Shown here in pieces: positions 1 through 64,000 of a stretch of 64,000 nt of DNA. Positions within the stretch are counted from its first letter, which is position 1; each line of letters starts with the position of its first letter. Both the position numbers and the translations under genes were made by a program. Under the pieces are notes generated by a model. It saw only the letters and a program-made list of their open reading frames with translations, was not told the origin of the DNA and did no database searches. Source of the DNA: Candidatus Poribacteria bacterium. GTDB lineage: Bacteria; Poribacteria; WGA-4E; WGA-3G. The stretch is taken from the NCBI GenBank assembly GCA_965197475.1, contig CBDANF010000003.1, positions 2,016,001-2,080,000 of the forward strand. The letters run 5' to 3'.

Positions 1-1140
1 TTTGGCCTCGGGGTTGGACCTGGCGATGAGGTTATCTGTCCTACCTATACATGGATGGGGTCTATAACGCCTGCTTTAATGTTGATGGCAAGACCTGTCT
101 TTTGTGAAGTTGATCCCACAACATTGCTCATTGATGTAGATGATGTTCGGCAGCGCATTACGACGCGGACAAAAGCGATTGTCGCAGTACATCTGTGGGG
201 TAACGTGTGCGATATGGATGCGTTGATGACACTCAGCAAGGAGACTGGTATTCCTGTGATAGAAGATTGCTCACACGCGCATGGTGCTTCTTACAAAGAG
301 AAACCGTGTGGCAGTATCGGACAAGTGGGAGCATGGAGTATGCAGGGGAGCAAAGCAGTGTGTGCGGGAGAAGGCGGGATGCTTGCCACTAATGGTGCCA
401 CGGTTTTCGAACGTGCTTGTTTATTAGGTCAAGTCAATCGTGCCATCAGTAGTATAGGAGACCCTGTGTTGGATCCGGATGTTCTTAATTACACACATTT
501 GCCACCTATGGGGTTAGGTGTAAAATATCGCGCGCATCCGTTAGCAATTGGCATCGCCACTGTACAGTTAGAGAAATTAGATGAACTCAACGCAAACCGT
601 CGCGCGTATATTCAGGAAATCACAAACGGATTGCAGGATATTCCGGGGGTATGCTCTGTTGCGCGATATGCGGGAGCGGAGCCTGCAGGATTCTTTGGAT
701 TTCCTATCCACTACATTGAAGAAGAGATGCATGGGCTTCCGGCACCAGCGTTTGCTGAGGTTTTAAGGAAAGAAGGTGTTTTAGCAAATAACAATCCCTA
801 CCCGCTCATCGTCGGTGACGGGGTGCCTGTTTTTTCAGGGAGTTTACCAACGAATAGTAATCCGTATCCACTACTGCATACGCTTCCGCTCTTTACAAAA
901 GGGCTTGATATTTTTACAAATGGACGTGGTTCTCTCTGTACATCTGAGATGGAGGGAGATTTTGAAGGATATGCCGCAGGGGACCTACCAATTACTGAGA
1001 AAGCTTGTTCGCAGTTGATATTTTTACCACTTTTAACGGAGCCGGTCCCAGAGGCAGCTGAACGGATACTTACGGCAATACGCAAGATTTCTAATCACGC
1101 TGAACTTTTAGCCAATACCCTAAAAAATAGAGTGGTATAG
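1..1140 (+). CDS. DegT/DnrJ/EryC1/StrS family PLP-dependent aminotransferase (5'-truncated by window edge)
   Basis: Frame is open from base 1 (FGLGVGPGDEVICPTYTW). Family motifs VHLWG, IEDCSHAHGA and SMQGSKAVCAGEGG (PLP lysine). Confidence 0.9.
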   Translation, partial: FGLGVGPGDEVICPTYTWMGSITPALMLMARPVFCEVDPTTLLIDVDDVRQRITTRTKAIVAVHLWGNVCDMDALMTLSKETGIPVIEDCSHAHGASYKEKPCGSIGQVGAWSMQGSKAVCAGEGGMLATNGATVFERACLLGQVNRAISSIGDPVLDPDVLNYTHLPPMGLGVKYRAHPLAIGIATVQLEKLDELNANRRAYIQEITNGLQDIPGVCSVARYAGAEPAGFFGFPIHYIEEEMHGLPAPAFAEVLRKEGVLANNNPYPLIVGDGVPVFSGSLPTNSNPYPLLHTLPLFTKGLDIFTNGRGSLCTSEMEGDFEGYAAGDLPITEKACSQLIFLPLLTEPVPEAAERILTAIRKISNHAELLANTLKNRVV

Positions 1141-1189
1141 AATCGTTCAAGAGTTACGATTTCTTTACGTCATACGAAACTACGAAAAC

Positions 1190-2218
1190 ATGAACTTGTA
1201 CCGTTTTGGTAATCCGGACTTCCTCTTTTTCCTATGGGTCGGGTTGCCGCTTTTAATTCTGTTGCTTCTGTTTGGATTGCGAATGAAGCGTAAAGCGATG
1301 CTGCAATTCCAAAGCAGTGTGAATGCAACGTATCTGATACGACATAAAGTCCAAGCGGTGTTGTTGATGTTGGGTTATTTTCTCATGACCATCGGGATGG
1401 CACGTCCACAGTGGGGTGCTAAACCTGAAACAGTCGCTGAAAGACTTGATGTGATGCTTGCACTGGATATTTCTACCAGCATGCTTGCAACAGACGGCAA
1501 CTCTGCCCGAAGGCTAAATCAGGCTAAAGAAACCATGTTCTCTTTGTTGGAACAGCTTGAAGGTGATCGTGTCGGTTTACTCTACTTTGCCGAAGCGAGT
1601 ATCGTGGCATGTCCTTTGACGAGCGATGTTAGTACGCTCAGAGAATTCTTAGCAGCAATGACCCCCGAAACACTTGTCCATAGAGGCACCCGTATCAGCA
1701 ATGCGATAGAGATAGCAATTGATCGGTTTATTTCAAATCAAAGCGAGTTGACAACAGATGCCGATTCCAAAGCACAAAAAGTGCTAATTCTTTTTTCGGA
1801 CGGTGAGGATCATGGGCAAGATGCCATTGCGGCAGCAAAAGCAGCAAAAAGGGAGGGTGTGTATATCTATTGTGTCGGTGTTGGCTCTTCCGACAAATCT
1901 GTTCCGATACCACTTGCTGTTGAAAGCCCGGGATACAAGCGGGATGTCAGTGGAGAACTAGTCTTAACGGCTTTAGATGCGGAACGTTTGCGCGAAATTG
2001 CTAAAGCGGGAAATGGGAACTATTACCATGCAAACGCAGGTATTGCACAATTAATGACTGACCTATCACGACTTGAAAAGCAGAAATATAGGATTCGTTC
2101 TGATGGCGAATATCAGGAACGTTTCCAGTGGTTTGTAGGGTTGGTACTAATTCTCCTGGTAACAGAATTGCTGTCTGAGAAATGGATAAACAAAAAGGAG
2201 GGTAGAAGAGACTTCTGA
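1190..2218 (+). CDS. VWA-domain membrane protein, BatB-like
   Basis: N-terminal TM helices, ARPQWG, MIDAS-like DISTSM, LFSDGEDHG, C-terminal YQERFQWF plus TM helix. Confidence 0.85.
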   Translation: MNLYRFGNPDFLFFLWVGLPLLILLLLFGLRMKRKAMLQFQSSVNATYLIRHKVQAVLLMLGYFLMTIGMARPQWGAKPETVAERLDVMLALDISTSMLATDGNSARRLNQAKETMFSLLEQLEGDRVGLLYFAEASIVACPLTSDVSTLREFLAAMTPETLVHRGTRISNAIEIAIDRFISNQSELTTDADSKAQKVLILFSDGEDHGQDAIAAAKAAKREGVYIYCVGVGSSDKSVPIPLAVESPGYKRDVSGELVLTALDAERLREIAKAGNGNYYHANAGIAQLMTDLSRLEKQKYRIRSDGEYQERFQWFVGLVLILLVTELLSEKWINKKEGRRDF

Positions 2219-2250
2219 GGCATGATCTCTTGATTCAATTTTAATGTAAC

Positions 2251-3303
2251 TTATGATTTCTTGAAAATCAACCCCGCTGGACGATAGCGCATCAACAAGA
2301 CTAAAATAATACCAAAGATTAGATAACGTGCCCCAGATAAATCAGGTAACTCGGGGGGCAATTGCCGAATAACCACACGTAAGACTTCACTTAAGGCTCC
2401 TATGATAACTGCACCTATTATTGAACCTTTAATGCTCCCTTTACCGCCCAAGATAACCATGCAGAGAATGAGGATGGACTCCCAGAATTCAAACGTTCGT
2501 GCACTAAGGTTTGCCCAAAACTGTGCTAAGAACGCACCGCCAAGTGCACCGACAGCTGCACTGGTAGCAAAAGCAAGCGATTTGTATTGACTGACATTGA
2601 TCCCCATAGATGCTGCTGCTTGCTCATCTTCACGGATAGCAATCCATGCCCTTCCCACACGAGAATGTTGTAACCGATAAGAAACAAATATAACCATACC
2701 AAGCAAGACAATAATATGATAATAGTGTTGCCAATTTTGATTGAGTTCCATTCCAAAAATGGAAGCTCGGGGAATACTTTGCACAAATCCATTGATGTCT
2801 CTAATCAACCAGATTTCATTTTTGACAATACGAAATAGCACCTCCGCAAATCCAAAAGTAACAATAGCAAAATAGTCGCCAGTAAGTCGTAATGTAGGCG
2901 CACCCCGAATTAATCCCCAAAGAGCACCGTTGAGGGTAGCTAACGGTAATACCAACCAGTAACTAAACCCGAGATGTTTCATCAAGAGTCCGGCAGTGTA
3001 TCCACCAACGAGATAAAACGCAACATATCCGAGATCAAGCAATCCTGTATATCCACAAACGATATTTAATCCAACTGCAAGGAGTATGTAGACGCAGACC
3101 TGAACAGAGATGTAGACTATATAATCTCCAGCCGGAATAGGGAGGTGGATATTCCAATTAGAAAAAAAATTGGCTATAGCGTCTATGCCGTAAGTGAGTA
3201 ACGGAAAAAAGCAGATCAGAAGACAGAAAACTATGTTTTTCGGTGTTAACTCACTTTGCAACCAAGGAATTACGTTTTTGGGTGTTAATTTATCTTGCAT
3301 CAT
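2251..3303 (-). CDS. livM: Branched-chain amino acid ABC transporter permease
   Basis: GLLDLGYVAFY, LRLTGDYFAIVTFGFAE and GRAWIAIREDEQAA motifs; follows livH. Confidence 0.9.
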   Translation of the reverse strand: MMQDKLTPKNVIPWLQSELTPKNIVFCLLICFFPLLTYGIDAIANFFSNWNIHLPIPAGDYIVYISVQVCVYILLAVGLNIVCGYTGLLDLGYVAFYLVGGYTAGLLMKHLGFSYWLVLPLATLNGALWGLIRGAPTLRLTGDYFAIVTFGFAEVLFRIVKNEIWLIRDINGFVQSIPRASIFGMELNQNWQHYYHIIVLLGMVIFVSYRLQHSRVGRAWIAIREDEQAAASMGINVSQYKSLAFATSAAVGALGGAFLAQFWANLSARTFEFWESILILCMVILGGKGSIKGSIIGAVIIGALSEVLRVVIRQLPPELPDLSGARYLIFGIILVLLMRYRPAGLIFKKS

Positions 3304-3349
3304 ACTCTATACCTTAAACCAGTACCGATATATTAAGATAACTCCAATT

Positions 3350-4381
3350 TTATGCCCGATGGGCAGAGGATTTTCCAAACAGTCCTGTAGGACGGATCAA
3401 AATGACTATAATCATAACAATATAGGAAATAGCAACTCGATACCCAGAACCATAACTATTGGAAATACTTCCCGCTTCATACATTTCACCAAGCCCAATG
3501 TTATGACAAACAAACTCAATCACCGGATCTATATATCCCGCTCCAAAGACTTCTGCCATACCCATGAGGAGCCCTCCGACCATTGCACCAGTGATATTTC
3601 CAATTCCCCCGAGGACTGCAGCGGCAAACGCTGCGACACCTTTATGGAATCCCATCAACGGTCCAATATTTTCACGAACACCTACCATCACACCAGCAAC
3701 TGCGCCTAAGGCAGAACCGATAGCAAACGTTATTGCAATGACTTGATTAGTTTTGACACCCATCAAATTGGCAGCAACTCGATTTTGAGCGCATGCCCGC
3801 ATTGCTTTGCCTATCTTTGTTAAGGAGACTAACCGGTTTAAGGCAATCATTAAAACAAGTGCAAGGAGAAAAATAGAAAGGTCAAGGTACGCTAAAGAAA
3901 TATTCTCGGAGAATTTTATTGCGGTTTCAGTGAACGTTGCCCCTAAAAAGGAGAAGATCGGTTGAGGTTCGACTAATGGTGAAACCTGTCGGAAGTAGGA
4001 TGGTAGAGACTCATCTAAAAAAGTTTGTGGTTTCGCTCCCCAGATAATCCTGACAAGATTTTGCAATCCGATCGAGACACCGATCGCTGTAATTAATGCT
4101 GATAGTCGCGGTGCCTCACGGAGAGGTCGGTAGGCGACCATATCCATCAACATTCCTATTCCAGCACAGAGAAGCATACTAACGAGTATAGCAGCCCAAA
4201 GTGGTACAGGAAGAAACATGACCAAGGTGAAGGCAAAGTAAGCACCCAACATGAAAATCTCACCATGGGCAAAGTTAATCAATTGGATGATTCCATAAAC
4301 CATGGTATAACCGACAGCAATAAGGGCATAAATCCCACCAAGGACCAAGCCATTAATCAATTGCTGTAAAAATTGATCCAT
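3350..4381 (-). CDS. livH: Branched-chain amino acid ABC transporter permease
   Basis: QQLINGLVLGGIYALIAVGYTMVYGIIQLINFAHGE is the typical LivH N-terminus. Confidence 0.93.
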   Translation of the reverse strand: MDQFLQQLINGLVLGGIYALIAVGYTMVYGIIQLINFAHGEIFMLGAYFAFTLVMFLPVPLWAAILVSMLLCAGIGMLMDMVAYRPLREAPRLSALITAIGVSIGLQNLVRIIWGAKPQTFLDESLPSYFRQVSPLVEPQPIFSFLGATFTETAIKFSENISLAYLDLSIFLLALVLMIALNRLVSLTKIGKAMRACAQNRVAANLMGVKTNQVIAITFAIGSALGAVAGVMVGVRENIGPLMGFHKGVAAFAAAVLGGIGNITGAMVGGLLMGMAEVFGAGYIDPVIEFVCHNIGLGEMYEAGSISNSYGSGYRVAISYIVMIIVILIRPTGLFGKSSAHRA

Positions 4382-4481
4382 AATTCAAATTCCTCATGTT
4401 GTCGAATTAAAACAATTTATGGAAACAGTTCTTTCAAATTTGTCTACCATATTTTAAACACAGCGAAACCGGAACACGAAA

Positions 4482-5699
4482 TTATTCATGAGATCCTAAG
4501 TTAGTCATTTGTTGAGGAGCTGTTGTAAATTTACCATCTTTAACTATTTTGACGTAGGCAGGTTTATTGACAGTGTCACCATTTATATCAAAATAGGTTA
4601 ATCCGGTAATGCCTTTGTACCCCTCTTCTGGTGTATCCAATGATGCCAAATAATCACGGATAGCTTTTCGATTTATGTCGAATGCAGACTCTTTCTGATA
4701 CGTTTTTTCAATTGCTTCAGCAATCATGCCCAACGCATCATAAGTTAACGCTGCCCATGTATCAGGTGAAACACCGAACTCTGCCTCAAATGCTGCAGCG
4801 ACCTTGGATGCTTCTTCTCCACCTGCTCCAAATGTAAATGGTGTAGTCAAATAAGTTCCGTCTGCGGCGGCACCTGCATTTTTCAGGAAATCAGGGGAAT
4901 CCACACCATCGGCACCAAAAAATTGCGCCTTGATTCCAATCTTCCTCGCTTGTCTTACAATTAAGGCTGCTTCGCCATAAAGACCAGAAATAAAAATTAC
5001 GTCAGGTTTTTTTCCTTTAATACTGGTGAGCTGTGCCGTAAAATCCGTATTTTCACGATCATAAGATACTGAAGTCACAACCTTGAGTCCTATTTTTTTC
5101 GCTTCTTCAACGAATGCATCTCTAAGGCCTCTACCGTAGTCATCGTTGTCAAAGAGTACCCCAACGGATTGAAACTGGGTTAAGACATTCTTAATATATC
5201 TTGCGATGAATTGACCTTGAAAATCGTCTCTATACAAATTTCGAAACGTCCAGTCGCTACCTTCACATACACTGACATTTGTGGAACCGGGTGACAATTC
5301 AACGATTCCATTATCTTTGTATATATCTTTTCCAGCTAAAGAACATGAACTATTAAAATGCCCAACAACAGCAAGAATCCGTTTGTCAGTCGCAAAACTT
5401 GTAGCAACAAGTTTTGCTTCTTTGTCGGTGCCAGCATCATCTCCAAAAGAAAGGACAAGTTTCATGCCGTTGATGCCCCCCACTTCATTTATCTGTTTTG
5501 CTTTTAGTTGAGCACCTTTTTTAATCATTTCCCCGAATGCCGCAGCAGTGCCTGTAAAAGGTCCTGCAACAGCAACTTTTAACTCTTGCTGTGCTTCCTG
5601 CGTATTATCCTGTATTTCTTCAGTTTTCTTGTCTGGCGGTTGGCATCCCCATACGGATAGAAGTCCCACTACCAGCAACCCTACGAGCCAATTTCTCAT
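4482..5699 (-). CDS. Branched-chain amino acid ABC transporter substrate-binding lipoprotein (LivJ/LivK family)
   Basis: Lipobox-like SVWGC; AGPFTG, VVGHFNSSCS and DFTAQLTSIK motifs. Confidence 0.9.
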   Translation of the reverse strand: MRNWLVGLLVVGLLSVWGCQPPDKKTEEIQDNTQEAQQELKVAVAGPFTGTAAAFGEMIKKGAQLKAKQINEVGGINGMKLVLSFGDDAGTDKEAKLVATSFATDKRILAVVGHFNSSCSLAGKDIYKDNGIVELSPGSTNVSVCEGSDWTFRNLYRDDFQGQFIARYIKNVLTQFQSVGVLFDNDDYGRGLRDAFVEEAKKIGLKVVTSVSYDRENTDFTAQLTSIKGKKPDVIFISGLYGEAALIVRQARKIGIKAQFFGADGVDSPDFLKNAGAAADGTYLTTPFTFGAGGEEASKVAAAFEAEFGVSPDTWAALTYDALGMIAEAIEKTYQKESAFDINRKAIRDYLASLDTPEEGYKGITGLTYFDINGDTVNKPAYVKIVKDGKFTTAPQQMTNLGSHE

Positions 5700-5713
5700 T
5701 TGCCTATACTCCC

Positions 5714-6517
5714 TTATTCTACAGCAGATTTCTCTGCAACGACTTGCCTAAAGTCAAATTTAAATTCCAATTTTTCCTGCTTGTCATCTGAGTGGACTAC
5801 GCGAACTTCGGACACGACAATCCTCATATCTGTCGTATCAAGGTTAAGTCGATCAAAGATTAAGAGGCCACGCCGCTTAGCACCTCGGAACAACTTTCCA
5901 CTTTCAAATAGACTCTCCGCAACGACTGCTTTTCCTTCCTCCAATGCTGCAATATCCAAGTAGGTTTGGCTATATGGATAATGGTTACGATAGAGAGGAT
6001 GGTAATGCGGATATGTTCTTGTGGGTACAGTATTCTGCTCAGAACGAGTCACGTTGTCGTAGAGGTCTTCAAAGTAATCGTAAGGAAGGTTTGCATATTG
6101 CGCACCGTTCCGATCAATAAGCATTGCTGACTCCTCAACCAAAACCCGTGGGGTATCAAGGTTGTGAACAGTCATTTCAAAAACTGTATAGATAGGTTCA
6201 ACATTACCATCTCTTCCTACAATCAGATAAGGATTAATGCGCGGATCATCAGTAAGTGCAAAAATCTCTACCTCATCAAGCGGTTCAATGGTAACAGCAA
6301 CCCCTTTTTGTTGAATGGTAACAGCACCTGTTTCAGAATCCACTTTGGCGTTTGTGTGTCCTTCAACCGGTTCGATATAGACTTCAACTAACGGTTGGGG
6401 TACTACCGCACATCCAGCCAATAATCCTCCGACTAAAATCAGTATGCCGCAGCGTAAGAATATTGTTTGCATGTTGCTCAGAATTTGATACGTCATGAAC
6501 TTTGGCCTCCTTTTCAA
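5714..6517 (-). CDS. Hypothetical lipoprotein
   Basis: 267-aa ORF with hydrophobic signal and LLAGC lipobox; tightly packed between co-oriented genes. True start may be slightly downstream. Confidence 0.7.
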   Translation of the reverse strand: MKRRPKFMTYQILSNMQTIFLRCGILILVGGLLAGCAVVPQPLVEVYIEPVEGHTNAKVDSETGAVTIQQKGVAVTIEPLDEVEIFALTDDPRINPYLIVGRDGNVEPIYTVFEMTVHNLDTPRVLVEESAMLIDRNGAQYANLPYDYFEDLYDNVTRSEQNTVPTRTYPHYHPLYRNHYPYSQTYLDIAALEEGKAVVAESLFESGKLFRGAKRRGLLIFDRLNLDTTDMRIVVSEVRVVHSDDKQEKLEFKFDFRQVVAEKSAVE

Positions 6518-6536
6518 CGTGATTTCTAATTATATT

Positions 6537-7796
6537 TTACACAATGCGAGTTTTTTTGTCAACGTTTTTATCAGTTTTCTCTAACTTTTGATAATATGAT
6601 GTCAAATTCAAGACAAGTCCGCTCCAAATGCATGATACTATCATAGCTACAATTGAGAACGCTGCACCCGGAATTGTTATTACAACCAGACGTATCAATT
6701 CAATCATACCAGCACTTCCCCCTTTTGCAAAACGGTATCCAAAAGAATCGATAATCTGTTTAGCACGGTATCTTTCATCATAAGAGAGCGGCATATAGAA
6801 CAATTCTTTGGCACCACGAAATAGTGAATAGTCAAGTGCTTTAAACGTTAGAAAGGCTCTTGCACCAGTGCGAAGCGATGGTTTTAGAGTTAGAATAAGA
6901 CCATTGAGCAGATGAACTATTGGTATACTGATATGAATAATTTTCAAAGAGACGAATCGGAGTGCAATCGGCACAACAATCAGTTGCATAATTGCTGATA
7001 TTGCCCCAAGCATCGCATAAAAGTTACCGAAATACGCTGTTCTGGTATCTGTAACAGGAATCTCCGTTTCCACCAGACCTTTGAATCGAAGTTCAAGGAC
7101 AGTTGAGATGACTTGAGTACTTAGAATCAGCAGACCTATGAATACCAAATATTTAGAACTAAAAAACGTTTTCAGACCTAAGTGTCCACGTCGTCCGCCT
7201 TCTTCAGCAACAGTCGGTTGCGGTTCTCCAGCAAGGGTGTAAGCGATAATGCCAAAAATCGCTGCTGGTATGAGGGAGCCAGCAGTGAATAAAAGTAGTT
7301 TTTCTGAACCTAAAGTTTCTGCCCATCTTGCAACAAGCATCCCTCCCACAACGGAGCCAACTGAGGCAATCGCACAAAAAGGCCCATTAATGATTTTCGC
7401 TTGTTTAGAGGTAAGAGTGCTGTTTACGAAAGACCAAAATTGTTCAATGATGATTACAATGTACGCTTCACGAAAAACATAAATTATAGCAGCAGCGAAA
7501 TCTATTTCCCTCGAAAGTGCTATATAGCACCCTAAGATCAAAGCTCCTGATAGAACGGAGGTAATCGCTAAGGTGCGTGTTGCACCTATCCACGAAAGCA
7601 AACGTCCATAAATGTAGAGAATCAGAAGGACACTTGGTGGGACAGCCACCATAGCGCGTGGAAGATTCTCCGCTGTGTATACCTCAATGAATAGGGAATC
7701 TGAAACAGCGCGGATAAATTCATAACCACACAAGAGGAAACTCGCAGCAGCAGAGATTGAAAGCGTAGCAAAAAGGATACGTCTTGGAAACATCAA
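6537..7796 (-). CDS. Npt/TLC (ATP:ADP antiporter-like) family nucleotide transporter
   Basis: Multi-TM protein with QFWSFVNS..QAKI and KELFYMPL..RYRAKQIIDSFGYRFAK motifs typical of NTT-like proteins. Confidence 0.75.
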   Translation of the reverse strand: MMFPRRILFATLSISAAASFLLCGYEFIRAVSDSLFIEVYTAENLPRAMVAVPPSVLLILYIYGRLLSWIGATRTLAITSVLSGALILGCYIALSREIDFAAAIIYVFREAYIVIIIEQFWSFVNSTLTSKQAKIINGPFCAIASVGSVVGGMLVARWAETLGSEKLLLFTAGSLIPAAIFGIIAYTLAGEPQPTVAEEGGRRGHLGLKTFFSSKYLVFIGLLILSTQVISTVLELRFKGLVETEIPVTDTRTAYFGNFYAMLGAISAIMQLIVVPIALRFVSLKIIHISIPIVHLLNGLILTLKPSLRTGARAFLTFKALDYSLFRGAKELFYMPLSYDERYRAKQIIDSFGYRFAKGGSAGMIELIRLVVITIPGAAFSIVAMIVSCIWSGLVLNLTSYYQKLEKTDKNVDKKTRIV

Positions 7797-7878
7797 CGAA
7801 CTCTAAGAAGTAGCAGAAATACTTCGGGTATTGTTTTTCTATGTTTAGGCTTGTAGAAACTCATGTTTTTCATCGCTA

Positions 7879-8700
7879 TTACGGGAGGGTATCCTCAGTG
7901 GGACGCGGGTTGTGAACCCAATGCCCACTCGGATCGCTACCTCTCGCGATAATTGCCCGTTGGTTCCAATTGTTCGCAGCATGGACTTCTGGTGGGACAA
8001 ATCGCATTGTCAAACCGCATCGTCTCCGATTAGAGGTGTTCGGTTCCGAACCGTGTAACAGCAGATCAGAATGTAGCGAAAGCTGCCCCGCTTTCATTTC
8101 AAATGGCATAGGCGCATCACCAAACTCTTCAGGCTCAAGAACTGTCTGGCTAAGCACGTTCTTTTCTTCAGCTGTACTCCGTTCAAACGCTATTTGCCCG
8201 TGCAGATGGGATTTGGGAATAACAGCCATCGCACCGTTTTCAACCGATGCGTCATCAATCGCGAGCCAAACAGTGACAGTTTTACTCGGAGAGAGAGGCC
8301 AGTATGAGGCATCCTGATGCCAACTTACTTGTTTTGCTTCACCAGGAAGTTTGCAAAAGTAATGTGTTCCCCAACAGATAAGATTTTCACCAAGCAGGTC
8401 TTGGACATAGTCCAATATTTTATCTTCAGTAATCAGGTCATGAATGCCTGGACAACATGTATGCCATCCGTTAATGGAATAACTGTTTCCACCTTCTGCC
8501 AGAACTTTTTCCATGAGGTGATTGAAGTACTCGCGATGTTGAGAGATTTCTGCTTCGGAAAACACGTCTAATGGGCAGATAAACCCTTTTTCATTAAAGT
8601 GTTGAATTTGTGCGGGTGTTAACGTAGATGGATTTTCGTTTTCAACCGGAAAAAACTGTAGTTCGCGCTTGAGGTCCGGCATTGCATCTGTAATAGCCAT
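7879..8700 (-). CDS. Phytanoyl-CoA dioxygenase (PhyH) family Fe(II)/2-oxoglutarate dioxygenase
   Basis: WHQD, TVWLAIDDA..ENG and LHGSEPNTSNRRR motifs. Confidence 0.9.
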   Translation of the reverse strand: MAITDAMPDLKRELQFFPVENENPSTLTPAQIQHFNEKGFICPLDVFSEAEISQHREYFNHLMEKVLAEGGNSYSINGWHTCCPGIHDLITEDKILDYVQDLLGENLICWGTHYFCKLPGEAKQVSWHQDASYWPLSPSKTVTVWLAIDDASVENGAMAVIPKSHLHGQIAFERSTAEEKNVLSQTVLEPEEFGDAPMPFEMKAGQLSLHSDLLLHGSEPNTSNRRRCGLTMRFVPPEVHAANNWNQRAIIARGSDPSGHWVHNPRPTEDTLP

Positions 8701-8740
8701 TGAAAAGTCCTTTCTCCTATACAGGCGAAGAATATCCTCT

Positions 8741-8855
8741 TATACCATTTCTCAAAAATAACTTCTCTTAAAAAAATAGACAGTTCGTAGTCGCGCAATT
8801 CATTGCGCCTCTTACATTTTTTCAAAAGAGAAAATAATTTATAGAATTGGTATTA
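8741..8855. mobile_element. MITE-like element with GTAG-type REP hairpin (family 1)
   Basis: Imperfect terminal inverted repeats TATACCATTTCT / AGAATTGGTATTA. Core GTAGTCGCGCAATTCATTGCGCCTCTTAC (8787-8815) recurs inverted at 53208-53238. Confidence 0.65.
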
Positions 8856-9318
8856 CTTCTCGCTGTTTCAGATAAACCAACCCTATATTATAGTGTGGTT
8901 CCGCTGTCATCGGGGCTAACTGTAACGCTTTCTCATAGGCATCAAGCGCAGCTTTGTATTGTTTGAGTTCTGAGTGCGTTATTCCGAGGGAATTGTAGAA
9001 AACAGCAGAATCTGGGTTGAGTGTGATGGCTTCTTTGTATTCCGATATTGCCTTTTCGAACGCCTCTCACGCGTAGTAAACTGATGCTTTCTGATAATGC
9101 ACCTTAGCAAGCCAGTTAACTTCTGCATCCGCTTGCCTCGCGCGAATTGATTCATCAAAAGCTTTAAGTGCCTTCTGATACCGACCCTCTTCCAAGTATT
9201 TTATACCGTGTTGGTAGTACTCGTTGGCACGGTTAGCAAAAGCGATGTTTCCTAAAGCACTAAAGAGAATGAGTATCGTTACGTATCTTAACATTTGAAG
9301 GATAAGATTTACGTTCAT
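8839..9318 (-). pseudogene. Secreted TPR-repeat protein with in-frame TGA, 3' end running into the MITE-like element
   Basis: After TGA (9067-9069) the same frame reads EAFEKAISEYKEAITLNPDSAVFYNSLGITHSELKQYKAALDAYEKALQLAPMTAEPHYNIGLVY (TPR repeats) and stops inside the repeat. Confidence 0.8.
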
Positions 9319-9331
9319 AATTAAATAAAAT

Positions 9332-9353
9332 AGGGCAGAGTTGTCTCTGCCCT
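9332..9353 (-). terminator. Intrinsic terminator after the LamG gene
   Basis: Perfect 9-bp stem AGGGCAGAG-ttgt-CTCTGCCCT followed by a T-rich tract on the minus strand. Confidence 0.65.
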
Positions 9354-9366
9354 TGTAAAATCACAC

Positions 9367-10145
9367 TTATCTGCGGCGGTCTGCCTTAATGACAGCCCAT
9401 GTCGTAGCCAGTTTCTCTGCGGGTTCTACCGGTGCAAATTCACCATTTTTAATTGTGTTGATCTCACCTTCGGTAAGGATTCGATTAAAGAGATACACCT
9501 CGTCAATAGTACCTGTGAAAAATTCTAGACCGTGGTGTCTTGCACCGACCATAATTGAACCGTCAATCTCAGCAACCATTCCCGGTTTTCCACCACCGCC
9601 AACTTTTTCGCCATCGTAGTAAAAGATAAGCTCAGAGCCAGTGTCATGTGTAACCGCAAGATGCACCCAATCTTGAGGTTGATCAACGTTGGAAACACCT
9701 CTTTGTCCCCATCCACCACTGTTAGTAAAGACAAAGGTCTTCGTTTGGTCTCTATTAAAAATGACAGCCCATTTAAGTGAGCCACCAGCAACCATGTAGT
9801 TCCATGTTGCAACTTGCGTATTCCCACGTTTAACCCAAAATACCACTGAAAACTGCTCTCTTAGCTGCAAGGTATCGTTGATAGGCACCATCACATATTG
9901 CCCTTTTGTGCCATCAAATTCAAGTGCCTTGCCGCCAAATTGTCCATCAACCCATGATGGATTACTGATGAGTTCTCCATCATGCCCGTAAGTAGAGCTA
10001 TCTTCGGCAGTACCACCTTTTCCTTCATCAAAGGATAGGTATAACACGAGGGATTATCGTCTAAACCTGCGTCCGATGTTGAAGTAACGATGAACAGTGT
10101 CAATATTGTAACTAATACCGTTGTGAATTTTATCCATTTAAACAC
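9367..10145 (-). pseudogene. Secreted LamG-like jellyroll protein, frameshifted near 10055 (possibly a sequencing error)
   Basis: AAGGAGGA RBS plus GTG at 10145 and a signal peptide in one frame; LVLYLSFDEG...WVHLAVT...FTGTIDEV...PVEPAEKLATTWAVIK in another. One added A restores DDKSLVLY. Confidence 0.8.
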
Positions 10146-10237
10146 AGCCGAATCCTCCTTAACAGGTTTAATTATGCTTAACAAATAACGTTTCCATAAT
10201 CTATTTGAACACATGATAACACGTAACCACAAATTGT

Positions 10238-11980
10238 TTAGCAGGCACCACATTTTTTACAAACTGTGGTATCACATTGGCTTGTCATAAAGCCTTTTTC
10301 GTGCTTGTTAAATTCGAGTTGTAGGAATTGCGGTTTAACGTTTAGGTCAAGATGATCCCAAGGGTTTACTTCGTTGAATTCGCGTTGACGAAGCGCATAA
10401 AAATCAGGGGCTAATCCGTGTTTACGGAAAGCGTTGTTCCACGATGTTCCACGGGCAATTTCCAATATAACCTTCCCGAGTCGGCGGTCGCCGCGTGCGA
10501 AAACTGCTTCTTGGTGTGCCATGCGCGCACTTGCAGATGATACCTTTATACTACCAAGACTGTTAATCTCCCGCTTTAGAAAGTCAAGTTTCTTCGCAAT
10601 CGTTTTAGGTGGTTCCATCGGCACCCACTGAAACGGCGTATGCGGTTTCGGTACCATTGGTGAAATAGTAAAACTGATTCGACCTATCTTCCCGGTCCGT
10701 TTGGCATGTGGAAGTAGAATTGTACGCATCTCTTTCGCCATTTCTGCAATCGCTGTCACATCTGCTGGTGTTTCGTGAGGGACACCGATGAGGAAGTATA
10801 AGCGAAGATTAAGTATGTCACGTTTCAGTGCCTCTTCAAAGATATAGTAGAGCCGTTCGCGAGGAATCGCTTTATTGACAACCTTTTGGAGTTCTTCAGT
10901 TGCCACTTCGGGAGCGATCGTAATTGTGCCTTGATCGCTATCGGCGAGTGCGTCAAGCAGCGGTGCCTCAACTGTTTCTGCGCGGAGTGAGGCACATGAT
11001 ATGCGGAATCCTTTGTCAACCAAACCCGATGCGATCTCATTTATCTGCGGATGGTCGGAGATGGAGGCACCAACTAACCCGATCCTATCCGTAATACCCC
11101 TTGCTTTTTCTGCCAGGGCAAGTGTGTTTTCTACGGAGCGGTGTCTCGGCCATCGGCGTGCGTAATCTGCTACGCAGAAACGACACTGCCTGCCACATCC
11201 ACGCACAATTTCAATCAGGTGTGCATTTGAGAACTCCGTATTAGGCGTATGAATCTGTGTGCAGGTTTCCACACTATCAAGTACTGGTACTGCTGCGGAG
11301 CGAATTTTCTCTGGAACACCTGGCTTCGGAGTAACCTGTTTAACTTTTCCATCTGAATGGTATGTAACATCGTAAAAACTTGGGACATAAAATCCGGGTT
11401 CTACGCTAAGTGATTTCAATAGGTCATCTTTTGGGGCGTTTGACATCTTCCACTCGTGGAATTTATCCATCAGTTGATGGATTATCAGTTCTGCCTCGCC
11501 TACGACAAAAACATCAATGAAATCAGCCAATGGCTCTGGGTTATAAGAGATGTTAATTCCACCCGCAATGATAAGCGGATCCCACTCGGAGCGTTCTTCA
11601 GCAAGCTGCGGTATGTTTCCTAACGCCAATGCCCGTGGGATATTAACATAGTCAGATTCAAACGAGACAGAAAATCCGACGATATCAAAAGCGTGAAGAG
11701 CGGTTTGTGTTTCCAGAGAGAAGAGAGGAGTACTCTTCTTTATGAGTTCACGGACATACTGAGGTTCGGGTATAAAGAAACGCTCACAGGCGGTGTCCTT
11801 CCGACTGTTCAACGTCGCATGAATGACCTGAATTCCTAAACTTGACATACCAAGCTGATATGTGCTTGGGTAAACCAGGGCAAACTTGTTAGATTTTCTG
11901 AAATGTGTTGGCGCACTTTCCCCTTGCACCGCGTATTTTTCGGTTTTTAGGAGCTGCTGCGCGTACTGGCGTAAATCCAA
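10238..11980 (-). CDS. B12-binding radical SAM protein (uncharacterised family)
   Basis: YPSTYQLGMSSLG N-terminus, RGCGRQCRFC CxxxCxxC motif, PKPHTPFQW, C-terminal CxxCGAC. Confidence 0.85.
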   Translation of the reverse strand: MDLRQYAQQLLKTEKYAVQGESAPTHFRKSNKFALVYPSTYQLGMSSLGIQVIHATLNSRKDTACERFFIPEPQYVRELIKKSTPLFSLETQTALHAFDIVGFSVSFESDYVNIPRALALGNIPQLAEERSEWDPLIIAGGINISYNPEPLADFIDVFVVGEAELIIHQLMDKFHEWKMSNAPKDDLLKSLSVEPGFYVPSFYDVTYHSDGKVKQVTPKPGVPEKIRSAAVPVLDSVETCTQIHTPNTEFSNAHLIEIVRGCGRQCRFCVADYARRWPRHRSVENTLALAEKARGITDRIGLVGASISDHPQINEIASGLVDKGFRISCASLRAETVEAPLLDALADSDQGTITIAPEVATEELQKVVNKAIPRERLYYIFEEALKRDILNLRLYFLIGVPHETPADVTAIAEMAKEMRTILLPHAKRTGKIGRISFTISPMVPKPHTPFQWVPMEPPKTIAKKLDFLKREINSLGSIKVSSASARMAHQEAVFARGDRRLGKVILEIARGTSWNNAFRKHGLAPDFYALRQREFNEVNPWDHLDLNVKPQFLQLEFNKHEKGFMTSQCDTTVCKKCGAC

Positions 11981-12032
11981 TTGAATTCCTCTTTATTAGT
12001 CCGTATACGAACAAGATAGGATGCATATAGAA

Positions 12033-13469
12033 TTAGTTTCTACGTTTATCCCTTCTCTGTTGAACCCGAAGGAACGCGGGGATGTCCCACTGTTTTTCAC
12101 GGTTCTGTTCTTGCGCTTCGTTGGACTCCTGTTGATTATTTTCAGGTTCTTCCTTTTCGTGTTGCTGTTGTGTTTTGCCTTGGCGATTCACATTACGCGG
12201 GATTGTAGAACCAGGCTTTTCTTCGTTACCTCTTTCCTGTGGTTGCCTGTCCCAAGCTGGACGTTGCGTGCCACGTTGCGTCCGTCCGGTAGCTCCTGAC
12301 TCAGTATTCCGAACACGACTACCTTGAAGCATCGGGTTTGGTTGTCCCGCTTGTGGTCCCCCTTGTGGGTTATAACCACCACCTCGGTTTGCCAATAAAC
12401 TTGCATTTGAAGGTGGGTCAAAACCGGTGGCAATTACAGTTACCAACACTTCATCGTTAAGTTCCAACTCATCCTTGTAGACTAACCCGAAGATAGGTTG
12501 TGCATCCTCTGATGCTTCCCTGATGACTCCCATCGCTTCATCTAATTCGTGCATCGTGAAATCTGGTGGCGAGGTGATATTAACAATCATCCCGACAGCT
12601 CCGGCGATACTCGTTTCTTCAAGTAGCGGTGAAGAGATAGCGGCTTGCGCTGCGGCTTGCGCACGATTGTCTCCAGTGGCTCGTCCCATACCCATCAGTG
12701 CAGTTCCTGCATCGCGCATGACTGTTTCCACATCGGCAAAGTCAACGTTAATTTCACCTGCTTCTGTAATAATATCCGAAATGCTTTGGACACCATGTAA
12801 TAGGATTTCGTCTCCTATCTTGAATGCTTCTTGAATCGGAAGTTTCCTATCAATTGTATCAATTAGGCGTTGGTTCGGCACTACAATGACAGAATCAGCA
12901 CTGGTTCGAAGTTGCTTCAAACCCTCTTCTGCATTTTCTGCGCGGTGTCTTCCTTCAAAATTGAAGGGACGTGTTACGACACCAACCGTTAAAGCTCCTT
13001 TTTCCTTAGCGAGCGTTGCTATAATTGGTGCAGCACCAGTACCGGTGCCACCTCCCATCCCCGCTGCGACAAAGACCATGTGAGCAGAATCAACAATTTC
13101 TTGTAAACATTCTCGGTCTTCCTCCGCTGCTTTTCTACCAATTTCCGGATTAGCACCTGCACCTAACCCTTTGGTTGTGTTCATACCTATTTTAACTTGT
13201 GTGGCACCATGACAGGTGTTGAGTGCTTGTTGATCCGTGTTAACTGCATAAAACTCAATGCCAGTGAGTCCTGCTTCGATCATACGTCTGACGGCGTTTC
13301 CGCCTGCGCCACCTACACCGATTACTTTGATCTTTGCTCTCGCATTGTCAAATTGCTCTTGTTCAAAATCTATCATTTTTATTTTAGTCACCTTTGGACA
13401 ACTCATCCTTCGGTGCCTCCGCAGCATAATAACTTCCGTTTGATTTGTTGTGGAACGTTGTCTAACCAA
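12033..13469 (-). CDS. ftsZ: Cell division protein FtsZ
   Basis: IKVIGVGGAGGNAV, GGGTGTG tubulin signature, INVDFADV, long Q/N-rich linker and C-terminal DIPAFLR. Start could be 13469 (TTG after AGGAGG) or a downstream ATG. Confidence 0.97.
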   Translation of the reverse strand: MVRQRSTTNQTEVIMLRRHRRMSCPKVTKIKMIDFEQEQFDNARAKIKVIGVGGAGGNAVRRMIEAGLTGIEFYAVNTDQQALNTCHGATQVKIGMNTTKGLGAGANPEIGRKAAEEDRECLQEIVDSAHMVFVAAGMGGGTGTGAAPIIATLAKEKGALTVGVVTRPFNFEGRHRAENAEEGLKQLRTSADSVIVVPNQRLIDTIDRKLPIQEAFKIGDEILLHGVQSISDIITEAGEINVDFADVETVMRDAGTALMGMGRATGDNRAQAAAQAAISSPLLEETSIAGAVGMIVNITSPPDFTMHELDEAMGVIREASEDAQPIFGLVYKDELELNDEVLVTVIATGFDPPSNASLLANRGGGYNPQGGPQAGQPNPMLQGSRVRNTESGATGRTQRGTQRPAWDRQPQERGNEEKPGSTIPRNVNRQGKTQQQHEKEEPENNQQESNEAQEQNREKQWDIPAFLRVQQRRDKRRN

Positions 13470-13668
13470 CGGTAACCTAATTCCTCCTTCTGCATAAGCA
13501 TTTCACTCAGTAAGTGCTATATCAGTGTGTAATTTTATAACACGCTTTGTGCTTGATTCACTGAATTGTAATTATACTATCTAAATTATACAAACAATTT
13601 AGAATTAAATCAATACCATGCGCAACGTTTCCGTAAAAATTGGAATTATCAGCGTTCGCTTAGAGTTC

Positions 13669-13696
13669 TTATATACAATTATATACAATTATATAC
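13669..13696. repeat. 10-bp tandem repeat (TTATATACAA x2.8) in the ftsA-ftsZ spacer
   Basis: ttatatacaa ttatatacaa ttatatac read directly. Confidence 0.8.
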
Positions 13697-13796
13697 CTTC
13701 TTACTCTACTCATGTATTACGAAACACGCTATATCTTTAGAATTGCTATTATTTCAAGTTATAGAAAACGAATTGCCGCTGTGGGTCATTTATAAT

Positions 13797-15032
13797 CTAA
13801 TAGCCGAACCATTCCTTTATACGACGGAAAAATCCTCCAATTGGACTTGAACCCCGTCTTAATGCTTGTGCTTTTTTTTGTTCACGTCGCAAGGATTCTC
13901 CGTGCATTGCTAACCCTAAACTTGTAGCATACATCGGATAATTTACTCGGTCCATTAACCCCTTTAGTTCCATGGGATATCCCACTTGTACACGAAGTTG
14001 TAAAATCTGTTCAGCAAGTTCAGTTAAACCATCCATGAGTGCTGTTCCACCTGTCAGCACAAGTCCGCCGGGAAGTTGCATACCGCCAAGTTCATTAGCT
14101 ATTTCCTCAAGAATTTGTACCATTCGAAATTCAATGATTTGTGCCAACTCAAAGCGGCTGATAAACCGAGGAGGCATTGACCCTGTTGTAACCGGGATTG
14201 GATTGGTATCGTCTTCAGGCACCAACTCTGTCCATGCACATCCTCGGTGAAGTTTTAGTTCTTCCGCCATGGGTAGTGTCACTTTTAGAAATTGAGCGAT
14301 GTCGTTTGTTACGTGCTGTCCGCCCACTGGAAATACCACTACGTGTTCAATAGCGTCTTCCTTATAGACAACGATTTCTGTTGTTTGGTCTCCGATATCT
14401 GCAAGTGCGATGCCCACCTCACGTTCACTTCTCTGTAGGACAGATTTTGCGGAGACAACTGGAGCGATAGCAAGGGTTTCCACACTCGGAATTTCTGCAC
14501 TTTCAACGCTGTTTAACAGACTTTGAATTCCACTTGTGGTTCCAGTAATTATATATGTATTTGCTTCTAAACGAGACCCCGACATTCCAACCGGTTCTTT
14601 AATCCGATTGTGCATGTCAATAACAAAGTTCTGCTCCATTACGTGCAGAATATCATGACCATCAGGGATAGCAGCAATTGTTCTTGCCGATTGCACAGCT
14701 CGATCCACATCATCCTTTGTGATCTGTGCAGCATTTTTCACAGTTACCACACCGCGTGATGTTTGTCCAACAATATGCTCACCTGATATGCCTAAACATA
14801 CCGACTCTATGTTTACTCCTGCCATGAGTTCTGCTTCCGAAACCGCTTCTCGTATCGCTTCTGCTGTTTGATTGATGTCAACCACAACCCCTCTTCGCAA
14901 CCCTTTTGAACTCGCAGCACCGACACCGATAATTTCCATCTGCCCATCCAAACTCGGCAAGGTGTGGCAGATAACAACCGAGATTTTGCTTGAGCCGATA
15001 TCCAATCCAGTGATAATCGTTCCTTTTGCCAT
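13797..15032 (-). CDS. ftsA: Cell division protein FtsA
   Basis: GLDIGSSKI, KGLRRGVVVDI, GGQHVTNDIA, VLTGGTA, amphipathic C-terminus RIKEWF. Confidence 0.96.
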   Translation of the reverse strand: MAKGTIITGLDIGSSKISVVICHTLPSLDGQMEIIGVGAASSKGLRRGVVVDINQTAEAIREAVSEAELMAGVNIESVCLGISGEHIVGQTSRGVVTVKNAAQITKDDVDRAVQSARTIAAIPDGHDILHVMEQNFVIDMHNRIKEPVGMSGSRLEANTYIITGTTSGIQSLLNSVESAEIPSVETLAIAPVVSAKSVLQRSEREVGIALADIGDQTTEIVVYKEDAIEHVVVFPVGGQHVTNDIAQFLKVTLPMAEELKLHRGCAWTELVPEDDTNPIPVTTGSMPPRFISRFELAQIIEFRMVQILEEIANELGGMQLPGGLVLTGGTALMDGLTELAEQILQLRVQVGYPMELKGLMDRVNYPMYATSLGLAMHGESLRREQKKAQALRRGSSPIGGFFRRIKEWFGY

Positions 15033-15989
15033 CTATTTGTTGGCACCTCCTAAATAAAGTGTATCTTCATACCGTGCATCTAAATATGTATATTTTTTTG
15101 GTAAAGGAATATCCGTATTACCTGCACGTGTTTTTGCCAATGTGTTTACATGTGACATTTGCTTTTCTTTTTGCAGGATAGAGAGTCCCTGCTGTTTTAC
15201 AAACAGATCAACATGGTGAAGTCCTGTTTCAATCAAATCTGACGCGATCCACACTGGCATATCTAAACTTTCTGTGTCAATGATTATTTTCTGCGAATTT
15301 CGCGCGTCAATGGTTTTCAGGTCTGTTGTTAGTTTGTGTGCTCTCAACATTACGAGTTTCAGAATATGAATGCCGAGTTGTGTTGTACCGGTTTTTATCT
15401 GTTTGCCAATCTGAGGTTCCTGTATCCCTTCATCCAGAATGAGCGTCATGTGGTTATATTTTTCTGGTGTAATAGATTCTAACACATAACCTTCTCCATC
15501 TACCAAAAAAAAATTATCTTTGCTTTTTCTTCCTGTTTTTTTTTTAGATACATTTTCTGATTCCGGTTCTTCTAATAAGGTATGTTTTACACGTGCAAAC
15601 GGTTCACGTTCAGTAATTTCAATAGTCAACTGCCGTCTTACAAAATTTTTGGAAATGTGAGCATCCTCAATATAACTCAGATTCTCCTTTAGAAACGCAA
15701 CATTTTTCGCTTCGGAATCTGTGATGATATTGCCAAGGTTTTCGCCTAAGACATCATAAATTTGTCCTTCAGTATAGTGAGAATTACCAAAAAGAGCGAT
15801 AGATACGTTCACGTGTTCAAAATCGAAAAAACTGAGTAGGATCTTTCCTAAAAACAGCAAAGTTATGACCAAAATGCCGAGTATGATTATCCTTCGGGCA
15901 CGATATTTCGGTGTGCGAATCCCCCCTGGTTTGAAAATGCGATGGGAGAGACTATCTTTTTTCCGTGCGCGTTTTTTTGGAAAAATCAT
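15033..15989 (-). CDS. ftsQ: Cell division protein FtsQ/DivIB
   Basis: Basic N-terminus, single TM helix, POTRA-like region ending LTIEITEREP, C-terminal YLDARY; lies between murC and ftsA. Confidence 0.8.
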   Translation of the reverse strand: MIFPKKRARKKDSLSHRIFKPGGIRTPKYRARRIIILGILVITLLFLGKILLSFFDFEHVNVSIALFGNSHYTEGQIYDVLGENLGNIITDSEAKNVAFLKENLSYIEDAHISKNFVRRQLTIEITEREPFARVKHTLLEEPESENVSKKKTGRKSKDNFFLVDGEGYVLESITPEKYNHMTLILDEGIQEPQIGKQIKTGTTQLGIHILKLVMLRAHKLTTDLKTIDARNSQKIIIDTESLDMPVWIASDLIETGLHHVDLFVKQQGLSILQKEKQMSHVNTLAKTRAGNTDIPLPKKYTYLDARYEDTLYLGGANK

Positions 15990-15994
15990 TATTT

Positions 15995-17389
15995 TTAACT
16001 CATTCTTGATGCACGTTTGTTTAAAAATTTGCGTCCTACATGCACAATATCGCCTGCCCCAAGCGTGATAACCAAATCATTTGGTCGCGTAATTGCAATT
16101 AGACGGTCAACTACCTCATCCATTTCAGATATGTAAATTACATTTGGATGCCCATGCGCTTCGATCGCACGGGCTAAGTTTTCTCCAGTCACATTCTCTA
16201 TTGGTTCTTCGCCTGCACCGTAGATTGATGTCACAATCAGTATGTCCGCCTGATAAAATGATCGGCAGAACTCATTAGCCAGATCGCGTACGCGCGCATA
16301 TCGATGTGGTTGAAAAACAGCCACAATTCGTCGGTTATAGCCCTCTCTGGCACCTCGCAGAGCTGCCATTAGTTTTGCGGGGTTATGTGCGTAATCGTCA
16401 ACAACAACTATATCATCAACGGTTCCCAACACTTCAAACCGACGGTGTACGCCTTGAAAGGATTCAAGTGCGTCTTGAATTCTGGCGAACGAAATTTCCA
16501 ATTCAAATCCTACTGCTATTGCAGCTAACGAATTTGCAATATTGTGCCGTCCGGGCATTTTAAGATGGACTTTGCCGCACACCTCTCCATAATTCCGAAC
16601 TTGAAAAAGAGAGGTGGGCCCGTCGATCTTAATTTCCTCTGCAATCAAGTCAGCACGTGTATCAAGTCCGTATGTCACAAACTTCTTTTCAACCTGTGGA
16701 ATAAGTTTTTGTATATTTTCTTGATCAAGACACAAAACAGCAGTTCCATAAAATGGAACTTTGTTGATAAATGTTAGAAACGTTTTTCCGATTTCTTCAA
16801 TGCTATTGTAATAATCCAGATGATCAGCATCAACAGAAGTGACAACAGCGATAGTCGGATAAAACATTTCAATTGAACCGTATGCTTCATCTGCTTCTAT
16901 AACCATAACATCACCGTGTCCACTTCGTGCGTTACTTCCATTGACCAACTTTGCTCCAACAACGACTGTTGGATCAAGTGTTGACAAAACAGCAGCGGTC
17001 ATTGCTGTTGTTGTCGTTTTCCCATGGGTGCCACTGACAGCAATGCTATACCGCATCCGTGTAATCTCATTTAACATTTCTGCTCCCCGAATAATGGGGA
17101 TTTTGGCAAGCATCGCAGCTTGTAGTTCTGGATTGTCCTCTGGAATGGCAGGTGACATGACGACTACATCTGCTCCATTCACTTGGGAGGACGCATGACC
17201 GTACCAAATTTTGGCACCACATGTCTTTAAATGCTCTGTCGTAGCAGACTTTTTAATGTCTGAGCCAGTGACATCAAAATCATGGTCAAGCAGGACCTCT
17301 GCAATCCCACTTAAGCCTGCTCCACCTATACCTATGATATGGATGTGTTGTGTCTTTCCAAACAACGCTAATCTCCATTTCACAACCAC
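15995..17389 (-). CDS. murC: UDP-N-acetylmuramate--L-alanine ligase
   Basis: HIIGIGGAGLSGIA, GTHGKTTT, EADE, DDYAHNP, VFQPHRY. Confidence 0.96.
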   Translation of the reverse strand: MVVKWRLALFGKTQHIHIIGIGGAGLSGIAEVLLDHDFDVTGSDIKKSATTEHLKTCGAKIWYGHASSQVNGADVVVMSPAIPEDNPELQAAMLAKIPIIRGAEMLNEITRMRYSIAVSGTHGKTTTTAMTAAVLSTLDPTVVVGAKLVNGSNARSGHGDVMVIEADEAYGSIEMFYPTIAVVTSVDADHLDYYNSIEEIGKTFLTFINKVPFYGTAVLCLDQENIQKLIPQVEKKFVTYGLDTRADLIAEEIKIDGPTSLFQVRNYGEVCGKVHLKMPGRHNIANSLAAIAVGFELEISFARIQDALESFQGVHRRFEVLGTVDDIVVVDDYAHNPAKLMAALRGAREGYNRRIVAVFQPHRYARVRDLANEFCRSFYQADILIVTSIYGAGEEPIENVTGENLARAIEAHGHPNVIYISEMDEVVDRLIAITRPNDLVITLGAGDIVHVGRKFLNKRASRMS

Positions 17390-17418
17390 TGTTGAATTAC
17401 GAATATGATTTATCTTCT

Positions 17419-18657
17419 CTATGTTTCTGTAGGAGATGCAAGTCTATAAATTGACTCGGCAATTGTGTCACTTGCATGCGGACGACCCAAACTTTGGCTT
17501 GCAGTTTTCATTTGTTGATAGATATCTTCATCTGTTATAATACGAATTAGTTTTTCCACAACAACATCAGGAGTCAATTCTTCCTGTTCAAGCACAACAG
17601 CAGCACCCGCATTCGCAACTGTTTCAGCATTGCGGACTTGGTTATTACCTACGGCTGCAGGTAGTGGGATAAAGATTGCCGGAATACCACAAGCAGTGAC
17701 TTCAGACACTGTCATTCCACCAGCTCTACAAATCATCACATCAGCGATACTATATATTTCTTCAACTTGATCAAAAAAAGGTTGAACATGGTGTGGTATT
17801 TCGTGCTTTGTGTAGGCTGATTCTACCCCCTCTACATCCGTTTTTCCAGTTTGATGTACAATCTGGAGTTGGACAGCATTTGAAGTGTCTAAAGGAGCTG
17901 TACGCTCACTATTCGTTTCTAACTTGATAGAGAGAGTAGATTTAGCAATTAATGGACATGCCTCTATCATTGCCTCATTAACTGCATGAGCACCTTGGCT
18001 GCCTCCCATAACGAACACCGTTTTACGAGTTGGACATAACTTATATTTTCTGTAGGTTTCATCTTTACGCGGATAATCTGTTATTCCAGGTCGAATCGGG
18101 TTGCCTGTCACCTCCACAATCTGTTTCGGAAATCGTTGAGTATCCGGTGGTAATGCAAGGTAAGCTGCTTTAGCACGACGCGCGAGGATACTATTTGTCA
18201 AACCAGGGGACACGTTCTGCTCTTGGAGTGCTATCGGAATACCCCGCAGCCAAGCAGCAAAGAGAACAGGTCCAGAAACATAACCTCCTGTTCCGATGAC
18301 GACATCTGGTCGGAATTGCTTCAAGTACTTCAAAGACTGCACAAGTCCTTGGCAAACTTTTATTATAACAGGAATCCACTTCCATGTCAAGCTGCGCGGG
18401 AATCCCTCAACGGAAATGGGTAAAAACCGAAAACCTTGTTGCGGAACAAGCGTTGATTCTAAACGGTCACGCCCACCGATAAACACAATGTTTACCTCTG
18501 AATTGAGACGTTGAAGGGCTTGGGCAATACCGATGGCAGGATAAATATGTCCGCCTGTTCCACCTCCGGCAAGGACGAACCGCTTCTCATTCTTTTCACG
18601 ATTAGTATTATCTGCTGCAGTGTTTTGTTGTTTATGTCGCGTTTTTTGCTTTTTCAC
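17419..18657 (-). CDS. murG: Lipid I N-acetylglucosaminyltransferase
   Basis: GGGTGGHIYP, GGYVSGP, GNPIR, GGSQGA. Confidence 0.96.
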   Translation of the reverse strand: MKKQKTRHKQQNTAADNTNREKNEKRFVLAGGGTGGHIYPAIGIAQALQRLNSEVNIVFIGGRDRLESTLVPQQGFRFLPISVEGFPRSLTWKWIPVIIKVCQGLVQSLKYLKQFRPDVVIGTGGYVSGPVLFAAWLRGIPIALQEQNVSPGLTNSILARRAKAAYLALPPDTQRFPKQIVEVTGNPIRPGITDYPRKDETYRKYKLCPTRKTVFVMGGSQGAHAVNEAMIEACPLIAKSTLSIKLETNSERTAPLDTSNAVQLQIVHQTGKTDVEGVESAYTKHEIPHHVQPFFDQVEEIYSIADVMICRAGGMTVSEVTACGIPAIFIPLPAAVGNNQVRNAETVANAGAAVVLEQEELTPDVVVEKLIRIITDEDIYQQMKTASQSLGRPHASDTIAESIYRLASPTET

Positions 18658-18756
18658 ATCAACTAATTTTATTAGCCCCTAACACTTTGGACCTAATGAG
18701 CGATAATTATCCAGTGCTAAGTAATTATTATAAACCCCCCCATGCCTAATTCAAGT

Positions 18757-19995
18757 TTACGTTTTCCTTGTTTTTGGAGATGTTCGTGTAGCACTACGAG
18801 AAATGTTCAAAAGCATACCTACACCTACCAAGCTGATTACAAGAGACGATCCACCGTAACTGAGAAAAGGTAGCGTGATGCCTTTGGTGGGGAGTTGTCC
18901 TGTTACAACACCGATATTGATAAACGCTTGTAGGCCGATGATTATCGTAAGTCCGGTCGCGAACAGTGCCCCGAACCTGTTTTCTGTACGCCTTGCAATT
19001 GAAATGCCTCGCCAAACAAATATCATAAAGATTATTATGACGGTTGTTCCACCAATAAAACCGAATTCTTCCCCCAATATAGAAAAGATAAAATCTGTGT
19101 GTGGATACGGCAAATAATTTATTTTAGCTGCACTATCATCAATTCCAACACCGAATAAACCACCCCATTTGAGAGCATCTAATGAACGTCCCAACTGATA
19201 GCTCGCGGCATCTGGTGATTGCAGGGATGCCCAATAATCGGTTACGCGAGTTAATCGGTACGGATTGCTGATAATAAAACCTGCCAACAGCACACCTCCA
19301 GCTCCTATTAACATTAACGCGTGTGATAGGCGAATTCCTCCGATGAAAAGGAGGCTCCCTGCTGTTGCAGCTAATAGGACAGCTGAACCGAAATCCGGTT
19401 GTCTTGCAATTAGCGCGAACAGTAATCCTATAATGAGAACGTTTGGTAGTACTCCATTGAGTAGACTTTTTATGCGTTCCGGGTTTCGCGCTAAGAAATG
19501 TGCAGTGTGAATAATCAAGGCGATCTTTGCAAACTCAACCGGCTGGAATCGGAAACCTTTGACAACGATCCACCGGTTAAATCTTCCGCCTTCCGCTCCA
19601 CGCACACTGTTGCCAAGAGGTGTGAAAACAAGGATCAATAAGACGAACGCAAGAAATAGCAGCTTGTTACTATGCTTCTCATAAAACCTATACGGGATGT
19701 ATGAGGCGACACCCATCCCGACTAAACCTATAGCACAAGCAATTGCTTGGATTTTTAGGTAATGGTAATTGCTTCCGTACTGCTTTAAAGACAACACATG
19801 CCCAGCACTATAAACCATCAAGATGCCTATTCCAACAAGGCAGAGTGTGACAGCAAGCAAACCGGTGTCTACTCTGCCAAGACCCGTAATTTTGGGTTGA
19901 TCTCGATCAGAGGGAAGAACAGTGGGATTCGCATAGTTAAGGGTACTATGATTTTGCATTAGTCGTTCGTCCGTTCCTATTAGTACCTGAGCCAA
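18757..19995 (-). CDS. ftsW: SEDS peptidoglycan polymerase FtsW
   Basis: RWI...FQPVEFAK, QPDFGS, LPYPHTDFIFS, PFLSYGGSS; dcw position. Confidence 0.94.
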   Translation of the reverse strand: MAQVLIGTDERLMQNHSTLNYANPTVLPSDRDQPKITGLGRVDTGLLAVTLCLVGIGILMVYSAGHVLSLKQYGSNYHYLKIQAIACAIGLVGMGVASYIPYRFYEKHSNKLLFLAFVLLILVFTPLGNSVRGAEGGRFNRWIVVKGFRFQPVEFAKIALIIHTAHFLARNPERIKSLLNGVLPNVLIIGLLFALIARQPDFGSAVLLAATAGSLLFIGGIRLSHALMLIGAGGVLLAGFIISNPYRLTRVTDYWASLQSPDAASYQLGRSLDALKWGGLFGVGIDDSAAKINYLPYPHTDFIFSILGEEFGFIGGTTVIIIFMIFVWRGISIARRTENRFGALFATGLTIIIGLQAFINIGVVTGQLPTKGITLPFLSYGGSSLVISLVGVGMLLNISRSATRTSPKTRKT

Positions 19996-20004
19996 GTAAG
20001 AGCT

Positions 20005-20087
20005 TATGGTGAAATTTTAAAACAAGTAGATGTCTGTTGGTAAGCGCGCTGATCGACGGTGTATCTTTAATTCTAAAATCTACTATA
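20005..20087. mobile_element. Short MITE-like element (family 3) between murD and ftsW
   Basis: Right end 20068-20087 is the exact reverse complement of 54510-54529 (20/20). Left end TATGGTGAAATTTTAAAA is a degenerate inverted repeat. Confidence 0.6.
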
Positions 20088-20181
20088 ATTTTATTTAAAC
20101 GTTGTTTTCTGTGTCAGAAATGTGTGATATACGCTAAGCACGGAATTCCCATATAGAAAGCATAATTCAGAAGCAGTATTA

Positions 20182-21690
20182 CTACGAAACATAAGTAGAT
20201 TTTTCTTGATCAGATGATTTGTCCCTTTTGAGCGAATTCACAGCGTTTTTGAATGCTTCTCCACGTTCTTTGTAATCTTTGTACATATCAAAACTGGCAT
20301 TTGCTGGCGATAAAATGACGATGTCCCCTGGCCCTGCATGTGCATAAGCAAATTTAACTGCCTCTTGCATTGTTGCAGTTTGATACATATCAACACAACC
20401 CGCGAATGTTTTTTGAATGTTCTGCGTGTGTTCCCCAAGTAGTACTAAACTTTTCACTGTGGTGCGCACAGGTTCAATAAGCGGTTCGTAGTCGTTTCCC
20501 TTATCATATCCACCAATAATTAAGAATACCCGTTTTGCATCTCCTCCCAGATATGTTGTTTTTTTGACCGATTCAAGTGCTGCGCATGTTGCTATGACGT
20601 TCGTTGCCTTAGAATCGTTTACATAATCTACACCGTTAATAACGCTCACCTTTTCAAAAGCGTGTTCAAGAGCAGGATGTATTCGATTGAATTTGAGAAT
20701 CGCCTTACGCATATCCGTAGGCATTACACCAAAGATTGTACCAACAACTACCGCTGCAAGTACGTTTCGGACATTATGTGCTCCTGCTAACGGCATATCG
20801 GCTATATTGCAAATCAAGTGTTCTTCGTTGTCTTTGTAAGTATAAATACCGATGTTGTTTGCGCTGCTTCGAAGTCTTGCCCCTATTTCGCTGCCTAATT
20901 TATGGCATGATATTTTCGACTCTCCATCTGTGTCAGAGAGACTGTCTGTGAAGTATGCTTTTTTCGCAGCAGTGGTGTGCGCAAAACTGTTAACAGTTGT
21001 GTCGGAGGCATTTAGCACTATCCATTCCGAACTCATCTGGTTTGCACATATTTTTTGTTTTGCCTTCAAATATGATTCCATCGTTCCGTGACGATCGAGA
21101 TGGTCACGCGAGAAATTTAACACTACGCTTACTGCTGGTCGAAAAGTTATAGTACTCTCCAATTGGAAACTACTTGCCTCTACGACTGCAATGTCCTCGC
21201 GCCTTAGTGTTGCTACTTTATTTGCTAACGCAACGCCAATATTCCCTGCCACGACCACATTAGAAAATACGTTGCCCGCTTCTAAAATCGCCGCAGTCAA
21301 AAGCGTTGTTGTTGATTTGCCTTTTGTACCTGTAATTGCTACGATAGGAGCTTGACAAAGGCTTGCAGAGACTTCCAATTCACCTAAAATCGGGATGTCT
21401 CTTTTTTTCGCCTCAACTAATATCGGAATTTCCAAAGGAACACCAGGTGAAACAACTATTAATTGGGCATTCGAAATACAGGATTCTCCATGCCCTCCGA
21501 GATGTAATTGAATCGGGATCCCATCCAATTGGGCGATTTCGGCGGACAAAGCGTCTTTATCGCGCGTATCTGTGAGGGATATTTTTGCGCTGATATCATG
21601 AAGTAACCTTGCAATTGCGATGCCACTTCGATTTGCACCAAAAACGGTAATCCGTTTTCCCGAAAAGCGGTCCAAATTCTGATATTTCAA
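20182..21690 (-). CDS. murD: UDP-N-acetylmuramoyl-L-alanine--D-glutamate ligase
   Basis: VVSPGVP, ITGTKGKSTT, EASSFQL, DHLDRH, NDSKATN, LSPANASFD. Confidence 0.95.
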   Translation of the reverse strand: MKYQNLDRFSGKRITVFGANRSGIAIARLLHDISAKISLTDTRDKDALSAEIAQLDGIPIQLHLGGHGESCISNAQLIVVSPGVPLEIPILVEAKKRDIPILGELEVSASLCQAPIVAITGTKGKSTTTLLTAAILEAGNVFSNVVVAGNIGVALANKVATLRREDIAVVEASSFQLESTITFRPAVSVVLNFSRDHLDRHGTMESYLKAKQKICANQMSSEWIVLNASDTTVNSFAHTTAAKKAYFTDSLSDTDGESKISCHKLGSEIGARLRSSANNIGIYTYKDNEEHLICNIADMPLAGAHNVRNVLAAVVVGTIFGVMPTDMRKAILKFNRIHPALEHAFEKVSVINGVDYVNDSKATNVIATCAALESVKKTTYLGGDAKRVFLIIGGYDKGNDYEPLIEPVRTTVKSLVLLGEHTQNIQKTFAGCVDMYQTATMQEAVKFAYAHAGPGDIVILSPANASFDMYKDYKERGEAFKNAVNSLKRDKSSDQEKSTYVS

Positions 21691-21745
21691 ACATTTACCT
21701 CAACCGATATATTTTAAAGAACGAGGTATATTGTGTGGTATATAC

Positions 21746-22864
21746 TTATCCTAATCTAAGTGTACTTAATGCTATCAACATTAATATAAGTGCCACAATC
21801 CAAAAACGGATTACCACTTTTGATTCCTTCCATCCTGAGAGTAAAAAGTGATAATGAAGTGGTGACATCTTGATAACCCGTTTTCCAAAAGTTCTATATG
21901 ACCAAACCTGTATGATGACAGATAATGCTTCCGCTACAAAAATACCACCAACAATAATAAGTAGAATTTCCTGTTTTATTAATAGCGCGCATGTTCCAAG
22001 CGTTGCACCAAGCGGCAAAGAGCCGGTATTTCCCATGAACAGTTGTGCAGGGTGCCCGTTGTACCATAGAAATCCTAATCCTGCTCCTACTAAAGATGCA
22101 CAGAAAATCGCTGTAACTTCTCCACCAATAGGAAGATGAAAAAGATTGAGATGTCCTGCTATGAGCTTATGGCTCGTCATATATCCCAACGCGCCAATCG
22201 TTCCCGCTACGAATAGCGTACACCCGATTGCTAACCCATCCATACCGTCCGTTAGGTTCACAGCATTTGAGGTAGCAACGATAACAAACGTAGCAAAAGG
22301 GATAAAGAAAATACGTAAGTTCGGGTGTAGGTTTTTAAAAAATGGAAGATTCAATGCTGTGCGCGTTGTAACATCATTCGCTTCAGCAGGTCCCCACTGA
22401 TAAAGATAGCATGCAATCGCTATAGCACCAACAGTTTGCAGCACAATTTTCTGCCAACCGCGTAGACCGAGCGACTGTTTTTTGCTAATTTTGAACATAT
22501 CATCTAAAAAACCGAGCCCTCCAAACCAAATTGTCGTAAAGATCATCAGGTAGATATAAGGTTGATCAAGCCGCGCCCAAAAAATGACGGATACAAGTAC
22601 GGCGACAATGATAAGAATGCCACCCATTGTTGGCGTTCCAGCTTTGCTTTGATCTTCGTTGTATTGTTGTGCCTTTTCTACCTCTTCTTGAATATGTTCA
22701 CCGATTCGCAACTGTTTCAACCGCTTTATCATAAAAGGTCCTAAAACAAGCGAAATAGCGAGGGCAGTTGCTGTTGCATAAACGGCACGAAAACTAATTG
22801 AGTTAAAAATATTGAAGGGCTGAAATATGTTGACAAGGGTTTCAAAAAATAGATGATAAAACAT
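21746..22864 (-). CDS. mraY: Phospho-N-acetylmuramoyl-pentapeptide transferase (variant active-site motifs)
   Basis: KAGTPTMGG, GFLDD, SNAVNLTDGMDGLA. Shows FMGNTGS and PLHYHF where MGDxGS and HHH are usual. Confidence 0.95.
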   Translation of the reverse strand: MFYHLFFETLVNIFQPFNIFNSISFRAVYATATALAISLVLGPFMIKRLKQLRIGEHIQEEVEKAQQYNEDQSKAGTPTMGGILIIVAVLVSVIFWARLDQPYIYLMIFTTIWFGGLGFLDDMFKISKKQSLGLRGWQKIVLQTVGAIAIACYLYQWGPAEANDVTTRTALNLPFFKNLHPNLRIFFIPFATFVIVATSNAVNLTDGMDGLAIGCTLFVAGTIGALGYMTSHKLIAGHLNLFHLPIGGEVTAIFCASLVGAGLGFLWYNGHPAQLFMGNTGSLPLGATLGTCALLIKQEILLIIVGGIFVAEALSVIIQVWSYRTFGKRVIKMSPLHYHFLLSGWKESKVVIRFWIVALILMLIALSTLRLG

Positions 22865-22996
22865 TTTTAATGCTTCTTTACTAACTTCAAAGGTGATGTA
22901 TTACAGCGGTTTAATCAAAACCTTAATAAAAAATAAGAATAAGGTAAAATTGAATGCTACTATGATTACCACCCACTTAAATAGCATCGTGGAAAC

Positions 22997-24205
22997 TCAC
23001 GCTGTTTCCTCTGGTTGTAAGTCGGTTTTCAACTTTGCAAAACTTGCCCCAGCTTGACTTAACAAGTTCGTTGAATAAGAATAGATTAAGCGATTTTTCT
23101 CCTGATGTGTTTCTAACGCGAGTTCAACCAATTGTGACACCAATTCCGTAAATGATATCCCAACCGGTTCCCATAAGTAAAAACTGAAAGAGCCAGGAAT
23201 TGTGTTTATTTCATTCACATATACCTGATCTTCGCTGCTTACCAAGAAATCTATGCGGGCAATGCCAGCGCAGTCAAGCACTTGAAAAGTCAAGGTAGCA
23301 AGGTTTTGAATATGTAACGTCAATTCGTCTGGAATAGGTGCAGGAATTTTCCGTTCTGCGCCCGCCATACCGGAAGATACGTCAGAAGCGGATGCAGTTT
23401 CCGAAATTTGATGGATATATTTATCATCAAAGCTGAGAAAGTCAGTGCTGGCAATCGGTTGTTCACAAATTGAAGGTATCGGCATGTGTGTTCCCATCAC
23501 TGAGCAATTTATTTCATAACCGTTTTCGATTCCTTCTTCAACAACGATACGACGGCAATATCTGCACGCAAGTTCGATCGCATCCTGAAGTTCGTCCGCA
23601 TCTTTTGCTTGACTGACACCGATGCTTGATCCACTCACTGCAGGTTTAACAAAGATAGGATAGGTAATCTTTTCTTCAATCGTTTTGAGAATGTCGTCGC
23701 TCGCTAAATCCCAATCGTGTTTTGTGAAGGGTACATAAGGTAGGATAGGGAGTTCATTTTCGTTGAGAACGGCTTTCATCACGGTTTTATCCATACCGAT
23801 GCCTGAGCCGACGACCCCTGCGCCGACATAGGGTATATCTATCAGTTCAAGAAGCCCTTGAAGTGAGCCATCTTCGCCATGAACACCGTGAATGGCGGGA
23901 AAAACAACATCAATAGGAAGTTCCCTTTTTTTACTAAACAAACCGCGTTTTGGTAAGACACTAAAGTTCGCGCGTGTCCCAAATTCAACACTCACAGTGT
24001 CAAAATCAGCGGTGCTCGGTAAGTTCCCTTCGGTGAATGTGCTCAGTTCCTTGAGTTTATCTCCTGTTAGCCATGCCCCATCTTTTGTTATATAAATCGG
24101 GATAACGTCGTGTGTTTCTGCTAAAGCAGCATTGACCTGATGTGCAGTGACGATAGAAACTTCGTGTTCAGGTGATCGACCACCGAATATGAGTGCTACG
24201 TTCAT
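22997..24205 (-). CDS. ddl: D-alanine--D-alanine ligase family protein
   Basis: FGGRSPEHEVS, HGVHGEDGSLQG, GSSIGV, RIDF, NEINTIPG. Confidence 0.92.
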   Translation of the reverse strand: MNVALIFGGRSPEHEVSIVTAHQVNAALAETHDVIPIYITKDGAWLTGDKLKELSTFTEGNLPSTADFDTVSVEFGTRANFSVLPKRGLFSKKRELPIDVVFPAIHGVHGEDGSLQGLLELIDIPYVGAGVVGSGIGMDKTVMKAVLNENELPILPYVPFTKHDWDLASDDILKTIEEKITYPIFVKPAVSGSSIGVSQAKDADELQDAIELACRYCRRIVVEEGIENGYEINCSVMGTHMPIPSICEQPIASTDFLSFDDKYIHQISETASASDVSSGMAGAERKIPAPIPDELTLHIQNLATLTFQVLDCAGIARIDFLVSSEDQVYVNEINTIPGSFSFYLWEPVGISFTELVSQLVELALETHQEKNRLIYSYSTNLLSQAGASFAKLKTDLQPEETA

Positions 24206-24281
24206 GTTTTTTCCTTTTAAGTGCTTATTACTGGATATGTTTTCAGATATACCATCTTAACTCCCAAACTATTGAGGTGTA

Positions 24282-25916
24282 TTAAGATGCTTCGTTGTAA
24301 TTGTCTGGTAAATCGTTTTCAAATAAGACTACATCCCCTGCTTTTAAGTGTTGCTGAAGTTGTTTTTGGGCTTCATCACGGTCATTAACAACATGAATCT
24401 GTTGTTCGGGATAGTTTGCGTTTTTGAGTCCATCCAAAATTGGCACTGTTTGTGCTGGACCCACAAGGATAACGAGATCGCAGACCTTGGCTGCTTCTGA
24501 ACCGAACCGCTTGTTTTCATCGTATTCGCGTTCGCCAAGTTCCACCATACCCGGGGTAACCAATACCTTTTTTCCTGCTTTATCGCTCACAAAGTCAGTG
24601 AGCACTTCAAGAGCTGCTTTTGCACCTTCAGGATTTGCGTTGAAACTGTCGTCAATCACAGTTACACCTGTCCCACTTGCTATCAATTGCAAACGGTGCG
24701 GAACCGGTTCTAAAATTTTAAGTGCGTCACGAATTTCATTCAGTGTCATCCCACATTGCAGTGAGACGCCAATAGCAGCAAGGATATTTGAAACGTTATG
24801 TTTACCCAGAAGCCTAGTTGTGATTTCGACTGTTCCTACAACTTCGTCAGTTACACTAAAAGTAAGTCCTTTATCACTCTGTTTGATATTACTGGCTTTT
24901 AGCCTTATAGATGTGTTATCAACACCGTTTGATTCTACCCCGTATTGAATAACAGGAACGCTGTCGGTTTTATCTGCTAAAGCAGCACAAATTTCATTGT
25001 CGGAGTTGATGACCGCGAGTCCATTTGTGGGTAACGCTTCTATTAACTCGTACTTTGCCCGGGCTGTATTCTCAATACTTTTAAATCGCTCTAAATGTTG
25101 GGGACCGACGGTAGTGAGTATTCCTATCTCCGGTGGCGCGAGACGACACAGCTCATTGATATCACCACGTTTATACGCTCCCATTTCAACGATAAAATAC
25201 TCGTGTCTCGGTAATAAATCTCCTCTGATAACCTTACAAATACCCATTGGTGTATTATAGCTATCTGGGGTCATCAACGTGTTATATTTTTGCGATAAAA
25301 TCTGATGAAGAATATACTTTGTGCTTGTTTTACCATAACTGCCTGTAATTCCGATAATTTTCGGCTGAAGGGTTTTGATGCGTTTTTTTGCGTCGCGTAA
25401 ATAAGCACCGTTGATTAATTGCTCTAACGGCCAGATTAAAAAGCTGCTCACAACAAGAATCGGTACCGTGAGTTCACTGAACAGAAAGACACCTATCCGC
25501 CATCGGCTTTCTTCTATAACTAAAACGAGTACAGTCCCAAGTATAGCAAATAATGCAAGTGCTAATCCGAAAAGTCGTTTAGCGCGGGCAGTATAAACGA
25601 GCGGTTTTTTCGCTGTGGGTTTCTTACCCCATACAATTCTATAAACTTGAAACGCTGCCCAAGCGAGACAGATTGTCGGAAAAAACCAATTGGTCTGAAT
25701 ATTAGTAGGATAAATAGACGCAATAATCAACACTCCTGCAATGATAATAATCTCTATGATTTCAAAACAGTGTCTGATGTGCGTCGAAACCCATTTCAGA
25801 TAGCGTCCAGGTTTATACCCATCAAGTTGTAGTATATGCAATCCATGTGTAGTCCTGATTATTGATCTTACAAAACAGACGATAACCAGAACATAAAAGA
25901 ATAAATCGTTAACCAT
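24282..25916 (-). CDS. murF: MurF-type ligase with N-terminal multi-TM membrane anchor
   Basis: About 170-aa hydrophobic N-terminus with LQLDGY and KKPLVYTARAKRL, then GITGSYGKTSTK, SYNTPMG, VEMGA, IDDSFNANP, FENDLPD. Confidence 0.88.
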   Translation of the reverse strand: MVNDLFFYVLVIVCFVRSIIRTTHGLHILQLDGYKPGRYLKWVSTHIRHCFEIIEIIIIAGVLIIASIYPTNIQTNWFFPTICLAWAAFQVYRIVWGKKPTAKKPLVYTARAKRLFGLALALFAILGTVLVLVIEESRWRIGVFLFSELTVPILVVSSFLIWPLEQLINGAYLRDAKKRIKTLQPKIIGITGSYGKTSTKYILHQILSQKYNTLMTPDSYNTPMGICKVIRGDLLPRHEYFIVEMGAYKRGDINELCRLAPPEIGILTTVGPQHLERFKSIENTARAKYELIEALPTNGLAVINSDNEICAALADKTDSVPVIQYGVESNGVDNTSIRLKASNIKQSDKGLTFSVTDEVVGTVEITTRLLGKHNVSNILAAIGVSLQCGMTLNEIRDALKILEPVPHRLQLIASGTGVTVIDDSFNANPEGAKAALEVLTDFVSDKAGKKVLVTPGMVELGEREYDENKRFGSEAAKVCDLVILVGPAQTVPILDGLKNANYPEQQIHVVNDRDEAQKQLQQHLKAGDVVLFENDLPDNYNEAS

Positions 25917-25975
25917 TGTTAACCTGTGTAAAATTTTTTATAATTCGTTTGTGTAGTGGCAGTAGATAACAAAAA

Positions 25976-26031
25976 CGCAATGAATTGTGCTGCTACAAAC
26001 ATGTTTAGCAGCGACATTATTCATTGCGCCA
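25976..26031. repeat. Degenerate inverted pair of family-1 REP-like units
   Basis: CGCAATGAATTGTGCTGCTACAAAC followed by GTTTAGCAGCGACATTATTCATTGCG. Confidence 0.55.
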
Positions 26032-26125
26032 TGGTGTGCGATCCAGGTAGTGCAACTACAAAATCTAATGTTCCATTCTCAATCACATTATTTTTTAGGC
26101 AAACCTTGCCGTCGGTGGTAGTTGT

Positions 26126-26887
26126 TCATACTAAAAAGTCAGCCACTATTTGACAAAACTGCGGGAATTGGTCAAGGTACGAGAAATGCCCCGCATCTTT
26201 GAGGATGACCAGTCCCGCATCAGGTATCTCCTTCTCCATGATTTTGCCAAAAGACACCGGTGTGTCTGTGTCGTTTTCTCCCCAGATCAACAACGTGGAT
26301 GCTTGTATCTTCGGCAATAGTGGTCGTAAATTTTGATTGACGGATTTCACCATTGTTGCTCTCATCGGACCTGCTTCCTTATAATCTTTTGAACCTATCG
26401 ATTGTGCTATGACATCTGCAAGATTGTTTCCAATTGTTCCACAACGTCGCATCAAACGTCCGAATTTCGCCAGACTGATTTTTAAATAGTCCTTTGCAGT
26501 TCGGGTTGGTATGATGCCTGCACTATCAACTAAGATGAGTTTATCTACCTTTTCCGGTTCTTCTGCTGCCATTACTATAGAGATTCTTCCGCCATAAGAA
26601 TGTCCAATCAGGTGTGCTTTGTTGATGTTGAGTTTATGAAAAAAAGTAGAAAGGAATTTGGCGTAGTCGGCGGCATCCCACGCAGCTGGTGGCATCTCGC
26701 TTAGTCCAAAACCCGGAAGATCAAGCGTAAATACTTGATGTGAGTCTGAAAGCCAATTGAAAACTGATTTGAAAGTATTTGCCTCAGCCCCCCAACCGTG
26801 GAGAAGGACTACGGTCTTACCAGCACCTTCAACCTGATAGGCGACTTTTAAATTATTAATTTCTATGAACTTAACTGGTCTCATCAC
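26126..26887 (-). CDS. Alpha/beta fold hydrolase within the dcw cluster
   Basis: LLHGWG, DLPGFG, GHSYGG nucleophile elbow, WGENDTDTP, AGHFSYLD. Confidence 0.9.
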   Translation of the reverse strand: MMRPVKFIEINNLKVAYQVEGAGKTVVLLHGWGAEANTFKSVFNWLSDSHQVFTLDLPGFGLSEMPPAAWDAADYAKFLSTFFHKLNINKAHLIGHSYGGRISIVMAAEEPEKVDKLILVDSAGIIPTRTAKDYLKISLAKFGRLMRRCGTIGNNLADVIAQSIGSKDYKEAGPMRATMVKSVNQNLRPLLPKIQASTLLIWGENDTDTPVSFGKIMEKEIPDAGLVILKDAGHFSYLDQFPQFCQIVADFLV

Positions 26888-26938
26888 CTAATGCCTATTT
26901 CAAGGTTTGCTTTCAGTTTTTTTGAGTGTAAATTTCGT

Positions 26939-28504
26939 CTACCTTGCCGCTGGCTGCTGCGAATGTAGAGGTAACTGCTGTAAAATTTCCGAGGCAACTT
27001 CGCGATCATCAAATGGGAACCTTTTTCCATGAATTTCTTGATAATTTTCGTGTCCTTTACCGGCAATTACGACAACATCACCTGGTTGCGCATCCATGAT
27101 AGCACGACGAATCGCTTCACGTCGCTCCGAAATACATAGAAATGCTGCATCATGTGGTAAATTTGACACAATTTCTGAGATGATTTCATCAGGATTTTCC
27201 GTGCGTGGATTGTCAGAAGTAACCACGCTCATATCCGCAATTTGCGTGGAAATTGCCCCCATTTTTGGACGTTTACCTCTATCACGATCCCCGCCGCAAC
27301 CGAACACAGAAATTAACCGTCCTTCTGTGATTCCACGGGCTGCAGTTAAAACATTTTCCAAACCATCAGGCGTGTGTGCATAATCAACAATGACAGCAAA
27401 GTCTTTGCCTTGTTCGCCAAACGGGTTAACACATTCAAAACGTCCGGGAACAACTGTCGTAGCAAGTCCCTGACGAATAGCTGCAGCACTGCAGCTATAA
27501 CGAAATCCAACGCCAATTGCAGCAAGCGCATTATATATATTATATGACCCGAGTAAGCGGATTTTTGCCTTGATCTCTGTGCCTGTTCGGTCTGAAGTGT
27601 TGGTGGTGCGGCTTTCTCTCTGTACTGCTGTAAAAGCTAACTCTTTTAGCGAAATTTCTATGTCTTGTGCCGCTAAATCCGCTTCGTTTTCAAGTCCGTA
27701 TGTTAGGATGTCCTTGTGAGATGTATGCGCAACGATGTGAGCAGTGGCAGAGGAATCTGCGTTTAAAATTGCTATACCGTCCGGACTCAACTGCTCAAAT
27801 AACATAAGTTTGGCAGCAAGATAATTTTCCATGGTGCCGTGGTAGTCCAGATGGTCCTGTGTTAAGTTAGTAAAGACAGCGGTATTGAAAGTAAGTCCAG
27901 CTAATCGGTGTTGTGCAAGCCCTTGGGAAGAAGTTTCCATGACGACATGCTCTATCCCTGCATCGGCTATTTGCTTTAACATAGCATGCAGTTGAAACGC
28001 ATCAGGTGTTGTCAGAAGTGCTGGAATTTCAATTTTCGATGGGTGCTTGCCATTTGCGTTTGAATCATTTGCATCAAACGTATGTCCCACTGTTCCTAAC
28101 ACAGCAGTTTTCAACCCATGCGCCTTGAGAATCCCGTATGTTAAATGTGCAGTAGATGTTTTTCCATTTGTGCCGGTGATGCCGGTTAATTTCAATCGTC
28201 TCGCGGGATTACCGTACCAATTGGCGGCACCTAAGGCTTGTGCCTTGCGTCCGTTAGGGGTAATTACACCAGTTACGTTGTTAGGTAGTTCAGATGTTTT
28301 CTTTTCTGAGATGATTGCTATCGCACCGTTTTGGATAGCACCAATAATAAAAGAATGACCATCAACATTCAGTCCTTGATAGCAGATGAAGGCATATCCT
28401 GGCTTGACTTTTCGGTGGTCGCTGACAACACCTGTAATTTCGGGATTTCGGTCACCTGTAATCTCTGCGACTTCAATTCCATCCAGAAGGTTTTGGAGTT
28501 TCAT
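26939..28504 (-). CDS. murE: UDP-MurNAc-L-Ala-D-Glu--meso-DAP ligase
   Basis: GITGTNGKTST, DHLDYH, DYAHTPD, GCGGDRD, DNPR (DAP-type specificity motif). Confidence 0.96.
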   Translation of the reverse strand: MKLQNLLDGIEVAEITGDRNPEITGVVSDHRKVKPGYAFICYQGLNVDGHSFIIGAIQNGAIAIISEKKTSELPNNVTGVITPNGRKAQALGAANWYGNPARRLKLTGITGTNGKTSTAHLTYGILKAHGLKTAVLGTVGHTFDANDSNANGKHPSKIEIPALLTTPDAFQLHAMLKQIADAGIEHVVMETSSQGLAQHRLAGLTFNTAVFTNLTQDHLDYHGTMENYLAAKLMLFEQLSPDGIAILNADSSATAHIVAHTSHKDILTYGLENEADLAAQDIEISLKELAFTAVQRESRTTNTSDRTGTEIKAKIRLLGSYNIYNALAAIGVGFRYSCSAAAIRQGLATTVVPGRFECVNPFGEQGKDFAVIVDYAHTPDGLENVLTAARGITEGRLISVFGCGGDRDRGKRPKMGAISTQIADMSVVTSDNPRTENPDEIISEIVSNLPHDAAFLCISERREAIRRAIMDAQPGDVVVIAGKGHENYQEIHGKRFPFDDREVASEILQQLPLHSQQPAAR

Positions 28505-30456
28505 AAACCCGCTCCCTTCTTCACCAGGGCATCGTCAGAGATCGGAGTGTGGTTAATCAGGGAGGGAACAGGTTTTTTTGTTTGCCGCTTCACTGTAGGG
28601 TTGAGAGGGTCTTGGGTGAGAGAGGTCGTATTCTTGCTTGACGATTGATTCGATAAACGCGTGCCGTTAACCGGCGTAGTGGTTCTGTTCTTATCAACAT
28701 ACTTATTTTTAGGAACGTTTCTTCGCGTTGGTATTGAGTCAAATAAATCGGTCTGTTCAATATGTTGAAGGGTTCGCATGGCAATCCGTTTGAAAACGGG
28801 GCCTACGACCTGACCGCTAAATCTTGCGCCAGTGGGTTCATCAATAGTTACAATAATGGCAATTTTCGGTGCGTCAGCTGGGAGAAATCCCATAAAAGAC
28901 ATGACCTCTTTACCAGTAACATAACCTTTACCTCTTTCTGCTTTCTGTGCGGTTCCCGTTTTACCGGCAATGCTAATACCCTCAATTTTTGCTCGCTTGC
29001 CGCTTCCTTCTTCAACTACACCGACAAGAATGTCTGCCATCTGTTTAGCAATTTCTGGTCGCAAAACACGTCGAATTTCAATCGGGTGGTTCTTTTTGAC
29101 AAGGTTGCCACGAGTGTCCCGGATTTCCTTAGTGATATACGGCTGACGTAAAATACCACCATTGGCTATAACAACTAAAGCATTCACCATCTGTAGAGGG
29201 GTGACAGAGATGCCTTGACCGAAAGGAACAGATCCAAGTGAGTTTGTATCCCATCGTCGCAGTGCATACAGGTTACCACGCTGTTCATAGGGCAGGTCCA
29301 CACCGGTCTTTTTTCCGAAGCCATACATATCTACATAAGTTTGGAATAGTTCAGGACCTAACTGCTGGACAACTTTGATCATGCCGATGTTGCTTGATTT
29401 GTGTATTACTTCTGAAAGTGATAGCCATCCTTTTTCAGAGACATCCTTTATGACGCGTCGATTAGAGAGACGGTACCTCCCGTTTTCACAAAAGACCGTT
29501 GATTCAGGTGTCATGATGTCTTCGTTCAATGCTGCTGAGGAGGCAACAATTTTGAAAATAGAACCAGGTTCAAAAAGGTACTTGATACCGAGATTACGTT
29601 TTGCTTCTTCAACTGCGTTTGTCTGGTCATTAATGTCATAAGTGGGAGAACTTGCCATCGCTAATATTTCTGAAGTTTCTACTGCAAGGACAATAGCCGT
29701 TCCTTTAGGTGCGTTCCAATCCTTACACCCTTGCTCCAATTCTTCTTCGGTAATATCTTGAATGATTTCATCAAGGGTTAGGATGACGTTACACCCATTG
29801 TTACCAAGTGGTTCGGATACTGATTGTGCTTGGAGAGAGACAGATGCTACCTCCGATTTTCTCTGTGGCAGTGGTGAATGTAACTTCTGAAGATACGTGT
29901 TATACTGAATTTCAATTCCTTCACCTACATTTAAATCGTTACGGTAACCAATAACCTGTGATGCAAGAGTCTTTTTCGGATAAACTCGCCTCGGTTCAAC
30001 CTCAATTTTGAGTCCTCTATGTTTTTTGGTGACGTTCCGAATCGCATCTAATTTTTCATAGTCAATTCCTTTTTTGAGCCAGACAAATTCAACGTACTCC
30101 CCTTCCCGCTTCCGTTTTAGCAGTGCTAATAGTTCCGACGTGGTGCTATCCAATAAAGGGGCTAATTCAGTTGCAACAGTGTGCGCGTTTGATTTCCTAT
30201 TTAAGGTTCTTGGATCGGCGCAAACCGCAAGCCGGTCTTGGCTGATACCTAATACGCGTCCGTGGCGGTCAAGGATTTTCCCGCGTTTGACTACGCCCTT
30301 TCCCTGAGAACGCCAATCAAGTCGAGATGTTACTGCGCTCTCTTCGTTTGGATATTGAAGCGTAAAGAGTTTGCCTATCAATAACAGAAAGCTTAATTGT
30401 AGGACTATTAGAACGACAACTAACCGGCGAATTGAGAGATTCGTGTTATTTTTCAT
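28501..30456 (-). CDS. ftsI: Class B penicillin-binding protein FtsI/PBP3
   Basis: RGKILDRHG, EPGSIFK (SxxK), SSN (SxN), KTGTAQK. Confidence 0.93.
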   Translation of the reverse strand: MKNNTNLSIRRLVVVLIVLQLSFLLLIGKLFTLQYPNEESAVTSRLDWRSQGKGVVKRGKILDRHGRVLGISQDRLAVCADPRTLNRKSNAHTVATELAPLLDSTTSELLALLKRKREGEYVEFVWLKKGIDYEKLDAIRNVTKKHRGLKIEVEPRRVYPKKTLASQVIGYRNDLNVGEGIEIQYNTYLQKLHSPLPQRKSEVASVSLQAQSVSEPLGNNGCNVILTLDEIIQDITEEELEQGCKDWNAPKGTAIVLAVETSEILAMASSPTYDINDQTNAVEEAKRNLGIKYLFEPGSIFKIVASSAALNEDIMTPESTVFCENGRYRLSNRRVIKDVSEKGWLSLSEVIHKSSNIGMIKVVQQLGPELFQTYVDMYGFGKKTGVDLPYEQRGNLYALRRWDTNSLGSVPFGQGISVTPLQMVNALVVIANGGILRQPYITKEIRDTRGNLVKKNHPIEIRRVLRPEIAKQMADILVGVVEEGSGKRAKIEGISIAGKTGTAQKAERGKGYVTGKEVMSFMGFLPADAPKIAIIVTIDEPTGARFSGQVVGPVFKRIAMRTLQHIEQTDLFDSIPTRRNVPKNKYVDKNRTTTPVNGTRLSNQSSSKNTTSLTQDPLNPTVKRQTKKPVPSLINHTPISDDALVKKGAGL

Positions 30457-30602
30457 AATCTGATTATGTCTTTCCGGATACTATGACAAGATACACAGTT
30501 CCGCGCCAAATTAATAACAAATCATTAGAGAGATTCACGCACTGCTCCAGAATTTAAAGAATGTTACGCTGACGCTCTCTATTTTTTACCCGTTCACACT
30601 AC

Positions 30603-30923
30603 CTACTCTTGAAGTTCTATTGATTTTCTTGTATATTCAACCAATCCTAATTCTTTAATGATTGAACGAACTCTTTCGATATCTGTTAATGTGTTTTCCT
30701 CTAACTCTAATTCTTGAATTTCATACTGAATTTTTTCACGCTTCGTTTGAAAAATAGGTTTACGTTCAAAGTGAACACGTTTCGCATACGATGAGAACCG
30801 GACACTTGCCCCAAAAACACATAGAGACAATGCCAACACCAAATATACGAATAACATTGCGACTTTCGGTTTCGGTCCCAATTTTTCATTAAAAAGTGTT
30901 TCGTAAGTTTTTGGATTCCGCAT
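30603..30923 (-). CDS. ftsL: Cell division protein FtsL-like
   Basis: Small single-TM protein with coiled-coil and ERVRSIIKELGL ending; sits between rsmH and ftsI. Confidence 0.7.
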   Translation of the reverse strand: MRNPKTYETLFNEKLGPKPKVAMLFVYLVLALSLCVFGASVRFSSYAKRVHFERKPIFQTKREKIQYEIQELELEENTLTDIERVRSIIKELGLVEYTRKSIELQE

Positions 30924-30986
30924 TTTTATAATTTATACGTTAAATTTCAAATTTAAGATACACTTTTAAGGTCAAAAATGCCTTAG

Positions 30987-31955
30987 TTATATTCTGATTG
31001 CCGCTCGCAATTTCGCACTACGTGCACGCGGATTCGATTCAATTTCGCTCGCCGATGGTAAGATAGGTCTTTTTGTTACTATCTGCAGGACCTGTTGATG
31101 TTCACAGATACAAATCGGGGTTTTCGGTGGGCAGATACACGCTTTTGCGAGTTTCTGAAATCGCTGCTTTACTATTCGATCTTCCAGCGAATGAAAACTT
31201 ATAACGCAAAGACATCCATCCAGCTTCAACACAGAGACTGCATCGTCTAATCCAAGTGCAAGATTGTCAAGTTCGGTGTTAACCTCAATGCGCAATGCCT
31301 GAAAAACACGGGTCGCAGGGTGAATTTTTTTCCCTTTTTGCCGCTTTTGCGCGGATGCTTTTGGACGTTTCGCTTTGATCGGATAGGCGTTCTCAACGAT
31401 TTCAGTAAGCTGATGTGTCGTTGTAATCGGTTTTTCTGCTCGTGCCGCAACGATGTGTCGGACGATCCGCTTCGCAAAACGTTCTTCACCATATTCCTTG
31501 AATATCTTAATCAGTTTGTCGGGTGTGCTGTCGTTGACGACCTGTGTTGCTGATGTGAGCATCCGCATATCCATCCGCATATCCAGAGGACCAACATGCT
31601 GAAAACTGAATCCTCTGTTAGGAGTATCCAATTGTAATGAGGATACACCAAGGTCTAATAGAATTCCATCAACTTTACTAATTCCATGTGTTTCCAATAA
31701 CTGCTGAAGTCGGGCAAAGTTACCATGGATCAAACTGAGCCGTTCCTTGAAACTGTGTAGCCTTTTCTCAGCGATGGCAAGTGCACTCACATCCATGTCA
31801 ATTCCAATTAGGCGACCAGTGGGGAAAGATTGTTGTAAAATACTGAGACTGTGTCCACCCAATCCAATTGTTGCATCTACGTAAGTGGATCCCGGTTTCG
31901 GTTTGAGAAAATCGAGTACTTCGTTGCGTAAAACTGGGATGTGCGTCTCCGACAT
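30987..31955 (-). CDS. rsmH: 16S rRNA m4C1402 methyltransferase
   Basis: HIPVL, DATIGLGGHS, DLGVSSLQLD, PLDMRMD, FQALRIEVN, NPRARSAKLR. Confidence 0.97.
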   Translation of the reverse strand: MSETHIPVLRNEVLDFLKPKPGSTYVDATIGLGGHSLSILQQSFPTGRLIGIDMDVSALAIAEKRLHSFKERLSLIHGNFARLQQLLETHGISKVDGILLDLGVSSLQLDTPNRGFSFQHVGPLDMRMDMRMLTSATQVVNDSTPDKLIKIFKEYGEERFAKRIVRHIVAARAEKPITTTHQLTEIVENAYPIKAKRPKASAQKRQKGKKIHPATRVFQALRIEVNTELDNLALGLDDAVSVLKLDGCLCVISFHSLEDRIVKQRFQKLAKACICPPKTPICICEHQQVLQIVTKRPILPSASEIESNPRARSAKLRAAIRI

Positions 31956-31977
31956 GGCGTTACCTCTTTGATATAAT

Positions 31978-33018
31978 AGACATTATAATGATTTAAATAA
32001 CAGGAGTTTCATAACGCCAGGGTCTAAAGTTTAGTCGGAAGTTGTGTAAACCACAACAAGTTTCCATAACTAAATCACAAAACCCTTTCTTCCAATTCCT
32101 GAGTTTATCTTTGACAATGCGGCATCTTTTGACACCACTAATCGCATGTTCAACGCGTATGCGTATAGACGCTATCTTTCTATTGTTTTCTTTTTCTTCA
32201 TTCGTCCGTTCTCTACCTCTCGGTTTTTTCTTCGGTTGAATGATGTTTATATCCGGGAGGGTGAAACCCTGAAAACCGGTATCTTGGGACAATGTGCTAC
32301 CCTGTGGCACACAATAGCCCACCATATCGGCTATGTGTTTGTCATGGTGTCTTCCTTCAAAAGAAGGTGTCAATAGGACGACTTTGCAGGCCTCATTGAT
32401 AATCAGATTATTTTTCACTGTATGGCATTTCTTTTTACCACTATAATACGCCTTTTGAGTTGACGGGTCTTTTGGGCGTCGTATAGGGCGTTCGGTGCTA
32501 TCATGAAAAAAATGTTCTCCTTCTTGATTTTGAGTTGATACTTTTGATGGAGCACATATAGGTGCGGGGTCTGTTTCCCGAGATGGCAACTCTCCAAGTT
32601 CTGCTAATGCTTTGTTCAATATTGATAAAAGCAAGTGTATCCATTTATTAGCAAGAGGTTGAGACATACCAAAGAGCGCACCCAATAGAACTTGTTTCGG
32701 AGCATCACGCAGGTAAATCAAGATAAATAGCAACATATCTTCATGGCAAGCAAAACGACTATTTTTATAGGGTTTATATCTCCGATTTTTGCGTGGTTTG
32801 CCATCAAGGGTATGTGTTCGCATATATTCTAAAAAACAACAAGAAAAATGAGGTAATAGTTCTGTAAACTCTTCTAATGTATATCCGGTGAGGGACAGGA
32901 GCGTATCAGGTTTGTCCCTTAGTTCTTGAAAACTTATCATGAGTTAGCCTCCTATTGTCCGATTGTAATAAGTATAATAGAGACTAACCAAACGGACAAC
33001 TAATTAGTTATAATGTCT
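31978..33018 (-). mobile_element. IS5-family (ISL2-like) insertion sequence, 1041 bp
   Basis: 11-bp inverted ends AGACATTATAA / TTATAATGTCT flanked by AAT direct repeats (31975-31977, 33019-33021); encloses an intact transposase ORF. Confidence 0.88.
31993..32940 (-). CDS. DDE transposase (IS5 family)
   Basis: DSTERPIRRP, YYSGKKKCHTVK, DTGFQG, RIRVEHAISGVKR, CGLHNFR. Confidence 0.92.
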   Translation of the reverse strand: MISFQELRDKPDTLLSLTGYTLEEFTELLPHFSCCFLEYMRTHTLDGKPRKNRRYKPYKNSRFACHEDMLLFILIYLRDAPKQVLLGALFGMSQPLANKWIHLLLSILNKALAELGELPSRETDPAPICAPSKVSTQNQEGEHFFHDSTERPIRRPKDPSTQKAYYSGKKKCHTVKNNLIINEACKVVLLTPSFEGRHHDKHIADMVGYCVPQGSTLSQDTGFQGFTLPDINIIQPKKKPRGRERTNEEKENNRKIASIRIRVEHAISGVKRCRIVKDKLRNWKKGFCDLVMETCCGLHNFRLNFRPWRYETPVI

Positions 33019-33024
33019 AATGTA

Positions 33025-33042
33025 TAGCAAGAAACGTGCCAA
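33025..33042 (-). promoter_or_regulatory. Sigma-54 (-24/-12) promoter oriented toward rsmH/dcw
   Basis: Minus strand TTGGCACGTTTCTTGCTA matches TGGCAC-N5-TTGC with exact spacing. Confidence 0.75.
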
Positions 33043-33109
33043 TTTTTTAAGGTGTTCAATTTAGTGTCAGCAGGATGCAAATTCGCGTGTTTGAACTCAA
33101 GAATTTGTC

Positions 33110-33138
33110 TTGATTTATGTTGTAGATATTGGTATAAT
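33110..33138 (+). promoter_or_regulatory. Sigma-70-type promoter for the nadD operon
   Basis: TTGATT-N17-TATAAT with a TG extension. Confidence 0.55.
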
Positions 33139-33273
33139 TAAAGACCAAGAAAATATAGTTTCATTCCGAATCTATGTGTTCCTGTGCGCTCATTCGGGAC
33201 ACACTTCAGTTAACAATTGTGAAGAACGATTTATATTATATGTCTTGTCGGTTAGCGAGCGAAAAAGAAGCAG

Positions 33274-33858
33274 ATGAAAATCGCTATCATGGGGGGCACT
33301 TTTAATCCTATTCATTACGCGCATTTGCTGAGTGCCGAGCAGGTGCGTGAGGGGTTAGGCTACGACAAAATCCTGTTTGTTCCCGCTGCGCGGCCTCCAC
33401 ATAAATCACAACCGGACATGGTTTCTGCTGAACATAGGTATCAGATGGTACTGCTGGCAACAGCAGACAATCCGTATTTTGAGGTGTCTCGGATTGAATT
33501 GGATCGCGCCGGTCCCTCATACACAATTCAAACGATCAAAACATTGCGGCACCTTTATGGGAAAACGACAGAACTTGCATGGATTATCGGCGCGGATTCG
33601 TTAATCGAGTATAAGATTTGGAAAAATTTTGACGAAGTGTTGGAGCAGTGTACTATGATTGTTACGACACGTCCCAATTACGATTTGGAGCGTGTTCCGT
33701 CGGATGTTCGCAGCCGTGTTACAACGTTGCGGATAAACGAGTTTGATATGTCGGCAACCGAGATTCGTGAACGCGTTCGGAGCAACTCCTCTATTCGGTA
33801 TCTTGTTCCAGAAGAAGTTGCCGCATATATTAACAAACACCAGTTATACCTACAATAG
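33274..33858 (+). CDS. nadD: Nicotinate-nucleotide adenylyltransferase
   Basis: GGTFNPIHYAHL, PPHK, SYT, IIGADS, SATEIR. Confidence 0.95.
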   Translation: MKIAIMGGTFNPIHYAHLLSAEQVREGLGYDKILFVPAARPPHKSQPDMVSAEHRYQMVLLATADNPYFEVSRIELDRAGPSYTIQTIKTLRHLYGKTTELAWIIGADSLIEYKIWKNFDEVLEQCTMIVTTRPNYDLERVPSDVRSRVTTLRINEFDMSATEIRERVRSNSSIRYLVPEEVAAYINKHQLYLQ

Positions 33859-33914
33859 ATTAGTAGGACGAAATTCCGCATCCTATAGGTCAAATTAGTT
33901 TGAAAGGAGTTTAT

Positions 33915-34172
33915 ATGAAACTGAAATGTAGTCTCTGCGGAACCGCTTACGAATTTATTTATGAAAAAGGTGTTCCTTTACCCTCGAATTTTCCGTTTTG
34001 CAGTAAAAGGTGTAAGTCTATTGATTTAGGAAAATGGCTCAACGAGGAATATCGTATCAGCACACCGTTGCAGGAAACAGAAAAATTAACAGAATTAGAA
34101 CGTCAAATCCTTACTGAATTGCAGGAAGAAACACTTGGGATGCTGCATGGAGATGATGTGGATTCTGAATAG
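33915..34172 (+). CDS. yacG: DNA gyrase inhibitor YacG
   Basis: CSLC...FPFCSKRCKSIDLGKW zinc finger; AAGGAG RBS before the ATG at 33915. Confidence 0.9.
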   Translation: MKLKCSLCGTAYEFIYEKGVPLPSNFPFCSKRCKSIDLGKWLNEEYRISTPLQETEKLTELERQILTELQEETLGMLHGDDVDSE

Positions 34173-34245
34173 GCTGATGACACCTGATTTGACACATTTC
34201 TGTTGATTTTACCTATAGATTTGCAGTTCATAGAAGAAGAGAAAC

Positions 34246-34899
34246 ATGCCGTCAAGTAAGTCATTTTCAGTAAACGAGAAATCAGAATCATCGTTTCCTA
34301 TATTAACAAAACTTAGGGATCACCCAAAATCAAAAGAAATTCTGCGTTACCTTTCGGAAAAACTTGCTCCGGAACGCTATGATCACGTTCTGTCAGTTCA
34401 AGATACAGCAGTAGTTTTAGCTCAATGTCATAATGCGAATGTTTGGAAGACCAATTTAGCCGCTTTGTTACATGACGTTGTAAAATGGATGTGTGACGAT
34501 CAGTTGTACGATGCGATAGCACGTTACGGAATTGAACTTGACCCGATTGAAAAGATAATGCCTGGGTTATTACACGCGATTGTTGGCGTAAAGTACGCTA
34601 TTGAGTTATTCAATGTTACCGATCTGGAGATTCTTGAAGCGATCCGTACCCATACAACCGGCAGCACATCAATGGGGTTAACGGCGAAGTTGATATATGT
34701 CGCAGATTTTGCGGAGCCCACACGAGAATACAAAGAAGCTGCGGAAGTAAGAGAATTGGCGCAGACCGACTTGGATCAGGCAGTCCATAACGTCGCCCTT
34801 CATAAAATTGATTTTCTTCTTCAAAAAGGGTGGATAATTCATCCGAATACCATCCACACCTACAATAGTAGGTTGGTGAAGAATGTGAAAAGTTTCTGA
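34246..34899 (+). CDS. yqeK: HD-domain Ap4A hydrolase YqeK
   Basis: RYDH, ALLHD, LLHA, HTTG, YVADFAEPTR; nadD-rsfS synteny. Confidence 0.88.
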   Translation: MPSSKSFSVNEKSESSFPILTKLRDHPKSKEILRYLSEKLAPERYDHVLSVQDTAVVLAQCHNANVWKTNLAALLHDVVKWMCDDQLYDAIARYGIELDPIEKIMPGLLHAIVGVKYAIELFNVTDLEILEAIRTHTTGSTSMGLTAKLIYVADFAEPTREYKEAAEVRELAQTDLDQAVHNVALHKIDFLLQKGWIIHPNTIHTYNSRLVKNVKSF

Positions 34900-35122
34900 C
34901 ATATTAACTGTAAAGATGGAGATTAGGTTTAACTGTGTTTATGAAGGCTACATAAGTGAGAAACGACAAATGTCGTCAGTGCATTGACGTTGATTTGGCA
35001 ATGAATTGCGCCAGATTAACGCTGATGTTTCAACTGAGTTCTTGCAACAATAAATAAATCACCGATAGCACATACCTTGCAACGCAATTGATGAAATCCC
35101 TCATTTGATTAGGAGACTATCT

Positions 35123-35572
35123 ATGGCAACAAATAATACATTAGAAATAGTAAAAGCAGCTGCATCTGCAGCGGTGAGTCACCGCGCACAGAATCCTGTG
35201 ATTCTTGACCTACGCGAGTTGGATTGTTTTACCGACTATTTCGCGATTTTCAGTGGTATCTCCGATATACAAGTTGAAGGTATTTCAGAAGCGATATTAG
35301 AAGAACTTGAAGAAAACTGGGAACAGCGACCTTGGCATCGGGAAGGAGATAAAAGAGCGGATTGGATTTTGTTAGACTATGTTGATTTTGTCGTTCACAT
35401 CTTTTTAGAGGAGAAACGTGCTTACTATAGTTTGGAACGTTTATGGGCGGAAGCTCCACACATTGAACTTCCAGAGATTGAAAGGATTCCGTTAATGGAT
35501 AAACCGGAAGAATTTGATGCGGATGAATTGGTGTTAGGACTTGTGTCGGCAGACGAAGCGGATCAATCCTAA
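35123..35572 (+). CDS. rsfS: Ribosome silencing factor RsfS
   Basis: DYFAI, WILLDYVDFVVHIF, RAYYSLERLW; AGGAG RBS before the ATG at 35123. Confidence 0.93.
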   Translation: MATNNTLEIVKAAASAAVSHRAQNPVILDLRELDCFTDYFAIFSGISDIQVEGISEAILEELEENWEQRPWHREGDKRADWILLDYVDFVVHIFLEEKRAYYSLERLWAEAPHIELPEIERIPLMDKPEEFDADELVLGLVSADEADQS

Positions 35573-35632
35573 AGAAGGCGTGTTGTTTGTCACAGGGTTT
35601 CTTGTTCAGTGCGGAAATATATTCGGACGTAA

Positions 35633-36370
35633 TTAATCAACAGAAATGAGGAGGACGGTGACGTTATCTGTACCACCGTAGGCGAGTGCACTACTGATAA
35701 GATTTTCGCTTGCTGTCTCAAGCGTAGGTGCTGAAGAAATGATGTTGCGGGTTTCGGTATCATCGGTAATTAGATCGTGCAAGCCGTCAGTGCAGGCGAG
35801 GATGATGTCACCTGGGGCAAGAGGGCAAACGTCCGTAGTAAGCGAAACCTCCTCGGCTAAACCGATAGCTTGGGTAATGATGTTCCGTTTTGCATGAACA
35901 CGACCTTCTTCAGGAGTGATCTCACCTTTTTCAATCATTTTTTGGACTAACGAATCATCAGTGGTGATCTGTGTAAGAATGTCGTTGTGTAGGACATACA
36001 ATCGGCTATCCCCTACGTGGACGTAAGCCAAATAACTCGGCGTAACAAAGCCTGCGGTGAGGGTTGTCCCCATCCTGTGGTATTGATGAGATTCTTCTCC
36101 CATGGAGTAGACGCGCCGGTTCGCTTCGGCGGCAAGTTTTTCTAAGATATTGAGTCTTTTGATGGGTCCCAAATCGCTTGCAGGATCAGGGGTTTCCATT
36201 GCCCATTCTTCAAAAATTTGAAGGGCAACCCGACTCGCAATATCGCCCCGAGCATGTCCACTCATACCGTCCGCGATCGCAAATAGCCGATTCTTCTCAT
36301 CAAAAAAGTATGAATCTTCGTTTCTTTCGCGAAGAGTACCGATATCTGTCTTGGCTACAAAGTTCATCAT
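35633..36370 (-). CDS. PP2C-family Ser/Thr protein phosphatase
   Basis: RERNED, ADGMSGH, MGTT, HVGDSRLY, CTDGL, GGTDNVT. Confidence 0.92.
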   Translation of the reverse strand: MMNFVAKTDIGTLRERNEDSYFFDEKNRLFAIADGMSGHARGDIASRVALQIFEEWAMETPDPASDLGPIKRLNILEKLAAEANRRVYSMGEESHQYHRMGTTLTAGFVTPSYLAYVHVGDSRLYVLHNDILTQITTDDSLVQKMIEKGEITPEEGRVHAKRNIITQAIGLAEEVSLTTDVCPLAPGDIILACTDGLHDLITDDTETRNIISSAPTLETASENLISSALAYGGTDNVTVLLISVD

Positions 36371-36474
36371 AAGATAGCCCTTCTCCTATCTGTTGTAATA
36401 TTGTAACGATGATTAAGTAACTTTGTTTCAATTCAGCACATTTGGACATATTTAATTCATATTGGATAGTATTT

Positions 36475-37614
36475 ATGAGTATGAATATTGAATTGAGTCG
36501 GAAAGTAAGTAGATTATCAGTTTCACCGAAACAGCATTTCTTCGGATATTACGGTATTAATCCATGGGATAAATCAGGTAGATATCATCTTGCCTTGGAA
36601 ACAGATTTTCACACATATCGCCCGACTGCATCCGATGTTGCCACTGTTGGACTCGTTGATCGTGAGACACAAAACTTTATGCCTTTTGCAAATACTTCTG
36701 CTTTCAACCTGCAACAGGGAAGTATGATGCACTGGATAGGTGAGGAATTTACTTTTAACGATTGGGAGGATGGAAGCCTTGTATCGCGTGCGCTGAACCC
36801 CAAAACAAAAGAAAGTCGCACGATTCAAGGTGCGATTTCGGCTGTCTCGCCAACAGCACGTGTTGCAATCGGGTTGAACTATCAACGTATGGCACTTTGT
36901 CGTAGCGTTGTCGGCTATGCCAGTGAACTGGAACCAGATGCCATCAAAGCACAACCAGAAGATGATGGTTTATATCTACTTGATCTTCAAAATGGAACAT
37001 CAAAACTTGTACTTTCAATAGCGGATCTTATTTCAACTGTGAGTGACGAAAAGGTTGTCGGTGGAAGAACATGGTTTAATCATGTCCTTTTCAATACAGA
37101 TGGCACTCGGGTTCTGTTTTTCTGCCGCGTCAGGCACGAAAAGGGCTTTCACTCATCCCTGTGGACGGTGAACCCTGATGGTTCAGATTTAGAAATACAA
37201 ATCCCGTTCGGTTATCGTGTTTCACACTTCGATTGGAAAGACTCGACACAAATTCTGGTTTCTTCCGATATAGTGAACGAGATGGGTTTTGTTGAATTTA
37301 CTGACGGTATGCGCAATTTTTCACCTATCGGGCGGAGTGTTTTGCCGAACGATGGGCACGCTTCCTTTTCCCCGGACCGGCAATGGTTGCTTTGTGATAC
37401 CTACCCGCGCGGTCCTGCTCGTTTAGCAGAACTTATGCTTTACGATATTGCCGAAAACCGAAGAATCGTTCTCGGAGAATTTCATCACGATGAGCAGTTC
37501 AGCGGAGACATTCGATGTGATTTGCATCCGCGTTGGTCATCAGATGGAAAGACAATCACCTTCGATTCTGTTCACGAAGACTCACGACAGATATACTGTA
37601 TTGATCTTACCTAA
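36475..37614 (+). CDS. Beta-propeller protein (TolB/oligogalacturonate lyase-like), function unknown
   Basis: HFFGYY, FNLQQG, NHVLFNTDG, DGHASFSPD, RCDLHPRWSSDG. Confidence 0.7.
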   Translation: MSMNIELSRKVSRLSVSPKQHFFGYYGINPWDKSGRYHLALETDFHTYRPTASDVATVGLVDRETQNFMPFANTSAFNLQQGSMMHWIGEEFTFNDWEDGSLVSRALNPKTKESRTIQGAISAVSPTARVAIGLNYQRMALCRSVVGYASELEPDAIKAQPEDDGLYLLDLQNGTSKLVLSIADLISTVSDEKVVGGRTWFNHVLFNTDGTRVLFFCRVRHEKGFHSSLWTVNPDGSDLEIQIPFGYRVSHFDWKDSTQILVSSDIVNEMGFVEFTDGMRNFSPIGRSVLPNDGHASFSPDRQWLLCDTYPRGPARLAELMLYDIAENRRIVLGEFHHDEQFSGDIRCDLHPRWSSDGKTITFDSVHEDSRQIYCIDLT

Positions 37615-37681
37615 AAACATGGAATTTATTCAATCTTACCTATTTGATTAAGTTGGACTCACGTTATATATATTAAGGAAC

Positions 37682-38740
37682 ATGCGAATGTCAGTATCTA
37701 CTTCTATTCTTGATTTACATACTCAGTCTCTCGTGATTGATTCCCATAACGATGCGATTGTGGCACATATCCGTAGAGGTAACGTCAGTCTTGCAGACGA
37801 ATATGCAAAAAACGCTGCTCAGTATAGCGGGACTATCGCCTATCTACGTGGATCGGTGCCGCCTGAAGAGGATGCCATCGGTATCCAACTCAACATTCCG
37901 AAAATGCGTCAGGGTGGAATTGACGTGGCGTTTTTCGCTGTTGATGTTACACGGGCGTGGAAGAATCACCTCTCTTATGCATTAGATGCTTTCGGTTGGT
38001 TTGATGCGGAGGTGGCAGCCAATGCGTCTGACATCTGCATCGTACGGAAAGCAGCAGATATCCAAACAGCCAAAGCTGAAGGGAAACTCGCCGCTGTGCT
38101 TGCCATTGAAAACAGCGAAGGAGTGGAACGAAGTTTGAATATCTTACGTTCCCTTTATTTACTGGGTGTTCGATCGATTGGATTGACGCATAACCCAAAT
38201 ACGTGGGCATCATCAGGAAATGATGAAGGCGAGACCGGTGGGGGTTTGACAAAATTCGGTGTTCAGTTGGTAAAAGAGATGAATAATCTCGGCATGTTGG
38301 TTGATGTATCACACATCAGCGAGCGCGGGTTTTGGGATGTGCTTGATATTTCAAGCGCACCTATCATCGCCTCCCATAGCAACTGTAAGACGTTGTGCAA
38401 TCATTCTCGGAACTTAACCAACGAACAACTTAAAGCGATTGCAGTCAACGGAGGCGTAGTAGGCATAACCTTTGTGCCTGGTTTTATTATAGAAGGCGGT
38501 TGGAAAAAAATGCCCCCCTTCGCACAACTCCTCAATCATATTGAGTATGCGATTGACATTGCGGGTCTTGACCATGTCGGTATCGGTTCAGATTTTGATG
38601 GTGGCGGTGATCTCCTAAAGGATGCGACTGAATTCTCCAGAATTACCGAAGGTTTAAGCGAACGCGGCTATTCTGATGAAGCAATTCAGAAAATTCTCGG
38701 TGGAAATCATCTGCGCGTATTCAAAGCTGCATGTGGCTAA
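37682..38740 (+). CDS. Membrane dipeptidase (peptidase M19) family
   Basis: IDSHND, AIENSE, LVDVSH, IASHSN, HVGIGSDFDG. Confidence 0.92.
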   Translation: MRMSVSTSILDLHTQSLVIDSHNDAIVAHIRRGNVSLADEYAKNAAQYSGTIAYLRGSVPPEEDAIGIQLNIPKMRQGGIDVAFFAVDVTRAWKNHLSYALDAFGWFDAEVAANASDICIVRKAADIQTAKAEGKLAAVLAIENSEGVERSLNILRSLYLLGVRSIGLTHNPNTWASSGNDEGETGGGLTKFGVQLVKEMNNLGMLVDVSHISERGFWDVLDISSAPIIASHSNCKTLCNHSRNLTNEQLKAIAVNGGVVGITFVPGFIIEGGWKKMPPFAQLLNHIEYAIDIAGLDHVGIGSDFDGGGDLLKDATEFSRITEGLSERGYSDEAIQKILGGNHLRVFKAACG

Positions 38741-38800
38741 TGCGTAATTTTGTTAGATTTGTGCATTTTACATTCTCTGAAAACACCCTTAATTCTTCAT

Positions 38801-38888
38801 GAACTATCTAATTGATCCCACTCGGTAGGCGCGCTTTGTAAGCGCGCCTAATAGCCAGAAAAAAGATAAATTCGGTTAATTTAGTATA
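38801..38888. mobile_element. MITE-like element with GTAG REP hairpin (family 2)
   Basis: CTCGGTAGGCGCGCTTTGTAAGCGCGCC core plus flanks; a close inverted copy lies at 47973-48066. Confidence 0.7.
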
Positions 38889-38917
38889 AAAGAAAGAATT
38901 TTGTGGAAAAGTAGTGT

Positions 38918-40879
38918 CTATTCCACCAATTCTGCAAGGCGCGTTAGATGCCAATTTGGATCTTCTAACGCTTCATAAACCACGCCGCCTTCAACATTCG
39001 CAGGCATCGGAAATCCTAATAGATAACATAGTGTAGGTGCGACATCTACCACGCGCACCTGCCGTTCCAAGGCGACATCCGCTTTGACACCCGCCCCAGA
39101 AAGAATAAACGTGGAGTGCTGACCACCGATGCCGAAACTTACCGATGGCAACTGCTTGCCGTGTGCACCATCAAACTCCGGACGCAGCGCGTAAACAACG
39201 TCACCGACAAGATCACCATGAAGGTTTAACATCTCCGCATCCGCCCGTGTTACCGCCAATGAAAACGGATGCCGTCCGGTTTCCGGATCGCGGTATGCAT
39301 GCAAAGCATTGATAATCTCTTGTTGTGTCCCTTCATAATCCTCCGATGGAACGATGCCGTTCGGTTCACGTCCCGCAAGGTTGATGAAGATATGTACCAA
39401 ACCGACGTTGACTGCTCGCGTCTTCGTCCAATCTACCGCACCGTTTTCCTTCCTGACAATGAAGCCTATCTCTTCTAAAACCTTTTCAATATCTACAGCA
39501 CGAAATTGATTCGGTGTGCCGCCGTGGTCCGCACAGATAAGGACAACCGTCTCCTCATCCGCAAGTCCTGCAACCTGTCCAATCATCCGATCTACAGATT
39601 CATAAGTACGGCGCAATCCCTCCCGGCACCGGTGGATCGTCTCCGGTGGTGCACCGCTAATTTCATCCGCTTGACTGAGGAAGAAGTGGCTCGCGTAGTC
39701 CGGCGCATGTGTTTCCACCATGAGAACATCCCATTCATTTTCCGAAGCAAGATGTGTGGCAACATCTGCCAAACGTTGGTGGTGGTAGTCTAACAGCTCA
39801 AAATAGGTATCATCATCCACCTGTCCGAGTGCGTCGCGAGCTGGATTTTGAAGGAACGAACCGACGTTTTGGTCAATTGAAGTCGCAATCTCCGAAGGCA
39901 CCGTGTAACCGCTTTGAGGCCAAATCTGTGGCACAAAGAGTTCAAAGGCATCAACCGTTGGCGTGAGCGTAATGAGTTTCATGCGGACATATCCGTCAAC
40001 TTCCGCATTATCAATTTCAAACGTATCAAGCCACCATTCGCTCCACTCACCAACACCGAGGTCTGCGACAATGTCATCTGAAGAACGGCTTTGACACACC
40101 CGTATTCGGTCATATCCGCCTTGATTGGAAGCATAAATTAGTCCATAGAAAAATTTGGGAATGCCGGTTTTGCCTCTGTTCATATTCTCTCTACCGCGCG
40201 CCAAAGGTTGAATAGTGAGTTCTACCTCTTGAATAGGTTTGTTGGAGTCAGGTAATACCCCTTCCCATTCGCTTGTGTCGACCGGCTTGATAGTCACTGG
40301 ATCAATGTGTTTAATTTTCTGTAATGCGCTTGGGTCTAACGTCTCAGGATCGCGTTGTCCACCAATTGGACGAGCTGCCCATCTTCCTGCGACAAATAAG
40401 TGGTAGCCTGCAATTTGATGATGATTTGAAACACCAGGTCCGGTTCCCTCCACCTGAATTCCTGTTTTTACTGTGGGAGGCCAAGACATTTCCCATTTCA
40501 CCAGAATCGGTTTTCCACCCGCACGTTCCACAAGATTCCAAAGATATTCAGATTGGCACAACCCAGTATTGATGCCCCACACCGTCCTATTGAGTTCTTT
40601 CCCGACTGCACGAATGTTAAAATCCATGACTTGATGTGTGCCTGGCCACGAACCGGTAGAAAGAGCTGTCCATCCTGGTGGTGTTAACGTAGGAAATACA
40701 CCGATCATTGCCCGATGTACGCCTGTGTTGCGTAGTCTCGCCATATTCGGGGTGTGTCCCCACGCAATCATGTTATTGACAAGTTCCATGCTTGCACCAT
40801 CCATACCGATAATGATGGCGCGCCTTGCTGGCGAAAGTTTCGTTCGCTTCACAATAAAACTCCTTTCAGCGTGTATCAT
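38918..40879 (-). CDS. Alkaline phosphatase superfamily (nucleotide pyrophosphatase/phosphodiesterase type) protein
   Basis: IIGMDGA, PTLTPPGWTALSTG, ICADHG, VDVAPTL. Confidence 0.85.
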   Translation of the reverse strand: MIHAERSFIVKRTKLSPARRAIIIGMDGASMELVNNMIAWGHTPNMARLRNTGVHRAMIGVFPTLTPPGWTALSTGSWPGTHQVMDFNIRAVGKELNRTVWGINTGLCQSEYLWNLVERAGGKPILVKWEMSWPPTVKTGIQVEGTGPGVSNHHQIAGYHLFVAGRWAARPIGGQRDPETLDPSALQKIKHIDPVTIKPVDTSEWEGVLPDSNKPIQEVELTIQPLARGRENMNRGKTGIPKFFYGLIYASNQGGYDRIRVCQSRSSDDIVADLGVGEWSEWWLDTFEIDNAEVDGYVRMKLITLTPTVDAFELFVPQIWPQSGYTVPSEIATSIDQNVGSFLQNPARDALGQVDDDTYFELLDYHHQRLADVATHLASENEWDVLMVETHAPDYASHFFLSQADEISGAPPETIHRCREGLRRTYESVDRMIGQVAGLADEETVVLICADHGGTPNQFRAVDIEKVLEEIGFIVRKENGAVDWTKTRAVNVGLVHIFINLAGREPNGIVPSEDYEGTQQEIINALHAYRDPETGRHPFSLAVTRADAEMLNLHGDLVGDVVYALRPEFDGAHGKQLPSVSFGIGGQHSTFILSGAGVKADVALERQVRVVDVAPTLCYLLGFPMPANVEGGVVYEALEDPNWHLTRLAELVE

Positions 40880-42632
40880 TGCGTAATGTCTGACGCAATT
40901 TTTCTAATGGATACGTATTGATGACATCATCCTTCGTTAACCCACTCCGTCGCGCAACATTCACACCAAATTGACGGTGTTCAAATTGCGGAATTGAGTG
41001 TGCATCTGTGTTAATAGAGATGAGAACACCTGCATCTTTTGCCTTACACACATACTCAGGCCCCAAATCCAATCGACTCGGTGAACCATTTATTTCTAAT
41101 ATAGTATCGTTTTCCGCTGCAGCATCAATAATCTCATCAAGATTAATTGGGTACATCGGTCTCCTACCAAGTAGTCGTCCTGTTGGATGTCCGATAATAT
41201 TGACATACGGATTTTCAATTGCACAAATCATACGTTTTGTCATTTCTGTCTCAGATAACGTGAAATGGCTGTGAATACTTGCTATAACGATATCAAGTTG
41301 AGCAAGTATCTCGTCAGGAAAATCGAGTGTACCGTCTTTTCGAATATCCACTTCAGAGCCTGCTAAAATTGTGATGCCTTCCGTTGCAGCATCCAGTTCT
41401 CGAACGTGCTTCATCTGTGACAACAATCGTGCTTGGTCCAAACCGTTTGCCACAGAAGAAGAAACAGAATGATCGGTGATAGCAAAGTATTCGAGACTAA
41501 GTTTGATGGCAGTCGCAACCATCTCATCCATGGTATTTCTACCATCGCTCCATTCGGTGTGGGAATGTAAATCGCCTCGCATGTCGTTGAATTCAAGAAG
41601 AGTCGGTAGCTTATCTTCTAATGCTAACGCTACTGAGTCGGGTTTCTGACGAAGTTCTGGCGGGATATAGGACATACCCAGTTTTTCATATATTTCTGTT
41701 TCCATGCTATTTTGTGTCTCTTGCCAAAAGTCCATTGCATGGCTCGGATCATTAATATTAATGGGTTTATCAGTGGGAAGTGCTGCGAGATGTTCATCCG
41801 CTGCTGTCGTTAGAAACAGTGTTGCTTCATACTCAGCAGCTGTTGACAGATAGATGACTACAGGAAAATCGTTGTCAATGAGGAGGTGAATTGTTCGTAA
41901 AGATTGTAGTAGAAGTGCTTTGGTAGGTTGATCTTGGGCATTTCTGACTTGCGTCGTAATTCTAAACTGGTGTTCGGAAAGAAGTTCAATGAGCACTTTT
42001 TCTGTTGTGTCTATGTCTCTGGCACATTCAGCAACAACTTCAAGGCTACGACAAACCTCCTCCCGTCTCCGTAAATCACCAGTAAATTCATGCTTTGTTA
42101 TAGAAGCACAGTTCTTGAAAATTTCAGAGAGTTTTTCGGCAAGGGCAAAGGACATAGAAATCAGTCGTATCCCTTGGTTATCGGTTAGGAATTGAAGACT
42201 TTCTGAGATGGTTTCAAGTGTCTTTTTTCCTAATCCTTTCATCTCCTTGAGTCTTCCATCTTCAAGTGCCTCAGCAAGTTGATTAAGATTTTTAATACCG
42301 AGTTCGCTATAGAGTCGATTTGCTGTTTTGCCCCCAACCCCTTGTATGTCCAAAAGTTCCAGAACTTCCAACCCCATCTCCGCTATTAGTTTTTGATAGG
42401 CTTGACAGGTGCCGGTCTCAAGCATTTCTTTCGTCTTTTCCTCAATTGTCTTACCAATTCCGGGGATGCTTTGGAACTTTCCGGTCTCAATTAATTCGTT
42501 TACGTCAACTGTCAAATCCGCAATAACTCTGGCAGCTTTTTCGTAAGATCGTATTCGGAATGAAGCATCTCCTCGGATTTGTAAAAATTCTCCGATGTTT
42601 CTGAAAATATTGCTAATTTCTATATTTTTCAT
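40866..42632 (-). CDS. polX: PolX-PHP fusion with degenerate polymerase active site
   Basis: FRIRSYEKAA, HhH motifs, YIPPELR; PHP motifs DLHSHTEWSDG, ITDHS, GHPTGR, NTDAH. Confidence 0.9.
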   Translation of the reverse strand: MKNIEISNIFRNIGEFLQIRGDASFRIRSYEKAARVIADLTVDVNELIETGKFQSIPGIGKTIEEKTKEMLETGTCQAYQKLIAEMGLEVLELLDIQGVGGKTANRLYSELGIKNLNQLAEALEDGRLKEMKGLGKKTLETISESLQFLTDNQGIRLISMSFALAEKLSEIFKNCASITKHEFTGDLRRREEVCRSLEVVAECARDIDTTEKVLIELLSEHQFRITTQVRNAQDQPTKALLLQSLRTIHLLIDNDFPVVIYLSTAAEYEATLFLTTAADEHLAALPTDKPININDPSHAMDFWQETQNSMETEIYEKLGMSYIPPELRQKPDSVALALEDKLPTLLEFNDMRGDLHSHTEWSDGRNTMDEMVATAIKLSLEYFAITDHSVSSSVANGLDQARLLSQMKHVRELDAATEGITILAGSEVDIRKDGTLDFPDEILAQLDIVIASIHSHFTLSETEMTKRMICAIENPYVNIIGHPTGRLLGRRPMYPINLDEIIDAAAENDTILEINGSPSRLDLGPEYVCKAKDAGVLISINTDAHSIPQFEHRQFGVNVARRSGLTKDDVINTYPLEKLRQTLRNDTR

Positions 42633-42720
42633 GATAAAGTAATGCCTATGATTACAGAGTAGATTCAGTGCGATTTTATAGAAAAATCTGAAAATTTATG
42701 GACATTTCGTCCTTTCTTCA

Positions 42721-43590
42721 TTATAGACTTTTCCTATAAGATTTAACATACTTTCTTTGGGCGAATATACCAGCGAACAAACCGATTATTACGCCGGCTA
42801 CCAGAATACTGATGAGTTGATAATACGGAAGGAACTCAAGCACCCCAAGTTGGAAAGTAAACAGACAGTAGAGTAAATAGAAACAGGCTATTCCCAAGAG
42901 AGTGCCGAAGAAACCGAGGTAAATGCCATGGGTTAGGAAAGGAATTCTAAGATAGCCCCGTGTTGCACCGATAAGGTTTAAGAGTTGAATTTCTTCATGA
43001 CGAGTTTGGGCAGTTTTTAGGACAGCAGCACGAATAATAAGTAGTATGAGTAGGCTTGTTATAGCGATACTGGCGATTGTCATCCGATTTGTCTGACGAA
43101 ACAGGTCCATGATTATTCCATACCCTGTCAAAACGACATCGTCAATTTCGGCATTGGATTCGATATCAAAAGATATCTCTTCCAGTGTTTTGCGTGACAC
43201 ATCTGCTGGGTTAACATATATCTCAAAGGATGCAGGATACGGATTGCTGTCTGAAAATCCTTTCTTGATAAATCCATCGAGAGGTCCAAACTGTTTTTCT
43301 GCGCGATTATGGTATTCTTCCTTAGAGATATAATCAATATAAAGGATACGGTCTTTCTTCTGAATCTGGTCTGCAAAAACACGGGCATCATCTTCAGCAA
43401 TTGTATCGTTCAGAAAAGCGATTAGTTGTGGCACTGTTTCCTTAAGATCAAGTTCTTTATAGATGGAAGTGTGATTAAACAGAAATGCATTCAGTAAGAG
43501 CGTGAAAAAAGCAAGCGCGATGAGACTTAAGAGATCGTTTAAGCCGGTGCGACCAATATGGGTAAAGACATTTTGAATTTGATACCGCAT
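42721..43590 (-). CDS. ftsX: Cell division permease FtsX
   Basis: TM, periplasmic loop (YISKEE, NPYPAS), three TMs with RHEEIQLLNLIGATRGYLRIPF; follows ftsE. Confidence 0.85.
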   Translation of the reverse strand: MRYQIQNVFTHIGRTGLNDLLSLIALAFFTLLLNAFLFNHTSIYKELDLKETVPQLIAFLNDTIAEDDARVFADQIQKKDRILYIDYISKEEYHNRAEKQFGPLDGFIKKGFSDSNPYPASFEIYVNPADVSRKTLEEISFDIESNAEIDDVVLTGYGIIMDLFRQTNRMTIASIAITSLLILLIIRAAVLKTAQTRHEEIQLLNLIGATRGYLRIPFLTHGIYLGFFGTLLGIACFYLLYCLFTFQLGVLEFLPYYQLISILVAGVIIGLFAGIFAQRKYVKSYRKSL

Positions 43591-43621
43591 TTTTTAATTA
43601 GAACTTACCTTATAAGCACAC

Positions 43622-43746
43622 TGTAGCGTAAACTGTCAGTCTGCACAGATACGACAAAAACTAACAGTTTGTATGACAGCGCACTGAGATAGGCATAGTT
43701 GGGAACCGAGTCTACCAAGTTGTTCACATATTTTGGATTTACTATA
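43622..43746. repeat. Degenerate REP/MITE-like element (family 3) between ftsE and ftsX
   Basis: TGTAGCGTAAACTGTCAGT...ACTAACAGTTTG and AGTTGGGAACCGAGTCTACC resemble the two hairpins of 54510-54668; ends in GATTTACTATA. Confidence 0.5.
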
Positions 43747-43781
43747 AACTATTTTATTGATAGGTATTCAGGCAGAAAACG

Positions 43782-44453
43782 TTAGGTCGTAACGAAACCG
43801 TCCTTGAGTTTGAAAACCCGTTTTGGCGTAGTCTTTTTGGTGCGTACATATCTTTCCGGGAGTTCAGGATCAGCAGTTGCAACTAAAACTGTGGTGCCTT
43901 GAAAATTGAGCGCGTCAAAAAGGGAAAGCATTTCAATTGCAAGTTTTGGGTCTAATGTTTCTGTAGGTTGATCTGCAAGAATTAGCAATGGACTATTGAT
44001 AATCGCTCTGGCTATTGCAAGCCGTTGTTTTTCGTTGTTTGATATTTGTGTGGGCAGTGCTTGTTTATGATGTACCAACCCTATCTGGTGCAGAAGATTA
44101 TTTACGTTTTCACGCAGTATCCTAAGTTTCGTTCCAATTAACTTCTGCGGAATCGCGAGGTTTTGCTCAACTGTTTTGGTATTGAGTAATTTCCAGTCTT
44201 GGAAAACTATGCCGATTTTTCTTCTAAAATAGGGCAACGTTGAAGGCGTGAGATCATCAAGAGGTTGTCCGAGCACACTTAAGGAACCCGCAGAAGGTGT
44301 TAATTCACGGTACAAGAGTTTTAGCAGGGTTGTTTTACCCGCGCCACTCTCCCCAACGAGGAATCCGAATTCGCCGCGTTCAAGCCGAAAACTTGCTCGT
44401 TCCAGCACGCTGAGGTCACGATAACTGAAACTGACTTGATGAAGCTGAATCAT
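43782..44453 (-). CDS. ftsE: FtsE-like ABC protein with degenerate hydrolysis motifs
   Basis: GESGAGKTT, LPYFRRKIGIVFQD, RLAIARAIINSP; adjacent to ftsX. Start taken at MIQL. Confidence 0.88.
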   Translation of the reverse strand: MIQLHQVSFSYRDLSVLERASFRLERGEFGFLVGESGAGKTTLLKLLYRELTPSAGSLSVLGQPLDDLTPSTLPYFRRKIGIVFQDWKLLNTKTVEQNLAIPQKLIGTKLRILRENVNNLLHQIGLVHHKQALPTQISNNEKQRLAIARAIINSPLLILADQPTETLDPKLAIEMLSLFDALNFQGTTVLVATADPELPERYVRTKKTTPKRVFKLKDGFVTT

Positions 44454-44523
44454 AAATTGCTCACATCCCATACCGTAGCAAATTGTTTATTACTCAGAGA
44501 TACATTATAAGTACACATCAGGA

Positions 44524-46800
44524 CTACTCAGGTGTTTTGGTATAGTCACAGGTTTTTGAAGCGCAGACGTGCAAAGTATCATCTGATTTTTGCACTTTCT
44601 CCACGAGGTAGGGCGCATCACATTGTGGACACGGTTCCGCGATCGGTTTATTCCAACTTGCAAATCCACAAGTTGGATAGTTACTACAACCGTAAAATAT
44701 TTTTCCGCGTTTACTACGGCGTTCACCTAAGTAGCCGTCACAACCAGTCTCTGGACAATCAACGCCCATCGGAACAGGTTTGGCATTTTTACACTTCGGA
44801 TAACCGCTGCATGCCAAAAACCGTGCCCCCGCACGACTTTGCTTAATAACCATCGGTTCGCCACATTTTTCGCAAAGCGTATCAGTTTCTTCAGGTTCAG
44901 CGGATGCGGTTTCATCTCCGTTCAAAGCCTTGATATTTTGGCATTCTGGATAGTTGGCACATCCGAGAAACCGTCCATATCTACCCCATTTCACAATCAT
45001 ATTTCCACCACACTTTTCGCATTGCACGTCCGATTCCGTTTCCATCGCTTTTCGCGCTTCATACATCTTATCGGGTGCCTCTTTCAGTGCTTCTTGGAAC
45101 GATGGATAAAATTCGCCAAGTGTGTCAATCCAATCCACTTCTCCTTCCGCGATAGTATCAAGTTTCTGCTCCATCTCTTTCGTAAATTCGACATTAACAA
45201 TATCGGGAAATCCGTGGATTAAGAGTTCGTTGACGAGTCTACCTACATCTGTGGGAAGGAGTCTACGTTGTTCCATTGTAACATAACCACGATCTTGAAT
45301 CGTTGAGAGAATTGTTGCATAGGTACTCGGTCTACCAATCTCTTTCGCCTCTAATGCCTTGACAAGTGTAGCTTCATTATAGCGGGGTGGCGGTTGCGTA
45401 AAGTGTTGTTTCGGATCCAACTTGCGTAGATCAAGGGTTTCACCCTCTTTAACCTCTGGCAGTGTTGTATTTTCTTCGTTGGTGTTGTTTTCATCGGTTG
45501 CGACATCGTCTTGACCCTCCATATAGATACGTCTGAATCCATCGAACTTGATAACAGAACCAGTGGCACGGAAGATATATTTTCCAGCTTTGATGTCAAT
45601 TGTTGTAGCATCAAGAATAGCAGGCTTCATTTGACTCGCGATAAACCGCTTCCAAATCAGTTCATAGAGACGATACTGTTCACTACTCAAATGAGGTTTC
45701 AAGGATGCGGGGGTTCGTAGTGGTAATGTCGGTCGAATCGCTTCATGTGCGTCTTGCGCGCCTCTTTTACTCGGATAATGAACAGCCCGGCCAGGAAGGT
45801 ACTCGGCACCGTACGTTGTGCTGATGTATTTCCGAACTGCGCTGAGAGCATCCTGTGCTACACGGACTGAATCGGTACGCATGTAAGTGATAAGACCAAC
45901 CAACCCTTCTTTTCCAATCTCTAAGCCTTCATAGAGTTTTTGTGCAATCCCCATCGTTCTTGCTGCTGTAAACCGAAGTTTTCGAGATGCTTCCTGTTGT
46001 AAAGTACTCGTGATAAACGGGGCAACAGGTTTCGGTTTTCGTTCCCGTTTTTGAACTTTCTCAACAACATAAGTCTGTTCTTTTGCATCTGCAGATAATT
46101 CCTTCGAGCGTGCTTCATCAATACGGAATCCGTAATTATTAATTTCACCTTTTTTGGTGCCTATTTTATGCAATTTAGCGGGAAAGAGGCTTTCCTTTTC
46201 CATCGGTGTTAGCGTTGCGGTGAGTGTCCAATATTCTTCAGGATTAAATGCCTCAATTTCTGCCTCCCGTTCACAAATAAGCCGTACAGCAACAGATTGC
46301 ACTCTACCCGCACTCAATCCGGGTTTAACACTGCGCCACAAAATCGGACTAATCTGATATCCGACAAGTCTGTCTAAAACGCGCCGCGCCTGTTGTGCAT
46401 CAACAAGTGCTTGGTCAATTGTTCCGGGGTTTTGAATCGCTTCTAAAATTGCACTTTGCGTGACCTCATTGTATACAATACGATAGATAGGTTTTTTCGA
46501 TTTCTTTAATTCCTCCGCGAGATGCCAACAGATTGCTTCGCCTTCCCTATCGGGGTCTGCAGCGAGATAGATACAATCAACCTTTTTTGCCTTTTCTCGA
46601 ATCGCTTTAACGACCGGTCCTTTTCCACGAATCAACACATATTTAGGCGTGAAATTGTTCTCAACATCAACCCCAAGTTCCTTGCTCGGTAGGTCGCGGA
46701 TATGTCCAACAGAGGAGTCGACAACATAGTCTTTCCCCAAGATTTTTTTGATAGTTTTCGCTTTCGCTGGTGATTCAACAACAACTAATGATTTCGGCAT
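44524..46800 (-). CDS. topA: DNA topoisomerase I
   Basis: VVESPAKAKTI, DPDREGE, SAGRVQS, ITYMRTDS, C-terminal zinc ribbons. Confidence 0.97.
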   Translation of the reverse strand: MPKSLVVVESPAKAKTIKKILGKDYVVDSSVGHIRDLPSKELGVDVENNFTPKYVLIRGKGPVVKAIREKAKKVDCIYLAADPDREGEAICWHLAEELKKSKKPIYRIVYNEVTQSAILEAIQNPGTIDQALVDAQQARRVLDRLVGYQISPILWRSVKPGLSAGRVQSVAVRLICEREAEIEAFNPEEYWTLTATLTPMEKESLFPAKLHKIGTKKGEINNYGFRIDEARSKELSADAKEQTYVVEKVQKRERKPKPVAPFITSTLQQEASRKLRFTAARTMGIAQKLYEGLEIGKEGLVGLITYMRTDSVRVAQDALSAVRKYISTTYGAEYLPGRAVHYPSKRGAQDAHEAIRPTLPLRTPASLKPHLSSEQYRLYELIWKRFIASQMKPAILDATTIDIKAGKYIFRATGSVIKFDGFRRIYMEGQDDVATDENNTNEENTTLPEVKEGETLDLRKLDPKQHFTQPPPRYNEATLVKALEAKEIGRPSTYATILSTIQDRGYVTMEQRRLLPTDVGRLVNELLIHGFPDIVNVEFTKEMEQKLDTIAEGEVDWIDTLGEFYPSFQEALKEAPDKMYEARKAMETESDVQCEKCGGNMIVKWGRYGRFLGCANYPECQNIKALNGDETASAEPEETDTLCEKCGEPMVIKQSRAGARFLACSGYPKCKNAKPVPMGVDCPETGCDGYLGERRSKRGKIFYGCSNYPTCGFASWNKPIAEPCPQCDAPYLVEKVQKSDDTLHVCASKTCDYTKTPE

Positions 46801-47034
46801 TTTCTTTTCTGAGTGTTCCTTATATTATGAATGCGTTTTGGATGTAAGAGTGAGTAGGCGGTCATATATTACATAATGCTATTAACATTTGACTATTCTG
46901 CAAAGGTCTATACACACAATGACTGCTTTTATTTAAAACGTCTAAAATCCGATAAAGTGACAGAAAAAGGAGAGATTCGCCAATTCATGCCAGTTTTGCA
47001 TTGTATAGGCAGTAATAAGGGGCGCGAGGTTGTA

Positions 47035-47808
47035 TTAGTAGACGAATGAAATTAGGTCGGTCAGTAACTGCCGCATGCCTGAGCGGTGAACAATATGGTC
47101 AATGAACCCATGCGCAACCAAGGATTCTGCTTTTTGGAAATTTTCAGGCAGCTCTTCTTGTAAACTCGCAACAGCAAGCGGACCAGCAAAGCCGATACGC
47201 GCACCGGGTTCAGCAATAATCACATCACCAAGAGATGTATAACTCGCTGTAGCACCGCCAAACGTTGGATCAGTGACGACAGAGATATAGAACCCACCAT
47301 TTTTAGTGTATTCAGCACAAGCGGCGGCGGTTTTTGCCATCTGCATTAACGCTAAGGTGCCTTCCTGCATCCGCATCCCCCCGCTCACAGAAACGATAAC
47401 GAGAGGCAATTGATTTTGACCGGCATATTCGATACGTCGGGTAACCTTTTCACCGATTACAGCACCACAAGTGCCACCGATAAACCCGACATCTCCAATT
47501 GCGATTGCTACCGGATAGCCGCCGATTTTGGCTGTTCCGGAGAGCATCTCTGAGCGGAGTCCTGTTCTTGCGATGTCGCGTTCAAGTTTTTCTGGATACT
47601 CAGGAAACTCTAAAGCATCAATTGAATAGAGATTTGTATCTGCTTCTTCAAAACTCTCAGCATCCACAAGCAGGTTGAGTCGCTCATGAGCACTCATTGG
47701 TTGATGTGCATCGCAAGCAGGGCAAACTTTGAGGTTTTTCGTTAATGCTTCTATTTTGATGTCCGCGTTGCAATTTCTGCAGACAACGGTTTTTGGAGGA
47801 TGGTCCAT
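47035..47808 (-). CDS. accD: Acetyl-CoA carboxylase carboxyltransferase beta subunit
   Basis: CxxC...CxxC zinc finger, SGGMRMQEG, LMQMAKT, DPTFGG, AEPGARIGFAGP. Confidence 0.9.
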   Translation of the reverse strand: MDHPPKTVVCRNCNADIKIEALTKNLKVCPACDAHQPMSAHERLNLLVDAESFEEADTNLYSIDALEFPEYPEKLERDIARTGLRSEMLSGTAKIGGYPVAIAIGDVGFIGGTCGAVIGEKVTRRIEYAGQNQLPLVIVSVSGGMRMQEGTLALMQMAKTAAACAEYTKNGGFYISVVTDPTFGGATASYTSLGDVIIAEPGARIGFAGPLAVASLQEELPENFQKAESLVAHGFIDHIVHRSGMRQLLTDLISFVY

Positions 47809-47849
47809 TTTATATCTCTACGAACTTATCTCGTGACTTATACCCTTTA

Positions 47850-47878
47850 ATGATACTATCTACGACAGGGTTTGTCAA
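47850..47878 (-). promoter_or_regulatory. Sigma-70-type promoter for accD
   Basis: Minus strand TTGACA-N17-TATCAT. Confidence 0.55.
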
Positions 47879-47972
47879 CTTTAATGTCCGCTTGTTCTAC
47901 TTCTTGTAATAAGTTCTATAGAATATAGATAAGAAAATGACTCCTAAACTTGTTGTCCCTATCTTTAACGTG

Positions 47973-48066
47973 TAATACCAAATTAACCGGATTTATCTTA
48001 TTTTTCTGGGTATTGGGCGCGCTTACAAAGCGCGCCTACCGAGTGAGATCAAGTTAATTTGGTATA
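47973..48066. mobile_element. MITE-like element with GTAG REP hairpin (family 2)
   Basis: Perfect 13-bp TIR ATACCAAATTAAC (47975-47987) / GTTAATTTGGTAT (48053-48065); central GGCGCGCTTACAAAGCGCGCCTAC. Supplies the stop codon of the adjacent LamG gene. Confidence 0.75.
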
Positions 48067-48868
48067 AATCCTGAATGTTTGATGTGTGCCCACCTTGTGG
48101 CAAGTTTGCCTTCAGAATGTTTGATGTGTGCCCACCTTGTGGCAAGTTTGCCTTCAGGTTGAACCGGGATAAACCCAAAACCGTTGCCTAATGCGTTAAT
48201 CTCATCTTCGTCTAAAGCACGGGAAAATATAGCGGCATCATCAATCGCGCCACCATAACCCTCTCCACCTTCACCGCCAAGACGATAAGTTTCATTTGCG
48301 CCACGGGTTTCTTGGAAATCTGTCTCGGCTACATTTTCACCGTTGGCATAAATTTTGAATTTCTTACCATCGCTTAAGACGGCTACATGTAACCACTCAT
48401 CCATTTCAACTACCCCTGCTCCGGTTTCACATAGTACCGTCCATCCAGCGACCTGTCCACGCCAAGACAATTTACCATCGTTTTTATTCACGAACAAGGA
48501 TTATGTCCAGCATCACCAGATAAACTCCGCCAAATTTGTTGCCATTCACCGCCTTCAAAGGTTGGATTAATCCAGACAGAAATTGTATATGGGTCCGTTT
48601 TGAAAAGATCACCATGCAGCGTATCGGATACCAGCATCTCAACGTGTGCACCTACATCAAGGTGAATTGCATCTCCAAATTTACCTTTATCCCATTTAGA
48701 ACCACCTTTAATCTCGCCATTGTTTTCATTTCCAGAAGAATCTTCTGAGTTACCGTCAAACGAATAGTATGCCACCAAAGTTGCATCTTCAGCGGTAATA
48801 CCTAAATTCACCCACACCAAGAGAAACGTAAATGACATAACAAATATCAATACTTTCATCGTAATCAC
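48054..48868 (-). pseudogene. Secreted LamG-like protein, frameshifted near 48500 (possibly a sequencing error)
   Basis: Signal peptide, LVAYYSFDG and TISVWINP in ORF 48488-48868; WLHVAV, GAIDDAAIFSRAL and the C-terminal tail in ORF 48054-48497. Confidence 0.8.
48073..48156. repeat. Perfect 42-bp tandem duplication encoding EGKLATRWAHIKHS twice
   Basis: gaatgtttgatgtgtgcccaccttgtggcaagtttgccttca occurs twice in tandem. Confidence 0.95.
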
Positions 48869-48960
48869 TCCTTATAAAAATAATTTTCTACGTTATACTA
48901 ATAGTTTTGTTCAATTATGATCTGTTAGGGATTGGTTCAAGTTTTCACTACCGATGAACA

Positions 48961-48989
48961 ATACTAACATACCTGACAAAAAATGTCAA
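48961..48989 (-). promoter_or_regulatory. Sigma-70-type promoter for the LamG gene
   Basis: Minus strand TTGACA-N17-TAGTAT. Confidence 0.5.
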
Positions 48990-49052
48990 ATTTGGGAGGA
49001 TGTAGAGGTCACATGAAGCTATGAGAAATTTGAGATGAAAACAAGATCGAAA

Positions 49053-51079
49053 CTATCTCTGCTCTAAAATAAGATTCGCATACACATCAACGACAGCGAA
49101 AAAATTTGGTGGGATTACAGTCGTCGCACTGAATTCTGTGACAATAGCAGGACCTTCTATCCGATTACCGGGGTGTAACGACTCGCGACGATAGAAATCG
49201 GTTGGATAAACTTCACCATCAAAGATGACACGGTTTTGCTCGATCTGTGCATCGGAAGGGTCAGCATCTGTCCGCGGTTCGGGGTTAAGTGCCGGTTTTT
49301 CGGTTTCACCGATGGCAGTGAGGCGCAGGTTGACTAGCTCCAGTATTGCCTCAGGACGCGCATAACTAAATCGCTGTTCGTGCATGGCATGAAATTGACT
49401 CACAAAATCCGTGTGCACGTCTATATAAGGAATATTCAATTCATAAGATTGTCCCTCGTATCGCATATCAAGTGAACGTTTGATTTTGAGTTGCGATAGA
49501 TCAAATCCTTCCGATTTCATATCGCTTTCCGCTCGGGTTAGCAGCGAGTCATAACCGTTCTCTAATTGTTTGTGTAAATTCGTCACCTTGTCTTCAGTTT
49601 TCCATAGCACCGTCTGTGAGTAATCCTTGACAACATCTGCATAGAGCATGCCGTAAGCAGAGAGCAAGCCGCCGTTCGGTGGAATAAGTACAGTACGTAT
49701 GCCGAGGTTCTCAGCGAGAAATGCGGCGTGTAACCCACCAGCCCCGCCAAACGATACAAGCGTAAAATCGCGTGTATCAAATCCACGTTCCACCGAGATA
49801 ACTTTGATAGCACGTTCCATTGCTGCGTTGGCAATCTTCAAAATGCCATCTGCGGCTTCAAGTGCCGAAAGTCTGATGCGGTCAGAGAACTTTTCAATAT
49901 ATTGACGTGTTGTATCATAAGCAAGAGACATCTGACCTCCTAAAAACAGCGTAGGTGAAATACGTCCCAAAAAAAGATTGGCATCGGTTACCGTAATCTC
50001 TTTTCCGTTGTTACCGTAACATATAGGACCTGGGTCAGCCCCAGCACTTTCAGGACCGACACGTAACGCACCCCCCGAATCTATTGTTGCAATAGAACCG
50101 CCGCCAGCACCGACAGTATGAATATCAATCAACGGCACTTTGATCGGCAAACCGCTGATTGTGCTTTCGGTCGTCATTGAGATACCGTCATCACACAAAC
50201 TAACATCCGTGGAAGTTCCACCCATATCAAAAGTAATAATCTTTTCATATCCTGCTGTTTTAGCAACGTGGTAAGCACCGATAACACCACCTGCAGGTCC
50301 GGAAAGAACTGTTTGAATACCTGCGGATTCAAAATTCTTTGTAGAAATGCAACCTCCGTTTGAGAGCATCAATCGGAACGATTTTGGAAAACTATTTGAT
50401 TCTGCAAGTGTTGAGAGATGCTTTTCCAAGGTAGGACGGATGTAGGCGTTTGCGACGGTGGTACTGAACCGCGCGTACTCTCGGTATTCGGGCAGAATTT
50501 GGTGCGAACATGAAATCGGTATATTGAGTGTTTCGAGACGATCTGCGACAATCTGTTCATTTTCGGGTTTACGTAAGAGAAGAGGAAACAAATTGCGATT
50601 GCATCTAAATCTAACGTTGCGAGATGTGCTGCGAGTGTCTCAAGGTCGGCGAGAGAAATTTCAGTTTGAATCTCACCTGTGTGCAATGTTCGTTCTTCGA
50701 TACCGAATCGGTGTTCTGCAGGCACAAGAGGTGCTGGTCGTTGAACAAACAGATCGTATATATTTGGACGCGTCTGCCTTCCGATTTCCAAAACGTCTTC
50801 AAAACCTTTTGTGGTGACAAGTGCAATACGCGCACCCCTGCGTTCAAGTAGCGCATTTGTGGCAACGGTGGAACCGTGAACAATATCCACGCCATCATAA
50901 GAATTGACGTTCTGCTGACTCAATATTTCACTGACACCTTTTATAACAGCGTGAGCAGGATTGCGTGGCGTAGAAAGCACTTTGTGTGTCCAAAGAGAAT
51001 CTTCCACAGACATAACGATGTCGGTGAAAGTGCCGCCGGTGTCAACACCGATTTTTCTTATAACTTTTTGTTTATGCAT
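49053..51079 (-). pseudogene. Hydantoinase A/5-oxoprolinase family protein, frameshifted near 50560 (likely homopolymer error)
   Basis: GVDTGGTFTD and HGSTVATNALLER in the first ORF; LSGPAGG, DMGGTSTD and GAGGGSIA in the second. One extra A in the AAAA run restores NPKNEQI. Confidence 0.85.
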
Positions 51080-51121
51080 CTGTTGGTTTGTAGTAGAGTG
51101 AAAAGTTGTATGCCGAAATTA

Positions 51122-52083
51122 TCATACGACCACGTTTTTCGGGTTACCTTCTAAAAAAGCGATGATATTATCAACTGCACCTTCATTAAGAAGGTCAACA
51201 CCTTCGGGGGTCATGTCCGCGCAATGCGGCGTTAAAATTACCTGTTTGCATGCCAAAAGTGGATGATCTGCGGGCGGCGGTTCTTGATCATAAACATCAA
51301 TAGCAGCACCGCCGAGGTGTCCGCTATTGAGCGCGTGAACAAGCGCGTCTGTATCAAGTAATGGTCCTCGTGCTACATTAATTAAGAGCGCGTTCGGTTT
51401 CATCAATGTAAGTTCCCGTTCACCGATAAGATGATAACTATCATCTGTTAATTTAACGTGTAGACTCACAACATCGGACATCCGCAGCAAATCTTCAAGG
51501 GACACATATTGAATGCCGAGCTGTTTTGCACGTTCATCAGATGGATGATATGTCCACGCGATAACGTTCATACCGATTGCTTTAGCGAGTCGTGCCATAT
51601 CAGAGCCGATACGCCCTGTGCCGATAATCCCAAGAGTTTTCCCTTGCAGAAAAACACTGTCCATCCGGGGCCATTTTCCCGCTTTCATCACAGAAGTCAT
51701 GAAAGCAGCGCGTTTAGCAAGTGCAAACATTAAACCAAAACTATGTTCCGCAACAACGAGGGCAGTTCTACCGGGTTGATTGTAAACAACAATCCCTCTC
51801 TTTTTCGTCGCATCAAGTGCAATCATATCGGTGCCGATTGAACAGAGTGATATTAGCTTAAGTTTTGGCAGACACTTCAAAACATCTGCTGTCCATTTTA
51901 CCATCCCACGTGAATTAATGAGAATATCAGCGTTTTCAGCACGGCGTATTTTTTCTTCGGCAGTTTCCGGACGATCTGTATATAGCACAACGTCGCCATA
52001 AGGTTTCAGACGTTCAAGATGTGGCGATCCTTGAATTTGGGGTGGTGCATCACCGGGAACAACGATTTTGAGTTGATCCGCAA
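51122..52083 (-). CDS. D-isomer-specific 2-hydroxyacid dehydrogenase
   Basis: GIIGTGRIG, INVARG, DVYDQEP, LTPHCA. Frame extends upstream of 51988 (ADQLKIVVPGDAPP) to an RBS, but the TTG start there is one base out of frame. Confidence 0.88.
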
Positions 52084-52084
52084 A

Positions 52085-53098
52085 TTATTTCCTCTTATTC
52101 TCGGTGGACTTCGTTTGTGAACGTAAATGTGGCACCTTAATATCACCTGCAATAATTTTCGTCTTGAATTCCTCAACTTTTTTCAAAATATCGTCAGACA
52201 ACAATTTTTTGTTATCTTCATCAACAATATATTCAACGCCGCCCTCTTTCAGCCCGTAATTTTTTAATCCACCTGTAAAAGTTCCAGACACCACATTTTC
52301 TATCATCTGATAAACAGACAATTCTACACCTTTAATAATACTCGTGAGTACCTGACCGGGGATCAAGCTGTTTCCATTTGAATCGACCCATATAACGAAT
52401 TTTTTCGTCTGTTTCGCTGCCTCAAGTACACCTAATCCACTTGCACCCGCTGCAGCAAGAATAATATCTACACCTTTATTGTACTGTGCCAGTGCCAATT
52501 CTTTTCCTTTTGCAGGATCATCAAAAGCTTGCGGGGTAACACCGACATAATTGGCAAGCAATTCGATCTCTGGATTGGTTGCCTTAATACCAGCCTCAAA
52601 TCCAATTTCAAATGCTTCAACGAGGGGAATCTTCATGCCACCGACAAACCCCACCTTTTTTGTCTCGGTTTTCAATGCTGCGATAACACCTGCGAGAAAT
52701 GTCCCCTCATGCGCCTTATAAATAAGTGATGCCACGTTGGCAGGTTCGGCGACAGCATCAATTAGTGTGAAGTTTACGTTTTGAAAATCAACTGCAACAC
52801 GGTTCATCGGTTCTCGAAATTGAAAACCGACACCGATGATCAGATCAAACTTTAATTTTGCGAGACGGCGTAACGCTATCTCGGTATCAGCACTTTGTGT
52901 CGGATTAACCTCAGTAAGTTTAATATCCCATTTTTCAGACGCTTTTTTGGCACCTGCATAAGCAGCGTCACAAAAAGAGAGATCACCTCGACCGCGCACA
53001 TCGTAAATTAAACCGACCTTAATTGCTGCAGGAGCAGTTCCTACAATTATGAGCCAAACAATAAGAATAGAAAAAATAAGACACAACTTTTTCTTCAA
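52085..53098 (-). CDS. BMP family (PnrA-like) ABC substrate-binding protein
   Basis: GRGDLSF, EGTFLAGVIAA, VGFVGG, DPAKGKELA, YGLKEGGV; signal peptide. Confidence 0.9.
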   Translation of the reverse strand: MKKKLCLIFSILIVWLIIVGTAPAAIKVGLIYDVRGRGDLSFCDAAYAGAKKASEKWDIKLTEVNPTQSADTEIALRRLAKLKFDLIIGVGFQFREPMNRVAVDFQNVNFTLIDAVAEPANVASLIYKAHEGTFLAGVIAALKTETKKVGFVGGMKIPLVEAFEIGFEAGIKATNPEIELLANYVGVTPQAFDDPAKGKELALAQYNKGVDIILAAAGASGLGVLEAAKQTKKFVIWVDSNGNSLIPGQVLTSIIKGVELSVYQMIENVVSGTFTGGLKNYGLKEGGVEYIVDEDNKKLLSDDILKKVEEFKTKIIAGDIKVPHLRSQTKSTENKRK

Positions 53099-53171
53099 GA
53101 CAATTCCTCCTATTTTGATGATATTATTTTTTGAATATGAATCCAGATTTAAAGTATCAATTGGTTAGTGA

Positions 53172-53279
53172 GATGCAATCTCAAAATATGAATAGATATT
53201 TTCACTAATGTAAGAGGTGCAATGAATTGCGCGACTACAAACATGTAAACGAAATGCGCAGCAATTTTTGAGATGGTAC
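53172..53279. mobile_element. MITE-like element with REP hairpin (family 1, inverted copy)
   Basis: 53208-53238 is the reverse complement of 8787-8817 with one mismatch; ends ATCTCAAAAT / ATTTTTGAGAT. Confidence 0.6.
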
Positions 53280-53527
53280 CTGCACAGAAACGAGATAGAC
53301 ATGAAAACGCATAGGTGAGAAAAATATATCGAATGTTTTACAAGGTTATAGAGATATTAAAAAAATGAAACAAATCGGTGAAAAATAGTTTTAATTAGAA
53401 TACACCATCGCGAGCACAAATGCAACATTTTTCGTCTCAAGAACGGCTCGGGCAAATTTCGTAATCGGCAAGAGCCAAAAATAGAGATGGTGAAAATAAC
53501 ATGATGCGAAGTGTAACTGTACAGGCA

Positions 53528-53563
53528 TTTAATGACGTATTGTACGTGCAATACGTCATTAAA
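53528..53563. promoter_or_regulatory. 15-6-15 palindrome, candidate tyrosine-recombinase (dif/lox-like) site
   Basis: TTTAATGACGTATTG-TACGTG-CAATACGTCATTAAA with perfect arms, 63 bp upstream of the recombinase ATG. The function is inferred. Confidence 0.6.
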
Positions 53564-53626
53564 ATGTTGACGCTGATAACGAAGCATGATACAATTAAAA
53601 TCGTCAAATTTTTATGGGGAGCTTAA

Positions 53627-54238
53627 ATGACGAAACCGAAAAGAAGAAAAACACAACAACCCCGAGTACTCGATGAATTACAACAGAGAATCCTTTTAGA
53701 GGCACTCAATAATAGAGAACGCGACAGGATGCTCGTACTCTTTTGCCTCCGAACAGGACTTCGAAACGCTGAAGCATGCGGCATGAATATCGGGGATGTG
53801 CTCAAATTTGGAAGCATTGTTACTACGTTAGAAGTGCGATCAGAAATTGCAAAAAATAAGGTTTCAAGAAGGATACCGCTCGTTAACGACGTAAGAGATG
53901 CACTCCACGATTTCTTGCTGTGGAAATTAGAACGAGGAGAAAAAAATGAATTGGAGAGTCCGCTGTTCTGCACACTTCGCACAAAAAACCGTCTGGCACC
54001 CCGAGACTTTCAGCGTATCATGGAAGCAGCGTCCGCAAACCTTGGGCTTAGGTTCACACCGCACGATTTACGCCATACCTTCGGCACAGAACTCTATCAC
54101 GCAACACATGATTTAGAATCGGTGCGCATTGCATTAGGACATACAAGTTTAGATGCAACACTTATCTATATGCATACTAGTCCTGATATATTGCGGCAGC
54201 GGTTTGAGACTGCGTTCGGTGGGCAAGCACAAGGCTAA
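53627..54238 (+). CDS. Tyrosine recombinase, catalytic domain only (203 aa)
   Basis: TGLRNAE (R), IAKNK (K), HDLRHTF (HxxR), LGH (H) and TLIY (Y) are all intact; no N-terminal core-binding domain. Confidence 0.92.
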   Translation: MTKPKRRKTQQPRVLDELQQRILLEALNNRERDRMLVLFCLRTGLRNAEACGMNIGDVLKFGSIVTTLEVRSEIAKNKVSRRIPLVNDVRDALHDFLLWKLERGEKNELESPLFCTLRTKNRLAPRDFQRIMEAASANLGLRFTPHDLRHTFGTELYHATHDLESVRIALGHTSLDATLIYMHTSPDILRQRFETAFGGQAQG

Positions 54239-54509
54239 AAATAAAATTGGATCTGCACATTGATATGTAAAATTTGCCTGTATAGGTAAAAGCATATATA
54301 ATATATCAGATTTAAGAAAAAAATGCGTTATACGCCAACGTGAGTATTAATTTTTAATCAAATTTAAGAAATTTTCCCATCCGAACAATTTAACTTCCCA
54401 ATTGCCAAATTTTCGCGGCTTTCTCATTTCCTCAATTTGTCTCGCAAAATGGGACTGAAACGGGAACACGGTTTAAGGTTGACTTTTTTTCACTTAGGGC
54501 GTATCCTAT

Positions 54510-54668
54510 TATAGTAGATTTTAGAATTACTTGGACATTGTTATCGGTCCAGTTGGGAAACAGTTCCTACCGCATATTTTGTAGCACAAACTTTTAGTTT
54601 GTGTCGTCCTTGCGCAAACTGAAAGTGGACGCTACAGCAGTGTCCAGATAATTACAGATTTTACTATA
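54510..54668. mobile_element. 159-bp MITE-like element with two REP-like hairpins (family 3)
   Basis: About 28-bp imperfect TIR TATAGTAGATTTTAGAATTACTTGGACA / TGTCCAGATAATTACAGATTTTACTATA; internal CGGTCCAGTTGGGAAACAGTTCCTACCG and GTAGCACAAACT...GCTAC. Confidence 0.75.
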
Positions 54669-54711
54669 ACATGATTCCTCCAGTTCATAATGCTAATGGT
54701 AGAGGTGAAAA

Positions 54712-56157
54712 ATGGCATATTCCAGTCTCAGAGATTTTGTGAAGGCACTTGATCGAGCAGGTGAGCTTAAACGCATAAAAACAAAGGTATCGCCCGATCT
54801 CGAAATAAGTGAGATCACCGACCGCGTTAGCAAAGCTGGCGGTCCCGCGCTGCTTTTCGAAAACGTTGAAGGCAGTGAGATGCCGTTGCTAATCAATACC
54901 TACGGTTCTTATTCACGAATGGCGATGGCACTCGGTGTAGATGACCTTTCACGAATTGCCTACGAAATTGAAGGGATGATTAAAATCGGACCGCCCGAGT
55001 CACTTCTGGATAAGGTTAAAATCCTCCGAATTCTATCACAGCTAACCAACTTCCCACCGAAAACTGTCAAGCGCGGCGCGTCTCAAGAGGTTGTCTTAAC
55101 AGGCGAAAACGCATCGTTGGATAGGCTACCGTTGATCAAATGCTGGCCGATGGATGCCGACAGATATATTACATTACCACAAGTATTTACCCACAGTTTG
55201 AAAACTGGTCAACGGAACGTTGGCACCTATCGGTTGCAGAAACTCAATCCTTATGCGTTAGCCATGCATTGGCAGATTCATCACGATGGCGCAGCACACC
55301 ACCGGGAATATAAACAGGCAGGTGAACAGATGTCAGTAGCGATTGCTATTGGCGGGGACCCGATTATGTCCTATATCGGGACCGCACCCCTTCCATCAGG
55401 AATCGATGAACTTCTGTTCGCTGGATTCCTCCGAAAATCCAATGTTGAGATGGTAGCTGCAAAAACGATTGATATGATGGTGCCTGCCGAAGCAGATATT
55501 GTCATTGAAGGCTTTATTGAACCTGATGAAACCTGTATTGAAGGACCGTTTGGTGACCATACGGGTTTCTATTCTATGCCAGATGAATACCCTGTTTTCC
55601 GTATCTCTGCCATTACACACCGAAAAGACCCCATTTACCAGACCATCATTGTAGGCAAACCGCCGATGGAAGATTGCTATATGGGTAAAGCCACCGAACG
55701 TATCTTTATGCCGCTGATTAAAACACAACTTCCTGAACTCGTGGATATGAACCTACCACTATTTGGTGTGTTTCACAACTTTGCCCTGATTTCAATAGAT
55801 AAACGCTATCCGTTCCAAGCTAAAAAGATTATGCACAGTTTTTGGGGACTCGGACAACTGATGTTCAGCAAAATTATTATCGTTGTTGATAAAGACGTTG
55901 ATGTACAAAACGTAGAGGAGGTCCTTTTCTATGTCGGGAGCAATGTTGACCCGAAACGGGATGTAACGATCATTGAAGGTCCTGTTGATGTGCTTGATCA
56001 CGCCGCACCCCTTATTGGTGCTGGATCAAAGATGGGTATTGATGCGACAACAAAGTGGCCAGAAGAAGGCTACCATCGGGAATGGCCCCCAGAAATTCAG
56101 ATGTCTAACGAAATTATTGAGTTAGTCAATGAGCGGTGGAAAAAATACGGCTTGTAA
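54712..56157 (+). CDS. UbiD-family decarboxylase (menaquinone-biosynthesis type)
   Basis: GPALLFENV, RNVGTYR, MHWQIHHDG, EGPFGDHTGFY, GKPPMED, KMGIDAT. Confidence 0.92.
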   Translation: MAYSSLRDFVKALDRAGELKRIKTKVSPDLEISEITDRVSKAGGPALLFENVEGSEMPLLINTYGSYSRMAMALGVDDLSRIAYEIEGMIKIGPPESLLDKVKILRILSQLTNFPPKTVKRGASQEVVLTGENASLDRLPLIKCWPMDADRYITLPQVFTHSLKTGQRNVGTYRLQKLNPYALAMHWQIHHDGAAHHREYKQAGEQMSVAIAIGGDPIMSYIGTAPLPSGIDELLFAGFLRKSNVEMVAAKTIDMMVPAEADIVIEGFIEPDETCIEGPFGDHTGFYSMPDEYPVFRISAITHRKDPIYQTIIVGKPPMEDCYMGKATERIFMPLIKTQLPELVDMNLPLFGVFHNFALISIDKRYPFQAKKIMHSFWGLGQLMFSKIIIVVDKDVDVQNVEEVLFYVGSNVDPKRDVTIIEGPVDVLDHAAPLIGAGSKMGIDATTKWPEEGYHREWPPEIQMSNEIIELVNERWKKYGL

Positions 56158-56225
56158 ACAAAATTGTAGTTTCTGTAGTTATAAAATTTATATTTCAGTG
56201 CATGCAATGTTCAGGGAGATAAAAA

Positions 56226-57299
56226 ATGGCAGAAACAATTTACGACGTTACCGTAATTGGTGCCGGACCAGCCGGGACACAAGCAGCGGTTTCCGCAAGC
56301 CATCAGATGCGCCATGTGCTGGTGCTACATTCTGGCAAGGTTAGTTTTAGCCGGGGCAGAGCGTATTGGTCAAAGTCTGTTGAAATTGAGGATGCCCCGG
56401 TTTTCCCTGGCATTATCGGTCCACACTTCGCCAAAGAACTGATGAAGTGGATGGAAAGCCGACCTGTCATAGAGTTTATGCTGGGTGAAGAATACCGAAA
56501 GACAGGAATTGATGTCAGAAATGGACTCGTAACCCGACTGACCCGAAACAACGGTATTTTTGAATTAGGAGCCTCAACTTCAGTTATCAAGAAAGACAAA
56601 CCACTGCAGATGGAAAAATACAAATCCCGTACAGTCGTCGTAGCTGTGGGGTTTGATGATAAGTGGCCCGATATTGAGTTTCAAGCTGATGCGGAGCGGT
56701 TGTATAAACAGTACGCGACTGTGTTTCGTTATGCTGGCAATCGAAAAGGGTGGCACGTCTGTATCCGCTGCGATGGGCATTTGCACGTGAATGAACACCT
56801 CGCGCTCCTCGGCGTGGGGGACTATATTTATGAAGCAGCCCATGGCGCACAAGATTTCACTGACAAAATCACTATCCTAACAAATGGCCGTCCTCACGGG
56901 ATGTCACCCCCAATTCTGAAACAGATTAAAGAGAGAAACATTCAGATCATTGAGACAAAGATTAAGCGGCATATCGGTGAAAAAACCGATCTACTCGGTT
57001 TTGAAATGGTTGATGGAACGGAGTTATATTTCCACGGCTTCCTCGTTGACGAAGGCTTAATCCCAAATACCAAGTTTTTGGACGGATGGGACTACCAAAA
57101 AGATGAGGAGGGATTAATTATTGCCAACGAAGACATGCAGATGCTGGACAACAACGGTGAACCTATTCCCGGTCTTTTTGCTGCTGGAGACATCATATCT
57201 GGGGAGCGAAACCTTATAGCAACTGCGTTCGCGCTCGGTCAAGAAGCTGGCTTATCCGCGTCCGATTCATTGCGAAAGTGGTGTTATCCAAAAACTTGA
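56226..57299 (+). CDS. Thioredoxin-reductase-like FAD-dependent oxidoreductase
   Basis: VIGAGPAG, CIRCDG (CxxC), PGLFAAGD. Confidence 0.82.
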   Translation: MAETIYDVTVIGAGPAGTQAAVSASHQMRHVLVLHSGKVSFSRGRAYWSKSVEIEDAPVFPGIIGPHFAKELMKWMESRPVIEFMLGEEYRKTGIDVRNGLVTRLTRNNGIFELGASTSVIKKDKPLQMEKYKSRTVVVAVGFDDKWPDIEFQADAERLYKQYATVFRYAGNRKGWHVCIRCDGHLHVNEHLALLGVGDYIYEAAHGAQDFTDKITILTNGRPHGMSPPILKQIKERNIQIIETKIKRHIGEKTDLLGFEMVDGTELYFHGFLVDEGLIPNTKFLDGWDYQKDEEGLIIANEDMQMLDNNGEPIPGLFAAGDIISGERNLIATAFALGQEAGLSASDSLRKWCYPKT

Positions 57300-57392
57300 T
57301 TAATGAAATAGTATGCAAGTTTTTTCGTTTTAATTTATAGTGTAGAAGTATACTTGTTTTAAATTTCGCTATAAAATCATAAGGAACATTTT

Positions 57393-60221
57393 ATGACACC
57401 AAACGAAAATACAAAAACGCTCTATATTATTGACACACTCGCTGAGATTTTTCGATCGTTTTATGCCATACAAACCCGATTAGTTAGTTCCGTCACTGGC
57501 GAACCTACCAACGCTATCTACGGTTTTACCGGAACACTGATCAAACTATTATCTGACTATAAAGCACAGTATATTGTCGCTGCGATTGATATGCCTGGCG
57601 ATACCTTCCGAAATGAACTTTACCCCGACTACAAAGGGCACCGCAGGACTCCACCGGACGACCTTGTTACACAGATTCCCCGCATTCAACAATTAATTGA
57701 AACTTTTGGTATTCCTGTCTTAGGCAAGCCTGATCTGGAAGCAGATGATATTATTGCCTCTGTCACACAATTTATACTCGATTCGCCAACAACACAAGAT
57801 GTGCACGTTTGCATCATTTCTAAAGACAAAGACCTTGAGCAATTACTATGCGACCGAGTTACGATGTTTGATATCCGTAACGAAAAAACGATTGATGTTG
57901 CAGCACTATGGGAAAATAAAGGGATTACACCGGACCAAGTCATTGATACCCTCACATTGATGGGGGATACTTCCGACAATGTGCCGGGTGTTGAAGGAAT
58001 CGGTTTGAAAACTGCCGCCAAGTTGATTCAAGAGTTTGGATCACTTGAGAACATCTACGCGAATATAGACCAGGTTAAGGGCAAACGGCGTGAGAATTTA
58101 GAGAAAGCACAAGAATATATTTCCCTTTCCCAACAACTTGTCACACTTAAGCGGGATACTCACTTGGATTTCTCGCTGGAACAAGCACGTATCAAACCGC
58201 CTGACCTCAGCAAAATCACCCCTTTGTTTGAGCAACTTGAACTCAAACGTTTCCAAAAACCTGTTGCTGAACTTGCCTCAGGAAGCACAGTATCCGATCA
58301 GGTCAAAACTGAGGTGAAAACGACAAGAAAAGAACGATTGGATGTGATGGAGCAGCAGAAAGAAGCTATTTTGGAAGAGGGAAATTACACGACTGCAGAT
58401 TCTGGGGATTATATCGCAATTACTACGGAAGCGCAATTAACATCCCTTGTTGAAACACTTTCAACACAACCGATTATCGCTGTAGATACCGAAACAAACG
58501 GCTTATATAGAAATTCCGCCTTGTGTGGTATTAGTTTCTCATGGAAACCGCAGCAGGGTGTCTATGTGCCTATACGATCCTCGAATCCTGAAAACCACTT
58601 AGATCAGGAAACAGCCCTTTCAAAACTCAAACCGATTTTGGAAAACCCCGAATTGCCAAAATGTGGACACAATCTGAAATTTGATGCCAGCATCTTCATT
58701 CGTCACGGGGTTCAACTACAAGGCGTTGTTTTTGATACAATGTTGGCAAGCCAACTTGTTGACCCAAGGCAACCCTCACATAATTTGGATAATCTCGCCC
58801 TACTTCACTTAAACCACAAGATGATTCCGCTGACAGACTTGCTTGGTGAAGACAAAGATTCCACATCAATTGATAAAATTCCTTTTGAAGAGGTGACAAA
58901 ATACGCTTCAGAGGATACGGACATCGTCCTTCAACTCTATCATTTTTTCAAACCGAAACTTGAGGAAACCGAAACTACCGAATTGGTCAGAGATATAGAA
59001 TCCCCACTTGCACCTATACTGGCACTCATGGAGTTTAACGGTATCGTGTGTGACACAGAGGAGTTGGAAAAGCAAAGTGATGTGATTGACCGCCTCGTTG
59101 ATGAACGCGAAAAAGAGATACACCAGATAATGGGATATTCATTTAACATCGGTTCCCCCACCCAACTTGCAGACATTTTATTTGATGAAATCGGTTTCAA
59201 ACCCGTCAGACGCACCAAAAGCGGTAAACGTTCAACAGATGTGAATGTCCTCGAAACACTTGCACTGCAAGAGGACGTAAACGATCCGAAAACAACTTTA
59301 CCACGCTTAATCGTTGAGTATCGCCAATACCGAAATCTTCAAAGCACCTATCTTGGGCAGCTGCGACACTCTGTTCACGAGGAAACAAATCGTATTCATA
59401 CACATCTCTATCAACTGACCACGGCAACCGGACGTTTAAAATCTGACGGACCAAATCTTCAGAATATTCCTGTCCGATCAGAAATCGGACGTCAGTTACG
59501 GCGCGCATTCATAGCACCGGAAGGTTATAAGTTGATCTGTGCAGATTATTCGCAAATTGAACTTCGTGTACTTGCCCATTTCAGTGAAGATTCTAAACTG
59601 GTTGAGATATTCACCAATAATTTGGATATCCATACATCGGTTGCGGCAGAAGTTTTTAAGGTGCCACCAGAAGAAGTTTCCCGAGAACTCAGAGACAAAG
59701 CAAAAATCGTAAATTTTGGTATCATTTACGGTGTTTCGCCCTCAGGATTAGCACGTCGGATTCAGGGTATGAGTGTAAGCGAGGCACGGAATTTGATTTC
59801 AGATTATAAAGAACGTTTTCCGGGTATCAACACATTTTTCCAAGGATGCATTCAACAAGCGTTAGACCAAGGTTACGTCTCTACGTTAACAGGTCGACGG
59901 CGTGCTATTCCAGAGATATTTGAACCCTCTCAGAGTAGGCAAAGTCTGGGGGAACGGTTGGCTATTAACACCGTTATTCAAGGCACCGCAGCTGATCTGA
60001 TAAAAGCTGCGATGGTTAAAGTTCAACACAGAATTGACCGCGATCAGTTGCCTTTAAATCTGTTATTACAAATTCATGATGAACTTGTGCTTGAAACACC
60101 TATTGAATTGGTAGAAACACATGCTGCGATTGTCTCGGAAGAGATGGAAAACGCCATGTCTCTAAGCGTACCTCTTCGTACAGAAACAGGTATCGGGGAT
60201 AATTGGATGGAAGCGAAATAA
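57393..60221 (+). CDS. polA: DNA polymerase I
   Basis: 5'-3' exonuclease (EADDII, MGDTSDNVPGV), 3'-5' exonuclease (DTET), polymerase motifs DYSQIELR, KIVNFGIIYG, QIHDEL. Confidence 0.97.
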   Translation: MTPNENTKTLYIIDTLAEIFRSFYAIQTRLVSSVTGEPTNAIYGFTGTLIKLLSDYKAQYIVAAIDMPGDTFRNELYPDYKGHRRTPPDDLVTQIPRIQQLIETFGIPVLGKPDLEADDIIASVTQFILDSPTTQDVHVCIISKDKDLEQLLCDRVTMFDIRNEKTIDVAALWENKGITPDQVIDTLTLMGDTSDNVPGVEGIGLKTAAKLIQEFGSLENIYANIDQVKGKRRENLEKAQEYISLSQQLVTLKRDTHLDFSLEQARIKPPDLSKITPLFEQLELKRFQKPVAELASGSTVSDQVKTEVKTTRKERLDVMEQQKEAILEEGNYTTADSGDYIAITTEAQLTSLVETLSTQPIIAVDTETNGLYRNSALCGISFSWKPQQGVYVPIRSSNPENHLDQETALSKLKPILENPELPKCGHNLKFDASIFIRHGVQLQGVVFDTMLASQLVDPRQPSHNLDNLALLHLNHKMIPLTDLLGEDKDSTSIDKIPFEEVTKYASEDTDIVLQLYHFFKPKLEETETTELVRDIESPLAPILALMEFNGIVCDTEELEKQSDVIDRLVDEREKEIHQIMGYSFNIGSPTQLADILFDEIGFKPVRRTKSGKRSTDVNVLETLALQEDVNDPKTTLPRLIVEYRQYRNLQSTYLGQLRHSVHEETNRIHTHLYQLTTATGRLKSDGPNLQNIPVRSEIGRQLRRAFIAPEGYKLICADYSQIELRVLAHFSEDSKLVEIFTNNLDIHTSVAAEVFKVPPEEVSRELRDKAKIVNFGIIYGVSPSGLARRIQGMSVSEARNLISDYKERFPGINTFFQGCIQQALDQGYVSTLTGRRRAIPEIFEPSQSRQSLGERLAINTVIQGTAADLIKAAMVKVQHRIDRDQLPLNLLLQIHDELVLETPIELVETHAAIVSEEMENAMSLSVPLRTETGIGDNWMEAK

Positions 60222-60241
60222 TTAGAAATAGTAAATCAAAT

Positions 60242-60270
60242 TTGACAATTTTATTAATTTGTAGTATCAT
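60242..60270 (+). promoter_or_regulatory. Sigma-70-type promoter for the RRM gene
   Basis: TTGACA-N17-TATCAT. Confidence 0.65.
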
Positions 60271-60508
60271 GTTAATGTTTGGGAAATGTGATGGTGTCTG
60301 CGAATTAAATTATGTGTAGTATTTTGACAGTTTTACGGTTTGGAACCAGAAGCATGCTTGTAGATTGTGAAGCGGCTTCCGAATAGATTGATAAGAATCC
60401 CGAGTCCATTTTTGCCAATCTTGGCTTACTGCCAAATGCCTTAGAACATGCTGACAGTACTCAGTTTTCTCACATTCCCGTTATTTCAATTTCAAAAGGA
60501 GAAACGAG

Positions 60509-60796
60509 ATGAACATCTACGTTGGCAATGTGCCCTATGCAGCCACAGAAACAGACTTAGAAGAACTCTTTGAGCCACACGGACCACTTACCTCGGTAAC
60601 AATTATCCGTGACCGTTATGATGGCCGTTCCAAAGGGTATGGGTTTGTTGAGATGGAAAATCAAGAAGATGGTGAACGCGCGATTGAAGCACTTGATGGT
60701 CAAGATATTATGGGACGCCCGTTGAAAGTCAATCCCGCACGTCCACGTGAACGACGCTCTACCCCCCGTTACCAAAACCGCTACGAAGAAGAGTAA
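60509..60796 (+). CDS. RRM-domain RNA-binding protein
   Basis: RNP2 IYVGNV, RNP1 KGYGFVEM, GRPLKVNPARPR; AAGGAG RBS. Confidence 0.95.
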   Translation: MNIYVGNVPYAATETDLEELFEPHGPLTSVTIIRDRYDGRSKGYGFVEMENQEDGERAIEALDGQDIMGRPLKVNPARPRERRSTPRYQNRYEEE

Positions 60797-60850
60797 TCAC
60801 ACCCGTGAGGCAGACCTCACAATTTTTTAGATCACCTTTAGCGGAATAAT

Positions 60851-60881
60851 AATGCTCCTGTTGTAAGTCAACAGGAGCATT
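60851..60881 (+). terminator. Intrinsic terminator
   Basis: 13-bp stem AATGCTCCTGTTG-taagt-CAACAGGAGCATT followed by TCTGTTT. Confidence 0.75.
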
Positions 60882-60989
60882 TCTGTTTATAAGCGATAGA
60901 TTTGTAGAAAAACAGAGGTAGCTGTTAGAATCTATTTATTTTATGCTAATTTCACAATTTTCCACTAATTTCTTTTTTTTTAATTGTCC

Positions 60990-61018
60990 TTGACTTTCTT
61001 TGCAATTTATTTTATAAT
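60990..61018 (+). promoter_or_regulatory. Sigma-70-type promoter of the accessory block
   Basis: TTGACT-N17-TATAAT. Confidence 0.7.
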
Positions 61019-61210
61019 GCCAACAACGTCTGAAACGATAATATTAACATGGAGACCTTTTGTACATTATATTATGGTCTTATCGGTTTAGACATCAGGG
61101 TGTCCCAAACCTTTATTCAGCGTGTAGAAGGTCTACCGAAAAGGATAGGGAACCCGATGAAAAATACGATATGCTTTTGATGGCATATCACCTTATAGAA
61201 GAAGTATAAA

Positions 61211-62056
61211 ATGCAAAGATTGAAATCAATTGGCATTGCAGTGGCGATGTTGTGTTTGCTGTGCCTCATCGTGGGTGTCAATAGTAGTGATGCCGATATT
61301 GAGATTGTGGAACTAAGGTCTTATAATGACACCACCGTAGAATACGATTATGGAAGCACATATTTCACCTTTTATGTCCGAACAAATGAGCCTTATGGTG
61401 GTCTGCTCTGGTATGTTGATGGGGATTGGGAATGGGGCACTCTGGGTGATCGTAGTAGTCAGGATCATTATTTCGGACTTAACCTCCCCGGAAGCATTAA
61501 GGGAAACACTTATGAGATAGAAGTTTTTGCCGTTGGAATAGCTCCTAATGGTCATCTTGTCCTCCCAACAGATGACACAGATACGGCTACCTACGATTTC
61601 ACTGTGTTGAAACCGATAGTAATTAGCGGCTTCCAAACGCCTTCGTGGGAGAAACCAAGAGTCACCGGTGTCTTCGGATATAACGAACTTACCCGGCACT
61701 ATTTCGACGGAACGAATATCATCATGGAGGGATGGGTCTATGCTTATAACCAAACCGGTGAAGACTGTTCCGCCACTGCCTGGTTCCGGCATACTGGTCC
61801 CAACGGGTTCCAAGAGGAACATCCCGCACCGAGAGGTCTATTTGGCCCTAACCAGCCGAGCAGATCGTATGGTCCTTATAGGGCCAAACCGATGAGACTC
61901 AATTATTTCGTCGGCGGACCGATCGGAGAGAATAGACCGCATACGTTAAATGCGCATATCCATCTTCAAGTGACTGGTAACGGGGCGGTAGATGTCTGGC
62001 ACGGCATAAATGGTTTTGATACCACGTTTACGTCTGCAGACAATCCATCTCCATAA
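61211..62056 (+). CDS. Secreted hypothetical protein (beta-rich, possibly Ig-like)
   Basis: Signal peptide ending SSDA; aromatic and Gly-rich mature part with WYVDG; no recognised family. Confidence 0.75.
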   Translation: MQRLKSIGIAVAMLCLLCLIVGVNSSDADIEIVELRSYNDTTVEYDYGSTYFTFYVRTNEPYGGLLWYVDGDWEWGTLGDRSSQDHYFGLNLPGSIKGNTYEIEVFAVGIAPNGHLVLPTDDTDTATYDFTVLKPIVISGFQTPSWEKPRVTGVFGYNELTRHYFDGTNIIMEGWVYAYNQTGEDCSATAWFRHTGPNGFQEEHPAPRGLFGPNQPSRSYGPYRAKPMRLNYFVGGPIGENRPHTLNAHIHLQVTGNGAVDVWHGINGFDTTFTSADNPSP

Positions 62057-62062
62057 CCCATT

Positions 62063-62089
62063 GTAACGGCAGGGGACGCGGTCCCCTGC
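62063..62089 (+). repeat. Conserved post-gene hairpin, copy 1
   Basis: GTAACGGCAGGGGACGCGGTCCCCTGC. Confidence 0.75.
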
Positions 62090-62112
62090 AACCTCTTTTA
62101 AGGAGGATCCTC

Positions 62113-63156
62113 ATGCGTGGACAAAAAATTGTTTCGCTCTGTCTGCTGCTCTTGCTTTTGTCAACCTCGGCACACGCCAAAATCGTTTTTAGTTCTGTAC
62201 GCAACGGTGTAAAGGGTGTCTACGTGATGGACGATGATGGTAGCAACCAGACACTCCTCACAGAAGATAAAGAGTTACAACCATACCCCAGTTGCTGGTC
62301 TCCTGATGGTAAATGGATTGCGTTTAAGAGACGTGTCCGTAGGCATAAAAGGCCTGCCATTTTCTTGATGAATGCGGACGGCACGAACATCCGGCAACTC
62401 ACAGAAGACGATGGGAGTGATATCGGTAGAGTCTCATTTTCACCGGACGGTAAATCTATCGTTTTTAATAGGATAGTTCGGATAGACAACAGGGAGAAAT
62501 ACAGTATCACCGTGCTGAATATTGAGACGGGGAAAATGAAAGAAATCGCGAATATCAATGTTAGCTTCTGCGATTGGTCTCCGGATGGCAAGCATATTAT
62601 CTTTTCAAAGCCGCTGGAGGTTGCAGGCGGTGGAAACACAATCTGGATTATGAGCGCAGATGGACATAACCCACGCCCACTTGTCCCGGTACCACTGGAC
62701 GGGGGAGGAGTTATTCACAGATGGAAACAGAGATGGTCACCAGATGGTAAAAAGATTGTGTTTGCACAACGTGAGTATGCCTGGGAGAAAATACCCGGTG
62801 GAGGGACCGCGCTGATCGACAAGGCACATCGGTATATGATTTGCGATCGCAACGGAGAGAACCTTAGACGGCTACAGGTACCGAAAGAGTGGCGACCGCT
62901 CGGCATCGACTGGATGGATGACGGTAAATCCGTTGTTTTCAGTGCGTACGTCGGTATCCCTTTGAACGAACCGATACTGCATGGTTTTGTGTTCCCACCT
63001 GCAAATATCTATAAGTATCATATCAAAACAGGCGAGATTACGCAGTTAACAGACCATCCGGGCACAGATGGGGTACTGGATTGGATAAGCGATGATGTGT
63101 TATCTGTGACACCACACGGCAAAAAAAAAGTAACGTGGGGCGCGCTGAAAAAATAA
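62113..63156 (+). CDS. Secreted TolB-like (PD40/WD40-like) beta-propeller protein
   Basis: Signal peptide AHA, repeated WSPDGK, YVMDDDGSN, QLTDHPG; C-terminal VTPHGKKKVTWGALKK. Confidence 0.88.
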   Translation: MRGQKIVSLCLLLLLLSTSAHAKIVFSSVRNGVKGVYVMDDDGSNQTLLTEDKELQPYPSCWSPDGKWIAFKRRVRRHKRPAIFLMNADGTNIRQLTEDDGSDIGRVSFSPDGKSIVFNRIVRIDNREKYSITVLNIETGKMKEIANINVSFCDWSPDGKHIIFSKPLEVAGGGNTIWIMSADGHNPRPLVPVPLDGGGVIHRWKQRWSPDGKKIVFAQREYAWEKIPGGGTALIDKAHRYMICDRNGENLRRLQVPKEWRPLGIDWMDDGKSVVFSAYVGIPLNEPILHGFVFPPANIYKYHIKTGEITQLTDHPGTDGVLDWISDDVLSVTPHGKKKVTWGALKK

Positions 63157-63166
63157 AACGCTCCGA

Positions 63167-63192
63167 GTAACGGCAGGGACACGTTCCCCTGC
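63167..63192 (+). repeat. Conserved post-gene hairpin, copy 2
   Basis: GTAACGGCAGGGACACGTTCCCCTGC. Confidence 0.75.
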
Positions 63193-63609
63193 CATTTTTA
63201 CTTAAAAGTATGGCGGACTTTTTTTAATGAGAAGGTTTACGGTAGAGTCGTTATGACAAATAGCAACTCTGTCATTCCACTTGAGGGGGTTAAAATTTCC
63301 TATAGTGCGCTTAATTTAACAAAGCCGTGCACACCCGTTTTGACCAACTCAGCGGAGGAATTCCGTTTTGAACGTGATGTGCCCGTAGGGTACTATCTCA
63401 CGCTAACAGCAAAAATAGCAAATCATCGCGAGATGCGTAGATATGTGGGGGAAATAGATGACGTAAAATGGTTTCTTGGCAGGCGTTGGCTTGGATTGCC
63501 TATATCATCGGGCACCCCAAAATGCCTTGATTTTGTCGTCTGTTTCCCCTCTATATGCACTAATCGCTAATGACTTACCATTTTATTTTGTTTTTGGAGA
63601 AAAATAAAA

Positions 63610-64000
63610 ATGCGTCAAAAATTGAGGCAGATTATCTGTAAGAGTGTTTTTCTTCTGTGTGGCTTGATACCCTTGCTTGCCGGGGCAGAAGTTCAATATC
63701 TCGGACTTGTTCACGAACCCCACTTTTCACCTAACGGTAGACATAATGCTGTGATTGTGGAGGACAGGTATCCTGGAGGATCGGAATTCTCGCTCATGTT
63801 GTTGACAATGAGGAAAGATGGATTTACTCGGCTAAATTCATATTGTCTAACGCCACGGTATGATGAATTTGTGTTGACTCCCGAAAGAAATATTGCTTTT
63901 GTGGTATTTGACACGTCAAATCATTATAGGGTTCAAGTGTATAACCCAAAGGAAAGAAAGATGGTCCACACCTTAGAATATGAGAGGGTCAAGATAACAC
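63610..64000 (+). CDS. Secreted hypothetical protein (3'-truncated by window edge)
   Basis: GGAG RBS, ATG at 63610, MRQKLRQIICKSVFLLCGLIPLLAGA signal peptide, PHFSPNG propeller-like motif; frame is open to the end of the window. Confidence 0.7.
   Translation, partial: MRQKLRQIICKSVFLLCGLIPLLAGAEVQYLGLVHEPHFSPNGRHNAVIVEDRYPGGSEFSLMLLTMRKDGFTRLNSYCLTPRYDEFVLTPERNIAFVVFDTSNHYRVQVYNPKERKMVHTLEYERVKIT

Follow-up and report, generated by a model that had tools for sequence, protein, structure and literature searches.

The window analyzed here, a stretch of 64,000 nucleotides, comes from a Candidatus Poribacteria MAG from a sponge metagenome. It carries a gene for a small tyrosine recombinase and, upstream of this gene, a palindrome (Table 1); for brevity, gene and palindrome together are called the module below. 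A preliminary description of this DNA had pointed out the perfect 15-bp arms, the 6-bp asymmetric TACGTG spacer, and the distance of 63 bp from the end of the palindrome to the start of the recombinase ORF, and the sequence bears out all three. The flanks, which had been called housekeeping, are indeed made up of ordinary genes. On the upstream side, these are a 2-hydroxyacid dehydrogenase, a Bmp/PnrA-type binding protein, and a hydantoinase-like ORF; on the downstream side, they are UbiD, a pyridine-nucleotide oxidoreductase, and DNA polymerase I. The hydantoinase-like ORF and the polymerase were named by eye.

TABLE 1 Features of the recombinase locus, with positions counted from the first nucleotide of the window
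Feature	Position	Strand	Sequence or basis
Conserved element A	53389-53435		Retained in module-less genomes
Conserved block left of the palindrome	53494..53527	.	AATAACA ... GTGTAACTGTAC; most columns at least 96% identical in 26 orthologous loci
Palindromic site, 36 bp	53528..53563	+	Presumed binding and crossover site of the recombinase
Left arm of palindrome, 15 bp	53528-53542		TTTAATGACGTATTG; read from sequence
Spacer of palindrome, 6 bp, asymmetric	53543-53548		TACGTG; read from sequence
Right arm of palindrome, 15 bp	53549-53563		CAATACGTCATTAAA; read from sequence
Recombinase promoter (predicted)	53567..53595	+	-35 TTGACG (53567-53572), 17-nt spacer, extended -10 TG-n-TACAAT (53590-53595)
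Shine-Dalgarno-like motif	53616..53621	+	GGGGAG, 5 nt before ATG; GGAG-type motif conserved in alignment
Tyrosine recombinase gene, 203 aa, catalytic domain only	53627..54238	+	ORF and Pfam match
Conserved element D	54317-54351		Retained in module-less genomes

The predicted promoter of the recombinase is among the two best sigma-70-type matches in positions 53100 to 54720 (10/12, with the TG), and its hexamers are kept in 19 of 19 aligned loci. Its -35 hexamer begins 3 bp to the right of the palindrome, whose center precedes the predicted start of transcription by about 57 bp. Logan contigs from RNA libraries do not reach the recombinase gene. The two other conserved noncoding elements of the locus, A and D, are conserved independently of the presence of the recombinase. 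Two candidates for additional recombination sequences were rejected. Element D had been considered as a second recombination site from a likeness seen by eye; in local alignment with the palindrome, 20% of random genome windows score equally, and the element is also conserved in genomes that lack the recombinase. An inverted repeat, I12 (53514-53527 and 54275-54288), had been considered as the ends of an invertible segment; it is weak, and its downstream arm is not conserved.

The only Pfam match of the 203-residue protein is Phage_integrase (PF00589), which covers residues 14 to 185 with 101.6 bits against a cut-off of 27.1. The catalytic residues R46, K76, H146, R149, H172, and Y181, the full R-K-H-R-H-Y set that had been claimed for the protein, are all in place, and 27 of 27 orthologues share them without change; in a 135-sequence alignment of the wider family, the same six are either invariant or at least 90% conserved. 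Fold, score, and catalytic residues thus all place the protein in the tyrosine recombinase superfamily. The absence of a core-binding domain, likewise claimed earlier, is confirmed by the extent of the Pfam match and by the orthologues, in which the stop-to-stop frames measure only 198 to 242 aa and therefore leave no room for an N-terminal domain. A search of the assembly that holds the window (G000) for a separately encoded core-binding domain, made with a home-made HMM of low sensitivity, found none (best match E = 0.066, elsewhere). The protein hence departs from the two-domain architecture of Xer recombinases, in which a core-binding domain is joined to the catalytic one. Its N-terminal tail is basic (KPKRRK).

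Curated models place the protein outside the named Xer groups. The NCBIfam models for XerA, XerC, XerS, and XerD align with it by their C-terminal halves only and give 95.4, 94.2, 78.3, and 72.9 bits against cut-offs of 220, 335, 267, and 330, respectively, so that it belongs to none of these equivalogs. The FimB/FimE-type model NF007370 is matched with 37.9 bits against a cut-off of 221, over positions 31 to 178 of 200. A profile built from the 135 family members finds archaeal XerA as its best match (4a8e, E = 1.4e-46), with the alignment starting at the junction of the two XerA domains; further matches are XerA 5hxy (E = 6.9e-44), XerD 1a0p, and XerH 5jjv (E = 8.5e-30). A structure model from the single sequence was unusable (pLDDT 41), and we used an AlphaFold2 model computed with the 135-sequence alignment (pLDDT 91.8). 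The best Foldseek matches to this model are XerA 5hxy, in first place, and XerH 5jjv/5jk0 (E about 1e-10), and the top structural matches comprise XerA, XerH, IntI4, Tn1549 Int, and Cre. As judged from these profile and structure comparisons, the predicted catalytic domain is closest to those of XerA, XerD, and XerH, and the whole protein is an active-looking tyrosine recombinase that dispenses with the core-binding domain. Pairwise dN/dS values against the 24 orthologues with finite dS range from 0.025 to 0.12, at dS values from 0.5 to more than 2, that is, into saturation.

The arms of the palindrome, TTTAATGACGTATTG and CAATACGTCATTAAA, are perfect reverse complements in a 15-6-15 geometry. 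If the sequence is read as 18+18 bp with no spacer, the sole mismatch is a T/G pair within the spacer (94%). The palindrome occurs once in the window (0.00 matches expected from 100 shuffles) and once in the whole 5.70-Mb, three-contig G000 assembly; a search of the latter for a second full or half site returned, as the next best match to arm plus spacer, a sequence with at least 4 mismatches in 21. As single-stranded DNA, the palindrome folds with a z score of -5.8, equalled by none of 200 shuffles, and the possible hairpin is 16 bp long. When the 40 species-level genomes of the genus were searched by pattern, 28 proved to have the site, exactly those that bear the gene; each has one copy, which precedes the orthologous gene by about 100 bp in constant orientation. 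In these 28 genomes it therefore has the form of a Xer/dif-type site, namely, one copy per chromosome with inverted arms about a center of 6 to 8 bp. The spacer, TACGTG, is invariant in 28 of 28 genomes. Perfect 15-bp symmetry, by comparison, is peculiar to the window's genome and G009. Most orthologous sites have A or G at the fourth position of the right arm, or a change at a neighboring base; overall, this fourth position varies among T, A, and G, and one subclade has A as the final base of the left arm. None of these arm substitutions is compensated, a pattern that speaks for a somewhat asymmetric protein-binding site and against an RNA or DNA hairpin. We also considered the palindrome as an RNA element or terminator and rejected this, since the arm changes are not compensatory and searches of the surrounding intergenic DNA gave no Rfam match, no terminator-like site, and no T-run after the palindrome.

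Conservation extends beyond the palindrome on one side. Positions 53494 to 53563, that is, the palindrome together with 34 bp to its left, are near-invariant across 26 orthologous loci and exceed the third codon positions of the gene in conservation; the remainder of the 528-bp intergenic region is poorly conserved in the same loci. In a metagenome contig from a relative, similarity to the window is confined to 53495-53564. The motif of the left-hand block is tandemly repeated in the loci of two genomes (three copies in L019 and two in L008), and the block is a candidate accessory or extended binding region. Logan contigs of public runs show no joint at the palindrome, although such contigs cannot reveal rare variants. 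Overall, this pattern of conservation indicates that both the gene and the site are under strong selection.

To describe the distribution of the module, we used a census based on a Pfam search of the 40 genomes of the genus, G000 included. Gene and site are both present in 28 species and both absent in 12, and the palindrome precedes the orthologue in all 19 aligned loci and in all 28 genomes. The preliminary description had asked whether the palindrome would prove conserved and single-copy with the orthologues, and so it did. Outside the genus, none of the 136 remaining genomes among 176 from the phylum has the gene at orthologue level. Homologues of 167 aa from another Poribacteria family were examined and set aside as something other than the module, since they are without both the palindrome and the C-terminal His and Tyr. 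In the sister genera, represented by five near-complete genomes from three genera, a PF00589 match is absent in four and consists of a pseudogene only in the fifth; this part of the lineage therefore lives without any Xer. The near-universal conservation within a lineage that is typical of Xer systems is thus not seen for the module.

Five module-less genomes keep the Bmp and UbiD neighbors as well as elements A and D. At this locus, they have apparently kept a homologous promoter and, ahead of it, the remains of the palindrome, decayed and in part deleted, as read from moderate-scoring alignments; there is neither a coding remnant of the recombinase nor a replacement for it. We take this pattern to mean that the gene was lost first and the site then decayed. 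Since the palindrome appears to have decayed where the gene was lost, the site seems functionally tied to the gene. In a Bmp tree that covers the five module-less genomes, four of them fall in one clade with support of 100/99; a single origin of the module-less state would be compatible with this tree, which is rooted only at the midpoint. The module is dispensable, given its loss in a subclade and its absence from 12 of 40 species. Within the 26 loci inspected with 6-kb flanks, no phage or plasmid genes were found near the module, in keeping with the cargo-free flanks described earlier, and upstream synteny is kept. The hallmarks of an integrase-type att site, namely, adjacent mobile genes or a duplicated att around an insert, are missing, and each genome has a single site. 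Taken together, these comparisons indicate that the module is vertically inherited within one genus of sponge-associated Poribacteria.

Which other recombination functions accompany the module bears on its possible role. The preliminary description had proposed a check for xerC and xerD elsewhere in the genome, and the PF00589 search of G000 found no other tyrosine recombinase, xerC/xerD-like ones included. Likewise, 11 of the 28 genomes with the module, G000 included, yielded no tyrosine recombinase other than the orthologue. Searches of G000, an assembly that is 92.7% complete, detected neither FtsK (motor or gamma domain) nor a serine recombinase, and RecA is present. As no FtsK was found in this genome, any dimer-resolution activity there would be FtsK independent.

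The position of the module on the chromosome was measured from dnaA. In G000, oriC adjoins this gene: nine DnaA-box-like sites, scored with the DnaA-box consensus, fall within 600 bp just after dnaA, and at most four are found together elsewhere. The shorter arc from dnaA to the module is 0.462 of the circle in G003, 0.425 in G009, 0.461 in G017, 0.489 in G020, and 0.483 in G022, so that the module lies at 0.425 to 0.489 from dnaA/oriC in five of five single-contig genomes. In G000, it occupies the middle of a 4.17-Mb contig, with an arc of 0.42 to 0.43 under any contig joining. Other multi-contig genomes gave arcs of about 0.19 (G006), 0.35 to 0.37 (G052), and 0.42 (G055), each with dnaA and the module on one large contig, and of about 0.34 (G007) with an inferred length for the contig. 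The genomes compared are related and amount to few independent observations. In addition, the Bmp-UbiD locus sits at 0.35 to 0.44 in four module-less genomes; being similarly placed where the module is missing, it suggests that the position is a property of the locus. Cumulative GC skew, gene-orientation bias, and strand-corrected GC3/TA3 skew were flat or noisy as indicators of the terminus, and so was the polarity of octamers around the site; none of these measures carries a replication signal. The data are suggestive of a terminus-proximal region, not of a fixed position. Terminus-proximal regions tend to gather mobile-element DNA.

The recombinase belongs to a wider group of similar proteins. 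Among the best 150 representatives from a library of 1.8 billion proteins, 120 are 171 to 245 aa long, with identities of 29 to 52%. The catalytic-domain-only form thus appears to be a large, unnamed, and uncharacterized family, for which we found no described function in the literature. DNA context was examined for a few members only. On a 69-kb metagenome contig (L084) with sulfatase and LamG neighbors, a 15-6-15 palindrome lies between two divergent mini-recombinase genes. In L087 to L089, the gene for a 188-aa enzyme has a promoter overlapped by a 14-3/4-14 palindrome that covers the -10 element, and the adjoining genes encode a terminase large subunit, an HNH endonuclease, and a D5-type primase/helicase. 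The L085/L086 clade has no palindrome by the criteria used. A mini-recombinase with an adjacent palindrome is therefore a recurring module that is also found on mobile elements; that two other, divergent clades share the layout is consistent with the palindrome acting as the cognate site in this family, and the phage-like contexts suggest an origin in mobile elements. IMG/VR viral contigs contain no exact match to a degenerate pattern of the core and no close relative of the protein. Collections of plasmids and phages gave protein matches at 28 to 35% identity; two plasmid matches, H17 and H30, were rejected as examples of the mini form because both are full-length, two-domain recombinases.

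Several known systems share parts of this arrangement. As in XerS/difSL of streptococci and lactococci and XerH/difH of Helicobacter and Campylobacter, there is one recombinase and one chromosomal site, the gene lies beside the site, and inverted arms surround a short asymmetric spacer; the catalytic domain of XerH is also structurally close (5jjv/5jk0). XerS and XerH are about 350 to 360 aa long, have a core-binding domain, and depend on FtsK. The module, in contrast, has no core-binding domain, no FtsK was found in G000, its distribution in the genus is patchy, and the XerS model falls well short of its cut-off, as given above. The adjacency of xerS and difSL is described in PMC1914069. Archaeal XerA/dif offers the best match in sequence as well as structure, and XerA, unlike the enzyme of the module, has a core-binding domain, with the match beginning at XerA residue 97. 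XerA is presented as a single recombinase that acts without FtsK (PMC2958812).

Like the module, Cre/loxP of phage P1 combines a recombinase gene with a nearby palindromic site that has a short asymmetric spacer. Cre/loxP needs no accessory factor, and Cre is a protein of 343 aa with an N-terminal clamp domain; its catalytic fold matches that of the module's enzyme (Foldseek ranks 23 and beyond), with 14 to 16% identity in the structural alignment. The FimB/FimE invertases are tyrosine recombinases of about 200 aa that lack a core-binding domain. They resemble the enzyme in size, and NF007370 aligns over nearly its whole length, but the score is far below the cut-off and the sequence family is a different one; FimB/FimE-type invertases, moreover, require a segment with inverted sites on both sides, and G000 has no second site or half-site. 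Unlike the L087 to L089 relatives in phage-like contexts, the module is chromosomal, syntenic, and vertically inherited. By analogy, it would work most like the single-recombinase Xer systems and Cre/loxP. It nevertheless lacks two defining Xer features, the two-domain architecture and near-universal conservation, and to our knowledge no Xer functions without a core-binding domain. Simple tyrosine recombinases, too, are described with both core-binding and catalytic domains in the sections consulted of a classification of the group (PMC8138268); those sections and full-text searches of the literature mention neither a Xer in Poribacteria nor any Xer-like system that lacks the core-binding domain.

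We read the gene and its palindrome as a single, self-contained module for site-specific recombination. We consider it likely, as a matter of judgement and not of calculation, that the enzyme binds and recombines its own palindrome. Two copies of the 203-aa enzyme would bind the two 15-bp arms, and the basic N-terminal tail, together with the conserved block to the left of the palindrome, may stand in for the clamp domain that it lacks. On sister or dimeric chromosomes, two sites occupied in this way would then synapse, and the enzyme would cut and exchange strands at the edges of the 6-bp spacer. As each chromosome has one site, the only productive reaction would be between two chromosome copies, and the outcome would be the resolution of chromosome dimers or multimers with no help from FtsK, in the manner of archaeal XerA/dif or of a Cre/lox-type cassette. 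Arm-bound enzyme may also influence the promoter 3 bp to the right and so regulate its own gene. Indeed, since the site abuts the -35 hexamer of this promoter, the palindrome is probably an autoregulatory operator as well. An operator had been named in the preliminary description as the alternative to dimer resolution; the data are compatible with it, and we retain this role as an addition.

FtsK-independent, Xer-like resolution of chromosome dimers and multimers by the module is our leading reading, although we hold it tentatively and give it somewhat less than an even chance. It is favored by the Xer-like and intact active site, the coupling of gene and site (28 with both, 12 with neither), the single copy, the constraint on both, the lack of a competing recombinase, and the arc of 0.425 to 0.489 in the single-contig genomes. 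The dispensability of the module, the sister genera without Xer, the unfixed position, the missing terminus signal, and the relatives in phage contexts speak against it. The single-recombinase dimer-resolution system put forward in the preliminary description is therefore upheld in part: a sole Xer-like enzyme and a single site, lying roughly opposite oriC in the five single-contig genomes, agree with it, and the absence from 12 of 40 species, the sister genera without Xer, and the arcs of about 0.19 to 0.42 in other genomes do not. A more specific version is that this catalytic-domain-only tyrosine recombinase is the sole chromosome-multimer resolvase of a lineage without XerCD or FtsK, and that its probable ancestor is a mini-recombinase of a phage or plasmid that was captured close to the terminus; we regard this version as possible, with a little less confidence than the leading reading.

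Several other explanations would account for parts of these results. The module could be a domesticated or relic recombinase-site cassette of a phage or plasmid (of the int-attP or Cre/lox type) whose present role is not dimer resolution; it would have landed in a terminus-proximal locus of the ancestor of the genus and might dock an episome with a matching site or merely persist. The 188-aa relatives, with a 14-bp-arm palindrome over the promoter and terminase, HNH, and D5-type primase/helicase genes alongside, speak for this explanation, as do the confinement of the orthologue to one genus of the phylum and its loss in 12 of 40 species with no replacement at the locus, while the sister genera need no such enzyme at all. 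Yet none of the 26 loci has phage or plasmid genes nearby, no genome has a second site and hence none has an integrated element flanked by sites, and the IMG/VR contigs lack both the site and a close relative of the protein. The low dN/dS and the invariant 70-bp noncoding block, held over saturated synonymous divergence, point to a function maintained by selection. We consider this explanation rather improbable, at about one chance in a handful or slightly better.

Somewhat less probable again is that the palindrome serves chiefly as an operator for its own promoter and that the true substrates lie elsewhere, too divergent to be recognized, for example, as phase-variation repeats of the FimB/FimE kind. 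The gap of 3 bp to the -35 hexamer is in its favor, and the palindrome of the phage-like relatives overlaps the -10 element, the classical position of a repressor; the invertases of about 200 aa provide a precedent, and the NF007370 match, however weak at 37.9 bits, points the same way. That score is, however, far under the cut-off of 221, and no other sequence in the genome comes within fewer than 4 mismatches in 21 of arm plus spacer. An operator, moreover, has no need of a spacer that is invariant in 28 species; the arm-6-bp-arm layout is the geometry of a core recombination site, and a palindrome centered about 57 bp upstream of the predicted start would be atypically placed for repression. 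Finally, the palindrome could lie beside the gene by chance and be an RNA hairpin, a terminator, or a sequence bound by some other regulator. It could form the 16-bp hairpin, and elements A and D show that the same intergenic regions hold conserved DNA independent of the recombinase. Its presence and absence are, on the other hand, perfectly coupled to those of the gene, it decays where the gene is lost, and, occurring only once in the genome, it does not serve a global regulator; a terminator or RNA stem would further have to be squared with the missing T-run, the lack of a terminator-like site or Rfam match, and the uncompensated arm changes. We consider a chance association of this kind very improbable.

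Returning to recombination by the enzyme at its own palindrome, textbook tyrosine recombinases clamp DNA between a core-binding and a catalytic domain. If the 203-aa enzyme alone recombines a lox/dif-like site, it would be a minimal working unit of the tyrosine recombinase family, of interest for the mechanism of these enzymes and for the design of compact tools in genome engineering. In Escherichia coli, XerCD/dif can reportedly be replaced by Cre/loxP if the latter is put at the terminus (Leslie and Sherratt, 1995), and the module, if it acts in dimer resolution, would be a natural counterpart of this laboratory replacement. Its enzyme would also become the first of a large, uncharacterized family of recombinases of about 200 aa with adjacent palindromic sites to be assigned a role. 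Likewise, dimer resolution by the module would bear on how bacteria without FtsK and XerCD handle chromosome dimers, a matter that concerns a whole family of sponge symbionts, several of which have no tyrosine recombinase of any kind.

The module, which consists of the gene for the 203-amino-acid catalytic-domain-only tyrosine recombinase and its upstream palindrome, has a conserved non-coding element on either side. Element A, on the upstream side, is retained in module-less genomes too and has no match in Rfam. Element D, downstream of the recombinase gene, likewise persists where the recombinase is missing from the genome; therefore, we assign it to the downstream genes. Short hairpins with alternative forms can be drawn within this element, which may serve as a leader or attenuator. 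The conserved left-hand motif (GAAGTGTAACTGTAC...), upstream of the palindrome, occurs as a tandem triplication in one species and as a partial duplication in another (loci L019 and L008).

Conserved and repeated features around the recombinase module
Feature	Position	Sequence or structure	Remarks
Dispersed repeat	53207-53243	Unit of ~36 nt	64 copies in the genome
Element A	53389-53435	TTAATTAG.ATACACCATCGCGAG..CAAATGCAAC	Bmp-recombinase intergenic region; conserved
Promoter-like site	54274-54302	TTGCCT, 17 nt, TATAAT	Conserved; second such site in the region
Element D	54317-54351		Almost invariant; follows the promoter-like site at 54274-54302
Mini-ORF in element D	ATG 54323 to TGA 54343	Six codons, MRYTPT	
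MITE-like element	54504-54669	~160 nt, inverted ends	14-26 copies in the genome

Gene content is especially variable in the interval between element D and ubiD, which adjoins the module. In roughly half of the orthologous loci this interval holds an insert of three genes (e.g., L023:6832-10427), made up of two 3-keto-disaccharide-hydrolase/LamG-type proteins and one TPR protein; other orthologous loci have FG-GAP/ASPIC proteins, and the window has neither at this position. The module region is flanked by two dispersed repeats, the ~36-nt unit and the MITE-like element. When contigs from sponge metagenomes are mapped, the summed depth over both is very high, and neither is conserved at the same place in other species.

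Further homologues of the recombinase were found in other Poribacteria. In another family of the phylum, two loci, L081 (G078:C36) and L082 (G081:C700), encode homologues of 47 to 51% identity (protein P0057), in which the GH histidine is replaced by Leu and the protein continues at its C-terminus into a long fused extension containing propeller-like repeats. The recombinase domain may have taken on a different role in these proteins. At L081, the promoter is closely followed by a TTAATGACG motif that resembles an arm of the palindromic site. The homologues of genus g3 (L078 to L080 and L083) are truncated derivatives of 167 amino acids that stop short of both the second His and the Tyr nucleophile and are probably inactive as recombinases. 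They are conserved in 4 of 4 genomes, directly after another gene, and no palindrome is present at these loci.

The position of the module relative to dnaA differs between the window's genome and its closest relative, G006. In the latter, the module lies at about 0.19 of the large contig (C1) from dnaA, compared with a distance of at least 0.42 in the former. The difference stems from an extensive rearrangement or else from a fault in the assembly.

RecA is present in the window's genome. Searches of the same genome for an FtsK motor, an FtsK gamma domain, a serine recombinase, and a second tyrosine recombinase found none of them. In the sister genera, four near-complete genomes lack tyrosine recombinases entirely.
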